A stretch of 64,000 nucleotides of DNA from Octopus sinensis (lineage: Eukaryota): NCBI RefSeq assembly GCF_006345805.1, contig NC_042998.1, positions 157,914,001 to 157,978,000 on the forward strand. Direction: 5' to 3'. Of the stretch, positions 1 through 64,000 are shown piece after piece. How positions within the stretch are numbered: position 1 is the first letter of the stretch; each line of letters opens with the position of its first letter. The position numbers and the translations under genes are program-made. The notes under the pieces are model-generated. The model saw nothing but the letters and a program-made list of their open reading frames with translations, was not told the origin of the DNA and did no database searches.

Positions 1-689
1 GAATGCACTCATAATATTCGTCTTGTATTGCCGTGGAGAGGGTTAAATAATAGTTTTATCTAATAGTTACAATTTAAATTTCTTAATTTAATATAACTAC
101 GAGACTTTCCGTACTATTTTTTTCTAATCTATATTAAATAGACACACGTGTATTTAAATTAAATGTTCTTGAATAAGTTTTAAGTACAATGCATTCCATC
201 AATTACCTGATTTCGACTGCAATTTAAGTAAACAAGCTGTTACAATGTTTCTTGAAATTATGAGATTTGTTCCGTTTTTAAACGTTATCGTTTAATAGTT
301 TTATATTTCTTGCTCTTTTTAATATTTTGAATACATTTTACTATATGTAATTAAATTTAAATCTGGAAAAGTGTTTTTGTAAGCAAATTCCGCTGCCAGA
401 CTGTTTAAATAGAATGTTCTCTAATATTATTAATGATTAATATAACTGTTTATAAATATTACTCAATACTGCCAAATATCGTCCTCTTCCTCACATTCTC
501 TTATAATTTTATACAAAATTATATTTCAAACGCTGCAAAATTGGAAAATGTTTACTTTAATTTAAAACATATTTCAATAACAGCTAAATGTAGTTTCAAG
601 TTGTATAACCAGTGGATATTAAACGAGGATTACAACGGTTTGCCTGTTTTAAGCTAAGATACTAAGACTACACATAAAACAGTAAAGCA

Positions 690-1533
690 ATAAATTTTCC
701 ATAAATTTTCAATAATATTGAGATTCTCGAGACTGTGGTGGCCAGATAAAATGTTCAACTTCACTAGAATGTTTCTTGTGCCATTCAGTAATAACTTTAG
801 CTATATGAATTGGTGTATTATCATCCTGAAAGACTGCGTTTCCAATTCCTCAACAATAGGATGAATTTGATCAGATAAAATGCTTAAATGGTCTTGACTA
901 TTAATTCTGCCTTGAAAGGAAAACCATTGGGCCGGCGAATTTCCAAGATATAGCACCACCCCCAGATCATCACAGATCCTTTTCCCTGTTTAAAAGTTGG
1001 AAGAAGGTAGTCTGGGCCAAATGTTTTTTATGGCTGTCTCCACACGTATACTAAGCCAGTTGTCTAAAATAAGGTAAAGAATGGCTAGTCCAAGAAAATA
1101 ACATTCCTCCACTGCTCCAGGGACCAATTCTGTAGGTTTTTACTCCACTCTAAACGCTTTGCAACATTTGTTTTTGAAAGTAGTGGTTTTCTGATTGCAG
1201 CCCTCCCGTGAAATCTGGCTTTGTGCAGCTCCCGGCGAACAATTTTTGTGGAAACTTGGTTCTCGAAGGGAGTTCTTAAGCTCCGTAGTAATTTTTGGAG
1301 CTTTACTTTTGTGATCTTTTCTAACAATTCGCGTAAGAGTCCGACAGTCCCTATCTGAAAGTTTTGGTTTTCTTCTGGAGTTTGTTTCGATGAGGAGGTT
1401 TTTCTCACTTTCTCAAAGGCTGTCATTATTTTTGAGACAGTACTTCTTGATATACCAAACATTTCATCCATATTCGTCACGCTAGCACCTGCCATACGAG
1501 CACCAACAATTTGAGCTTTTTGAAAATGTATTT
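690..1533 (-). pseudogene. Decayed Tc1-family transposase
   Basis: ORF 1085-1546 reads QIVGARMAGASVT...GISRSTVSKIM (HTH) and RRELHKARFHGRAAIRKPLLS...LEQWRNVIF. Downstream frameshifted pieces give SVMIWG, FQDDNTPIH and WPPQS, which are Tc1 DDE motifs. Stops and frameshifts are present. Confidence 0.85.
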
Positions 1534-1540
1534 TCTTTAA

Positions 1541-3060
1541 CATCAAGGGAGGTGTCTGCAGAGATTACGCTTTGCTAGTTACCAAGAGCTTAAATGAAGC
1601 CTCTTTAGAACGAACTAGGAAAGATCTGCACAAATTTTTCAATAGCCTCATTCTATCTGTTACTTTTGAAAATTCCCACGAAAACACAGAAGTTTTCTAG
1701 ATGCAACTTTAAACTTAGAAACCTCCCAGTAATCCCCATATTACAAACCTAACCATTACCTGAAGTACTTAAACATTAATCCCAATCACCACAAATCCAC
1801 TATTGATTATATAGTTAAGAGTATCTCAATTCGTATATCAGGCTGCTCATCCACTGAGGAAATATTCGATAACCACACCCCATATTACAACAAAGCGCTC
1901 GCTGCCAGCGGCTTCTCCCAACAAATAAAATACAACCCTAATACTAGGCTCAAGCAACATATATCTCAAATCATATCACAGCAACATGCCAACCACAAGA
2001 ATTACAACAGACCACACACACACAATACTAGAACCCCAGAAGAACCCAGATTAAGACAACTTAGGCCCCACACGCACACATATAACACTAAGTCAAAAGC
2101 TAAAACAGCTAACAATAACGTGCCTTATTACCCGCCTCTAATTTCTAAAAATATAGATAACACTACCCTTAAGCAACCCAAAAAAAAAGCGGTGGACGTT
2201 CTATTCTATGGTATACACCTCCCTTCTCACAAAACGTTAAGAGCTTAGTTAAATCCTTTTTTAATATACTGGACTCCAACTTCCCTTGTCAACATAAACA
2301 TTTCTCTATTTTTAATAGATCTACCTTAAGGCTATCCTACTCACTATCATAACAGTGTCTAATAAACGAAAATTTTCTATATTATCAAAACTTACGTTGT
2401 AACAAGTCTGAACAGACGCGCGCCCAACATATACATAGCTCCAATATCGAGCCCTATACTTTAGTCCACAACAGAAACCCTACTAATCCCACTAACCAGA
2501 ATAATACTACTACCACTTCCAGCCCTATCACAGATAGGATACATAACAACAACGATAGAGTTAGTAACGATAATAATAATATTAATAACATAGACCAGTC
2601 TACCCCCATCTCTAACCCATCCTCTAACAGTATTACTCCCTCCATTCCTGAGAATAATCCCCACCATACACTACCATGTAACTGCCGACTTGGGACCATC
2701 TGCCATCTACAAACCCATTGTAGAAGGTCTAATATAATTTATAAATGCCCCGTCCTCCACACGCTACAACCATATATATGGGATCAACTCTACAACCATA
2801 TATATGGGATCAACTATAAATTTTGAACAGCGATACGCTGCGCATCTCAATTCTTTTAGATACGAGAAACATAGTAAACCCACAACACTCGGCAGCCACA
2901 TACATAATTCTCAAAAATAGAAATATTCCCTACATCTAGTCATGTTTCATAAGAGATTCAGGGCTTCCATACCAAGGAAGCTATGCCTAGAAGAGGCATT
3001 CCGCATATTGAAACACAACTTTTCAATACTATTAAAAATAAATATAACAAGGCCTTAAAG
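1541..3060 (+). mobile_element. Penelope-like element (Naiad-like), 5'-truncated: end of RT, thumb, CxCx5Cx5C linker, GIY-YIG endonuclease; decayed
   Basis: Manual translation gives CRDYALL (degenerate YRDD), PYYKPN...YLNINPNH, EIFDNHTPYYNKALAASGF, PFSQNVK, SIFNRSTLRLSYS, CNCRLGTICHLQTHC, NIIYKC and FEQRYAAHLNSFRYEKHSKPTTL. Confidence 0.8.
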
Positions 3061-3220
3061 CAACCTAAATAACAACACAGCACATATCCCCAACGACCCT
3101 TTTTGACTTTACATTAAATTTTTAACTCTCCAATCTTATTTTAATTGTCTAATACTACACATATGCGCAGCATATGGGTACGTATGCGGATGTATGTGCG
3201 TATGTATTTGTATATACATA

Positions 3221-3258
<38 letters not shown>

Positions 3259-3356
3259 CATACATACATATATATATATATACATACATATATATATATA
3301 TATATATATGCGTGTGTGTGCGTGTGTGCGTGTATGTGTGTACATGTATATACATA

Positions 3357-3531
3357 TAAAATCTTTATAACAATTTATCAAGTGTAGTCAGCGTGAAAAA
3401 CTTCATAAAGGAAAAATTATCGATTATTCCCTTTAAATATATTTTTCCCTTATGAGGTTTTTCCCTTTAAATAATTTTTCCCTTATGAGGTTTTTCCGTT
3501 GACTACTTCATAAATTCTTGTAAAGATTTTA
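3357..3531. repeat. Imperfect inverted repeat (fold-back element) with an internal ~33-bp tandem duplication
   Basis: aaatctttataacaatttatcaagtgtagtcagcgtgaaaaacttcataaaggaaaaatt is the reverse complement of atttttcccttatgaggtttttccgttgactacttcataaattcttgtaaagattt, with mismatches. Confidence 0.75.
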
Positions 3532-3546
3532 TCCTATTTTAAAATT

Positions 3547-3740
<194 letters not shown>

Positions 3741-3822
3741 GTTTACACACATGTTCACACGCACTTACATACATATACATCGATACACACACACATATAC
3801 ACAGATATGACAGAAGTAAATA

Positions 3823-4165
3823 CACACCCTGTAAGCACCCTTATAATTGTTAAAATTATTTACATCTGAAATTAAATATTCAAATTATTTGTTAATTATT
3901 GTAATGTGAATATCTAATATTTAATAGATATCACCTTGGCATTTTTCAATGTTACTGATCAGATGATTGTTCTCTTGAGGAATTTCTTGCCAAGTTTCGT
4001 GCAGTAATCTCAAAACATTTAGGTTTGGGGATGCTTTCTGATTCTTTATATGAAGTGTCCTATCCATAACGTCCCAGAAGTGTTCAATAGAGTTCATATC
4101 TGGCGACTGGCTTGGCTATGGAAGCTTTTTAATGGGATTATCTTCCAACCAATTTTGTGTCCTTT
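3823..4165 (-). mobile_element. Tc1-like transposon 3' end (C-terminal transposase plus probable TIR)
   Basis: Minus-strand translation gives PSQSPDMNSIEHFWDVMDR...LHETWQEIPQE (SPDLNPIE motif). The terminus is TA|CACACCCTG at ~3821. Confidence 0.7.
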
Positions 4166-4920
4166 TAAATAAAGAGACATCATTTGACCACTTGAGAAGT
4201 TTGGAAGGAGTCCCTTCTGCAATATGGGCACATATTTAACTGAGTTTCTTAACCGATCTTGCGCTGCTCCGTTGGTATTCTTAGCTTGATCTAGAGCATC
4301 ATCCCTATAAATAGCGAAGTATACACCAGGAAAAGCTTTTCCTAACGTGTCAAGCAGGAATAATCCAATGAGATCCATAATATGACCATGTGCTTATATA
4401 GAAAGAACCCTCTGGTCTGCTGTCTCGACCCACTCTGTGTTCTTGCTGAAGAGTAAGGTCTATTTTTCTTGTTCATTAATCTCTGTAAAATCGCTTGCGA
4501 AACTCAGGGCTCTATCTAGCGGTTTTCTAGAAATAAATGCATAGAAATCTACAATATCAAATTGTGTAAATGTTGCTAAATTCTTATTTCTAAATGCTTT
4601 AAACCAGTTAACAACTTCTATACTATTGGACTGTGGTACTAAATCAGTTGCCCCTCTAACTTTAGCATTGGTTTAAAAAATAATTCCTACTAATTATACC
4701 AATTTCTGATCTTGCAGGGTTAATCAGTGTGCATTTAGGATTAGATAGGAAGTTCTTTTTATGGTTCTGAATAGTTATAAAGACCTCTTTTTTATTTGGA
4801 AGGATCTCTATTTATTTTTAACTAATTTAAACCTAGCGGCGATGAAACTACTTCTTTATGAATGTCGTTATAAACTTGCAGTCTAGCTTTAGTGTAATTA
4901 CTAATACAATTGTTATGTAG
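4165..4920 (-). mobile_element. Penelope-like element reverse transcriptase fragment
   Basis: Translation gives LINPARSEIG, IEVVNWFK, FTQFDIVDFY and DLIGLFLL...AIYRDDAL (ORF 4094-4378), all PLE RT motifs. Confidence 0.8.
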
Positions 4921-4934
4921 GAGTTGTATGTGCT

Positions 4935-5007
<73 letters not shown>

Positions 5008-5045
5008 GCGAGTGACTTGATCTGAGATCGTGTGCTGGAAATAAA

Positions 5046-5192
5046 ACAATTGCAGCGTGGAAGGTGTTTATGAGCCATTTAAGAAACACACAAAACCGTT
5101 AGATTCACTTCAAATTAAACTTAAATGTTGAAGTGAATCTAACGGTTTTGTGTGCTTCTTAAATGGCTTATAAACACCTTCTACGCTGCAAT

Positions 5193-5195
<3 letters not shown>
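5046..5195. repeat. Near-perfect ~150-bp hairpin (fold-back, probably PLE pseudo-LTR derived)
   Basis: acaattgcagcgtggaaggtgtttatgagccatttaagaaacacacaaaaccgttagattcacttcaa, then a short loop, then its reverse complement. Flanked by (TA)n. Confidence 0.9.
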
Positions 5196-5250
<55 letters not shown>

Positions 5251-8200
5251 TTTGCTTATTACCGCTTATTATTTATAAGAAAACATTTGTAAGTATAAAT
5301 AATTATGTGTGTATATCTAATATAAGCACGATGCCCTATGGAAAATTTGGATCTTCTTTCTTAATATCTGTGAAAATCGTTACGGCATTGATACACACGT
5401 AATCTTTTAATATTCCATAAAATATGCATTCAATTATGCTCCGCGACACCAATCTCTCACCACTTAATTTCTCATTGCTGGCCCCGCAAATCTCTATACT
5501 CAAACTTTAATCAGAAAGACTGTGTATATTTATATATAAATTCTTATCTTCATGTCACACACCGCTCAACTAAAAATCAGAAATTAATACTCCTAGTAAC
5601 TCTGGCTCAAACAATATTTTCCATTGATTTAATTAGACCTGAATCAATAAGCGTAATTCGAAATCATTCGAAAAAGAACTACTCTTCGATGCTGCCTCTT
5701 GCTACATCAAGTACATCTATCTCTCAATCTTCTTCAGACACTTCAGCTGTCACACCTATTTATAGCCCTCACGTTCATTCTCTGTTGATGCCAACGGTGC
5801 AGAAAAGTAATCTTCTTATCTTCAATAGTCTACATTAATCAGGTCATTCCTACAGCGTCCAAGACCGAAATACAGCATGAGTAATCATTAGCACAGATCA
5901 GTGGCTTTCAACGAAGTTTCTCTCGAAGGACATACTTGTTTCAGGGGCGACTGAGCTATGTGTATAGTGACGTTGAGTAACTGAAGTCACAGTGAATCTG
6001 ACTAATAGCTGAAAATATAGATGAATAAATTGATGATATAGAGTTGACAATCCCGGATCGTCAAATAATCTTGCTGTTGTGACCAACAGCATAGCGTATG
6101 GAATAAATCAAATTTAGTCAAAGATAGGAAACGCTTGGAGTGAGGTGTGTACATAGTACGAAATATGTAGGGCACATTCGAAAGCCGATGTGCTAAAAAT
6201 AACTTAATGTCAAATCTGTTAAGATTCACATTATTCGCGCCGATCTTTCTGAATGGCACTTTCTAAACTTAATTCACGTCCGTGGAAAATGGATAGAACG
6301 CTAGAAAAAAAACCGTAATTATATTTATTTGCCTTTTCAATACATCTTACATTACATTTCTTATTCTCAAGATATTGCTTTCTTTTATGAATATAAAGTT
6401 ATTTGCATTGAGATTGTGCTCATTTAAATTTTAGATCAATTCCAAATACTTGAAATGACCTTCCATCGGTTTAACAGTCTCCTTGAAATGACTTTTTTAA
6501 AGCAATTTTTGAATTTATATTTCTCTACTAATCTGAAAGTGAAAATGGTGTTCACCTCTGATTTTTCATTCTAGCTTTGCATAACTATTTATCACAAAAT
6601 TCTTATCTCCTTATTGTTGTCTTTTTACACAAATGCCCATAAATATACATGAACACACACATACACAAAGACAAATTCGCCTGCACTGACATACATGCAT
6701 AAACACACACGTGCATATATACTTGTAAGTAAGTATGTATTTTATAATATGTGTGTGCGCGCATTTACACGTAAAGATTCATATATACCGTGCAACCTTC
6801 TAAGCTAATGTAGGTTGCTGACATGCTGGGAACATTTAGAATGCTTTGAAAATGGTTTCTTTAGAGTTTAGATTAATCAAATTCTTTATATGAAACTTGT
6901 CAGATTCTGAAAGATTACTTTTCAGACATACTTAAATGAATTCAGAGTATTAAATAAAAGATACTAAAAGCCTATCTGCGATGAATTCTCAATCGATAGG
7001 AAGAAATTTATAGAATGTGAAAGACATATAAATATAATGTAAGATAAAATTGATGTGAAACTAAAATACCAGATGAATAATATTTAAAACAATAATATTT
7101 ATAGTGGGGCAATTTGAAGAGCAGAACCGGTTACACGAAGAGAATTTATTCACGTAGAAAACGATATTCTATTAAGACCTACTGCAAACGGTTCAAGCTA
7201 TTAGGCCTAACCGGTCAAGCTTTTGAACCTTAAATAACTGTTGCAAATAAAGATTTGCAACATAATCCTTTACACATAATTTCATAATTCAGCACATAAT
7301 GAGCAACATTGGCTCTCGCTCATTTGTCTAGAACCATTTTCATGGCTCCTACATCCCTCGAAACACCTTTCTCAATCTTTCTCTTACATTTATCCTTCTT
7401 GCTAAATCGTTCTCCTCCTACCTGTTTTCAATTCTTTTAGAGATACTCATCTTATTTAACCTCAATGAACGGTTATTTGTGTAATATTCTATTGTTCTCC
7501 TCATAATTGAATCCACGCACATGTATCTTAATAGTGTTTATTTCACTGTTTTTCATTGTAGTATTAGAATATATAATGTTTACTCATATTAAATATTAGT
7601 TTTAACTAATCGTATGTTCAGGAAAAATACAATTTGAAATTTATTTCACAAGATCGAGATGACTACTGATAAAGATATTGATAACTTGATTATTTGGGAA
7701 AAGATATCCAGTAGAATCCAAACATAAACTTTAATTTTGGGGTCCATATGGACGACTAGAAGCTTCAGTATCGTTCCTCACCATGTCTGCAGCCCAAAGT
7801 CTGAGACAAGTTACTGAATAACAAAATATTGAAGTATATGTTTACACACACACATAACTGTGTGCGTGTGCGTGTATGCATGTGTGCGTGCGTGTGTGGT
7901 ATTGATAATACGATATTTGATTTAATTGGCAAAGAAAAATCTTCAAGATCCATTGAAAGTAGTTGTATATTAATACAGTTATGATATTGAGATATTTTTT
8001 TTCATAGAACATTGAAAAATATATTTGTGCTCAGAAATACGTCAAGTGTATTTCAATATACAATTACTTCGATCAACACTTCATTCAATATGTAGGGTAA
8101 ATAATAAGTGACAACAGTAAATTTAATGATCTCAACATCATGTGTTATGTACCATACATCATATATAATTGTGTATGTGCACAGTGAATCATGCAAGCAC

Positions 8201-10870
8201 CATAATGTATGTGTATGTGATAGTGTGTGCGCGCATCTGCAATATGGGGAAACAGAGAAGAAACACAAGAATATAATAACTATGTCACTGAAAATTTCAG
8301 CCATAAATTATTTTAAACTATATTCTTTAATGATGTCTCCTATTTTGAAGATCGTGCTTTTTCTATTTATTAATTATCCATTTAATTTAGATAGTTCTGA
8401 AAAATATATTTATTAAAGGAATTTTAAGCTCCAGGTAATATTATTTATTTTTCCTCTATACGAAAGAATTCAAATTTGCAAAAATAATTAATAAGAGGTA
8501 TTCATAACGTTTTGAAAAAAGATTTGCAACTGCAAAACTTGCAAAACTACTGTTGCAATTGGAATGAGAGGTCAACAAACAAAAATCTTACTACTGTTTT
8601 GCATTAGCCATCTTCATATATAACCGCTATTCTATCAGACAAAGCAAATAGCTCATTTGAATAACTGTAAAATTTATTCAAAGCAGATTCTTTGTCCAAG
8701 ACAAATGGTTTAAACAAATTATAAAATGTCGCCTTGTGCTATTGAAATGAATATGGTAGTTCATTATAACTTAGTTCATTGTAATTCAAATATAACATTT
8801 GTGGAAACATAATGTGAAGTTTTCTAGGACACATACGTAATTAGATTGATTGATTACTCACTTATAAAGCGAACAGTCTCGATTCACAAAACACTAGACT
8901 ATGAATAATGCTGAATCAGAAATCATGTCTGCATGTATGTTTTTTTTATTTTAGTTTTATTTTAAGTTCTTCTTAAAAGAGTTCAAGCCGGTTACTGATA
9001 AAGAGACACAGCTTTTTGAGTTAAGACACTTCCCGGTGTTTGTAAATATGTAGTTGAGTTGGTGCTGACTGAAATATCGAGGCACACACCCAAATCCGTG
9101 AATCTGTTCACCTAAAGACTTTCAGACGGAGAATCTTTAGAATGTCTTACAAATATTCACTTTGTAACTAAAAGATTGAATTTGGAAAACCGTGTCATAT
9201 GTATGCAGGATGTATGTGTGTGTGTATTTATGTATGTATGCATTATGTGTGTATGTATGTATGTACGTACGTACGGATGGATGGATGGATGTGTATAAAC
9301 ATCTTCTGTCCTGAGTCATAAGCAATGGAGATCACCCGAGCAAACCAGCTGAAGTTTTTATTCCTTCCTACTACGACGAATGCAAGATCACTGAACCTGT
9401 TGCAATTTCAGGACATATCATACAGCCATTGATCCGTGGCAATTAATTTGAGAATTTTGCTTGAAATTATGAATATTAATTTTCTTCTTGTTAAAGATTT
9501 TTCCTGTTTAACTAGGGAAGATTAACTACATAACTGCATGTATGCTTGCGCATATACACATTTCTAAATATTACTGTTCATTTATAAGCATATATTTCGT
9601 TATTGGACTTGTAATTAATATTTGAAGATGGTTATTTGTATGTGTATATTGGAGTTGAAGAATCGAGGTAACCATGATATTTTATAATTCTGATGAGCTA
9701 GTTTCCTATATCTGTATTACATTGTAAAAGGTATAATTCAACTATGCAATTTATAACATATACACTGGCGCAGACATGGAAAATAATTTGTTTCTCTCAT
9801 GTGTATTAATGTTCTTTATATATTTTTTTTAAAAATTGTATTCGCTTAGTTCATTTTTCTAAGTGCGGCTTGGGCACTTAAAAAAAAAACAGGCATTGGT
9901 TGAAGTGATATACAAGTTTGTTACTATTAGACTTGGCTGAGGGTAATCAAACATATTTTGGTGCCAAATTTGAAATCATATCAAGTTAACTGACATTCCT
10001 CTTTGCAATTTTGAAGGGGTAAGACGCAATCTTTGTTTCACTTAGTGATTCCGGTCATGCCTGTGAAAATCTAGTGTTAATTTTTGTGATTCCGGAGTGT
10101 TTTGACTCCAATTTTTAGCAAAGCTGGTGCTTAAAAAAGAGTCCTTGTTATATATCTACTATTTTTACCTTAACGGTTTTAGCTTGCGGTCACTAGCATT
10201 AATGTCTCTCATGAGATGAGTATTAATGTCATTTGTGTGTGTGTCTGTGTGTGAGTGTACGTGCGCGCGGGCGGGCGTGTGTGTGTGTTTGCATGTTTAT
10301 ATGTGAATGTATTGTCATAATATGTTGATCATGATGTTTGACATACGGAACTTATTGTGCCTCTTAAACATGAAAGCTATGTCAGAATGAAAACTTAATT
10401 ATGCAGATTATGTAAAAGACACTTATTATATGAAATCTAGCATTTATCACGTTATATTGAATTTGCATTTACATACACTTCCTGCCGATCATTTCTCTGT
10501 CTTGCCTGTCTTAGCCTAATAGAACATCAATTAAATAATTTAACGAACGCTAATTAATATTTTTCTCATTACGGGTTCAATTTCAATTAATTAAAAGCTA
10601 TTTTCAACTCGACACATCAAATTTGGCAGCTGTACCCTACACACAGAGGTGTGCACGCGCGCTTTGTTAAATGCAGACTACTAATGTTGATGGGCTGAGA
10701 TAGAAATATTAATTGAAATTACATCCGTAATTAGAAGAATAATTCATAAGCAGTTATTAAATTTAGTAGGAGGTGAGAACAATAAATAATCGGTAGGAGA
10801 TGATCACTATGTCAATTTAAGGAGGCAAGGGACATTATGGTCTACGTGTGTGTGTGTGTATGCATGCATG

Positions 10871-10904
<34 letters not shown>

Positions 10905-10961
10905 TGTATGTATGTATGTATGTATGTATGTACTTTATTAAAAAGCAGTGAAAATATCACG

Positions 10962-11007
10962 AAAACTGTTACTCAGAGTTTCACGTTCCCGTTCGTCGGA
11001 CAGTTTT
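10962..11007 (-). ncRNA. Type I hammerhead ribozyme, minimal, U4C core variant
   Basis: Minus strand: aaaactgt CCGACGA acg-ggaa-cgt GAAA ctc-t-gag TA acagtttt. Stem I is 8 bp, stem II 3 bp, stem III quasi-palindromic, cleavage triplet GUA. Confidence 0.7.
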
Positions 11008-11016
11008 GTTCTAAAC

Positions 11017-11062
11017 AAAACTGTCCGACGACCAGGAACGTGAAACTCTGAGTAACAGTTTT
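11017..11062 (+). ncRNA. Second hammerhead copy in the opposite arm (stem II mutated)
   Basis: aaaactgt CCGACGA cca-ggaa-cgt GAAA ctctgag TA acagtttt. Confidence 0.5.
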
Positions 11063-11175
11063 TGTGATATTTTTGCTACTTTTTAATAAAGCATATTACT
11101 CTACCTCTGGTATTCGACTACTATTTTTTCCACCTTGTTTCGCATTTATGTGATTAATCTAATATATATATATGT

Positions 11176-11599
11176 AACAAACTATAATGCGGTAGCTACC
11201 ATGGGGGTAACTCTTATTTCGACTTTTAGTGGAAATTATACTCTTGTTTATATCGTTAACAGGGAGATACATCTCTGCCACCTCCAGTGTCGAGACCACC
11301 AGAACACATGATTCCTTGGTCTTGTTAATGATGGACGTTCGACTGCAAGAGTCAGCAGCGATTCATCTTCTCGCCAGAAGTATTTAGATTAACGATGCCA
11401 GAACAGACGCTGGTAGCGCGATTAGCAAGTGAGCTTGTTAAAAGTAAATATTAGCGACAGAGGCATTATTAATATCGAGAGGCAATATTTATCCCCACTT
11501 AATTGTGGAGGTTCTGTTTGAACAAACTATACTGCAGTAGCTACCATGAGAGAAACTCTTATATTGGCTTTTGGGGGCAAAATGCACTCTTGTTTATAT
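11176..11599 (+). repeat. Diverged ~77-bp direct repeat (11176-11252 and 11522-11599) flanking a possible non-LTR fragment
   Basis: aacaaactata.tgc.gtagctaccatg.g.g.aactcttat...ctcttgtttatat occurs twice, ~346 bp apart. Confidence 0.6.
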
Positions 11600-11879
11600 A
11601 GCTATATATATATATATATACAGAGAGAGAGAGAGAGAGAGAATTGGCTATGTGTCATGCTTATCCACAATACACTTATGAAAGATGCATTGGTGTGGCT
11701 TTTATCTAGGAGAATATATCTGGATTGACATGTGTTAAAAACGCAATACTTTTCTTAAGTTCAAAATGTGAATTCCTTTTTGTTATCTACATTCCAAAGT
11801 TCTGTATCTTTGTCAGAAACTTACTCAGAAATACTTTATATAAATAAAAATAGAAGACAACATTTCTATGAATAATAAC

Positions 11880-12510
11880 GTCGAAATGGTTCGCAAGCTG
11901 AACTCTTAGATATTCAGAACTTCCTGGTCCCGCTTTTCTCCTCCTTTGTACGGCCACACCTAGATTACTACTACTGTCTGTAGCCTTCCAATACCAAATA
12001 AAGCATTACGAGAATTGAGTCACCTTACAGAGAAATCACTAACTAAATAAATAAAGGCATGGCATCTTGATTATTGTGACCCCTTTAAATATTGAAGCAT
12101 TATTTTCCACGCCATCGCCATGAGCACTACATCATTTTCACAATGTGGGGATTATACAACGAGCATGGCCCTAACGACTTTAACATCAAATTGAGAATTC
12201 GTCCTAGATTGGGATCACGCCCCATACACCCTCCACATAATTCAGGCTCACAACATAAATACTTTGATTTCCTCAACTGATCCTGGTTTATTGGATATTA
12301 TTACACAAAAATTAAAGAAAAAAAATGATACCATTATCTTCATACGATACCTGGACAAATATCTTCAAGGGATACGAGATAAGTACCTTATACCTGGATA
12401 TATCTCAGTCAATAACAACTCCCTAAGTAGATGGCTCATGATACCTCAAGACTTGACTTTAAAATGACTTAACAGATCACATGGCCACGGCCAATGTTTG
12501 GTGGAAATAT
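11880..12510 (+). mobile_element. Highly decayed PLE-like RT fragment
   Basis: Translation fragments include IEALFST and IIFIRYLDK (RYxDD-like). Confidence 0.4.
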
Positions 12511-12532
12511 ATCTAACGGATATATATATATA

Positions 12533-12921
12533 TTCTTTTACTTGCTTCAGTCATTTGACTGTGGCCATACTGGTGCACCGCCTTTAGTGGAGAAAATCGA
12601 CCCCAGGACTTATTCTTTGTAAGCCTAGTACTTATTCTCTCGGGATCTTTTACGAACCGCTAATTTACGGGGACGTAAACACACCTGCATCGGTTGTCAA
12701 GGGATGTTGTGGGGGAAAAACACAGACCCACACACATACATATATAAATATATACATATACGACGGGCTTATTTTAGTTTCCGTGCACCAAATCCACTCA
12801 AGGTATTGGTCGGCCCCAGGCTATAGTAGAAGACACTTGCCCAAGGTGCCACGAAGTAGGACTGAACCCAGAACCATGTGGTTGGCAAGCAAGTTACTTA
12901 CCACACGGCCACTCCTGCACC

Positions 12922-12922
<1 letters not shown>
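12533..12922 (-). mobile_element. tRNA-derived SINE, family A (octopus-type)
   Basis: Reverse complement starts ggtgcaggagtggccgtgtggtaag (A box) ... gggttcagtcc (B box) ... ggcaccttgggcaagtgtcttctactatagc. Homologous to the copies at 19866 and 39241. Confidence 0.85.
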
Positions 12923-12980
<58 letters not shown>

Positions 12981-13388
12981 ATATGCATATATGAAAATGT
13001 ATTATTGTAAACTAGAGGGAGATTAACATCATCCTCGTAATAAGTTGCGATAAAGGCACTGATTATAACAATATCAATGAAGCGACTTACTCTTAGACAA
13101 TAACTACATCATGCTTTTCAACAAGTTACATGCATTAAATATAACATATTTTCAATTGCGTACACTGAAATTATATTCTGGTCTGCAAGTTTGGCGCAAT
13201 CTCGAAAGTGTTAGTCACGGCTTCAAGTATATTGGAAAATACGGTTCCCATCTACGCATGTGACTAGGGAATGGCTGTCATTAACAACGCCCGAAATGAC
13301 TCGCATGTATCCGGTGTTCTCGCTAATCAACTACTGTACCAATGTTTATCGTGTTCTCAGAGATACATGTGTATATATACATATACAT

Positions 13389-13447
<59 letters not shown>

Positions 13448-13487
13448 CATATATACATACACATATATATATTTACATATGTATTTA

Positions 13488-13541
<54 letters not shown>

Positions 13542-13595
13542 CATATATACATACATATATATATATATATACATATGTATTTATATATATACACA

Positions 13596-13677
<82 letters not shown>

Positions 13678-13679
<2 letters not shown>

Positions 13680-14011
13680 GTAAAAAATGAAGGATAAACG
13701 GAAAAAATAAAAACAGTTCACACGGCGAAAATCCAATCTCCTGGCCAACAGGTAATCCCGGCCTAATGTGGAAAGGGTCCTTGGCATATATCTATATTAG
13801 GGATGACCTAGACATGCTGAACCACCTCCCGAAGACAGTAAAGGACCGAACACTACTGGTATCTTTCGATGTGGTGAATCTATATTTGTCGTTACCTGTC
13901 ATAAATAGCCTTCTTTTATTTGCAATGTGCATTTTCGTTGATTTTTCATTTTTTACCCTTACTTTTCCACGTGTATTATATATTTTATATTTCCTTTTCA
14001 TAACATATTTC

Positions 14012-14015
<4 letters not shown>
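13678..14015 (+). mobile_element. PLE RT fragment between short inverted termini
   Basis: YIRDDLDMLNHLPKTVKDRTLLVSFDVVNLY (ORF 13766) is a PLE RT motif. gggtaaaaaatgaa and ttcattttttaccc form an inverted pair. Confidence 0.7.
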
Positions 14016-14075
<60 letters not shown>

Positions 14076-14524
14076 ATAGAGACAGAAACGTTAGTGGGCT
14101 GTTATGTAGATGCATGTATGTGTGTGTGTGTGTATACGTATATATATATATGCACATGTATGTAGGTAAATGGATATGGATGTAAACAGATAGATTTACA
14201 GACGTCAAGGTACACAGGTAATATGAACAGACAAGCACACACACATATACGCAAATGAAGAATGAAACACATCACCATATACATACACACGCACACGAAC
14301 ATACATGCACACACACACTTACATGCATGCATATATTCATACATATATATATATACATACATACATGTGTATGCGCACATGTAATAAGAAAAAGGGTGGA
14401 AGCTTTACCGGTGAGTGTGTTAAATAATAAGGCACTAAAAGAGAATAACTCTCCCCACACACAACAAAATATGCTTCAACACCCAAACTCACATTAGGAA
14501 TATTGCATACCAAATCCGAAAGCG

Positions 14525-14573
<49 letters not shown>

Positions 14574-14641
14574 CTTATAAGACAACAGGCCTGTGAAGAG
14601 GATTTCTCTCATAAAAACTACAGTATCATGCATTTCAGCAG

Positions 14642-14691
<50 letters not shown>

Positions 14692-14819
14692 AATATAATT
14701 AAAATAAAAATTAAAATAAAATAAAATATTTGATATATTCTCTCTCACCTCTGCCACTACCTGGCATATTGAGGTGCTTACACTTATCAAGTATTCCCCC
14801 TAAATTTACAGTACCTACT

Positions 14820-14888
<69 letters not shown>

Positions 14889-16059
14889 CAAATATAACTC
14901 ATAGGTGGCTATTTTAATATAATGCTATTTATGTTGTGTAAGCACATACACACACATACGCACAGAAACACAGACACACACACACACACACACAAACGCT
15001 CACGCACAAACAACCTACATACACAGATATTCCTAGATGATAATACGCAAAATGCAGGATTTTCACACAAAAGAAAAAAATTCAACCAGCTAGCACATAA
15101 CGCACATATTACAAATAAAATCTGTTAGCAGAACGGTAAAAATATGCAAGTCTTTTGTCAAGTTCAAAATTTGAATTTATTTTTCGTATCTACGTTCCAA
15201 CGATAGTGTTTGTATCTTTGTTACAAACCAATTCTTTCTTTACTGGAAGATTCAAGATATTAAGAATAGAAACAAGCATACATCATATATACATATTTTT
15301 ATAAGGAAAAACACTTGCTTGATTTACACGCAATGACAGGAATGTCGTTACTACGTGGTTGCAAAGCAAACTTCTTAGATATTCGGTCACAGTGGGTGTA
15401 GTAGGAGTAGGAGTAATAGTAGTAGCTGGAGGAGGAAGAAGAAGAAGAGGAGGAGAGGAGAAGGAAGAAGTGTAGAAGTAAAACAAAGAAGAAGAAAAAG
15501 AATGAAAGAAGAAAAAGAACAGATGAAGACCAACAATAACAACAATAAATGATAATTTCAATAGCAATCATAACCATATCATCAACAAGAAACGAGAGCT
15601 ACAGCAAAAACAAAAATATGCACCAAAATCTTTTGTTTATTAGCTTTTGATGTTTATCACTCTTGCAAATTTTACATGAGGTCTGCAAGATTCAGTAAGT
15701 ATTTCGTTTGTGGACACGCGTTGAAACCTCCGCTGATTAAAGTGTGTTATAAAGTAATTTATAATAAACATTTCTGCGGTGATGCTGTAATTTCAGGAGA
15801 TAGATCAATAAACCTGAGATCTGACCCGTTTCTTGTTCTCACTTATACATTTGTCAATTTAATATTTTCATTTCAAATGTAACCTGGAGTTTAACATTGC
15901 GAAATCTCATGCGTAGTGATCTAATGATTTGCATTCTAGTACAAGAATACGACATAGAAGTCTTCAGGACATTCAGAAATCATATATTCCTCCGTATACA
16001 TCATCACACTTTCTTGCACGACACCAATGACATTAATAATCCTTTCTTTATATCAATAA

Positions 16060-16160
16060 TCCTTTCTATTTAGGTACAAGGCCGGAAAATTTGGAGAGGA
16101 GCTAGTCGATTAGATCGCTCCCAGTGCTCAACTGATACATATTTTATCGACTCCGGAAGA
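16060..16160 (-). mobile_element. SINE family B 3' fragment
   Basis: gtcgattagatcgctcccagtgctcaactgatacatattttatcgactccgga matches the reverse complement of the 58774 family. Confidence 0.65.
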
Positions 16161-16360
16161 TTGACGTACACTTTATCCAGGGGAAAATATCTTTTCCCGC
16201 TGGATAACTACACGTTATTTATTGTGAGCAAGCGAGCGAACCACTTCCACTCCAGCAAAGTAAAACCAGTTGTTTCTGGGTTTCTTCCTGCTTTCAGTAC
16301 TGGACGTTTGCCTACTAGAGATGACGGCCATTCGTCTCCCTACTCGCGATATATATATAT

Positions 16361-16396
<36 letters not shown>

Positions 16397-16398
<2 letters not shown>

Positions 16399-16870
16399 AG
16401 TAAACAAATGGCACAACGAAGCACCGATATTTACTGGAAAATAGCGAACGTAATAAATACGACGCTAATGTATAGCTTCACTGCGTATGTACTAGTAAAG
16501 ATGCGTGTGTGCAACAAACATGAAAAGAATTGTCTTACCTCTAGGAAGAACATCTGAAAAATGAAAAACCTAGAAACGGATAATGCAGTACCGATTTCAG
16601 ATTCTTCAAAATACGTTTGCCAACGTATATCTGATTTATCTTCATCAGCTGCATATACCTCGACAATATTTCAAATGTTGCCACATATATGCCAGTACAC
16701 TCGTCTGGACGCCAAAACGTTAACATAACGAGAACAGTGAAGAAGTTTCAATGAAAATAGTAATGCAATATTTTAGTACATACGAGTGAAGCTATACATT
16801 AGCGTCGTATTTATTACGTTCGCTATTTTCCAGTAAATATCGGTGCTTCGTTGTGCCATTTATTTACTTT
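16397..16870. repeat. Inverted repeat (~100-bp arms, 16397-16500 and 16765-16870) enclosing a hammerhead ribozyme; PLE pseudo-LTR structure
   Basis: aagtaaacaaatggcacaacgaagcaccgatatttactggaaaatagcgaacgtaataaatacgacgctaatgtatagcttcac pairs with a near-exact reverse complement. Confidence 0.9.
16583..16654 (-). ncRNA. Type I hammerhead ribozyme, canonical core, extended stem II
   Basis: Minus strand: atgcag CTGATGA agat-[aaatcagatatacgttggcaaacgtattttgaaga]-atct GAAA tcgg TA ctgcat. Confidence 0.8.
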
Positions 16871-18309
16871 TATATGTATAGTTTTACCCTCACGGGCTAT
16901 CCTTTACTGGAAAGCAATGCTCTCGTATTGCATTACTATTTTCATATATATATATATATATATGCACAGAGAGAGAGAGAGAGAAAGAAAGAGAGGGGGG
17001 AGGGTAAGAGAGATCGACTGGGGTCTCTTCTGCTATGATCTCATGTTAGCGGATACCTTACTGTGTTGGGTTTTGCTGAATGTCTTTATACATGTGTATG
17101 TATGTGTGTGTGAGTGGGTGTAAGCGTGTATGCCTCTATGTACGCTTAAATTTCTGTGGTTGTCATCTTCTTTATTTCTCGCAATACAGCAGTTAGAAAG
17201 CAAAAATCTATAAAGTAAGTATCAAGTTAGTTCTAGTGCAGAAGTCTATGCAATTCACGCAAGATTTTGAAGGCAATAATTCGGCATCGTGGGAGTGGAT
17301 TATTGAAACTTGTAAAAGGATAAAGAATATATTTGTTTTGAAGCGAGGTAGATGTACATTATTTGTTTACTGTAGATTAAATCAGCTAACAAGGATCTGT
17401 CAGTAATTAACTTTATATATTTATCATATACATATCAAAATATATGAAAGAAATTCCGACGTACATTCTCGATTGTAAATTTATATTCTTTGATGTATGT
17501 AAATGAACAAAATGAACTGCTCAAAGTATCACATTTTATTCGTATTTTTGAGAAATAATGAAAGAAAATATGCAACTAAAGCAATAATTAATTAATAATT
17601 AGATGTCCACCTCTATTTCTACGACTTATTGTCAATGAAACTTCTTATAATCAAGCAGAATCATTGAAAAAGTTCACAGGAGCCTCCACCTAATTGGTAA
17701 AAATATTGCCTCATCATATTCTTTATGATTATTTATTCTTCATTAATGATCTTGTTAAAAGTGTCCCCGTAATTTCAAAGACGACTCAGAACTTGAGTTC
17801 GAGATGGCTAATCGATAACTTTAAACTCTTCAATTGCAAGAAACACCTTCAAACATCTGTATATATTTGAATAATCTTAATAGCCACACCTCTAGTCATT
17901 TTAGATGTTTCTTCATTGCGACTTTGTCGTTTCCTCTATTACGAAATCCTTCAATTCCACTAGACAACACACGCCGTGACTGCGAAAGGTTTTCTGATGT
18001 TCTGTATATTACATGAGAGCTGTCATGAACGCGGAAGTGTTCTACATAACAGCACTTAACTGTCTTTGCTAATGGAATTGTGACTCCATCTGAAAACCAA
18101 ATCTTTTACCGAAGGTTAGTCTCTACGGACAATAACCCTTCTGTTCTATTTAATTGTCAACAAATCTCTCTTACTCCCCCCCTCTCTCTCTCTTTCAGTC
18201 TTTCTTTTGTTCTACCTTCCTTTCGTTCTATCTCACTCTCTTTCCTCCTCCTATGTGTGTGTATGTGTGTGCGTGTATATATGATTGTGTATATATATAT
18301 ATATATAAA

Positions 18310-18535
18310 TATAATTGAAATTTCCAGAAAAACAAAAGACGAAGACAGGTGTATAAACAACAAGCAGGTGTATTACTTTGATGCTCGGGAAGTGGAGAAA
18401 GTCTTTTACGTTTCGAGCCTACACTCTTCAACAGAAAGGAACACGAGGAAATAAACAGAGAGAAAAAAAAAAAACTTTGGATTTAGCGGTAAATCATGGT
18501 GACTGGTTAGAAAAAAGAAGTTGGACAGGAGAGCT
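18310..18535 (-). mobile_element. PLE pseudo-LTR family C (solo) with HHR motif at 18403-18438
   Basis: Homologous to 39797-39980, 48660-48850 and 61117-61330. Minus strand: cttt CTGTTGA a gag-tgtagg-ctc GAAA cg TA aaag. Confidence 0.75.
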
Positions 18536-19865
18536 AGGAAACATACACACACACACACACATACACACACACACATACACACATATGCGTACATACATAT
18601 ATACATACATATTTGGTTGTGTGTGTGTATGTATATATATATATACATACTGTAGTTGTCACGATGCAAGATTTGTGTTGAGTTATCTTCTCTTAGATGA
18701 ACAGTTAAAGAGCTAAAGTGACTCATTTGCCGCAGGAGCGTTGGTGTGTTTTTTGAGTGACCCTCTGTCTGAGGCAATTTCATGGCATGCTAATTAAACC
18801 ATTGCCCCTTACATGACAGGTGCTATTCCTCCGGGTCAGAATACACCTGAGAACAATAATAGTTAAGGGGTGGCCCCACATTCCACAAATGTCTGGAACT
18901 CCCGAACCGGAGCCCTACTACACTACCGAACGCATTTTAAAGTCATAAGCAGGACATTTATATATATGTAAATACATACATACGTACATGCACACATACA
19001 TGCATACACATAGAAATAGCTATTGTCTACGGATAACTGATTCAAAACGCACATGTCAACACGGATAAGAAATTCACATTTATACTAATAAATACCAGTA
19101 TACTTCGCTGTTAGAAAAAGTGTAAATGGTATGCTTAAGCACGTGAGATTCTTTCAAGCAATTTCTAAACACAACCTGTATATTTCGGAAACCTTTGTTT
19201 ACTGTTACTTTCACCAAAAAGTGAATTCTTCCATCAGAAAACTGGTTTCTGATAAACAACGAGGTTATATAAATTACTGATCATAAAAATCTTCGATTTT
19301 TCTCTCGATGTGATCGCGGAGGAATTTTTCAATCAAATAATGAGAAATAGTTGATTTCATTAGTGTTGAGCATAAACAAAAAAAAAGCTCGAGAATTTTT
19401 TAAGAATAATTGATCCACGAAAATAAACGATAGTACCACGTCGGTTTTCTGCAACATTTCAAATAGCGGGTCAATTTTATACACACATTTCGTTGTACTG
19501 TACTTGTTTATCGTATGAATTTGATATGTAGTATATATATATAATTATATATATATATATATATATAATAATAAATGAAATAAAACATATGCATATATAT
19601 AAATATATATGTACGTACCTACCTCTACATGTACATATACACGCATATATGAGTACAAGACACCAAAGGGACGTCGAACACAAAGCGAAACGAAAACATA
19701 GACACAAACCAAAGGAACTGGACATTTTTTAAAAACAACAACAAAATGGAGTACAGGACAATTAACACAAAGAAAAAACCCTTCTTCAGTCGCTATGGTT
19801 TCCATCTACTCTACATATATATATATAATAATATATATATTATATATATATATATATACATTTTT

Positions 19866-20258
19866 TTTTATTATTTCAGTCATTTGACTGCGGCCATGCT
19901 GGAGCACCGCCTTTAATTGAGCAACTCGACCCCGGGACTTATTCTTTGTAAGCCCAGTACTTATTCTATCGGTCTCTTTTGCCGAACCGCTAAGTGACGG
20001 GGACATAAACACACCAGCATAGATAGTCAAGCAATGCTAGGGGAACAAACACAAACATACACGCACACACACATATACATATATATACATATATACGACG
20101 GGCTTCTTTCAGTTTCCGTCTACCAAATCCACTCACAAGGCTTTGGCCGGCCCGAGGCAATAGTAGAAGACACTTGCCCAAGGTGCCACGCAGTGGGACT
20201 GAACCCGGTAGCATGTGGTTGGTAAACAAGCTACTTACCACACAGCCACTCCTGCGCC
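19866..20258 (-). mobile_element. tRNA-derived SINE family A, well preserved
   Basis: Reverse complement reads ggcgcaggagtggctgtgtggtaagtagcttg...ccgggttcagtcccactgcgtggcaccttgggcaagtgtc. Confidence 0.9.
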
Positions 20259-20311
20259 TATACATACATAATACATATATACATGAATAGATATACGTGC
20301 AGACTCAATTT

Positions 20312-20748
20312 TTATGTTTAATGGTTTCAGTCATAGCACTACATAGGGTTTCACTTGTTAAAATCCGCTACTTATTCTCATAGTCTTTTTCCCGAACCGT
20401 TAAAGTAAACAATCCGGTTCTGATTTTCAAGCGGTGGTGGGGGACAAAATCAAACTCAAACGCACGCACACACGCACGCACATACATGCACACTTACATA
20501 CGACAGACATCTGTCAGATTTTATTAACCAAATCTACCCGCAAGGTTTTGTCTATAGGGGCTATAGTAGGAGATTCTTGGAAAGCTTGTTCCCTGGCTGC
20601 TCAGTGACGAGTATAGCTGTAACAAACCACGTGAGCATCAAACCTGTCTCTCATCCTATATAGACTTGCCCAAGATACCACACAGTTGTTTGAAACTGGA
20701 ACCATATTGTTGGGAAGGAAACTTCTTACCAAAAAGCTTCTCCTGCCC
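20312..20748 (-). mobile_element. Degenerate SINE family A with a ~90-bp insertion
   Basis: ctatagtag...gacttgcccaagatacc...cttacc...tcctgccc homology, interrupted at ~20575-20662. Confidence 0.6.
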
Positions 20749-20851
20749 ACACTCATACACACGTATATATTGTTATACTTGGGGATGATTTCACATCAAT
20801 AATCTTGCAAAACAAACATAACATGTGTGTGCATATATATATATATATATA

Positions 20852-20883
<32 letters not shown>

Positions 20884-20979
20884 AGTATTTTATAAGCTTA
20901 AAGTGATCACCGCGCAATGACTAAAGAAAATAGTCTAATAATGGGGTATATAAACCTTTACCTGAAAACAGTACGTTTT

Positions 20980-21055
20980 CCGTATGCGTGGTACTCGAAC
21001 CCACACCTCTTTGTTTGCACGATCAAGTGTGCTGCCGATTACACTAGCGAACCCA
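20980..21055 (-). mobile_element. tRNA-like SINE head or tRNA pseudogene
   Basis: Reverse complement: gggttcgc TAGTGTAATCGG cagcaca...gt GGGTTCGAGTACC. A and B boxes are present, but the acceptor stem does not pair. Confidence 0.55.
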
Positions 21056-21268
21056 CCTGCTTTTTTTCTGTAAAATTTGAGAACTATAATTAATCCGTAA
21101 TTGCTTTTGTAAGCAAATTTCATGTGGTTTTACTGCGAATGTTTTTTTAATGAATGTCGATTTTAACAATTCTGTAACTGATATTAATAGCATTTAGAAA
21201 ATACGATTATTATTATTTACAGAATTGTAAAATTCGACAGTGCTTATATGTATGAATGTATATGTATG

Positions 21269-21353
<85 letters not shown>

Positions 21354-21709
21354 ATATATGTATATATATATATATATATAATAGAGAGAGAGATTATGAG
21401 AGGTAATGGTGTCAATAAGACCCAAAGGTGTCAGGTAATGCTGAGTAAGTGCTATGGACAGACCATAGTTATGCTCCAGTTTCAGTGATTATGCGAATAA
21501 GGAGTCCAACATATTGGAATGACCAATTTTGAATACGATTCAAATTCACTCGCAAGTTATTGGTATTTTATATGTATACGATTCTGCCTAAATAATGGAT
21601 CTACAAATATAATATCCCTGCATGTCTCACATCTATTTTCATTCCTCCACTTCACTCACTATTTCATATCTTACCTAAATTAACTATTGCTTAACCATTT
21701 TCTTACACC

Positions 21710-21758
21710 GTCTCCGATGAATGGGTGCAGAAAAATATCCCGGAGACAGCTGTAAGAC
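21710..21758 (+). ncRNA. Degenerate type I hammerhead (CCGATGA core, GAAA>GAGA)
   Basis: gtct CCGATGA at ggg...ccc g GAGA cagctg TA agac, with palindromic stem III acagctgt. Confidence 0.5.
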
Positions 21759-21879
21759 ATATTTATAAATGTTCTAAAATCTTCACAACCTGGTTTTTTA
21801 TCTCATTCTGAAAATAAAATTATAGACATATACATACAATATATATATATATATATATATTTATTTATTATATAGAAGG

Positions 21880-21930
21880 AGCTTCTACAGGACTAGAACT
21901 GTTTCATTCAAGAGAAATCTTCAGGAAGCT
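21880..21930 (-). ncRNA. Type I hammerhead ribozyme (family D)
   Basis: Minus strand: agcttc CTGAAGA t-ttc-tctt-gaa-t GAAA cag-ttctagtc-ctg TA gaagct. Confidence 0.8.
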
Positions 21931-22099
21931 AGTTAACAAGAATTGTATTGGCCTTTATACATTTAGGCAGGTTTAAAGGGGTGTTGGTGGGGGACTTTTA
22001 GGGGGTAGGCATAGCGCAAAAAATCATACTTGGGGGAGTGGTCAAGGAGTCAGTGTTAAATTAGATAGGAGAATAAATAAAAAATAAAAAATAAAAAAT

Positions 22100-22130
<31 letters not shown>

Positions 22131-22239
22131 TATAGAAAAAAAATAAAAAATAAAAAATAAAAATAGAAAATAGAAAATAAAAAAATATAAAAAAATAAAA
22201 AAATAAAAAAATAAAAATAAAAATAAAAAAATAAAAAAA

Positions 22240-22284
<45 letters not shown>

Positions 22285-22985
22285 GGGGTAAAGGGGGGAA
22301 TAGAGTTTTAGGTAAATAAGGAGATTCTCACTTATACCTCTACACATACACACATATATATACAATCACACATACATATACATATCTACACATACACATA
22401 TATGTATACATACACACACTCACTTGCATACACGTATACACACAGTATATATACACACATGTATATATACACACACGACCACACATACATATACACATAT
22501 ATATACATACACATATATATATATATATACACACATATATATACATATGTGTACCCATGCATACCTACACATACACACATATATATATACATATACAAAT
22601 ACAGACCCATTCCCTAATTTTAATTTTATTATCTTCGTTTATTACTTTTGTTATCTTTGGCCGCTTGGTCACAAACATCTTGGCTATGACAGCCAGACCA
22701 TTTATCCGTCTACTGGGAAAACAATTACTCATTCACTCACGCACACTCTTTAGCACGTACACTCACTCATTCGTACACTCATACGCATACACGCACGCAC
22801 GCGTTATATTCATACATACATACATCTACATACATTCACGTATATACACATACGTACGCGTACCTACAGATTCATGTCACACTCTTAGAAGGCTAGTCTA
22901 TACATATACACAATAAATATAAATACACACACATACATGTACACCTACATACAAATACATACATGTACATATATATATATATATA

Positions 22986-23019
<34 letters not shown>

Positions 23020-23146
23020 CGCGTACCTACAGATTCATGTCTACACTCTAGAAGGCTAGTCTATACATATACACCCATAAGTATAAATACACACACACTA
23101 CATACATGTACACCTACATACAAATACATACATGTACATATATACA

Positions 23147-23195
<49 letters not shown>

Positions 23196-23391
23196 ATATA
23201 TACATATATATACATATTATATATTCATACTAACATGCATACTCAAAAAATAAGTAAATAGTAAATATATATACGCGCAGTATTCATACATGCATACTCA
23301 AAAAAAAATATTAAGTATATGTACGTGCAGTTACCTATTATATAGACGGATACATACATATAATAAACTTACACACATAGATATAATATAG

Positions 23392-23446
<55 letters not shown>

Positions 23447-23820
23447 CATACATACACACACATATATATAAATATATACATACACCACATACACCTACAT
23501 ATACACAACATACAAATACATATAATAATATTATATATATATAATATATTACACACACACACACACATACACATACATATACATACACATACATACATAT
23601 ATATACACATACCTACACATGTACATATAAATACACACATAGATAACTCTACGTACCTACACATACATAAACACACGAGCGTACGCGCATATGTACATAT
23701 ACATATACCCATGCACACGCATATATATACACACATACATACACATACACACATGTATACACACACACTCACATACACATATATATACATACACATATAT
23801 ATACACATATATATATATGT

Positions 23821-23865
<45 letters not shown>

Positions 23866-24176
23866 TACACACACACACATACACACACATATATATATAC
23901 ATGTGTGCAAACATACATACATTCTCATACAAGCACACACACTTACATTTACATATATACACACACTTACACACATATCTATACATACACACATACATAT
24001 ACACATACATATGCATACACACAAATATACATATATACATACATACATCTATACATATATACACACACACACACACACACGCACATACATATATATATAT
24101 ATATATATTATATATATACACACATATATATATATATATATATATACATATATATATGTGTGTATATATACATATA

Positions 24177-24217
<41 letters not shown>

Positions 24218-24436
24218 GCGTGTGTGTGTGTGTGTGTATATATGTATAGATGTATGTATGTATATATGTATATTTGTGTGTATGCATATGTATGTGTATA
24301 TGTATGTGTGTATGTATAGATATGTGTGTAAGTGTGTGTATATATGTAAATGTAAGTGTGTGTGCTTGTATGAGAATGTATGTATGTTTGCACACATGTA
24401 TATATATATGTGTGTGTATGTGTGTGTGTGTATGTA

Positions 24437-24489
<53 letters not shown>

Positions 24490-24844
24490 GTGTATATATA
24501 TGTGTATGTATATATATGTGTATGTGAGTGTTGTGTGTATACATGTGTGTATGTGTATGTATGTGTGTATATATATGCGTGTGCATGGGTTATATGTATA
24601 TGTACATATGCGCGTACGCTCGTGTGTTTATGTATGTGTAGGTACGTAGAGTTATCTATGTGTGTATTTATATGTACATGTGTAGGTATGTGTATATATA
24701 TGTATGTATGTGTATGTATATGTATGGTATGTGTGTGGTGTGTATATATATATATATATAATAATATATGTATGTATGTGTGTATGTGTATATGTAGGTG
24801 TATGTGTGTATGTATATATTTATATATATGTGTGTGTATGTATG

Positions 24845-24875
<31 letters not shown>

Positions 24876-24890
24876 TTATTATATAGAAGG

Positions 24891-24940
24891 AGCTTCTACA
24901 GGACTAGAACTGTTCATTCAAGAGAAATCTTCAGGAAGCT
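24891..24940 (-). ncRNA. Hammerhead family D copy (one A missing from GAAA)
   Basis: Same as the 21880 copy except tgttcattc versus tgtttcattc. This could be a homopolymer sequencing error. Confidence 0.55.
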
Positions 24941-26114
24941 AGTTAACAAGAATTGTATTGGCATTTATACATTTAGGCAGGTTTAAAGGGGTGTTGGTGG
25001 GGGACTTTTGGGGGTGGCATAGCGCAAAAATCATACTTGGGGGAGTGGTCAAGGAGTCAGTGTTAAATTAGATAGGAGAATAAATAAAAATAAAAAATAA
25101 AAATAAAAAATTAAAAAAATAAAAAAATAAAAAATAAAAATAGAAAATAATAAAATATAAAAATAATATAAAAAAAGTATTATAAAAATAAAAATAAAAA
25201 AAAAAAATTTTTTAAATAAAAAAATATTAAAAAAACAAAATATATATATATATATATATATAAAGGGGGGAATAGAGTTTTAGGTAAACAAGGAGATTCT
25301 CACTTATACCTCTACACATACACACATATATATACACTCACACATACATATACATATCTACACATACACATATATATGTATACATACACACACTCACTTG
25401 CATACACGTATACACACATGTATATATACACACACGACCACACATACATATACACAAAGAAAAATATATATATACATACACACACACACAATACTCACAT
25501 ACACGCATTCACACAAATCCATACACACACATGCACACACAGCACACTAGTCCCTATATACCATATATACACACCACACACATATACATACACCCACACA
25601 TACACATACATACAATATATATATACATACATACACATACATATACACATATATATACATACACATATATATATATACAACATATATATACACATATGTG
25701 TACCCATGCATACCTACACATACACACATATATATACACATATACAAATACAGACCCATTCCCTAATTTTAGTTTATTATCTTCGTTTATTACTTTTGTT
25801 ATCTTTGGCCGCTGGTCACAAACATCTTGGCTATGACAGCCAGACCATTTATCCGTCTACTGGAAAACAATTACTCATTCACTCACGCACACTCTTAAGC
25901 ACGTACACTCACTCATTCGTACACTCATACGCATACACGCACGCACGCGTTATATTCATACATACATACATCTACATACATTCACGTATATACACATACG
26001 TACGCGTACCTACAGATCATGTCTACACTCTTAGAAGGCTAGTCTATACATATACACCCATAAATATAAATACACACACATACATGTACACCTACATACA
26101 AATACATACATGTA

Positions 26115-26161
<47 letters not shown>

Positions 26162-26604
26162 CGCGTACCTACAGATTCATGTCTACACTCTTAGAAGGCT
26201 AGTCTATACATATACACCCATAAATATAAATACACACACATACATACATGTACACCTACATACAAATACATACATGTACATATATATATATTTTTATATA
26301 TTATTTTTTTTTATTTATTTATTTTTTTTTTTTTATTGTTTTGTTTTTTTTTATAATATTTTTTTTATATTATTTTTTTATATTTATTATTTTCTATTTT
26401 TATTTTTTATTTTTATTTTATTTTTTTTATTTTTTATTTTTATTTTTTTTTATTTTTTATTTATTCTCCTATCTAATTTAACACTGACTCCTTGACCACT
26501 CCCCCAAGTATGATTTTTTGCGCTATGCCTACCCCCAAAAAGTCCCCACCAACACCCCTTAAACCTGCCTAAATGTATAAATGCCAATACAATTCTTGTT
26601 AACT

Positions 26605-26654
26605 AGCTCTTGAAGATTTCTCTTGAATGAAACAGTTCTAGTCCTGTAGAAGCT
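26605..26654 (+). ncRNA. Hammerhead family D copy (stem I/core junction altered)
   Basis: agctct TGAAGA tttctcttgaat GAAA cagttctagtcctg TA gaagct. Confidence 0.55.
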
Positions 26655-26737
26655 CCTTCTATATAATAAATTAATTTTACTCTGCTATGTATTGAGTACC
26701 TTATTTACTGTGGTTAACCCCGAATCAACCCGGGACC

Positions 26738-26790
<53 letters not shown>

Positions 26791-26954
26791 ATGTGTGTAA
26801 GTTTATTATATGTATGTATCCGTCTATATAATAGGTAACTGCACGTACATATACTAATATTTATTTTTGAGTATGCATGTATGAATAACTGCGCGTATAT
26901 ATGTTACTATTTATATTTTTGAGTATGCATGTTAGTATGAATAATATATGTATA

Positions 26955-26999
<45 letters not shown>

Positions 27000-27145
27000 T
27001 ATATATATGTATATATGTACATGTATGTATTTGTATGTAGGTGTACATGTAGTATGTGTGTGTATTTATACTTATGGGTGTATATGTATAGACTAGCCTT
27101 CTAAGAGTGTAGACATGAATCTGTAGGTACGCGTATATATATATA

Positions 27146-27196
<51 letters not shown>

Positions 27197-28343
27197 TGTA
27201 TGTATTTGTATGTAGGTGTACATGTATGTGTGTGTATTTATATTTATTGGTGTATATGTATAGACTAGCCTTCTAAGAGTGTAGACATGAATCTGTAGGT
27301 ACGCGTACGTATGTGTATATACGTGAATGTATGTAGATGTATGTATGTATGAATATAACGCGTGGTGCGTGTATGCGTATGAGTGTACGAATGAGTGAGT
27401 GTACGTGCTAAAGAGTGTGCGTGAGTGAATGAGTAATTGTTTTCCAGTAGACGGATAAATGGTCTGGCTGTCATAGCCAAGATGTTTGTGACCAAGCGGC
27501 CAAAGATAACAAAAGTAATAAACGAAGATAATAAAATTAAAATTAGGGAATGGGTCTGTATTTGTATGTATATATATATGTGTGTATGTGTAGGTATGCA
27601 TGGGTACACATATGTATATATATGTGTGTATATATATATATATATATGTGTATGTATATATATGTGTATATGTATATGTAGTATGTATATATATGTGTAT
27701 GTATGTGTATGTGTGGGTGTTATATATATGTGTGTATGTGTATATATGTGTATATAGGGACTAGTGTGCTGTGTGTGCATGTGTGTGTATGGATTTGTGT
27801 GTGTATGCGTGTAGTGTATGTGAGTAGATGTGTGTGTGTGTATATATATATTTTTCTGTGTGTATATGTATGTGTGGTCGTGTGTGTATATATACATGTG
27901 TGTATATATACATGTGTGTATACGTGTATGCAAGTGAGTGTGTGTATGTATACATATATATGTGTATGTGTAGATATGTATATGTATGTGTGATTGTATA
28001 TATATGTGTGTAGTGTAGAGGTATAAGTGAGAATCTCCTTATTTACCTAAAACTCTATTCCCCCTATTTATATATATATATATTATATATATATATTATA
28101 TATATATATTTTTTTTTTATTTTTTTTTTTTATTTTTTTTTTATATTTTTTTTTTTATTTTCTATTTTTATTTTTTATTTTTTATTTTTTATATTTTATA
28201 TTTTTTTATTTTTATTTTTTATTTTTATTTTTATTTTTTATTTATTCTCCTATCTAATTTAACACTGACTCCTTGACCACTCCCCAAGTATGATTTTTTG
28301 CGCTATGCCTACCCCCTAAAAGTCCCCACCAACACCCCTTTAA

Positions 28344-29407
28344 ACCAGTAAATAATTGGGGTTTTTTTAAAAGCCTTTATAGAAATTTTACTCTTATTAT
28401 TATAATACTATTTGGATTTTTCACTCCCTTTGACAACCTAACTGTTCCCCATCTTATGGAACTATTTTTGTAATGCGCATGGCAAAATTTGGAGGGAAGA
28501 TTTATGAATTCAAACGTCTATGTAGGTTTAGCTTTTGCTCACTTCCTTCAAATATTTTGATGTCGCATGGTCAGAAGGTTTGAGGTACGTAGCATTTGAT
28601 AAATCTATGATAAATCTTTTTCAATGGAAAGCTGTGCTGAAGAAGGATGTGAAATATATATGCAATGTATATGAAATATATATCAAAAAATATATATGAT
28701 ATATATTCAATATGTTTATAATCCAGAAACATGATGTTCACAGATAACCGCCAGACTTCGTATTCGTTATCTATTCCTTCTGGTTTTGCATATGTGAATT
28801 ACAGGGTCTGTCATGCCGGAGTCCAACTTTGATAGAAATAAGCATTCTTGACTGCTATTTCTATTTTTCGGTATGCGGTCAAGCAACCTGTTTTGCCTGT
28901 TCCCTTCTTCTTTATATACAATATATATACTGAACTTTACAGAAGTTCCTGCCGGTAATCGGCTATATTTACATACCGAATTCTACCAGTAAATAATTGG
29001 GGTTTTTTTAAAAGCCTTTATAGAAATTATTTACTCTCTTATTATATATTACTATTTGGATTTTTCACTCCTTTGACAACCTAACTGTTCCCCATCTTAT
29101 GGAACTATTTTTTAATGTAATCGCATGGCAAAATTTTGGAGGGAAGATTTATGAATTCAAACGTCTATGTAGGTTAGCTTTTGCTCACTTCCTTCAAATA
29201 TTTTGATGTCGCATGGTCAGAAGGTTTGAGGTACGTAGCATTTGATAAATCTATGAAATCTTTTTCAACGGAAAGCTGTGCTGAAGAAGGATGTGAAATA
29301 TATATGCAATGTATATATATCAAAATATATATGGAATATATATTCAATATGTTTATAATCCAGAAACATGATGTTCACAGATAACCGCCAGACTTCGTAT
29401 TCGTTAT
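28344..29407. repeat. Tandem duplication, ~641-bp period (second copy partial), identity uncertain
   Basis: accagtaaataattgggg starts at 28344 and again at 28985. The copies differ mainly by small indels. Confidence 0.85.
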
Positions 29408-29475
29408 ATATATAAAATATATATATATATAATATATATATATGTATATATATATATGTTATAGTGTCTATATAT

Positions 29476-29507
<32 letters not shown>

Positions 29508-30288
29508 CATATATTCATATATATGAAAGATAGATAGAAAGAGATCAGTGGATAGGTTGATGGATTAATAGATACATAGATAGAGAGATAGACTGATATG
29601 CGCACAACACACACATACAATTCACAACTTACCATTGATTAATATTTTTCTTTTTCTTGTTAGGAAATTGTCAATGAATCGCATATATGTTTTTTAAATC
29701 TCCGATTTCGGAACTTTGTTCCTTTCTTAGTAACAACTATGTATAATATTTAAGGCATTATTATGACTTCAAATATAGACATAAATTTACAAATTTTGAG
29801 TGAAAACACGGACCAACATTTCTACAAATACCAAACAAGGCCTTAGCCATTATATTAAAATGCAGCAAAATATTTAAATTCTGTCTCATAAACACAATAT
29901 AGTATTATTTGAATCGGAGGTTAGTTGTAAGCTAGTTAATATTGATTATATAGATAACTATCTATGAATAATTCAATACATATAATCTTTGTAGACATTA
30001 ATTATGAACAACGTGTATATTTCAATGCGTGCACTTTGAGCGTATGTGCATAAGTGTGCATGTGAGTGTATGTCTGTGTTTTCAACCTGCCGAGATGTAT
30101 GTTGTCTCCCGTAACAGCACAAATTTGTTTATTCAATAATTCCCAGAAACAAAATTAAATATAATTTTTACAATTAAAAAAAGTCGTGACTAACAAAACA
30201 AGTGTGGCATGCAAATTTTCCAATATGAAATCAACTACGCATTCAAATACGCATGTACAAGCAAGCAAGCGCGCACACACACACACAC

Positions 30289-30324
30289 GAGTCCGCTGCC
30301 CTAACCACTGGGCCATTGCGCCTC

Positions 30325-30327
<3 letters not shown>
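30289..30327 (-). mobile_element. tRNA-derived SINE 5' fragment
   Basis: Reverse complement is ggaggcgcaatggcccagtggttagggcagcggactc (A-box region only). Confidence 0.55.
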
Positions 30328-30392
<65 letters not shown>

Positions 30393-30432
30393 TGTAATAT
30401 ATATGTATGTATGTGTGTGTTTGTTGTGGTGT

Positions 30433-30474
<42 letters not shown>

Positions 30475-30619
30475 CTTCTCTACTTTAAAGCATTTGAAAT
30501 CTTCCTTTAGAGAATGAGCTGGTTTCTAAGAAAGATGCGAAGCCCCATCATTGGATTGTAGATAACAAAAGTTCACATTTTAAACTTGAGAAAAGTCGTA
30601 CATAGTTTTACTGTCCCAC

Positions 30620-31060
30620 TTTGTCGTCGTCATGTATAGTAAACCTGTGGTGCATTGTTTGACACTACAATGAAAGTTTTCCCGATTAAACTCGACTCCT
30701 CCATCTGCCTTGTCACTCTTGTTGAACCAGCTCGTGATATTGTCCATCCACCGCATTATTTATCTGTCTCTTGATCTACTACCCTCTACTCTTCCTTCAA
30801 TTATAATGATTTCTAGACCACTGCTTCTTCGAATATAGCCAGAACAGATGAACTTTTGTTTTTTTACAATGTTCATAAGTTGCCATCTTTCACCTACTTG
30901 TAACACATTCATTTGTCCTAACAATTTTCCATTGCTACTTTGAATACAGAAAGTCCTTTGATAGTGCAAACTATGACCACATATAGCAATCATATTTAAT
31001 ATCGGCGTTCTGCAACACGTTTTACTTATCAAACAGCTTTACTTTCAGTAAGATTTATGC
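30620..31060 (-). mobile_element. RTE-clade LINE C-terminal fragment
   Basis: GYIRRSSGLEIIIIEGRVEGSRSRDR...WTI (ORF 30760) resembles the RTE-type 'EG.V.G.R.RGRP...W.D' tail. Confidence 0.7.
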
Positions 31061-31074
31061 ATTCGTGTAAATAA

Positions 31075-31262
31075 TGAGATCGCAGAAAATGTTTAAAATG
31101 GCAAAGAAGTTCGTCATGATAGTATTCTTTCTCCAACGTTGTTTAACAACTATATAGAGTGGATAGTGCGAAATGCAATACAGGAAGAAGATGGCATCAA
31201 AATATATGGCTTGCACATTTCTAATCTCAGGTATGCAGAGGATATTGCTCTATTTGCTAAGA
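31075..31262 (+). mobile_element. RTE-like reverse transcriptase fragment
   Basis: VRHDSILSPTLFNNYIEWIVRNA...GIKIYGLHISNLRYAEDIALFA contains degenerate QG..LSP.LF and YADD motifs. Confidence 0.8.
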
Positions 31263-31816
31263 CAGATTGTATTTGTAATATGCGAATTAGATGGATACCT
31301 TCTTTTCTTAGTTCCAGATTGTCACTTAGGCATTTATTCACAAAACGAAGTGCATCAATTATTATTGGTATAAATGTGAATTTCTAACCTGGATATAAAA
31401 AAGTTGCATGTTTCGTAGTTGTTGTTCGTAGTTATCCTCTTTCTCTTTGATTTTCGAAGTATATTCACATCAGCAGCGCAGCTGATCTCTGTGACGATAC
31501 ATACTTTTAATTTTCTTTCCCAAACAACAATATCCTGCCTGTTATGTCTACATTTGATAGAAGTTTTGATGGGGATGTTCCAGTTGATAGAAGGTTTGAT
31601 GAAGATATTCCACCATCATTCTTGTATTGATGTTTATGTATGTATTTAATCACAGGGTGTCTGTTTATTTACTCTCGAACAGTTGTTTGTTGGATGACTT
31701 GCATTTTATTTTAGCGACAACGTTGTGTCACGTAAGAAGGTAGTACCTTGATGACATTCTTTGGCTGCTACTAATCACATGTGGGATGTATTCCACAAAA
31801 ATGTGACGTAACCTAG
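31262..31816 (-). mobile_element. R4/Dong-like non-LTR retrotransposon C-terminus (Zn knuckle plus restriction-like endonuclease), decayed
   Basis: RLRHIFVEYIPHVISSSQRMSSRYY..*HNVVAK, then WNIPIKTSIKCRHNRQDIVVW..VCIVTEISCAADVNI..K..Y..FIPIII.AL. Confidence 0.75.
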
Positions 31817-32254
31817 ACACATATGTATGTATGTATTATGTATGTGTGCGCGGGTGTATGTATGTGTGTACGTATGTGTATATGTATTCATGTTTGTATG
31901 TATGCATATCTGTATGTATATATGGATTCGTGCATGTATGTATGCATTCCTCTATGTATGTATACTATTATTTAATCTTATTTATAGATTTCTTACCTAT
32001 GAAGAAAGAGCAGATTTCTAATAAACATCCTAGTCTTCAATAGAATTTCAACATAAACAGGGCAGTTGTGCATAAATGTGTGTATATGAGCAAGTATTTG
32101 CCGTTAGTCAGTATACAGTGCAGATCAATATGTTTAGTTTTCTTGTATATGTCTCACATATATAATTGCATGACAAGGCATGTGTATACATACTTATATA
32201 CCAAACTTTTGTTAAGATATACATATTTTGATGGCTTGTATCTGTAGTATTCTA

Positions 32255-32900
32255 ATTAGTTTCCCACTTTCTGGTTTTGAGAACCCTATAGTCTCAACAT
32301 TGGTGCTGAAGCACTTGGTTACATATCCAAATGTTCATTAATTATGTGTATAAATCTAAACTTGTAGTCCTGGTGGAATATCTTTAAATGTCTCGGTACT
32401 TCAGCATAGGCTTTTATTTTTCGCTAATATTTTGCTTTATGGTGGCATCGAGTGGACAACTGACTTCAACTAATTCAGAGTTTTTCTTTTCTGTCCCAAA
32501 TCACTATGCCTCATTTGTCATTTACGTTTTATTGAGGTTTTCACAGGGACTTTCCTTTCATAAGTGGTTATGGTATCTACACTACGTTTAGGCTCTTATG
32601 CCTTTGGTCTCAGCATTTATTCTTCTGATGGATCGCACTTTACAGGTTTATGGCCACAACATCACGTTCTATCGGTTAATACCTGTAGTATTCCACAACA
32701 CTTATCGAGATAAAAGTAAAATCATTGATGGTTGGTGCTTCTAGCCTGGTTTACATTTTCCCTTCATTTCACAATCATATAGGAACATTTATCTTGACCA
32801 AACACCATTCCTATATTCTTTGAGAAAGTTGCAACCAAATCAGGCTTTAAAAAAAATATATTATGCGTATCATAGCTTCAAGTCATCCACAAATAAGTAG
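32255..32900 (-). mobile_element. Second R4/Dong-like REL endonuclease remnant
   Basis: PVKTSIK, GIVIWDRKEK, ELVEVSCPLDATI and KIFHQDYKFRFIHII in shifting frames. Confidence 0.6.
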
Positions 32901-33627
32901 TGTATGATTTTGATATTTCTTTCTCCCTGTGAACCAATGAGATATTCTTCAGACTTTCTCAACATAACTGGCAGGGTGGGGGGGGGTCTGATAAAAATAT
33001 GACTGGCATTAGAGAGAGACGGACCCCTTGGAATATCTCTGCGATATCGTATTTAACAATGAAAATACAATCATTCCTTGTATTTAACTTCAAGATAGAG
33101 GCTAGAGATGAAGTCAAGTGAGCTGTGGCTTTGATAATGCTCTGTGGAAAGTTAGCATGTTGAAGGCCTTATAGCATTCATGAGTGGGGGAATATATATT
33201 CGCCCCCTTCTCTCTCTCCACACATACATATGTATATATGTACATGTATATGCACATGTGTATGAGTGTGTGTGTGTGTTTGTTTGTTTGTGTATGTGTA
33301 TGTGAGCGTGTGAGATTAAATATGTATTTGTAACCGATTATGTGCCACCTCGACTGTTGAACCATTTTGTCTATGCACCAGCTATTCACAATAAAGCAAA
33401 TGATGATGTACTTTGTATGAATTGAATACATGGATTAAAAGCTAAAGTAAATAGGATTTACGAAAGGACACTATAGCATCACATTTATTTGTACCATGGA
33501 AAATTATTTTTATTTATAATTTTTATGCTATTTCTCTTATTCTAGAATTTCTAACAATTTCTTGGATTTTCAGTGTTGCACTTGCTAATTCATAGATGTA
33601 CATGCATATCTATCTAACAATCAAAGT

Positions 33628-34044
<417 letters not shown>

Positions 34045-34179
34045 GTATGTACACACACATGCTTGCACATATATACATACAGAGATGTGTTATTTACAAA
34101 TACGCGCGCGTGCACACATATATACCAATTCAGCCATACATATATCTGTAGATATCTATGCATGTATTTGTCGATACTA

Positions 34180-34213
<34 letters not shown>

Positions 34214-34812
34214 AGTGCGTATCTGAATTTGTGTGCGTATGTGTGTGTTTGCGTGTGTTTTTGTGCGTCTGCGTGTGTGTTTGTGCATACATCCATATAT
34301 ATATTAACTGGTGTAAACTTGATGGATTGTTTAGCGAAGGTTCTGGTGACAACTTTACGGATTTTTCCTCATTGCTACCTAGAAAATCTTTTCTTTAATT
34401 TTTCTTTTCTATCTATTTTATTCGCTTTCCTTTCTGTTGTTCTCTTTGAAATAGTGTCAAACAAAGCTAGCATTTGAGCTGTACTAAAAACGCATGTTCA
34501 ACATCAATACGAATTCGATTAAAAGATTAAAAGTACACTGAGGATTTCGGGTACAGATTTGCCGAGTTTCAAGCAAAATTTGTTGGCATAGTGATCAAAA
34601 CTGTCATAGTTAAAACTGTAATAGTTGCAGAGCTGTGCTAACAAAATGTGAGTAAATATTGCCTGATCACTGAGTACGCGTACATTGCATGAAACTAACA
34701 AATAAGGCTGCATTTATTAGTGGTTGTTCAATCATAGTATTAATCTTAAGTGCAAAATCACAGTATGTGCTGAACAGATACACAGTGAGAGAAGATCGTG
34801 TATACTCCACTT

Positions 34813-34846
34813 CCACACACATAAATATAATATCCGTCTTTCTGTC

Positions 34847-34904
<58 letters not shown>

Positions 34905-35322
34905 CGTGCGTGTGTGTGTGTGTATACGTACATTCTTTTATTAGGTAGGGGGAAAATTTATCTCTTTGAATTTTGCCTTTGGCTTATCATGACTGATCAT
35001 AAAATATAACGAACCAACGCGCTATGTGTGAGATTGGTGGCGGGCATTACAGGTAACTAGGTTGGCGTGTTTGATCATAATCCACTCATTCCTTTGTATT
35101 GAGATCTAAATCAGATATTTGTCCCATATACATCATGTACATCATATATTGTATATTGCACACGCATACACGCACGTACGCAGTCGCATGCTCACACGCA
35201 CACACACACACACACATATATGTATCATATATACCATACGTTATATATTACATAATATATATATACATATATATTTATATATATATGTACGTATATCCAT
35301 AGCATATGTGTATATCTATGTA

Positions 35323-35396
<74 letters not shown>

Positions 35397-35455
35397 ATAT
35401 ATCTATCTATCTATCTATCTATCTGTATCTATCTGTCTATTATCTATCTATCTAG

Positions 35456-35513
<58 letters not shown>

Positions 35514-36501
35514 CATACATATATATAATATATATATATATATTATATATATATTATATATATATATAATATACATAACATATATAATATATATATATAT
35601 ATTATAATATATATATATATACATACATCATATATATATATATATATATATAAAATACAAAAAAGGACAACAAAATCCAGATAGACGATACTAAAACAGC
35701 AAGGACGGGTCATTCGAAGCATTTTATCCTCAGTCAAGATCCGGATCATACTCGCAATTTCGGCTGATTAATCTTGAGATTGCTCCAATCTGGCCAGCCA
35801 CAAGGAAAAACTAGGCTAACAGCATTAGATTCCTTGGAAAAAAAAGCATCGAATGTANNNNNNNNNNNNNNNNNNNNNNNNNNNNNNNNNNNNNNNNNNN
35901 NNNNNNNNNNNNNNNNNNNNNNNNNNNNNNNNNNNNNNNNNNNNNNNNNNNNNNNNNCACACACCAAATATAATATCCGTCTTTCTGTCTGTATATGTGT
36001 GTGTGTGTTGTGTGCGTGTGTGTGTGTTGTGTGTGTGTGTGTGTGGTGTATGTGTACGTGCGTGTGTGTGTGTGTATACGTACATTCTTTTTTAGGTAGG
36101 GGGAAATTTATCTCTTTGATTTTTCCTTGGCTTCTCATGACTGATCATAAAATATAAACGAACCAACGCGCTATGTGTGAGATTGGTGGCGGGCATTACA
36201 GGTAACTAGGTTGGCTGTTGTGATCATAATCCACTCATTCCTTTGTATTTTGAGATCTAAATCAGATATTTGTCCCATATACATCATGTCATGCATATAT
36301 TGGTATATTGCACACGCATACACGCACGTACGCAGTCGCATGCTCACACGCACACACACACAGCACACATTTATGTATCATATATACCATACGTTTATAT
36401 ATTACATATATATATATACAATATATATTTATATATATATGTACGTATATCCATAGCATATTGTATATCTATGTATCTGTCTGTCTGTCTATCTATCATC
36501 T

Positions 36502-36550
<49 letters not shown>

Positions 36551-36656
36551 ATATCTATCTATCTATCTATCTATCTGTATCTATCTGTCTATTATCTATC
36601 TATCTAGTTATATATTATATAGATATATATATATATCTATATATACATACATAATA

Positions 36657-36710
<54 letters not shown>

Positions 36711-36942
36711 CATATATATATATTATATTTATAATAAAATACAAAAAAGGACAACAAACATCCAGATAGACGATACTAAAACAGCAAGGACGGGTCATTC
36801 GAAGCATTTTATCCTCAGTCAAGATCCGGATCATACTCGCAATTTCGGCTGATTAATCTTGAGATTGCTCCAATCTGGCCAGCCACAAGGAAAAACTAAG
36901 CTAACAGCATTAGATTCCTTGGAAAAAAAAGCATCGAATGTA
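34813..36942. other. ~1-kb direct duplication on either side of a 100-N scaffold gap (35858-35957); probably unmerged contig overlap
   Basis: 34813-35857 is repeated at 35958-36942 with small indels, and the copies abut the gap exactly. Confidence 0.85.
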
Positions 36943-37034
36943 TACGAAAACAAAGACGGGAAAACAGACGATGTTACACGAATATAATACGAAAATACAA
37001 CAACAACAACAACAATAACAACAACAACAACAAC

Positions 37035-37117
<83 letters not shown>

Positions 37118-37240
37118 TAATAATAACAACAATAATAATAATAACAAGACATAACAACAGGCGTCTTCCGAGTGGGGCGAATTGAGTTCAGCTGGCGTGT
37201 GTGGAAATTAAACCTTACGGAAGGGAAGTATATCGATGTA
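36730..37240 (-). mobile_element. Interspersed repeat family E (probable PLE pseudo-LTR) with internal (AAC/AAT)n; further copies at 35650-35857 and 38645-38790
   Basis: Shared block catccagatagacgat...ttatcctcagtcaaga.ccggatcat.ctcgcaatttcggctgattaatcttgagattgctccaatct. Flanked by (TA)n. Confidence 0.6.
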
Positions 37241-37291
37241 TCATGTATGTATGTATATATATATATATATATATCTATATATATATATACA

Positions 37292-37393
<102 letters not shown>

Positions 37394-37413
37394 ATATATA
37401 TATATATAATATA

Positions 37414-37450
<37 letters not shown>

Positions 37451-37451
<1 letters not shown>

Positions 37452-38033
37452 AAAAAATGGAAAATACATCTAAATCATATCGATTACTAGATAATATCCA
37501 ATCACATACTTTATTAAACCACCACATAAAAACTGTAAGGACAAACATAATAAAGTAGAACAAAATAGTGTACAATAAAGGAGTGTACATAAAGGAGTAA
37601 TGTTATACAGTAAGTACAATATCTATAAGATAATATAAAAATAAGTGAATATAAGTATAGATATAGACTACATCTTACAGCTGTTTCGGCCTTGCAGATA
37701 AGCATGTCTCGTAGTTATAAATGAGACATTTACAAAAATATCCTAAGGCCTTACAGTTTGTCCTTACAGTTTCTTATGTGGTGGTTTAATAAAGTATGTG
37801 ATTAGGTATTATCTGGTAATCGATATTTGATTTAGATGTATTTCTCCATTTTCTTATTTTGTATTATGAATTTATGGTAAAACATTTTACCTTTACCCAT
37901 ATAATACAGTAAGTGAATTAATTGCATCGCAATTATTAACATTTATGTATTAACTTTGTTGGGTACTTAACTAGTGGTAAATTGGATATATGTTATCCCA
38001 TGGAGGGTTGCATTTACAACCCCTATCTCAATT

Positions 38034-38035
<2 letters not shown>
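37451..38035. mobile_element. Fold-back PLE pseudo-LTR: inverted arms 37451-37546 and 37756-37855 enclosing a half hammerhead (37671-37750, minus)
   Basis: The arms are reverse complements. Minus strand reads ggcctt-[long insert]-aaggcc GAAA cagctg TA agatg, and the CUGANGA half is absent. Confidence 0.75.
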
Positions 38036-38071
<36 letters not shown>

Positions 38072-38159
38072 GCATATATGTATGTAAGTATATATATATA
38101 TATATACACATACATATATGCATATATATATGTATTTATATATATGATATATATGTATA

Positions 38160-38199
<40 letters not shown>

Positions 38200-38855
38200 C
38201 CAGACTGCTATCCCTTTTCTATCCCAGACTGCTATCCCACATCAATATACATCGATATATATATATATATGCAGACATGAGCAGAGGACTTCTTTCAACA
38301 GTATGTATGTGTGTTTGTGTGTGCATGCGCGCGTGTGTGTGTGTGTTTGTGCATGTTTTTTATTTTCTTATTTTTCTGCTTGTGTGGTGTGTGTTCTTTA
38401 AAATGAGATAACATGTATTTTCTAAGTTGCACGAAATATCCCGCAATCATTAATATTTATTTGTGAGGAATACAAAATCTATTCGCTGTCATAGCATGAA
38501 AAGTATTGTCAATCTCTGTATATAAATAGATCCCTATATATAGATACATACATACACACTCATACATGCATATATACACACTCATATCTATATATATAAT
38601 CTTTATATATATATATATAGAGTATATATAATATATATATATATATATAAAATACAAAAAGAGACCACAAAACATCCAGATAGACGATAGTAAAAAAAAC
38701 AAGGACGGTCATTCGAAACCCTTTATCCTCAGTCAAGAACCGGATCATCCTCGCAATTTCGGCTGATTAATCTTGAGATTGCTCCAATCTTGCATATATA
38801 CATACATAATACATACGTACGTGCATACATGCACACATGCATACATACGTAGTAC

Positions 38856-38886
<31 letters not shown>

Positions 38887-38944
38887 CATGCATACATACA
38901 CACATGCATACATACATACATACATACATACATACATACATACA

Positions 38945-38975
<31 letters not shown>

Positions 38976-39240
38976 GAATGTATGAAGTTCTGTTGTATAT
39001 ATTAGCAAATCGTCTCTTGGTATCTTCTATTGATCTCTATGATATTGATGTGCCTGTAGCTATGAACTGTCGTAGACTTGTTTCATCCCTGTTTTGTTTT
39101 TCTTTATTTAAATTTATATCGATGTATATAACTTTCTCATAGTATTATTAATGAGATGGCATAGTGAGATAGCAACCTACGTTATTTAACTATGCATAAT
39201 ATCCATAGTCATATAACTGTGCATAATTTATATATATATA

Positions 39241-39404
39241 GGCATAGGAGTGGCTGTGTGGTAAGTAGCTTGCTTACGAAACACAATGGTCCCGGGATAA
39301 GTCTCACTGTAGTAGTGTCTTCTACTATAGCCTTGTGAGTGGATTTGTGAGTGACCAAAGCCTTGTGAGTGGATTTGGTAGACGGAAACTGAAAGAAGCC
39401 CGTC

Positions 39405-39444
<40 letters not shown>

Positions 39445-39700
39445 TATATTTATATATATATATATATGCGTGTGTGTGTATGTTTGTATGTGTGTGTATG
39501 TTTGTATGTATGTTTGTCTCCCCAACATCGCTTACCAACCGATGCTGATGTGTATACGTCCACACAAGTTAGCAGTTCGGCAAATAGAGTCCGATGGAAT
39601 AAGTACTAGGATTACAAAGAATAAGTCCTGGGGTCGAGTTGCTCGAATAAAGGCGGTGCTCCAGCATGGCCACAGTCAAATGTCTGAAACAAGAAAAAGA
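39241..39700 (+). mobile_element. tRNA-derived SINE family A
   Basis: ggcataggagtggctgtgtggtaagtagcttgcttac...gtggatttggtagacggaaactgaaagaagcccgtcg...gcggtgctccagcatggccacagtcaaatg. Confidence 0.85.
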
Positions 39701-39843
39701 GTCACGCATACATACAGATATAAACTTAAATAAGATTACGTGTGTACATATATATCTATATGCGCATGCACATATATATAAACATGCAAACATATATGTT
39801 TTTTTTTCTCTCATTGTTTCTTTCTGTGTTTCTCTTCTGTGTA

Positions 39844-39881
39844 TCTTTCTGTTGAAGAGCGTAGGCTCGAAACGTAAAAGA
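39844..39881 (+). ncRNA. Minimal hammerhead motif, family C (A6U core variant), within pseudo-LTR 39797-39980
   Basis: tcttt CTGTTGA a gag-cgtagg-ctc GAAA cg TA aaaga. The acgt palindromic stem III is typical of PLE dimeric HHRs. Confidence 0.65.
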
Positions 39882-39988
39882 CTTGTTTTATTTATATTCC
39901 TGAGCGCCATACTAATACAATTGTTTGTTTGTATTCCACCTGCCTTCGTCTTTTGTTTATTTTCATAAAGCTTCCCGTTATGTATAGG

Positions 39989-40029
<41 letters not shown>

Positions 40030-40832
40030 TCATTGTATATATATATATGTGTGTGTCTGTGTGTGTTTATGGGTGGGAGGCGAGACTGATAGAGCTAAAT
40101 TCAATTTTATTGAATATAAAGATACATATGTAATATTTCTATGTTTACATGAAGCTGATATAGATGGTATTTATGTTAATACGGCAGCAGGAAACATGTT
40201 TTTCTTGTTGCAAGGAAAATGGTAAATATTTATCGGATATAATTGCATTAACCTTTCTAGACATAGAAACGTAAATTATATATATATTATATATATGTAT
40301 GCATGCATGCATGCATGTATGTATGTATGTATGTATGTATGTATGTATGTATGTATGTATGTATGTATGTATGTATGCATGCATGCATGCATGCATGTAT
40401 GTATGTATGTATGTATGTATGTATGTATGTATGTAGATACGTACGGATGGACGGATGGCTGGCTGGCTGCTTTCATAGTCATTATATATTGAAATCTCCT
40501 GAAATGGAAAAATTACATCTGTAGTTTAATTTAAATCATATTGTATTACATTTTATATTAAACATTATATTTATGGAGCAGAATAGATATCTGGTAGCAG
40601 AAAATACAGTAAGAGAAAGAAACTGAAGAGATAGTAAAGTAAAACTTTAAAAATGGGTGTGGTTGTTGGATTGCTTCTGACAAAGTACTTTGTGCAAATT
40701 ACGTCTGCACCTATGTTTTTAACTCAAATTTTGCATATGTCACAGAAAATCGCCGTCTGATGTTGAGGACATATTATTTGACTATACCTTTGAAACCGGA
40801 CCCGCGGTGGCTTCACCGGAAGCAGCAGCAGT

Positions 40833-40833
40833 T

Positions 40834-40874
<41 letters not shown>

Positions 40875-40879
40875 TGTTA

Positions 40880-40913
<34 letters not shown>

Positions 40914-40926
40914 GGTGGTGGTAGTG

Positions 40927-40958
<32 letters not shown>

Positions 40959-41017
40959 GGTGGTGTGGTGGTGGTAGTAGTAGTAGTAGTATAGTAGTAG
41001 TAGTAGTAGTAGTAGTA
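40833..41017. repeat. (TAG)n/(TGG)n trinucleotide microsatellite
   Basis: Directly visible. Confidence 0.95.
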
Positions 41018-42279
41018 GAAAGACAGAAAGAAGTAGAAGAATGAAGAAGGAAGAGAAGAGAAAGAGGCTTAAGAAGAATAGTGAAACAAGAAAAATGAGA
41101 TGAGAATTAGAAAATGAAAGAAAATAATAGAAAACAGAAAATTATTGGAGTAAAACGCTGAATGAGCACAAAAAGAACAAGAGGACAATCAAAATCAGAA
41201 GAATAAAGTGAAAATATGCAAAAAGAAAGAAAATAATCGATGGCTAACACAAATATTCACGTGATCAGAATGAAATATTGAGAGCTGAGATAAAGAATTT
41301 TTTTTTTAAATGCCCGACTTTCACGAATTAATTTGGAGTTGTTTAGCTGTCAATTACGTTGAAAAGAAAAATAGTGACTGGTTAGAAAAGAAAAAAAACA
41401 TCAACAAGTAATCAGATTTCGCATGTTAAACAAAGAAGATATTGGAGGAAAAAGAACCGAAGGGACAGATTATTTGGCTCTGCATTAGTAGGTTGTCAGT
41501 TGACTTTTCTAAGAACTTTATTTCATTTTTGTTGATGTTATGTTTATGTTAACTAATAGAAAGGCCCACCTAAATATGTTTGCTTCTTCCTCAGAATCAA
41601 AGCAGTCATTCTGTTCTGCTGATATCCAAGTTTTAGTGACCTTTACAATGAAATTCAGCTCAAGCTTCTAGATACTAGATTTATTACTATTAAGAGTAAC
41701 CTTATAACATTCGAGTTGATACCTGATATCGGTCGAGTGCAGAACAAATTGCTTTACATCCATTTACTTTCCGAGACTCCATGTCTCTGTGGAAATCTCT
41801 AGATAGATAAAGAAAGTAGGATCAAATTGAATATTTTTCTTCCCCAGATATATATGTTAGGAACTATAAAGGCGTAACAAGTGTACCAGTTTGTAATGTT
41901 TCTACATTCTGGGATCGATCCTGGTGAAAATAATGTTGTTTTCATCTTCCATAATAGACGTTATCAAATATTGTCAAGTTGTAGCACTGGTCACCATCTT
42001 TCTTAGCAGTTATATTCCTCCTGGCTGTTAATCACTTCAGAATATGACGAAGATATCAAATGGAAAATAGGCTGTGGGATAATATAGTCCTTTCTATATT
42101 ATTTGTAAAGGATATATTGGGTAATATCAGACAGGAGGGGATGCCATACCTGGAAAACTTTTGGTCATATTTCTAATCAGTTGTGGTTTACCTGGTGCTA
42201 AACATCAAAAGCAACACGCAGTGAATTCACGTGTGCGTGCGTGTGTATGTGGGTGTATGTGTGTGTGTGTGTGTGTGTG

Positions 42280-42310
<31 letters not shown>

Positions 42311-43179
42311 AACGCATGTATTAATTGGTAGAAGTTACAGAATGGATGAAAATGCCCAGATTATTGTGCATTGGCATTTTTTCATAAATAAAGTTTGATA
42401 AATGCCATACAACGAAAATCTTGGTTCTTGAGTCGCTCTGTAACGTTTGGTAGAATATGTATTTATATATTTACGTTTTGGGTTCTATTTTCCTGTTTGT
42501 TTCCTCAAATACACACACACACATGCTATCGGTAGTTGTATTATACATATACCAACAGAGTTGTCAGCAAAGCCAGAGAGTCCCTTATAGGCAAAGAAAC
42601 TGATTAATTTATGATAGTGCAAGAAACTTAGGATAAAGTAGTCAGTACTTGTATACGAGGCAAAAAATATGAGAATAAAAATGTAATATCATCAGACGAA
42701 TACGGACATATTATTATATATACACGTACACACGTATAAACAAGAATATATATGCGTGTGAATGTGTTGTGTGTGATGCAAACGCATATACACGTGCGTG
42801 CACACTCACATTTATATACAGATATGTGCAATAATGCAGAAACATTCATGTATACATATGTATATATAAAAATACATAATCAACGTATATGTGTACATAT
42901 ACTCATATATGTTTGAGTATGAAATGTATAACTATGTATGTATGTATATGTGTATGTTTGTTTATATGTATGTATGTATGTATGTCAGATTCTATATGCT
43001 GATGGCTTACTCAGTTAACCTCTCTATAGATTGCGTTATAAGGTTGTAGCCTGAAGATCCTGCACACAAGTTCATTCAGAGAAATACGTGATATAGGCTC
43101 TAATATATGTGTTCGTCGCTCATTCTTTATTTCCATTGTGTCTTACTGACGATGATCATTACAAACCCTCCAACGGTGG

Positions 43180-44820
43180 TTAATGGTTGTAGTTAATGTT
43201 ACGTTTTAATTGATCCAAACTAATATCAGCACAAAAGACACGTGCTCCGAGACGATTGCAGAAGTTCTGAGTTCTGGGAAAGAAGAAATGGTTACAATTT
43301 CAAGTGTGCTACCGGGGATCTTGAAAACAAAGGTGAGAAGATGTAGATTAACAAGACACTCGGATGTACCGGAGTATGGAGGTTCGTTACCAGTTCGCTT
43401 CGTGAAATGGATGTCATTGTTGTAGCGACACAAAAAGCAGAGACAAGACATGTTTGCGGACCAGAAAATGGAGCGTGACTGTGAATGATTTAATGCAAAC
43501 TTGTTGAGTGACTCTTCTCCTCTGGTTTCAGTCCCGAATGTCTGTGTTCATAGGAACAGTACCGTTCCAAATGTAGGAACTATTACCTTTTGCGTATGTC
43601 AGATGAACTTTCTAGAGGGTCATGAATAATTGAGGTTATGGCTGAAGAGAAGGACCAGTCTTTGAGAGGTGTTCGTAGCTATATTGACAAAGTGTATTTG
43701 TCAGATGTTCACGATAATAATGAGGTCCAAAATTTCAGAGTCAACATCATGGTCTTGAGCTGAGTGCAGCTCATGCCTGGAAATAAGGTTGTGTTCTCTT
43801 GCTACGAGTATACTTGAGTTCTTTTCTTGGTAGAAGACACAGGATAGGTGCAGCCCTAATAAATCACCGTCCATGGATAAGTGTAGGTTAGACGTGTAGT
43901 GTTTAAACTCTCTGTAGATCATGGTTGAGGAACGTTTGGGAGCTAATGGTAGTCTTTATAATTTGCACGTGTTAGTGTTGTTGGACATGACAGCAATAAG
44001 GTCATAGAAGGAAGTGATGGGAGACGACCTTAATCCTGGGGCATACCAGATTTTGTTGAGGGTGGAATAGAAAGAACTGCTTCAATACTGTAAGCTACCA
44101 TAAGAAAAGATAAGAGATGGATGGAGCCGTAGGATGGAAGTTTTGAGAGAAGATTTACATGTCAGACAAGATCGAATGCTTGTGAATATTTAATGTACCA
44201 CAATTGTTTTTAATGAAAGTATGTAAAGGGTGAGGCTAATGGTGCATGGAATTGGACAGTATATCTCTATTGGATTTCATTCTATGAAAGCCATGAAGAT
44301 GGCCATTGAAGCGAAAGAAGGATTCAAGATGTTAGCGAACGTCATTTTAGAGATGCAAAAGGGCAATAGCTGGCTGAGTCTCAAGGAATGTGTTTTCCTG
44401 AAAGGTAACATACTGGAACATCATAAATATAAGGATATACTACCATAGAAAGGGAGATTTTGAAGATTTTGATGAATACAGGGACAATGTTTCTGGTGAG
44501 GTGATTGATTAAATGAGAGGCGTATAGCCTTGGGTGGTGGTGGTGGTGATCTTGTTGATTCGAAGGAACCTGTGGTATTTCTTTTCTTGTTGAATGAAGT
44601 TGATTAGAAGATGCCTCTGGAACAGTGAAAACAGATTGTAGATATTTGTGATATTTGTGCCTTAGATATGATTATGCTAAATGGTATGTGCGTGAATAGA
44701 AAAGATTTGATGCATGGGATCAAGTTTGGAGAGAAGTCTTCAGATGTTTGAAATAGGACAATTGGGCAGTGGAGTGTAAAGTGTAATGTTGTGTGGACAA
44801 GGCACAACTATACTTTCATT
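43180..44820 (-). mobile_element. Decayed LINE (CR1/Jockey-like) RT and C-terminal region
   Basis: SCLCFLCRYNN...SSFPEL..SEHVSF C-terminal pattern (ORF 43206) and SGMPQD RT-like remnant, with many stops. Confidence 0.55.
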
Positions 44821-46094
44821 ATGTATCAGAAAAGGGGAACGGAGCTATTGATTCAGTGATTAAGTGTTGAAATACGGATAAACATATAAATAGTATGATT
44901 ATTTAAGACAAAGCAGTCTATCCATTGTCACGGATACATAATTCCTTTTTCTCAGAAAAAATTGTGACACAGATTATTTTATATAATACATAACAGGCAT
45001 TAATTTATACATTAGCTTTTTATGCCTGGTTCCGAAATAAATAGTATAAATTGATTTCAAAACATTCTTATAGAGATATTCAAAAAATTTCAATTTACTT
45101 TCAATACATTCTGCCACTATTACATAGACTGGCTTGTTTTTTCGTACTCTTTTCCTTTTTTCTAAATCCAAGTGAAGTAGAATTCTTCAATATCACCTCA
45201 GATCCCTCTAATTCAATTGTTCTTTCCCAGAACCTCTCTCTTTGGAATTTCTTCCAGTCCATTTTTCAAGTGGTCATCAAATTGTAACTATTCAATAGGA
45301 ACATTAACTACATCGACCTCGTTGACTGTTGTTCAATTGCAAAAGGTAAGGAACAGTCCACTTCACCAGAGTGAGCTTAAAATTTAGAATATCAATTAAC
45401 TTCCAGGGTATCGGCATTTCGTATTTCCGAATGATGTGATAGCATTCAGCTGCTGATACAATACTTCCTGCTCCTTAACTTATTGAATATAAATGGCTTT
45501 TAAATTTTAGCTTGCTACCAACTTAATAAGTATTTACTCCATCTGGCTATCATATCCGAAGCACTTCCCTTACAATGTTATTTCATTAAGTAGCGTATAA
45601 TTCCCTTACATCTTTTATAGTAATCATTTTTTTTCATCCAACAGAAGATTAAATATTGCAATATTGTTTTCTGATATAATGAGGGTAATTAACTCAAGGA
45701 ATTTTGTTCAGCGTTTTTATTCTTCTTGTTCTGCCGCACTCATTCTAATAATTCTTTAATTCTTCTTTTTGTTTTTTACTATTTATTAAAATATATGAAA
45801 TATTAAAATATGGCCACTATCAAATATTGTTGGGTACTTTGAAAAAGAATTGGAAGGTAGTGACGAAAGTGATGGTTGCAATTCACACCATATTGAAGAT
45901 CCATTTCGATCCATTTTTCTTTACTATTATCTAATTGAAATCTTGTTGAAATAGGGAATTACGGAAAACCTAGTAAATCGTAGTAAATACAATGGAGCTA
46001 GTGTGTTCGTTTTGCATTCCACTTTGAAGAAAGATTTTGCATTTACACATGGGACATGACTTCACAAGAAGATCAAGTATATGTTTATCATACA

Positions 46095-46348
46095 CATGGA
46101 TATATCAGACGTAAGGTCATAAGTTCAATATCTGGCGGCACGTTGTGTCCTCGAGCAAGACTTTTATTTCACGTTGCTCCAGTCCACTCAGCTGGCAAGA
46201 ATGAGTAGTATCTGTATTTCAAAGGGCCAGCCTTGTCACACTATGTGTCATGTTGAATTTCCCTAAAACTATGTTAAGGGTTCACGTGTGTAGACTGTTC
46301 CGTTCATCGGATTAACTGGAACCCTTGTCGTTGTAACCGGCAGAGTGC

Positions 46349-46352
<4 letters not shown>
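46095..46352 (+). mobile_element. SINE (tRNA B-box plus gtgtcct.gagcaagac central domain)
   Basis: aagttcaatatc...gttgtgtcctcgagcaagacttttatttcacgttgctccagtccactcagctg. Confidence 0.6.
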
Positions 46353-46381
<29 letters not shown>

Positions 46382-48177
46382 AAATTCAGGGTGAATACTT
46401 AATAACTGTAAGCCCCTGTATATGCCAGTTAGTGATGTAGGTGATAGAGTATATTTATCAAACGAAAAACAGGATGCAAAAGATTTAGCGGTACATATGT
46501 TTCTGGCCTTTATTAGACAGTTTATATCAATGCATAATTGATGTAATATGTATGTCAATAACCTTCATCAGCCGCGCACAATTACCACACCAAGGACATG
46601 TATTACATCATAAGTTTGAGAAAAAGACGATTTTCGTTGGGGATGCAAATCCTCATATTCGTATACAGCAGAGCGAGACACCAAAGCAAAAACAAAGCGT
46701 CCATACCGTTTTTCACTCGATATGGAATGAGGAGGTTGGATGTTGAGATAAAGAGGGAAGGAGTTGGAGGGGGTGAATCTTTAATGAGTTTGAGATCACA
46801 AAGAGGAGAAGTAGTAGGTGCAGAAAGTAATAACAGAGTAAAAATTTAAAATATAAAAAATATAAAAAGTATATAAGTATATAAATATACAAAGACGTGA
46901 GAAAACATGGAAATCTAAATATAACTAAATAAAGATAAAGAAGCTAAAAAATAAAGACGAAAAATAAGGATAAAAAATAAAAAATAAAAATAAAATATAA
47001 AGGGATAAAGAAATATAAAGGGGTAAAGAAATAAAAGGGTGGACGTAAAGATAAAGTAAGGTACAGAAAGGAATATTACGGTTAGTGAAGCTTAAGGATG
47101 TACTGGTGGGTATCATAAATTAGAACTTAATTATCTGGGGACCAAGCGGATGGTCAATATAAGTTGTCTGCTCCAAGTTGCTGTGTGGCTAAATAGTTTA
47201 TTTGCTTTCTCATAAAATGTTTGGGATCGTATTGTTATCAGTCAACATGTACACACATACATGCATGCATACACATACACACCCACACAGATATATACAT
47301 ACACACACCCGTGTGAAAGTACCGATAGTGATATGCATATACATACATACCGCTACGCACAGAAACCCAAACTCGCACAAACTAAATACATATATACATA
47401 TACACATACACCCCTCTGCACACGTACTCGTATACATATAAATACATACACACACGTACATATACCGAGGCCGCACATCTACACACTTGTATACGTATAT
47501 GCGTACATACATAAATATCTCAATATACACATACATACAGAAAAAAGTGTATGTAGCTGGGTACAAGAACCCCCGCACATACATACATATACGCACACAC
47601 GCACATACACACATACATAAGGAAGTAAATCTCCATGCATATACACATATATGCATATATACATATTTATATGTACACTCGCACATACACCCCTAAAAGA
47701 AACCAAGAAAAAATATATATACACCCGCACCCGTAGATACACACACAGACATGTAACTATACATACGCGTACACATCCATAGACCCAAACATACAAAAGC
47801 ATATATATATATATATATAATACATATACGCACATACATACACACATGGACATATATATACTCATCCTTACACCCTTATATACACATACACACATATATA
47901 TGTGTGTCTATATGCATATATATACATATGTATAAGTACATGTGTGCACATATACAGTGAAATCCATACACGAACAAACACATGCATACATCAACATGTA
48001 TGCGCCCGCAGAGGTTCATTCAAGTTCCTGTCTATATATGCATATATGCACACGCCCTGGTTTTCTTTTGATAAATATATATATATATATATATATAATT
48101 TCAACAATTGACGGTAAAATTAATAATTATTAATCAATTTCACCAAGTATTCAGTATGTAAGGGACCATTTAAGGCG

Positions 48178-48519
48178 AATTCAAATATTACATTATATAA
48201 AGGGCTTAGTAAAATAAATTACTTTGCCACATACTGAAATCATTAGAAATAGTAGCTAAAAAAAATTTTTTAGAACTATTTCTAATACTTAAAGAAAATC
48301 TCTCAAATAGTGTTTGTCAATTCAACTCACGAAAGTGATTTTTTAATGTCTTTACCCCCATACTTTCGTGAGTTGAATGAGCAAACACTATTTGAGAGAG
48401 ATTTTCTTTAAGTATTAGAAATAGTTCTAAAAAAGTTTTTTTAGCTACTATTTCTAATGAGTTCAGTATGTGACAAAGTTATTTATTTTACTAAGCCCTT
48501 TATATAATGTAATAATTTG

Positions 48520-48523
<4 letters not shown>
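48178..48523. repeat. ~345-bp palindrome with nested sub-hairpins in each arm
   Basis: aattcaaatattacattatataaagggcttag...tcaactcacgaaagt, a ~25-nt loop, then the reverse complement. Confidence 0.9.
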
Positions 48524-48554
<31 letters not shown>

Positions 48555-48590
48555 TATATTATATAATACATATATATGTATATATGTATG

Positions 48591-48659
<69 letters not shown>

Positions 48660-48661
<2 letters not shown>

Positions 48662-50062
48662 GGGAGAGTTTACGAAAAAAAACAAAAGGACAAGACTGTG
48701 GTGTACAAAACAAACAGATGTATTAGTATAACGCTTAGGAACAGAAAAAAGTATTTTACGTTTCGAGCCTACGCTCTTCTACAGAAAGGGACATAGAAAA
48801 AAACAAGGAGAGAAAAAAAATGTGTGTAGTGGCTAACGATCTATCATGGCGACTAGTGCCGGACAGAAGGGTCAAACGCAGGAAGGAAAGTAGGGGAGAT
48901 AACAAGGTAAAGATGACGCCCAACACAAAGGTGCGTGTGTGTATAAGAGGGCATGTATGTGCGTGTGAAAGAGGGCTGGTGGTCTGCACGTGTGCGTGTA
49001 TGTATGTGTAGGTGTGAAGGTGTGGGGATGGGTGTGTGGGTGGTGTGTTGTGATGTGATGTGTAATATTGTATGATGTAGCGTGGTGTGATGTTGTTGGG
49101 AGGTGGGGGAGGTGAGAGTGGGGAAAGCACGGGTGGTGTGTGGGTTTGGCTGGGGGTTGAGGTAGAGTTGGGGTTTGTGGGTAGGCAGAGGGTGGGGGTA
49201 GATGTGGGGTATGTGGGGGAGAGGTGTGGGATAGGATGGGGGATGGGAAGGATAGGGAAGGTGGAGTAGGGATATGTAGGGGTGGGTGGGGTTTTGGGGG
49301 GAGGGGAAGGTGAGTATGTGAGGAGAGAGAGGAGGAGAGAAAGAGAGTAAGAGAGAAGAGAGAAAGAGAGAAGAGAAGAAGAGAGTAAGAGGGAAGGAGG
49401 GGAGAGAAAGAGAGAAAGAGAGTAAGAGAGAAGAGAGAAAGAGAGTAAGAGAGAAGAGGGAAAGAGAGTTGGGGTGAAGGGAAGTAGCAGTGAAGAGAAG
49501 TAGGAGTCTGGGCAAGAGAGGAGAGCTGGGTGGGAAGAAGGAGGAGGGAGGGGAGAGAGAGGAGAGAAGGAGAGTGAGGGAGCAGAGAGAGAGAAGAGAG
49601 AAAGAGACTAAGGGAATAGAGGGAAAGAGAGTAGGGGTGAAAAGATGTAGGAGTGAAGAGAAGTAGGAGTCGGGGAGGATGTTAGATGAAAAGGAGAGGA
49701 GAGTTCAGCCCAAAAAGGCGTAAAAGAGCGAAGAGAGAAGATTAATCCCTGTTCACGGCGCAAACGGGAGTCCGAATGGCCTCTGTGCAAAGACAATCCA
49801 AACACAGACAGGTGTTGCAAGGAGTGACCGGTGAAGCGGAAATGTCGTGAGACTGGGGTGTCATTGTTGAGGCGGATGTCTCGGAGGTGTTCCGCGAACC
49901 GGTCAGCCAAGCGGCGTCCCGTTTGTCCGATGTACAGGGAATGGCAGAGAGAGCAGGAGATGATATTACTGGAGGTGCAGGTGAAAGAGTCGATGATGCG
50001 ATAGGGTCGATGATGGGTGCTGGTGAGGAGGGTGGTGTTGGAGATGTAAGGGCAAATGCGGA
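48660..50062 (-). mobile_element. PLE 3' portion: GIY-YIG endonuclease (50062-~49690), low-complexity 3' region and pseudo-LTR family C with HHR (48754-48788)
   Basis: ICPYIS...FTCTSSNIISCSLCHSLYIGQTGRRLADRFAEHLRDIR...PVSRHF...RLRREQGLIFSL. The HHR motif ttt CTGTAGA a gagcgtaggctc GAAA cg TA aaa is in the same orientation. Confidence 0.9.
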
Positions 50063-50999
50063 TGTATGTATATGAATGTGCTTGTAAATATAAGTGTAGT
50101 TATTTGTTCATTTATTTATAGCATGACATATGCTGTGTTGGCCTTCCTGTAAATGATGTATAGTTATTGCCGAACTCGAGGGCAAGGGAGGCATTCTTTT
50201 TTCGATTCGATTAAATTGATCTTAGTAAATTAATAGTTTGTTGTAATTTATGGACTTTATGGGAAAGAAACATGCTAACTAAGCTACTGATAATTGAAAT
50301 ACACCATACATTATATTTCCCACATTCAAAACAAAATACATTTTGTATTCTTTTATTAAAAAAATAATTATTGCCTTTTTGATTTATTTAAGAAATTTAT
50401 TGCGTTAGAGAAACTAATTTGCCTTTGTCTATATTTCTCTTGTGCTATTACCAAAGTAAAAATAGTAACAAACCAACAACAGCTGATCGAATATGACCAT
50501 TGATTAGCTCACTTTGTGAACTGTTCTGCTTATCCGATGTGCTTCTTCCCCACCTGCAAAATATTGATTTGTTTAGATTTAGGACAAGGACAATTTCTCC
50601 AGTAGAGGAAAGATAATCGACTATATATTTGCAGTGTATTATTACTGTTACTTAATTATAAAGTCAAAGACTGCAGAATTTGTACTTTGAGTACAAAGGA
50701 ATAAGACCAAAATACTAATCCTGGCATCCTAACATTTCTGCCAAATTTACAGATCAGCCAAGTTTTTAAATATTGATTTCTGACAATGGCAGACGTGGCT
50801 CCATACTCATTTGAGTTGCAATTAAACGAAAAGAATATTCAACAATATTAGTTAAAGTGAAATCATGTTTTGTTTTTATAAGGCTGAATCTGCCTGAAGT
50901 ACCACTCATTGTTTCTTGATGCCGGTTCTCAAATACAAAGCCACTCATTTAAAATTGACGACTAGGTTGGATTGATTTTAAATGTATAACTACAACATA

Positions 51000-52281
51000 C
51001 GAGGGGCGTTCAATATGTAATGCCCCTGACCCACTTCCCATTGGAGTAGAGCAACGAAACTTGGCACAGTTATTAATCTTTTTCTAGATAGGAACCACCC
51101 AGAGTTACGCATTTGTCCCATCGTTTGATGCAGCTCTGAAGACCGTTTTTGTAGAAGACCCCAGCTTGGTCCTCCAACCACGACGTGACTTCAGAAATCA
51201 AGGCTGCATCATCTGGGAAACGCTTTCCTTTCAAAAACAACTTCATGGCTGGAAGAGGTGCAAATCAGAGGGTGCAAGGTCAGGAGAGTAGGGGGGATGG
51301 AGGAGGAGTTCATAGCCGCACGCCTGTGCTTCTGATCTGGCGACACGCGAGTTGTGGACCAGAGCGTTGTCCTGCAGGTAGAGGAAGCCTTTGCTGATCT
51401 TGCCCCGCCTCTTGATTTTGATAGCTTCTCTTAATTTCCTCAAAAGTGAAGCATAATAGGCTCCTGTAAATGTGGTACCCTTTGCCAGGATCTCTGTCAT
51501 CACTACTCCGTCCTGGTCTCAGAAGACTGTGAGCATGACCTTGCCAGCGGAGGGCTGCACCCTTGCCTTCTTTGGAGGAGGTGAGTCACGGTGCTTCCAC
51601 TTCATTGACTGGGCTTTGCTCTCTGGATCATAGTGATGGACCCAGGTTTCATCCTGTGTAGACAGTCTTTTGAGAAATTTTGACTCATCTTCTTGGCACA
51701 TCACCAAATTCATCCTCGAGCACTCGACGCATTCTTGCTTCTGGAAAGGTGTGAGCAACCTGGAAATCCATCTGGCAGACACCTTTTGCATATGCAAATG
51801 GTTATGAATGATAGTTTTCACAGACCCGGTACTAATCTTGACCCCATGAGCTATTTGGCGAATAGTTATGCGTCGATCTTCCAAAATGGCAGCCTCAACT
51901 TGACGGACAGATGCCTCATCAATGGCAGAGGTGGGACGACCAGATCTGGGTGTTGTTTCCGACCGTGTTTGAATTCACGATGCCAGTGATTTACAAGGCC
52001 ATATGATGGGGCATCATCACCATGAGTTACTTTCATTTCATCAAAAGTCTCCCGTCGTGTGCGTCCTTTCAAATACAAAAACCGGATCACTGCTCGACAC
52101 TCAACAGGCTCCATTTCACACTTGACTCAGTTCAAACACCTGTAAATCGGAAACCACAATTAGTTCAGAGCTGTAATTTGCCACTTAATCTGTAGAGATA
52201 TAAATAATTGCACATGCAAACTTTCAGCTAGATCAAACAATTGCAAGTGGGTCAGAAGCATTACTTATTGAACGTCCCTCG
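51000..52281 (-). mobile_element. Full-length mariner (DD34D) transposon, 1282 bp, 37-bp TIRs, TA TSD; irritans/Bytmar-like
   Basis: TIRs 51000-51036 and 52245-52281 have 4 mismatches, with TA on both sides. Transposase motifs are WISRLL, TQDETWVHHYDPE and QDNA-x-YSPDLAPSD, with 34-aa D-D spacing. Confidence 0.95.
51075..52114 (-). pseudogene. Mariner transposase, disrupted by frameshifts and a stop
   Basis: Split over ORFs 51866-52114, 51519-51884 and 51243-51503. Confidence 0.9.
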
Positions 52282-52992
52282 TATATCAGTAACGGTGATG
52301 TAAAACGCACAGCCTGTCTCAAGAGATTTCAACTTGAGCATGCAGCGATATACAATGAATACCACAACATCTTTTACTCAGCGCTTTCTCGATTCTCTAG
52401 CCACTACTCCATTTAAAAACAATTCTAACTGTCGGTGAAAGCAACGTATAGTCTCTTCTTAGCAACCCTGAACTGATAAACAGCAAATTTGAAACATGAA
52501 TTTCAACGTGAATTACAAGTAATTTCACGTAATGATCACCTTATTTTGTTATCCACTGCTATTTCTAATTCAAATATTATATTAACGCTGTAAATTTAAT
52601 ATAAATTCTTATACTTCTTCTAATGCATATAAAGGAACAACTAGTATTGTATATGTACAAGCGATTATTCAAGTACACGATTAATGTAAAGAAAGGTGGA
52701 TTATTTCCCATTAGGCAACTAGCTTTAGATTCAGGAGTTGTACTTATTGCAAGTGCAGGTATGGCTATATGGATAAGGAATTCACTAGGCAACCATATAT
52801 TATCGGATTAGGCTTTACTGAGTGGCACCTTTTGCTAGTGTTTTCTACTAATAACCTCTGGCTTATTATTGCTTTGTGAATGAAATTAGGAGGGAAATAT
52901 GCAATTCATATGTGTGTGTGTTTCCTTTAAGTTCGTTTATGTAAAACGTATTTTGAGTGCGTGGAATGAAAAGCTCCTATGCTATTTTTTTT

Positions 52993-53217
52993 ACTTGGGG
53001 GAGCGGTCAAGGAGTCAGTGGTAAATTAGATAAAAGAATAAATAAAAGAATAAAAAAATATATAGAAGAATAGAGTTTTAGGTAAATAAGGAGATTCTCA
53101 CTTATACCTATACACATATGTATACATATATACACACACACACACACATATACATACACAAATGCATACATACACACACATATATACATACACACATATA
53201 TACATACATATATCTAC

Positions 53218-53252
<35 letters not shown>

Positions 53253-53434
53253 TGCATATACATATACACAGACACATGTATATATACACACACGACCACA
53301 CATACATATACACACAAAAAAAATATATACATACACACACATACACATACACACATACACACACATATCCACATACACACATGCACACACAACACACAAG
53401 TCCCTATATACACATATATACATATACACACACA

Positions 53435-53468
<34 letters not shown>

Positions 53469-54102
53469 CACATATGTGTACCTATACCTACCTACACATA
53501 CACACATATACATACAGATACAAACCCATTCCCTAATTTTAATTTTATTATCTGTGTGGTCGTGTGTGTATATATACATGTGTGTGTGTATATGTATATG
53601 CATATATGTGTGTATATATGTATATATATATATATATATATATGTAGATATATGTATGTATATATGTGTGTATGTATATATGTGTGTGTGTGTATGCATG
53701 TGTGTATGTATATGTGTGTGTGTGTGTGTATATATGTATACATATGTGTATAGGTATAAGTGAGAATCTTCTTATTTACCTAAAACTCTATTCTTCTATA
53801 TATTTTTTTTTATTCTTTTATTTATTCTTTTATCTAATTTACCACTGACTCCTTGACCACTCCCCCAAGTATGATATTTTTGCGCTATGCCTACCCCCAA
53901 AAAGTCCCCCACCACCACCCCTTTAAACCTGCCTAAATGTATAAATGCCAATACAATTCTTGTTAACTAGCTTCCTGAAGATTTCTCTTGAATGAAACAG
54001 TTCTAGTCCTGTAGAAGCTCCTTCTATATAATAAATTAATTTTACTCTGCTATGTATTGAGTACCTTATTTACTGTGGTTAACCCCGAATCAACCCGGGA
54101 CC

Positions 54103-54105
<3 letters not shown>
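52993..54105 (+). mobile_element. Independent copy of family D element with inverted 5' segment (52993-~53550) and full pseudo-LTR end
   Basis: Same islands as the 21.9-28.3 kb array. Arms ~52993-53310 and ~53552-53870 are inverted. The copy ends aaccccgaatcaacccgggacctac then (AT)n, as at ~26740. Confidence 0.85.
53969..54019 (+). ncRNA. Type I hammerhead ribozyme (family D), intact
   Basis: agcttc CTGAAGA tttctcttgaat GAAA cagttctagtcctg TA gaagct, with AATAAA shortly downstream. Confidence 0.8.
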
Positions 54106-54138
<33 letters not shown>

Positions 54139-54163
54139 TATATATATACACACATACCTATAT

Positions 54164-54204
<41 letters not shown>

Positions 54205-54650
54205 TAGAGAAATACACTCGTATATGTATGTAAGTGCTCAGCATTTAACTGACTCGAATGTCTGCTGTCACGCTTACAATGCTTAATATCTAAATTTATG
54301 ATTATGCCTCGTAAATTAGCGGTTCAAAAAACAGTAACAATATCTACCAGACTTAGATAAGTAGTACTCTGATCGATAAGTCGCAGCTTAGCCCCATTTC
54401 AGAAACTAAAATGAGTAAAATAGCCTGCGGTAAACTATGGCACAGGTGGTTTTCACAGTTATTGTGAAAATGTAGAGATTGTTTATTTTGGAATCGTTGG
54501 AGGTCAAGAACACAGTGACTTGGCATCTTCACCTGTTCACACCAACTAGATTCGGAATCATATAATCATATGTGGGTGTGTGTGTGTTTTGTATTTGTAT
54601 GCACACACACACACACATATATATACATATATATATATACATATATACGT

Positions 54651-54726
<76 letters not shown>

Positions 54727-54812
54727 ATATATATGGATGTACACATTCCTGTGTTGAGATAACTCCTTATGCAATTAGAAACCACCTCTACTGTTGTTCA
54801 CTACTTTCTCTT

Positions 54813-54847
<35 letters not shown>

Positions 54848-57447
54848 CTCTCTACCTCTGGATCTCTCTCCACCTCCCTCTCTCCATCTGTCTCTCTCTC
54901 CCTCTCTCTTACCTTTTCCCATTGACTATTATTATCTTTCTGTTTTACTTCTTAATCGCTCCTGATTATCTTTTCTATACACTTTCACTATTCCCTTCCT
55001 CTTTATTTGTGGCGGTTATTGTTGACATTGCAGATATATATATATATATATATATAATATATATATTATATATATATATATATATGTATGTATGCATGTA
55101 TGTATGTGTGTGTCTGTGTGTGTATGTATTTATGTGCGTCTGTTCACGTACGTATGTATATGCACATACGTAAATACATACATATATACATACACAGCTT
55201 AAAGTTCCTTATTAAATCTGTTAATCCGATATACGGCAGTCGATACATCTTAGTATACAAGAGCAGATAATAGTAGTCAGCCTATTCAACAATATGTAAT
55301 ATTGTTCTAAACTGAATCTTTCAGATGAGAAGCTTGTATTTTACTTTTTTGGTCTTGTGTTTAAAAAAAACGTTGCTACTGTTGAAATCTCTAACCAGTG
55401 GCGTGTTACGTCCAAATATGGCATCGGATTCACGCAATCATCTCTAGTTTGGGAGACACTGATGTATTAAGTAACGCCTAAAAACCTAAAAAGTTGGGGG
55501 ACCTAATTTGTACTTTACATTTTGACATCTTGTGGGTTTGATACATAAGGTGCTGGTTTCAGAATTGACATTAGTATCAACCGAGAAGCTGTAATTAATT
55601 AATAATCTGCAATTTCCACGATAAAACAATATAAATGTTCACAGTTTATTATTTATGCATGTAATATTATATTGGTGCTATTTTTATATTATCATTAATA
55701 TGTGGTTGCAGTGAAACTGCTGCATTTTCTAAATCCGTTTGTTTCAGCTCAAAAGTTTAAATAGAATGTATTGAACAGAAGGTGGTGGTGAGAAGAATAC
55801 ATACGTACATATCTATATAATATGAACATATGTCTATATGTATGTTCGTGTGTGTGTGTGTGGTGTGTGTGTGTGTGTGTGTGTGTGTGTTTATTAAGTA
55901 GAACAATATATAAAGATAGGTGATATGATGGCTTTTGTATTTTTTGAAGAAGATCCAAATGGCTGCAGAGAAATTGAATTAAAAATATCAGTTATATTTG
56001 AAATAAAAATAGTTGTGTTTAATGCGTAATAATGATGACGGTTAAATCATGTGAATGTTGAGTTAATTTATTTATGAGTCGCCCACATGTTCTTTTCTCT
56101 GCATTAGTCATCCGAAGACTGACAAAATGGAAGTGAAGAAGTTTTGTTAGCATATATTGATTTCTCTCCAAGCAATATGGTTTATACTATTGTTGTTATT
56201 TAGTCCCAGTTAAAGCAGGATCTATCGCCGCTGAAGTATGATGAAAGACGTTCCAACCGCGAAGATTCCTTCCTTTTCCAAACAATGTTTCTAGAACGAG
56301 ATTATCTAGTTTTGTTTGTTTGTGTGTGTGTGTGTGTTTTTTTTTTTTTTCAATATAAGCGGGAGTTACTTGAAAAGGTTCTTTTGATGTTTAAGCAATA
56401 TAAGGTTCATATCTGCAAAATTTGAACTCAGATTTAGAAGTTATTACATATTCACTCAGTCTTTCTTTACTGAGGCCTGAAAAATGTTTCATTCTCGCAT
56501 CTAAAACGTTTTCTTCAATTATCATAATTTAGCGTGGTGATATAGTAGTTTATGGCCGACTATAATCATTACTAATATTTATGATTATGACAACAGAGAG
56601 GGGAAATGCCAGGTCCTTTCTTTTGAGGTTTAATCTCAGAACTTGAAAGTACGCAACTAAATATTTATGGTATTTACCGAGTCTCTCACTTTACCACTTC
56701 CTAAAATCTCAAATTAACTCGCGATCAATACGATCTCGAAACTTCAGATGTTTCCTACATTATGTTATGCAAACCTTAAATTCTATATAAAGCTTAGATG
56801 TATGAGAATGAATACTAGTTTCTGAATGTTACTTGATTACTAATTCTTACACTATTCATATATTGAGTCTATATTTATTTTGTTCAAACCAACAAATATT
56901 CTCAATTTTTATATGCACAAAAACGTCTGTCACGTTGTCATGTATACTCTCCGTATAGACAGATAAATGAGATTACAAACCCGTAAAGAATCCTTTAATA
57001 AAATATTAACATTTAGTGAGTAGTAACTTGACATTAACATTGGCAGTATGAATATGTTCGAATTTAAAAGAATAATATACAACGTTATCGTTTTCGTTAT
57101 GGAATTATGCACGAGGATAGCAGATAAGGAAGGTTGTGAGAGACGATCCAGATGACTAACCGGAATCAACATTGCATACCATTAGAAGACAAACATATTT
57201 GATGTTAAAGCCTGTTACAAGCTTGGGTTATTATATCAACATGGCTATGATTATTATTCATTTGGAGATGGCTCTGTTAAAAAGGTTATAATTAATATCG
57301 GGAATATTGAATAAAACTAACAGTTGTATCTGGTCAACAAAAAATTGACTGGACCACATAAAAACACATTCAAATAAAGAAGAGATAAATGGCAACCAAT
57401 AAGCAGAGATACCAAGTGAAGAAAACGAGATGTTATCTATCTATTTA

Positions 57448-57510
<63 letters not shown>

Positions 57511-57544
57511 ATATATATATTTACACACACACACACACACACAC

Positions 57545-57596
<52 letters not shown>

Positions 57597-58129
57597 GCGC
57601 GTGTGGATGAGTACGTGTGTGCGAGTAAATGCGTATATAGACGTGTGTGTGCATGCATGCGAATATGTGCGTATATCGATCGACGTGTTTTACTCTTATT
57701 GCTTGTTTTTTTACACTTCTTTTACACATTTTTCTGTATTTTGCGTATAACACTGTTTTCTCTTGTGCCTGTGCGTATATAGACGTGTGTATGAATCTTT
57801 TCTGTGCGCGTGTCTGTGTGTGTGTGCGAGCGTGTATGCGGGTATGTATATAGTTTTTGGCGAATGTATGGGTGATCATGTGTGTGTTTCAAGTGAGGGT
57901 GGATGAGTATTTACATATAGGCGCATGTACGTGGTTGTGCGGGCGCGCATGTGTATGTATGGACATGCGCGCTTACGCGATTATTATGAACATTTTTACT
58001 CCCTTAACTTTACTCCCTCCCCTTACTTTGCGATCATTCTAAAAGCTCTTTTGTCTTAATAACGGTCATTTACACAGTAATTTCCCTTTGTTTTAACGGT
58101 CATTTTCATATTATCTTTTTCGATGGCTC

Positions 58130-58190
58130 GATAACTGAAGAGATGCTGGTGTGGGCTTTCGCCCCGACATTCGAAACTCGGAGTTTTATC
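58130..58190 (+). ncRNA. Type I hammerhead ribozyme with GC-rich stem II extension
   Basis: gataa CTGAAGA gatg-[ctggtgt gggc-tttc-gccc cga]-cattc GAAA ctc-g-gag TT ttatc. The cleavage triplet is GUU. Confidence 0.75.
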
Positions 58191-58288
58191 ATGACTACCG
58201 AATAATTGTCACATATTATATTTACAGATAAATTCCTCTATTTACATAATATCGAGGTCTCTTTCATTCTTTTGTTATCTTGCCATTT

Positions 58289-58402
<114 letters not shown>

Positions 58403-58636
58403 GAGAAAATGCGCTAAGGTGTGTTTACTGATAATCACAATTAGCAGTTGAAATATGTTTGTCACATATTTCAACTGCTAAAGGCAAATACGTTGCAGTT
58501 AGCGTGGAGAAAAATTCTCTCTTTCGGTAAAAAGGTAACTGCAGTGTATTTGCAGTGCATTTGCAGTGTAACTCTTGTGTATTTTCCTTTCGCTGTTGAA
58601 ATATGTGACAAACCTATTTCAACTAACCTAAATTGT

Positions 58637-58672
<36 letters not shown>

Positions 58673-58773
58673 GGGTGGGGTGCGTGTGTGTGTGTGTCTG
58701 TGTGTCTGTGTTTATATACATAAGAAGACATTTACAGATGAAATATTTTCCCAATAATACCTGGAAGCAGGAA

Positions 58774-59140
58774 GGTGGCGCGCTGGCAGAAACGTTACTG
58801 CGGCGGGCGAAATGCTTAGTGGTATTTTGCCTGCCGCTACGTTCTGAGTTCAAATCCCGCCGAGGTCGACTTTGCCTTTCATCCTTTCGGGGTCGATTTA
58901 AATAAATACCAGTTACGCACTGGGGTCGATGTAGTCGACTTAACCCGTCCGTCTGTCCTTGTTTGTTCTCTCTGTGTTTAGCCCCTTGTGGGTAGTAAAG
59001 AAATAGGTATTTCGTGTCTTTATATTCTGAGTTCAATTTCCGCCGAAGTGGACTTTGTCTTTCATCCTCCCGGAGCCGATAAATTAAGTACCAGTTACGT
59101 ACTGGGATCGATCTAATCGACTGGCCCCTTCTATCCAAAA
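58774..59140 (+). mobile_element. SINE family B, full copy plus tandem partial second copy
   Basis: ggcgcgctggcagaaacgtta...ctgagttcaaatcccgccgaggtcgactttgcctttcatcc. The block restarts at ~59005. Confidence 0.8.
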
Positions 59141-59928
59141 ACATAAACCGAGGATCCAGTTTCAATTTTTCGCCAGACGTTGCTTTCAGTCACGTGGTTA
59201 GGCAACTCATAAAAGTATGAACATTAGAACAACCCATTATTTGTCGTATTTAATTGGAGATACCATGTCTACATAAATAATCCTTAATAGCAGCACGTCT
59301 TACATTTTCCTACCTGCTTTCCGTGTTGTTTCTTTTTCCTCCTTTCTGAAAATTATGTGTTGATAAAGATAACTGCAAAATTATATCACTCATATGTAAA
59401 AGTCTTTCTACGGTTTTTATTTTATGTCTCTTTATTAAATTATGGAATATATAAACGTTCACATTATTGGTGAAGAATCAATAAAATTTGTAATTTATAT
59501 TTTTCCTGACAATATTAGTTATATCTGGTACGAATACTAAGATGAGAAAATAGATACATAATGTCTTAGTCCATTTGCAATATCTGGTCTATGTGTTGCT
59601 TAGTTCGATATTATTACTATACAAGAGAGTTTTTTTCCAACATTTAACTGCTAGGAACCGGAGGGGAGAATGTAATTATTATATTGTCAAAACCAGCAAA
59701 AATCGATCAAGTCTTCTACATAAAATAATGCTGTCTTCGTGAGTGACGTATTAGAATAATCTGTAGTATGTCGAACTTATGCTCTACTGCACAATCTGCG
59801 TTACAAAATAACAATAGCTTTAAAAATTTCAAATTTAAAGTCTTGTTATTTTTAATGCTTTAAAATTTATTCATATAAGCTATATAAGAAAATTTATGTT
59901 AAAACTCCGCAACACGCAGAAACAAATA

Positions 59929-60026
59929 TGTGTGGCTTCCCAAACCAACGGTTCCGGGTTCAGTCCTACTGCATGGTACTTTGCTCGAGAGTCTTTACAA
60001 TAGCCTCCGGCCGACCAAAATCTTGT
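59929..60026 (+). mobile_element. SINE family A fragment
   Basis: ggttccgggttcagtcctactgcatggtac...tagcctccggccgaccaaaatcttgtg. Confidence 0.65.
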
Positions 60027-60135
60027 GCATAAAAAATCTGAATTTAAAGAATATTTGCAGTTGTATCCCTTTTTTAATTATAAAGGTAAATATAATTACT
60101 TCTAATTATAGAAGCGTTGCCTGGAAAAAAGTGCG

Positions 60136-61010
60136 CTAAAATGAAAAAATGAGGGCGCAAAATCCTACAGTATTTTAACTATAGAACCTGGAAATGTAAA
60201 CAACAGGCACTAATTAAACCTGGAAAAGTACAGGACAAGAAGAAAAAGAAATTTTGCTACAAAAATTAGTATTTTGTAAATAAATTTCTGAAATTGTTCA
60301 TCAAATAGCGTGGACACTGTTTTGCTTTTTATATTATTTTGCTTTTTATTACAATGTTTTTTAAATATAAGTTAATAATCTTGATTTAAGAATTTCTTCC
60401 TATTAAGCTAAAACATTTATCTTAGTATTATAATTTTTTTATTTTCTTTACGTAATAAAACTCATTATCCAGATATTTTAAATCACAGATATGTTATAAA
60501 ATTAAACTCATGTAGAATATATCTAATTCAAAAAAGTAAAAAAGTTTAAAAAATTGAGGAAACAAAAGAATTAATATCTTTAAATTTTTCATAAGTTAGC
60601 AAATATTTTCTATTTACAGTAAGAAAAATATTTTTTTCAAAACGAAGGCTAATGAATAAATTGAGTGCAAAATGTAGAAATATCTCTAGCTTTAAAAAAA
60701 ATATAACGGGTTATAATTCTCAATTTTGCTTAAATTGCAATTATATGATTTTTAAAATATATAAATTTGTAATGGTAAATTTTTATGTGTAAATTTGCAA
60801 GGAATTAATCTTTTCACTTAAATTGAAAATAGCTTCTTTAGTATTTTTATTTAAATTTATAGGTAAAACTAAAAAGTGTAAAAGGACATTTACTACTATT
60901 TTGGCTTTTAAATTGTAACTTCAGCCGCAGAATTTCTTCTTGTCCTGTATTTTTCCAGCTTCAATACTTAATGATATTGTAGGATTCTGCGCTCGCACTT
61001 TTCATTCTAG
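60136..61010. mobile_element. Old non-autonomous DNA element (MITE-like) with degenerate long TIRs
   Basis: Left end ctaaaatgaaaa..gagggcgcaaaatcctaca...ctggaaaagtacaggacaagaagaaa; right end ttcttcttgtcctgtatttttccag...tgtaggattctgcgctcgcacttttcattctag. Confidence 0.55.
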
Positions 61011-61083
61011 TATATAAGTATGTGTGTGGGTATATGTGCGTGTGTATGTGAGTGTATGTGTATACATACACACACACACACAC

Positions 61084-61116
<33 letters not shown>

Positions 61117-61120
<4 letters not shown>

Positions 61121-61620
61121 GTGGAAATTTACAGAAAGGCAAAAAACAGGTGCATGAACAACAAGCAGGTGTATTAGATGCACGAGAAAGTATTTTATGT
61201 CTCGAGCATACGCTCTTGAACAGAAAGAAAATATGAGAAAATTAACAGAGAGAATAAAAAAATAACTTTTGGATTTACTGGCTGGAAAAAAGGTTTGACA
61301 AGGGTGGTAGAAAGAAGAGGCGTTAATAAAGTGTTAGCGATCCCAAAACGATGGTGCGCATGCGTGTTTATACGAGAAAGTGTGTGTGTGTGTGGATATG
61401 GGCTAGTGTCTTTGATGTATGTAGATGTGTGCATGTGTTAGTGTGTGTGTCTCGAATGTGTGGATAATGGTGTGTGGGTGTGCAGATGATGCCGTGTGGT
61501 ATGGGTGCTGGGTAGTTGCCAATGCTAGTGTGTGTAGATTGGTGTGGGGTATGGGGATGTGGTGTAGGGGTGTGGGTATATATATATGTGTATGTGTGTA
61601 CAGAGAATGTTATTAGTTTG
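61117..61620 (-). mobile_element. Degenerate PLE pseudo-LTR family C plus GT-rich 3' region
   Basis: Homology to the 18310 and 48660 copies. The HHR is decayed (ctgttca, GAGA). Confidence 0.6.
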
Positions 61621-61759
61621 CGAAGACAATCCTAGCGCATATTTGATATAATCGATTTGAGGGTACTTTTCCAATACTTACAGTAAAATAAGCACTGATT
61701 TTTACCTTCTAATATATTTTTCATTCTTTGTAGATTACTTTGTGCCATAGTGGTTCAAT

Positions 61760-62680
61760 TCGTATCGATTTTACTCTAAAGGTTTAGTTCAGACACTTCA
61801 TGCTATATGAATCCGAAAGGGGCTTTTCAGCAATGGAAGTGGCAAGAAACAAACGTTCTGTCTATGGACCTGAAGTTTTACGTGACCGAACAATAACGAT
61901 GGTTCTGTTGATCTGGATCACCAAGTTTGGTCAATATTGAGCTTCTGTAAACCGTAGTTAAGGAAGATCCAAAGCAAACTGCACAAAATTACCAGATCAG
62001 TTAAATGCAAGCCACACTTCAATCATAAAACTCATTTATGAATCTGGAAGCGGGTCTAAACTTGATCAGCGGATCCTTCAAAATTCGACCGCTTCTCAGC
62101 TTAATCAAAGAATCGTCCCCTACATGTGATTGATGAGTAGACGGTCGACTAAGCTTTTCCGAGGTAGAATCGTCACAAGTTATGAAGTGGGTTCTCTATA
62201 ACCATATTCAATAGAAACGACAATGATAAGAATCAAATGAGAAAGGATAGACCATCCTTAAATCAAACCTAAATTCGAGAAAAGTTATGCTGTGTTTGGT
62301 TGAACATGAAGAGTATCGCTTGTGATGAAATGTTAAACCCCAACGATGCTGTTAATACGCAGGCATATTGTCAATTGGCATAAAAAAGTTGCCGAATAAA
62401 GTTGCTTGGCATAAAAAGTTGCCGAATAAACGTCCATCATTGGTCAGACAAAAAAGGTTGTTACTCTCGGACGATAATGCAAGTCCAAATCATTCAAGAA
62501 ATATTTTCAGATAATTGCAGCATTCTTTAGAACGAAAACAGTTTGTTAATTGTGAGGAGGCAAAAAATTATTCCAAGCGTTCCTTTACTTCGAAACCTCA
62601 AGCATCCAATGCTCTAGAGATCGAATATTTGCAAACTAGACGGAATTATAACAGAAAAGTATCTTGACTAAATGTGTAAA
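61760..62680 (+). pseudogene. Highly decayed mariner transposase
   Basis: RHFMLYESERGFSAMEVARNKRSVYG, RIVTSYE and LLSDDNASPN in shifting frames, plus an internal ~26-bp tandem duplication. Confidence 0.65.
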
Positions 62681-63011
62681 TTAAGATGAAAAAAGTATAT
62701 GTTTCTTTCCCATGTTGAAATGTGACAGGACTTTTTTTCCAAACCTAGTATGATATACACTTGCATGGGCGCGCTATAGAGATACAAGTAATAACTGTGT
62801 AAGTGTGTGTTTATACACAACACGGACGCACACTCACGCACAAACACATATATATTTCTATGAACTGCCATGTCATATATATATATATATATATTAGTTC
62901 ATTTCACTTCATGATATTAGTTTAAATATGAAAATTAGGTACATACATATTTTGTTCCTTGCTAATAACTTCTGCTCAAAGAAATACTTTCCATTTCATT
63001 TACATATTAAT

Positions 63012-63230
63012 TTCTTCTTCTTCTTCTTCTTCTTCTTCTTCTTCTTCTCTTCTTCTTCTTCTTCTTCTTCTTCTTCTTCTTCTTCTCTTCTTCTTCTTCC
63101 TCGTCGTCGGAGTCGTCATAATTTTTTTTCTTTTCTTACACCTCTTGCTCCTTATCCTCTGCACCTCCCCATCCTCCTCCTCCTCCTCTTCTTCTTCTTC
63201 ATGTTGTTCATCATCATCATCATCATGATC
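63012..63230. repeat. (TCT)n/(TCC)n/(TCA)n microsatellite
   Basis: Directly visible. Confidence 0.95.
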
Positions 63231-63524
63231 TTTTTCGGAAGGAATCAAGAGAAATTGTTATTATCGTCTGCAAAATTGAGAATATGAATCTGTCAGACTT
63301 AATAATTGTTGTCTTCGAAAGATTAAGTGAAAAATTGTTTATAATTATAAATATTATTTATTTCTTCAGTTAAAAATAAACTTTAATAAATGTTGGTTTT
63401 GCATTCAGTTCGAGCGATACCAATTAGAAATCGAGTAAGGTAAATTGATTCAAGCAATTGACGTTTTGCAAATATGTTATTAAAGTTATTTGTAACTTCA
63501 AATAAACTTACCGTTGTTATATAC

Positions 63525-63727
63525 TGGTTTCAAATTTTGGCACAAGGCCAGTTTGAAGTAGGAGATAAGTTGATTGCATCTACTCCAGTGCTCAACTGCT
63601 ACTTATTTTATCGACCTCGAACGGATAAAATGCAAAGTTGACCTAGGCAGAATTTGAATTCAGCATGTAAAGACGGACACTTTGCTAAGGATTTTCCCTG
63701 GTGTGGTAACGATACTGCCAGCTCGCC
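63525..63727 (-). mobile_element. SINE family B copy
   Basis: ccagtgctcaactgctacttattttatcgacc...cagaatttgaattcag...ctgccagctcgcc is the reverse complement of the 58774 family. Confidence 0.75.
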
Positions 63728-63804
63728 GTAAACCGTGGTTATATATTGAAAACAATTCATAAGAATACATAGTATTAGTAGGTTATTTGGTAAATTATTT
63801 GAAA

Positions 63805-64000
63805 CTAGCAGTATAACCCGGCCTTGCCCGTGATTAAGTTACGATTATTAAGCTAATCAAATTCTTTATTTCAAACCAAACTAAGTAATATCGACTCTCA
63901 GCAAAACACTTTTTTACTCGGCGTAAAATAAAAATAAAACTCTTTCACACCCAAAGTAATGTGAGAGAGAGAGGGGGGAGAAACATGAACGATTTAAAAT
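63805..64000 (-). mobile_element. Helitron 3' terminus (element extends beyond window)
   Basis: Minus strand reads cacgggcaaggccggg (imperfect GC hairpin) ttatactg CTAG|t, the canonical Helitron subterminal hairpin plus CTRR end. Confidence 0.65.

What the first reader, a model, noticed from the sequence alone, without database searches (positions are those of the whole stretch)
21862..28346. 6.5-kb nested palindrome built from a microsatellite-bodied, ribozyme-carrying element
Seen: the block order is A-C-D-B | B'-A-C | A'-D'-C'-A'(partial), where A is the HHR-bearing terminal module. The >2-kb body looks like simple (TA/CA) repeat, but its irregular pattern and unique islands are copied faithfully between arms and again at 53 kb. 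It is therefore a mobile unit disguised as microsatellite. Three HHRs face both ways. Established: PLE insertions produce tandem and inverted pseudo-LTRs. Inference: repeated template switching or fold-back priming during reverse transcription, or iterative insertion into its own (TA)n tracts, built the array. Transcripts would form kb-long dsRNA, and two same-strand HHRs (21880, 24891) could excise a ~3-kb RNA able to circularise.
Basis: partly seen in the sequence, partly recalled or inferred. Interest (0 to 1): 0.75.

Follow-up and report, generated by a model that had tools for sequence, protein, structure and literature searches.

The report
Penelope element nested in itself
This palindrome is a stack of truncated tail ends of a protein-coding Penelope-type jumping gene whose long untranslated tail looks like a microsatellite; one two-armed copy sits inside a TA repeat of another copy, likely because the element inserts into TA repeats that it carries itself.

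Summary
The block order is real. The 'microsatellite body' is the ~2.7-kb 3' untranslated region of an autonomous Hydra-clade Penelope-like element (PLE): monomer ~5.0 kb, RT plus C-terminal GIY-YIG frame, type I hammerhead (HHR), 5,563 exact HHR-half matches in this genome. Insertions are two inverted, 5'-truncated arms ending +23 and about +94 nt past the predicted cut (one of each in 25 of 25 other two-ended loci). The array is an inner two-armed copy (24874-26742) inside an internal (TA)n of an outer copy; the tract is split cleanly and alleles follow the nesting. Two of the three HHRs in the array have a core defect as assembled; the proposed 3-kb circle is not a unit of the element. One other locus (L099) has a 2.1-kb unit joined at the HHR cut three times, a possible fossil RNA circle (n=1). 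Long reads were not available. The scan noted two-armed HHR elements before on other DNA of this and other genomes.

The parts
21400..21835 (.). Left flank: an older, unrelated dispersed repeat whose end carries the (TA)n target
   Evidence: 4526 candidates, 79-89% identity among the 40 scored
21838..21862 (.). (TA)n at the left end of the outer insertion
   Evidence: sequence
21863..24145 (-). Arm 1: outer left arm, 3' UTR of the Hydra PLE from about monomer position 2510 to the short end (+23 past the cut); lacks ~200 bp between islands C2 and C3
21880..21930 (-). Type I hammerhead motif, intact core, predicted cut after 21886 (GUA)
   Evidence: descriptor scan
24145..24870 (+). Arm 2: start of the outer right arm (B2-B1), ending in the left part of the element's internal B1-D1 (TA)n tract
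   Evidence: maps to monomer 2509-3278; 0 substitutions in 231 sites against arm 1
24874..26300 (-). Arm 3: inner insertion, left arm (C6-C1, A1, HHR, short end)
   Evidence: maps to monomer 3651-5090; own alleles
24891..24940 (-). Hammerhead motif lacking one A of GAAA as assembled
26283..26742 (+). Arm 4: inner insertion, right arm (T-rich tract, A1, HHR, 70-nt tail)
   Evidence: 0 substitutions in 144 sites against arm 3
26605..26654 (+). Hammerhead motif with C3 read as T and one base missing in stem I as assembled; predicted cut after 26648
26672..26742 (+). 'Tail': leader that in tandem copies runs on to the ATG at +139 past the cut
26743..26788 (.). Right part of the split internal B1-D1 (TA)n tract
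26789..28346 (+). Arm 5: continuation of the outer right arm (D1, C6-C1, part of A1); lacks the last ~180 bp with HHR and tail
   Evidence: maps to monomer 3381-4988; 1 substitution in 562 sites against arm 1
28344..29411 (+). 1.67 units of a second, non-coding ~645-bp repeat with one type I HHR motif per unit (cores at 28637 and 29281; predicted cuts after 28738 and 29375), same sense as arm 5, joined over a 3-nt microhomology, ending in (TA)n
   Evidence: junction found once in the genome
29411..29520 (.). (TA)n-rich tract at the right end; single-copy flank beyond it
52985..54107 (.). Separate short two-armed insertion of the same family (left arm without HHR, right arm with intact HHR at 53969-54019, + strand, and tail)

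Best explanation
The array is made of 5'-truncated 3' ends of one autonomous Hydra-clade Penelope-like retrotransposon, with an inner two-armed copy lying inside an internal (TA)n tract of an outer two-armed copy, most likely because it inserted there later. Shown: the element's layout (HHR, 70-nt tail and leader, ORF of about 713 codons, 2.7-kb microsatellite-like 3' UTR, HHR), the fixed pair of end points, the split tract and the allele pattern. Inferred: the element's GIY-YIG domain nicks both strands of a (TA)n; each nick primes reverse transcription on RNA from one source, at +23 and at about +94 past the HHR cut; the two cDNAs grow towards each other and are joined, which gives inverted arms without fold-back. 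Because the 3' UTR holds long (TA)n tracts, each new copy offers new targets to its own family. The right end was then likely replaced by a ~645-bp retrozyme-like repeat, either as a third insertion with loss of ~180 bp (my odds 55%) or by a template switch during synthesis of the outer right arm (35%).
For: Autonomous element: longer copies carry an RT and endonuclease frame directly upstream of block B; L073 reads 661 codons with RWR, DK, YRDD, CxCx5Cx5C and YIG; 1802 homologues, best about 40-52% identical, one with a Pfam GIY-YIG hit. 3' UTR 2164-3944 nt in 25 measured copies, 46-68% in alternating pyrimidine-purine runs against 15% in the rest of the window. Ends: of 86 distinct HHR copies in loci L001-L100 plus the window, 36 end at the tail, 35 at the short end, 15 run into the ORF, none elsewhere; one tail and one short end in 25 of 25 other loci where both outer ends were in the fetched stretch (read); 72 of the first 100 listed exact matches stand in divergent pairs within 10 kb (counted by eye). 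Same source for both arms: 36% of rare alleles shared within a locus (32 inverted pairs) against 0.9% between loci (3745 pairs). Independent priming: arms without overlap in L176, L178, L184. Nesting: arm 2 ends and arm 5 begins in the same B1-D1 (TA)n, contiguous on the monomer; arm1/arm2 0 of 231, arm1/arm5 1 of 562, arm3/arm4 0 of 144, but arm1/arm3 8 of 550 and arm3/arm5 4 of 433; three-way sites 4:0:1 for arm1=arm5. The same tract holds a 1.1-kb foreign insert in L081. Two RT start sites bounding the tail, and cleavage and extension of both strands, were shown in vitro for the anole PLE (PMC11167929).
Against: No long read or independent contig was seen to span any junction of this locus; the one junction tested was not bridged in the 32 listed of about 1000 pieces, and no empty allele exists in the assembly. 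The allele test rests on 5 three-way sites, and consensus polishing could blur arms. One private allele shared by arms 1 and 5 was found at no other locus by exact match, so the source copy is not identified. No second case of self-nesting was sought successfully: my only pattern search for it gave no result. No copy has an unbroken full frame as assembled (longest 679 aa of 18 ATG-bearing copies), and Pfam gave no hit on this element's own RT or endonuclease. No RT tree was built. The outer arms start at nearly the same point, as a fold-back would give.
Confidence: 0.78

Rival explanations
1. One reverse-transcription event with repeated fold-back priming or template switching built the whole array.
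For: Arms 1 and 2 start at nearly the same monomer position in a self-complementary (TA)n, giving a near-perfect 1.5-kb palindrome. The inner junction also lies in (TA)n. The fusion to the 645-bp repeat is in sense and has a 3-nt microhomology.
Against: The inner block has its own complete pair of family ends (short and tail), sits exactly in a split internal (TA)n, and carries different alleles from the outer arms. Non-overlapping arms elsewhere cannot come from fold-back.
Confidence: 0.09
2. Assembly artefact: fold-back chimeric reads or mis-joined repeat copies in an indel-rich long-read assembly.
For: Copies differ mostly by small indels, typical of unpolished long reads; two HHR cores have single-base defects seen in none of 29 ungapped copies from ORF-picked loci; a gap with a duplicated 1-kb flank lies at 34.8-36.9 kb; no read-level proof was obtained.
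Against: A mirror read would be symmetric throughout; here the mirror stops after 740 bp at a family-specific end, arm 1 has a 200-bp deletion that arm 5 lacks, and each end obeys the family rule seen at 25 other loci. The family itself is in 20 of 24 listed runs from 10 studies.
Confidence: 0.08
3. A simple insertion was later rearranged as DNA (inverted duplication, gene conversion, palindrome-induced deletion).
For: Palindromes are unstable (general knowledge); the 200-bp deletion in arm 1 and the lost right end may be such secondary events; arms 1, 2 and 5 share private alleles.
Against: DNA duplication would not create a new tail end and a new short end at the two sides of an internal (TA)n, nor alleles peculiar to the inner arms.
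Confidence: 0.05

Closest known systems
Hydra-clade Penelope-like elements, including Hydra-1_Obim of Octopus bimaculoides (Craig et al. 2021, PMC8557442; passages, sections 11 and 15, supplement rows)
   Same: Single RT plus C-terminal GIY-YIG frame, DKT, CxCx5C linker, CxxC and CxH around the conserved E and N, no CCHH, canonical HHR, (TA)n targets, partial tandems, inverted 5'-truncated copy, tail at one end.
   Different: Monomer ~5.0 kb against 'generally <3 kb' (Hydra-1_Obim 2507 bp); the excess is a ~2.7-kb microsatellite-like 3' UTR with its own (TA)n targets; tail ~70 nt against 30-40; RWR for RWK; the HHR sequence differs from the one listed for Hydra-1_Obim, so it is another family (compared by eye).
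PAc / Poseidon of Anolis carolinensis (Frangieh et al. 2024, PMC11167929; parts 1-2 of 4 read)
   Same: Two internal RT start sites downstream of the HHR that bound the tail; AT-rich targets; both strands cut and extended in vitro.
   Different: Other clade; here both start sites lie in a non-coding leader before the ATG and end in TA-like bases that could pair with the target, whereas PAc starts inside the ORF without homology to the cut DNA.
Metazoan non-LTR retrozymes (PMC7229834, passages; bioRxiv 10.64898/2026.07.22.740005, part 1 of 5 and passages)
   Same: Fits the second repeat at 28344-29411: non-coding tandem unit, one type I HHR per unit, low GC.
   Different: Unit ~645 bp against ~220-400; short, often two-armed arrays ending in (TA)n; a ~75-nt AT-rich loop II; circles not tested. 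The main element is not a retrozyme: it encodes its own enzyme.

Membership tests
Hydra-clade PLE | Single ORF, RT followed by C-terminal GIY-YIG endonuclease | tested here: met
   Motifs YRDD and YIG in order in one frame of L073; homologue P0063 has Pfam GIY-YIG. No Pfam hit on the element's own protein; no unbroken full copy.
Hydra-clade PLE | RWK motif near the N-terminus | tested here: met
   Present as RWR, aligned with RWK of P0108
Hydra-clade PLE | DKG modified to DKT | tested here: met
   SDKTKN in L031 and L100
Hydra-clade PLE | CxCx5C linker | tested here: met
   CNCPDKTTC
Hydra-clade PLE | No CCHH in the endonuclease; CxxC and CxH beside the conserved E and N | tested here: met
   One Cys only before YIG; CDLC..E and N..CMH present (by inspection)
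Hydra-clade PLE | Canonical type I HHR in the pseudo-LTR | tested here: met
   Descriptor hit, 0 in 100 shuffles; in 29 copies from ORF-picked loci 1 of 36 core and stem positions vary against 5 of 13 N7 and loop positions, p=0.003, copies not independent. Cutting not tested.
Hydra-clade PLE | Insertion into (TA)n | tested here: met
   Tail and short ends run into (TA)n
Hydra-clade PLE | Usually shorter than 3 kb (typical, not defining) | tested here: not met
   Cut-to-cut 5019 nt in L082; about 4.6-5.0 kb in L084, L085, L093
Hydra-clade PLE | Groups with Hydra in an RT tree | not tested
Non-LTR retrozyme (main element) | Non-coding, non-autonomous unit | tested here: not met
   The unit encodes RT and endonuclease
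Non-LTR retrozyme (645-bp repeat) | Non-coding tandem unit with one type I HHR each | tested here: met
   Tandem and inverted arrays in 12 loci; HHR motif; no frame of 170 codons or more there
Non-LTR retrozyme (645-bp repeat) | Expressed as self-cleaved linear and circular monomer RNA | not testable with these tools
   Needs RNA work
Foldback or MITE DNA transposon | Two identical terminal inverted repeats of fixed length | tested here: not met
   Ends differ by 70 nt and arm lengths vary freely

The most novel reading that the evidence does not exclude
The element is copied from an RNA circle made by its hammerhead, read from two start sites at once. Locus L099 (G000:C2:87789.7-87793.4 kb) would be its fossil: a 2.1-kb unit in which the ORF is joined to the first base after the HHR cut (within a 2-nt ambiguity), present three times in one insertion (twice in tandem, once in the inverted arm) and at no other place found. 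The sense fusion to the 645-bp repeat at 28346 would record the same enzyme switching between a retrozyme RNA and its own RNA. This would be genomic support for the 2014 proposal that PLE tandems arise from HHR-made circles and for PLEs as the drivers of animal retrozymes.
Probability: 0.33. Interest if true: 0.72.

Novelty: new variant of a known kind. Interest (0 to 1): 0.42.

Why it matters
It shows that kilobases of apparent TA/CA microsatellite in this genome are the inherited 3' UTR of a young retrotransposon, which repeat masking would hide, and that an element carrying its own target can pile up into long palindromes. The fixed pair of ends in thousands of copies, the shared source of both arms and the non-overlapping small insertions give a testable picture of how Penelope-like elements make inverted insertions, a step that Craig et al. 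call unresolved. L099 offers a specific lead on the open question of what the PLE hammerhead does. The architecture itself (tandem and inverted pseudo-LTRs, tail, TA targeting) is already described.

Tried and rejected
Rfam scan: no hit. RNAfold: the HHR fold is not the minimum-energy fold; a hairpin over the cut site competes (constrained fold probability 0.02 down to 0.0001 with more flank), which says little about tertiary folding. Pfam and PDB searches with the element's own protein parts: nothing. Sequencing runs: no RNA holder listed. Empty allele: none in the assembly. Pile-up of 5' truncations at the HHR cut, expected if cut linear RNA were the template: not seen; 39 pattern matches at the cut, about 17 loci with a true junction, against 48 matches 20 nt upstream, of which about 22 of the 30 read are true junctions (the patterns catch only part of all junctions). 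A second circle-like junction: none among those 39. Enrichment of arm-to-arm joins in (TA)n: 6 of 21 against 19% of the UTR, not convincing. More fusions of the two families: none in 40 Hydra loci of up to 9.9 kb or 11 retrozyme loci. Sequence kinship of the two families: none beyond TA runs. arm counts included mis-mapped islands (arm1/arm2 9 of 278); one search repeats them with islands limited to those each arm holds. A non-autonomous unit 'tail-(TA)n-D-C-A' was considered and rejected because the matching B half lies on the other side of the inner block. Literature: searches gave no paper describing this family, a microsatellite-like PLE 3' UTR or PLE self-nesting; Repbase/Dfam were not searchable, and the supplements of the 2026 preprint were not seen.
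Full report
Observation. Arms align at 88-96% with many small indels, and almost without substitutions in gap-free island columns. A descriptor for type I hammerheads finds four intact motifs in the window and none in 100 shuffles. Only one of these (cut after 21886, minus strand) lies in the stated interval; the motifs at 24891 and 26605 each have a core defect as assembled. The 53-kb copy is a separate short insertion.

What the element is. The HHR module has 1347 candidates in the 2.7-Gb genome, the best 40 at 99% identity, and a 28-nt piece of the HHR matches exactly 5,563 times. In longer copies a reading frame lies directly upstream of block B. L073 reads 661 codons from near the ATG; in L082 the ATG is 138 nt after the predicted cut, the stop 2141 nt later, and the next cut at 5019 nt. 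Motifs match the Hydra clade as defined by Craig et al. 2021 (section 11): RWR for RWK, DKT, CxCx5C, no CCHH, CxxC and CxH. It is not Hydra-1_Obim, whose length and HHR differ (supplement rows). The 3' UTR is 2.2-3.9 kb in 25 copies, about 60% alternating pyrimidine-purine runs. So the whole array is 3' UTR plus HHR ends; it holds no coding part. The host is an animal, likely an octopus (inferred from the genome's size, the published relative and earlier scan notes; not tested).

How copies end. Of 86 distinct HHR copies, 35 stop at +23 past the cut, 36 at about +94, and 15 run on into the ORF. In 25 of 25 other loci with both outer ends in view there is one of each kind, pointing outwards into (TA)n (loci were top hits, not a random sample). 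The two arms of one insertion share 36% of rare alleles against 0.9% between loci. Some tiny insertions have arms with no common sequence. This fits two cDNAs primed on opposite target strands at two internal start sites, as found in vitro for the anole PLE (PMC11167929). The priming model is inferred here, not shown.

The array. On the monomer, arm 2 covers 2509-3278 and arm 5 covers 3381-4988, and the gap is the (TA)n between islands B1 and D1. Between them lies a complete insertion with a short end at 24874 and a tail end at 26742. Arms 1, 2 and 5 agree (0 of 231 and 1 of 562 sites), arms 3 and 4 agree (0 of 144), and the two groups differ (8 of 550, 4 of 433; three-way sites 4:0:1) (alleles against other copies). 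L081 has a foreign insert in the same tract. I read this as two events. Against it: few informative sites, no reads, no empty allele, and no second self-nested locus found.

The right end. Sequence 28344-29411 is 1.67 units of another repeat (1462 candidates, 91-96% identity over the full query in the 40 scored), ~645 bp, with a type I HHR motif and tandem or inverted arrays ending in (TA)n. It joins arm 5 in sense over three shared bases, where arm 5 should continue to its HHR and tail. The junction occurs once in the genome and no such fusion was seen in 51 other loci. A later insertion with a ~180-bp target deletion and a template switch both fit.

The hammerhead and circles. Core and stems are conserved across subfamilies while N7 and loops vary (1 of 36 against 5 of 13 positions in 29 copies), so the fold appears selected. 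A hairpin over the cut competes with it in secondary-structure models. Insertions do not pile up at the cut, so the usual template is continuous across it: uncut tandem RNA or a circle. Circles were proposed for PLEs in 2014 (PMC4209133, passage), while the anole work found cutting unnecessary in vitro. L099 holds a 2.1-kb unit whose ORF is joined to the base after the cut, three times in one insertion, and the pattern found it nowhere else. This suits an RNA circle or end-to-end jumps on a cut RNA; a nearby 5-nt similarity allows a DNA circle or homology-assisted switch instead, and it is one case.

Comparison and verdict. It works like, and by motif is, a Hydra-clade PLE; the RT tree was not made. 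The long microsatellite-like UTR, self-nesting and fusion to a retrozyme-like repeat were not found in print (searches; passages of PMC13282606, PMC7229834, PMC7761336 and the 2026 preprint). Earlier scan notes describe two-armed HHR elements in this and related genomes, though none matched this family by sequence; my reading was written down before I saw them. Verdict: real, largely explained by known PLE biology, with two testable leads. Interest 0.42.

Noticed in passing
L099 4150-7700 (G000:C2): Insertion built from a 2.1-kb unit lacking the 3' UTR and HHR, with the ORF joined to the base after the HHR cut in all three copies; tail end and short end both present.
   Followed up: partly
window 28344-29411: Second HHR repeat family (~645 bp) with a ~75-nt AT-rich loop II and a GUU cut triplet; ends cluster near unit positions 160, 280 and 642.
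   Followed up: partly
L086 5550 / L087 4400, and L091 4360 / 8530: Two-armed insertions whose outer ends lie inside the ORF, about 68 and 25 nt apart on the monomer; the first spacing equals the normal tail length. L086 and L091 abut the same other repeat.
   Followed up: partly
L081 6800-7850: A 1.1-kb foreign insert in the same B1-D1 (TA)n tract that holds the inner insertion in the window.
   Followed up: no
L089, L090, L096, L097: Older subfamily (about 90% identical) with CUGAUGA core in part of its copies, changed loop II and a differently built microsatellite-like 3' UTR.
   Followed up: partly
window 21400-21835: Older repeat with thousands of candidates, often with an inverted piece; its (TA)n end is the target of the outer insertion.
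   Followed up: no
window 34814-36942: A 1-kb direct duplication on both sides of the 100-N gap at 35858-35957, probably an unresolved contig overlap.
   Followed up: no
window 10933-11091, 16406-16861, 37462-37843, 48178-48523: Further small inverted repeats, possibly two-armed insertions of other families.
   Followed up: no
window 28346 and 52985: Two arms in this window break off within the G/C-run part of block A1 and lack the HHR end.
   Followed up: no
L033 7357-8490: A single arm whose 5' end joins a different microsatellite-like sequence with its own islands.
   Followed up: no
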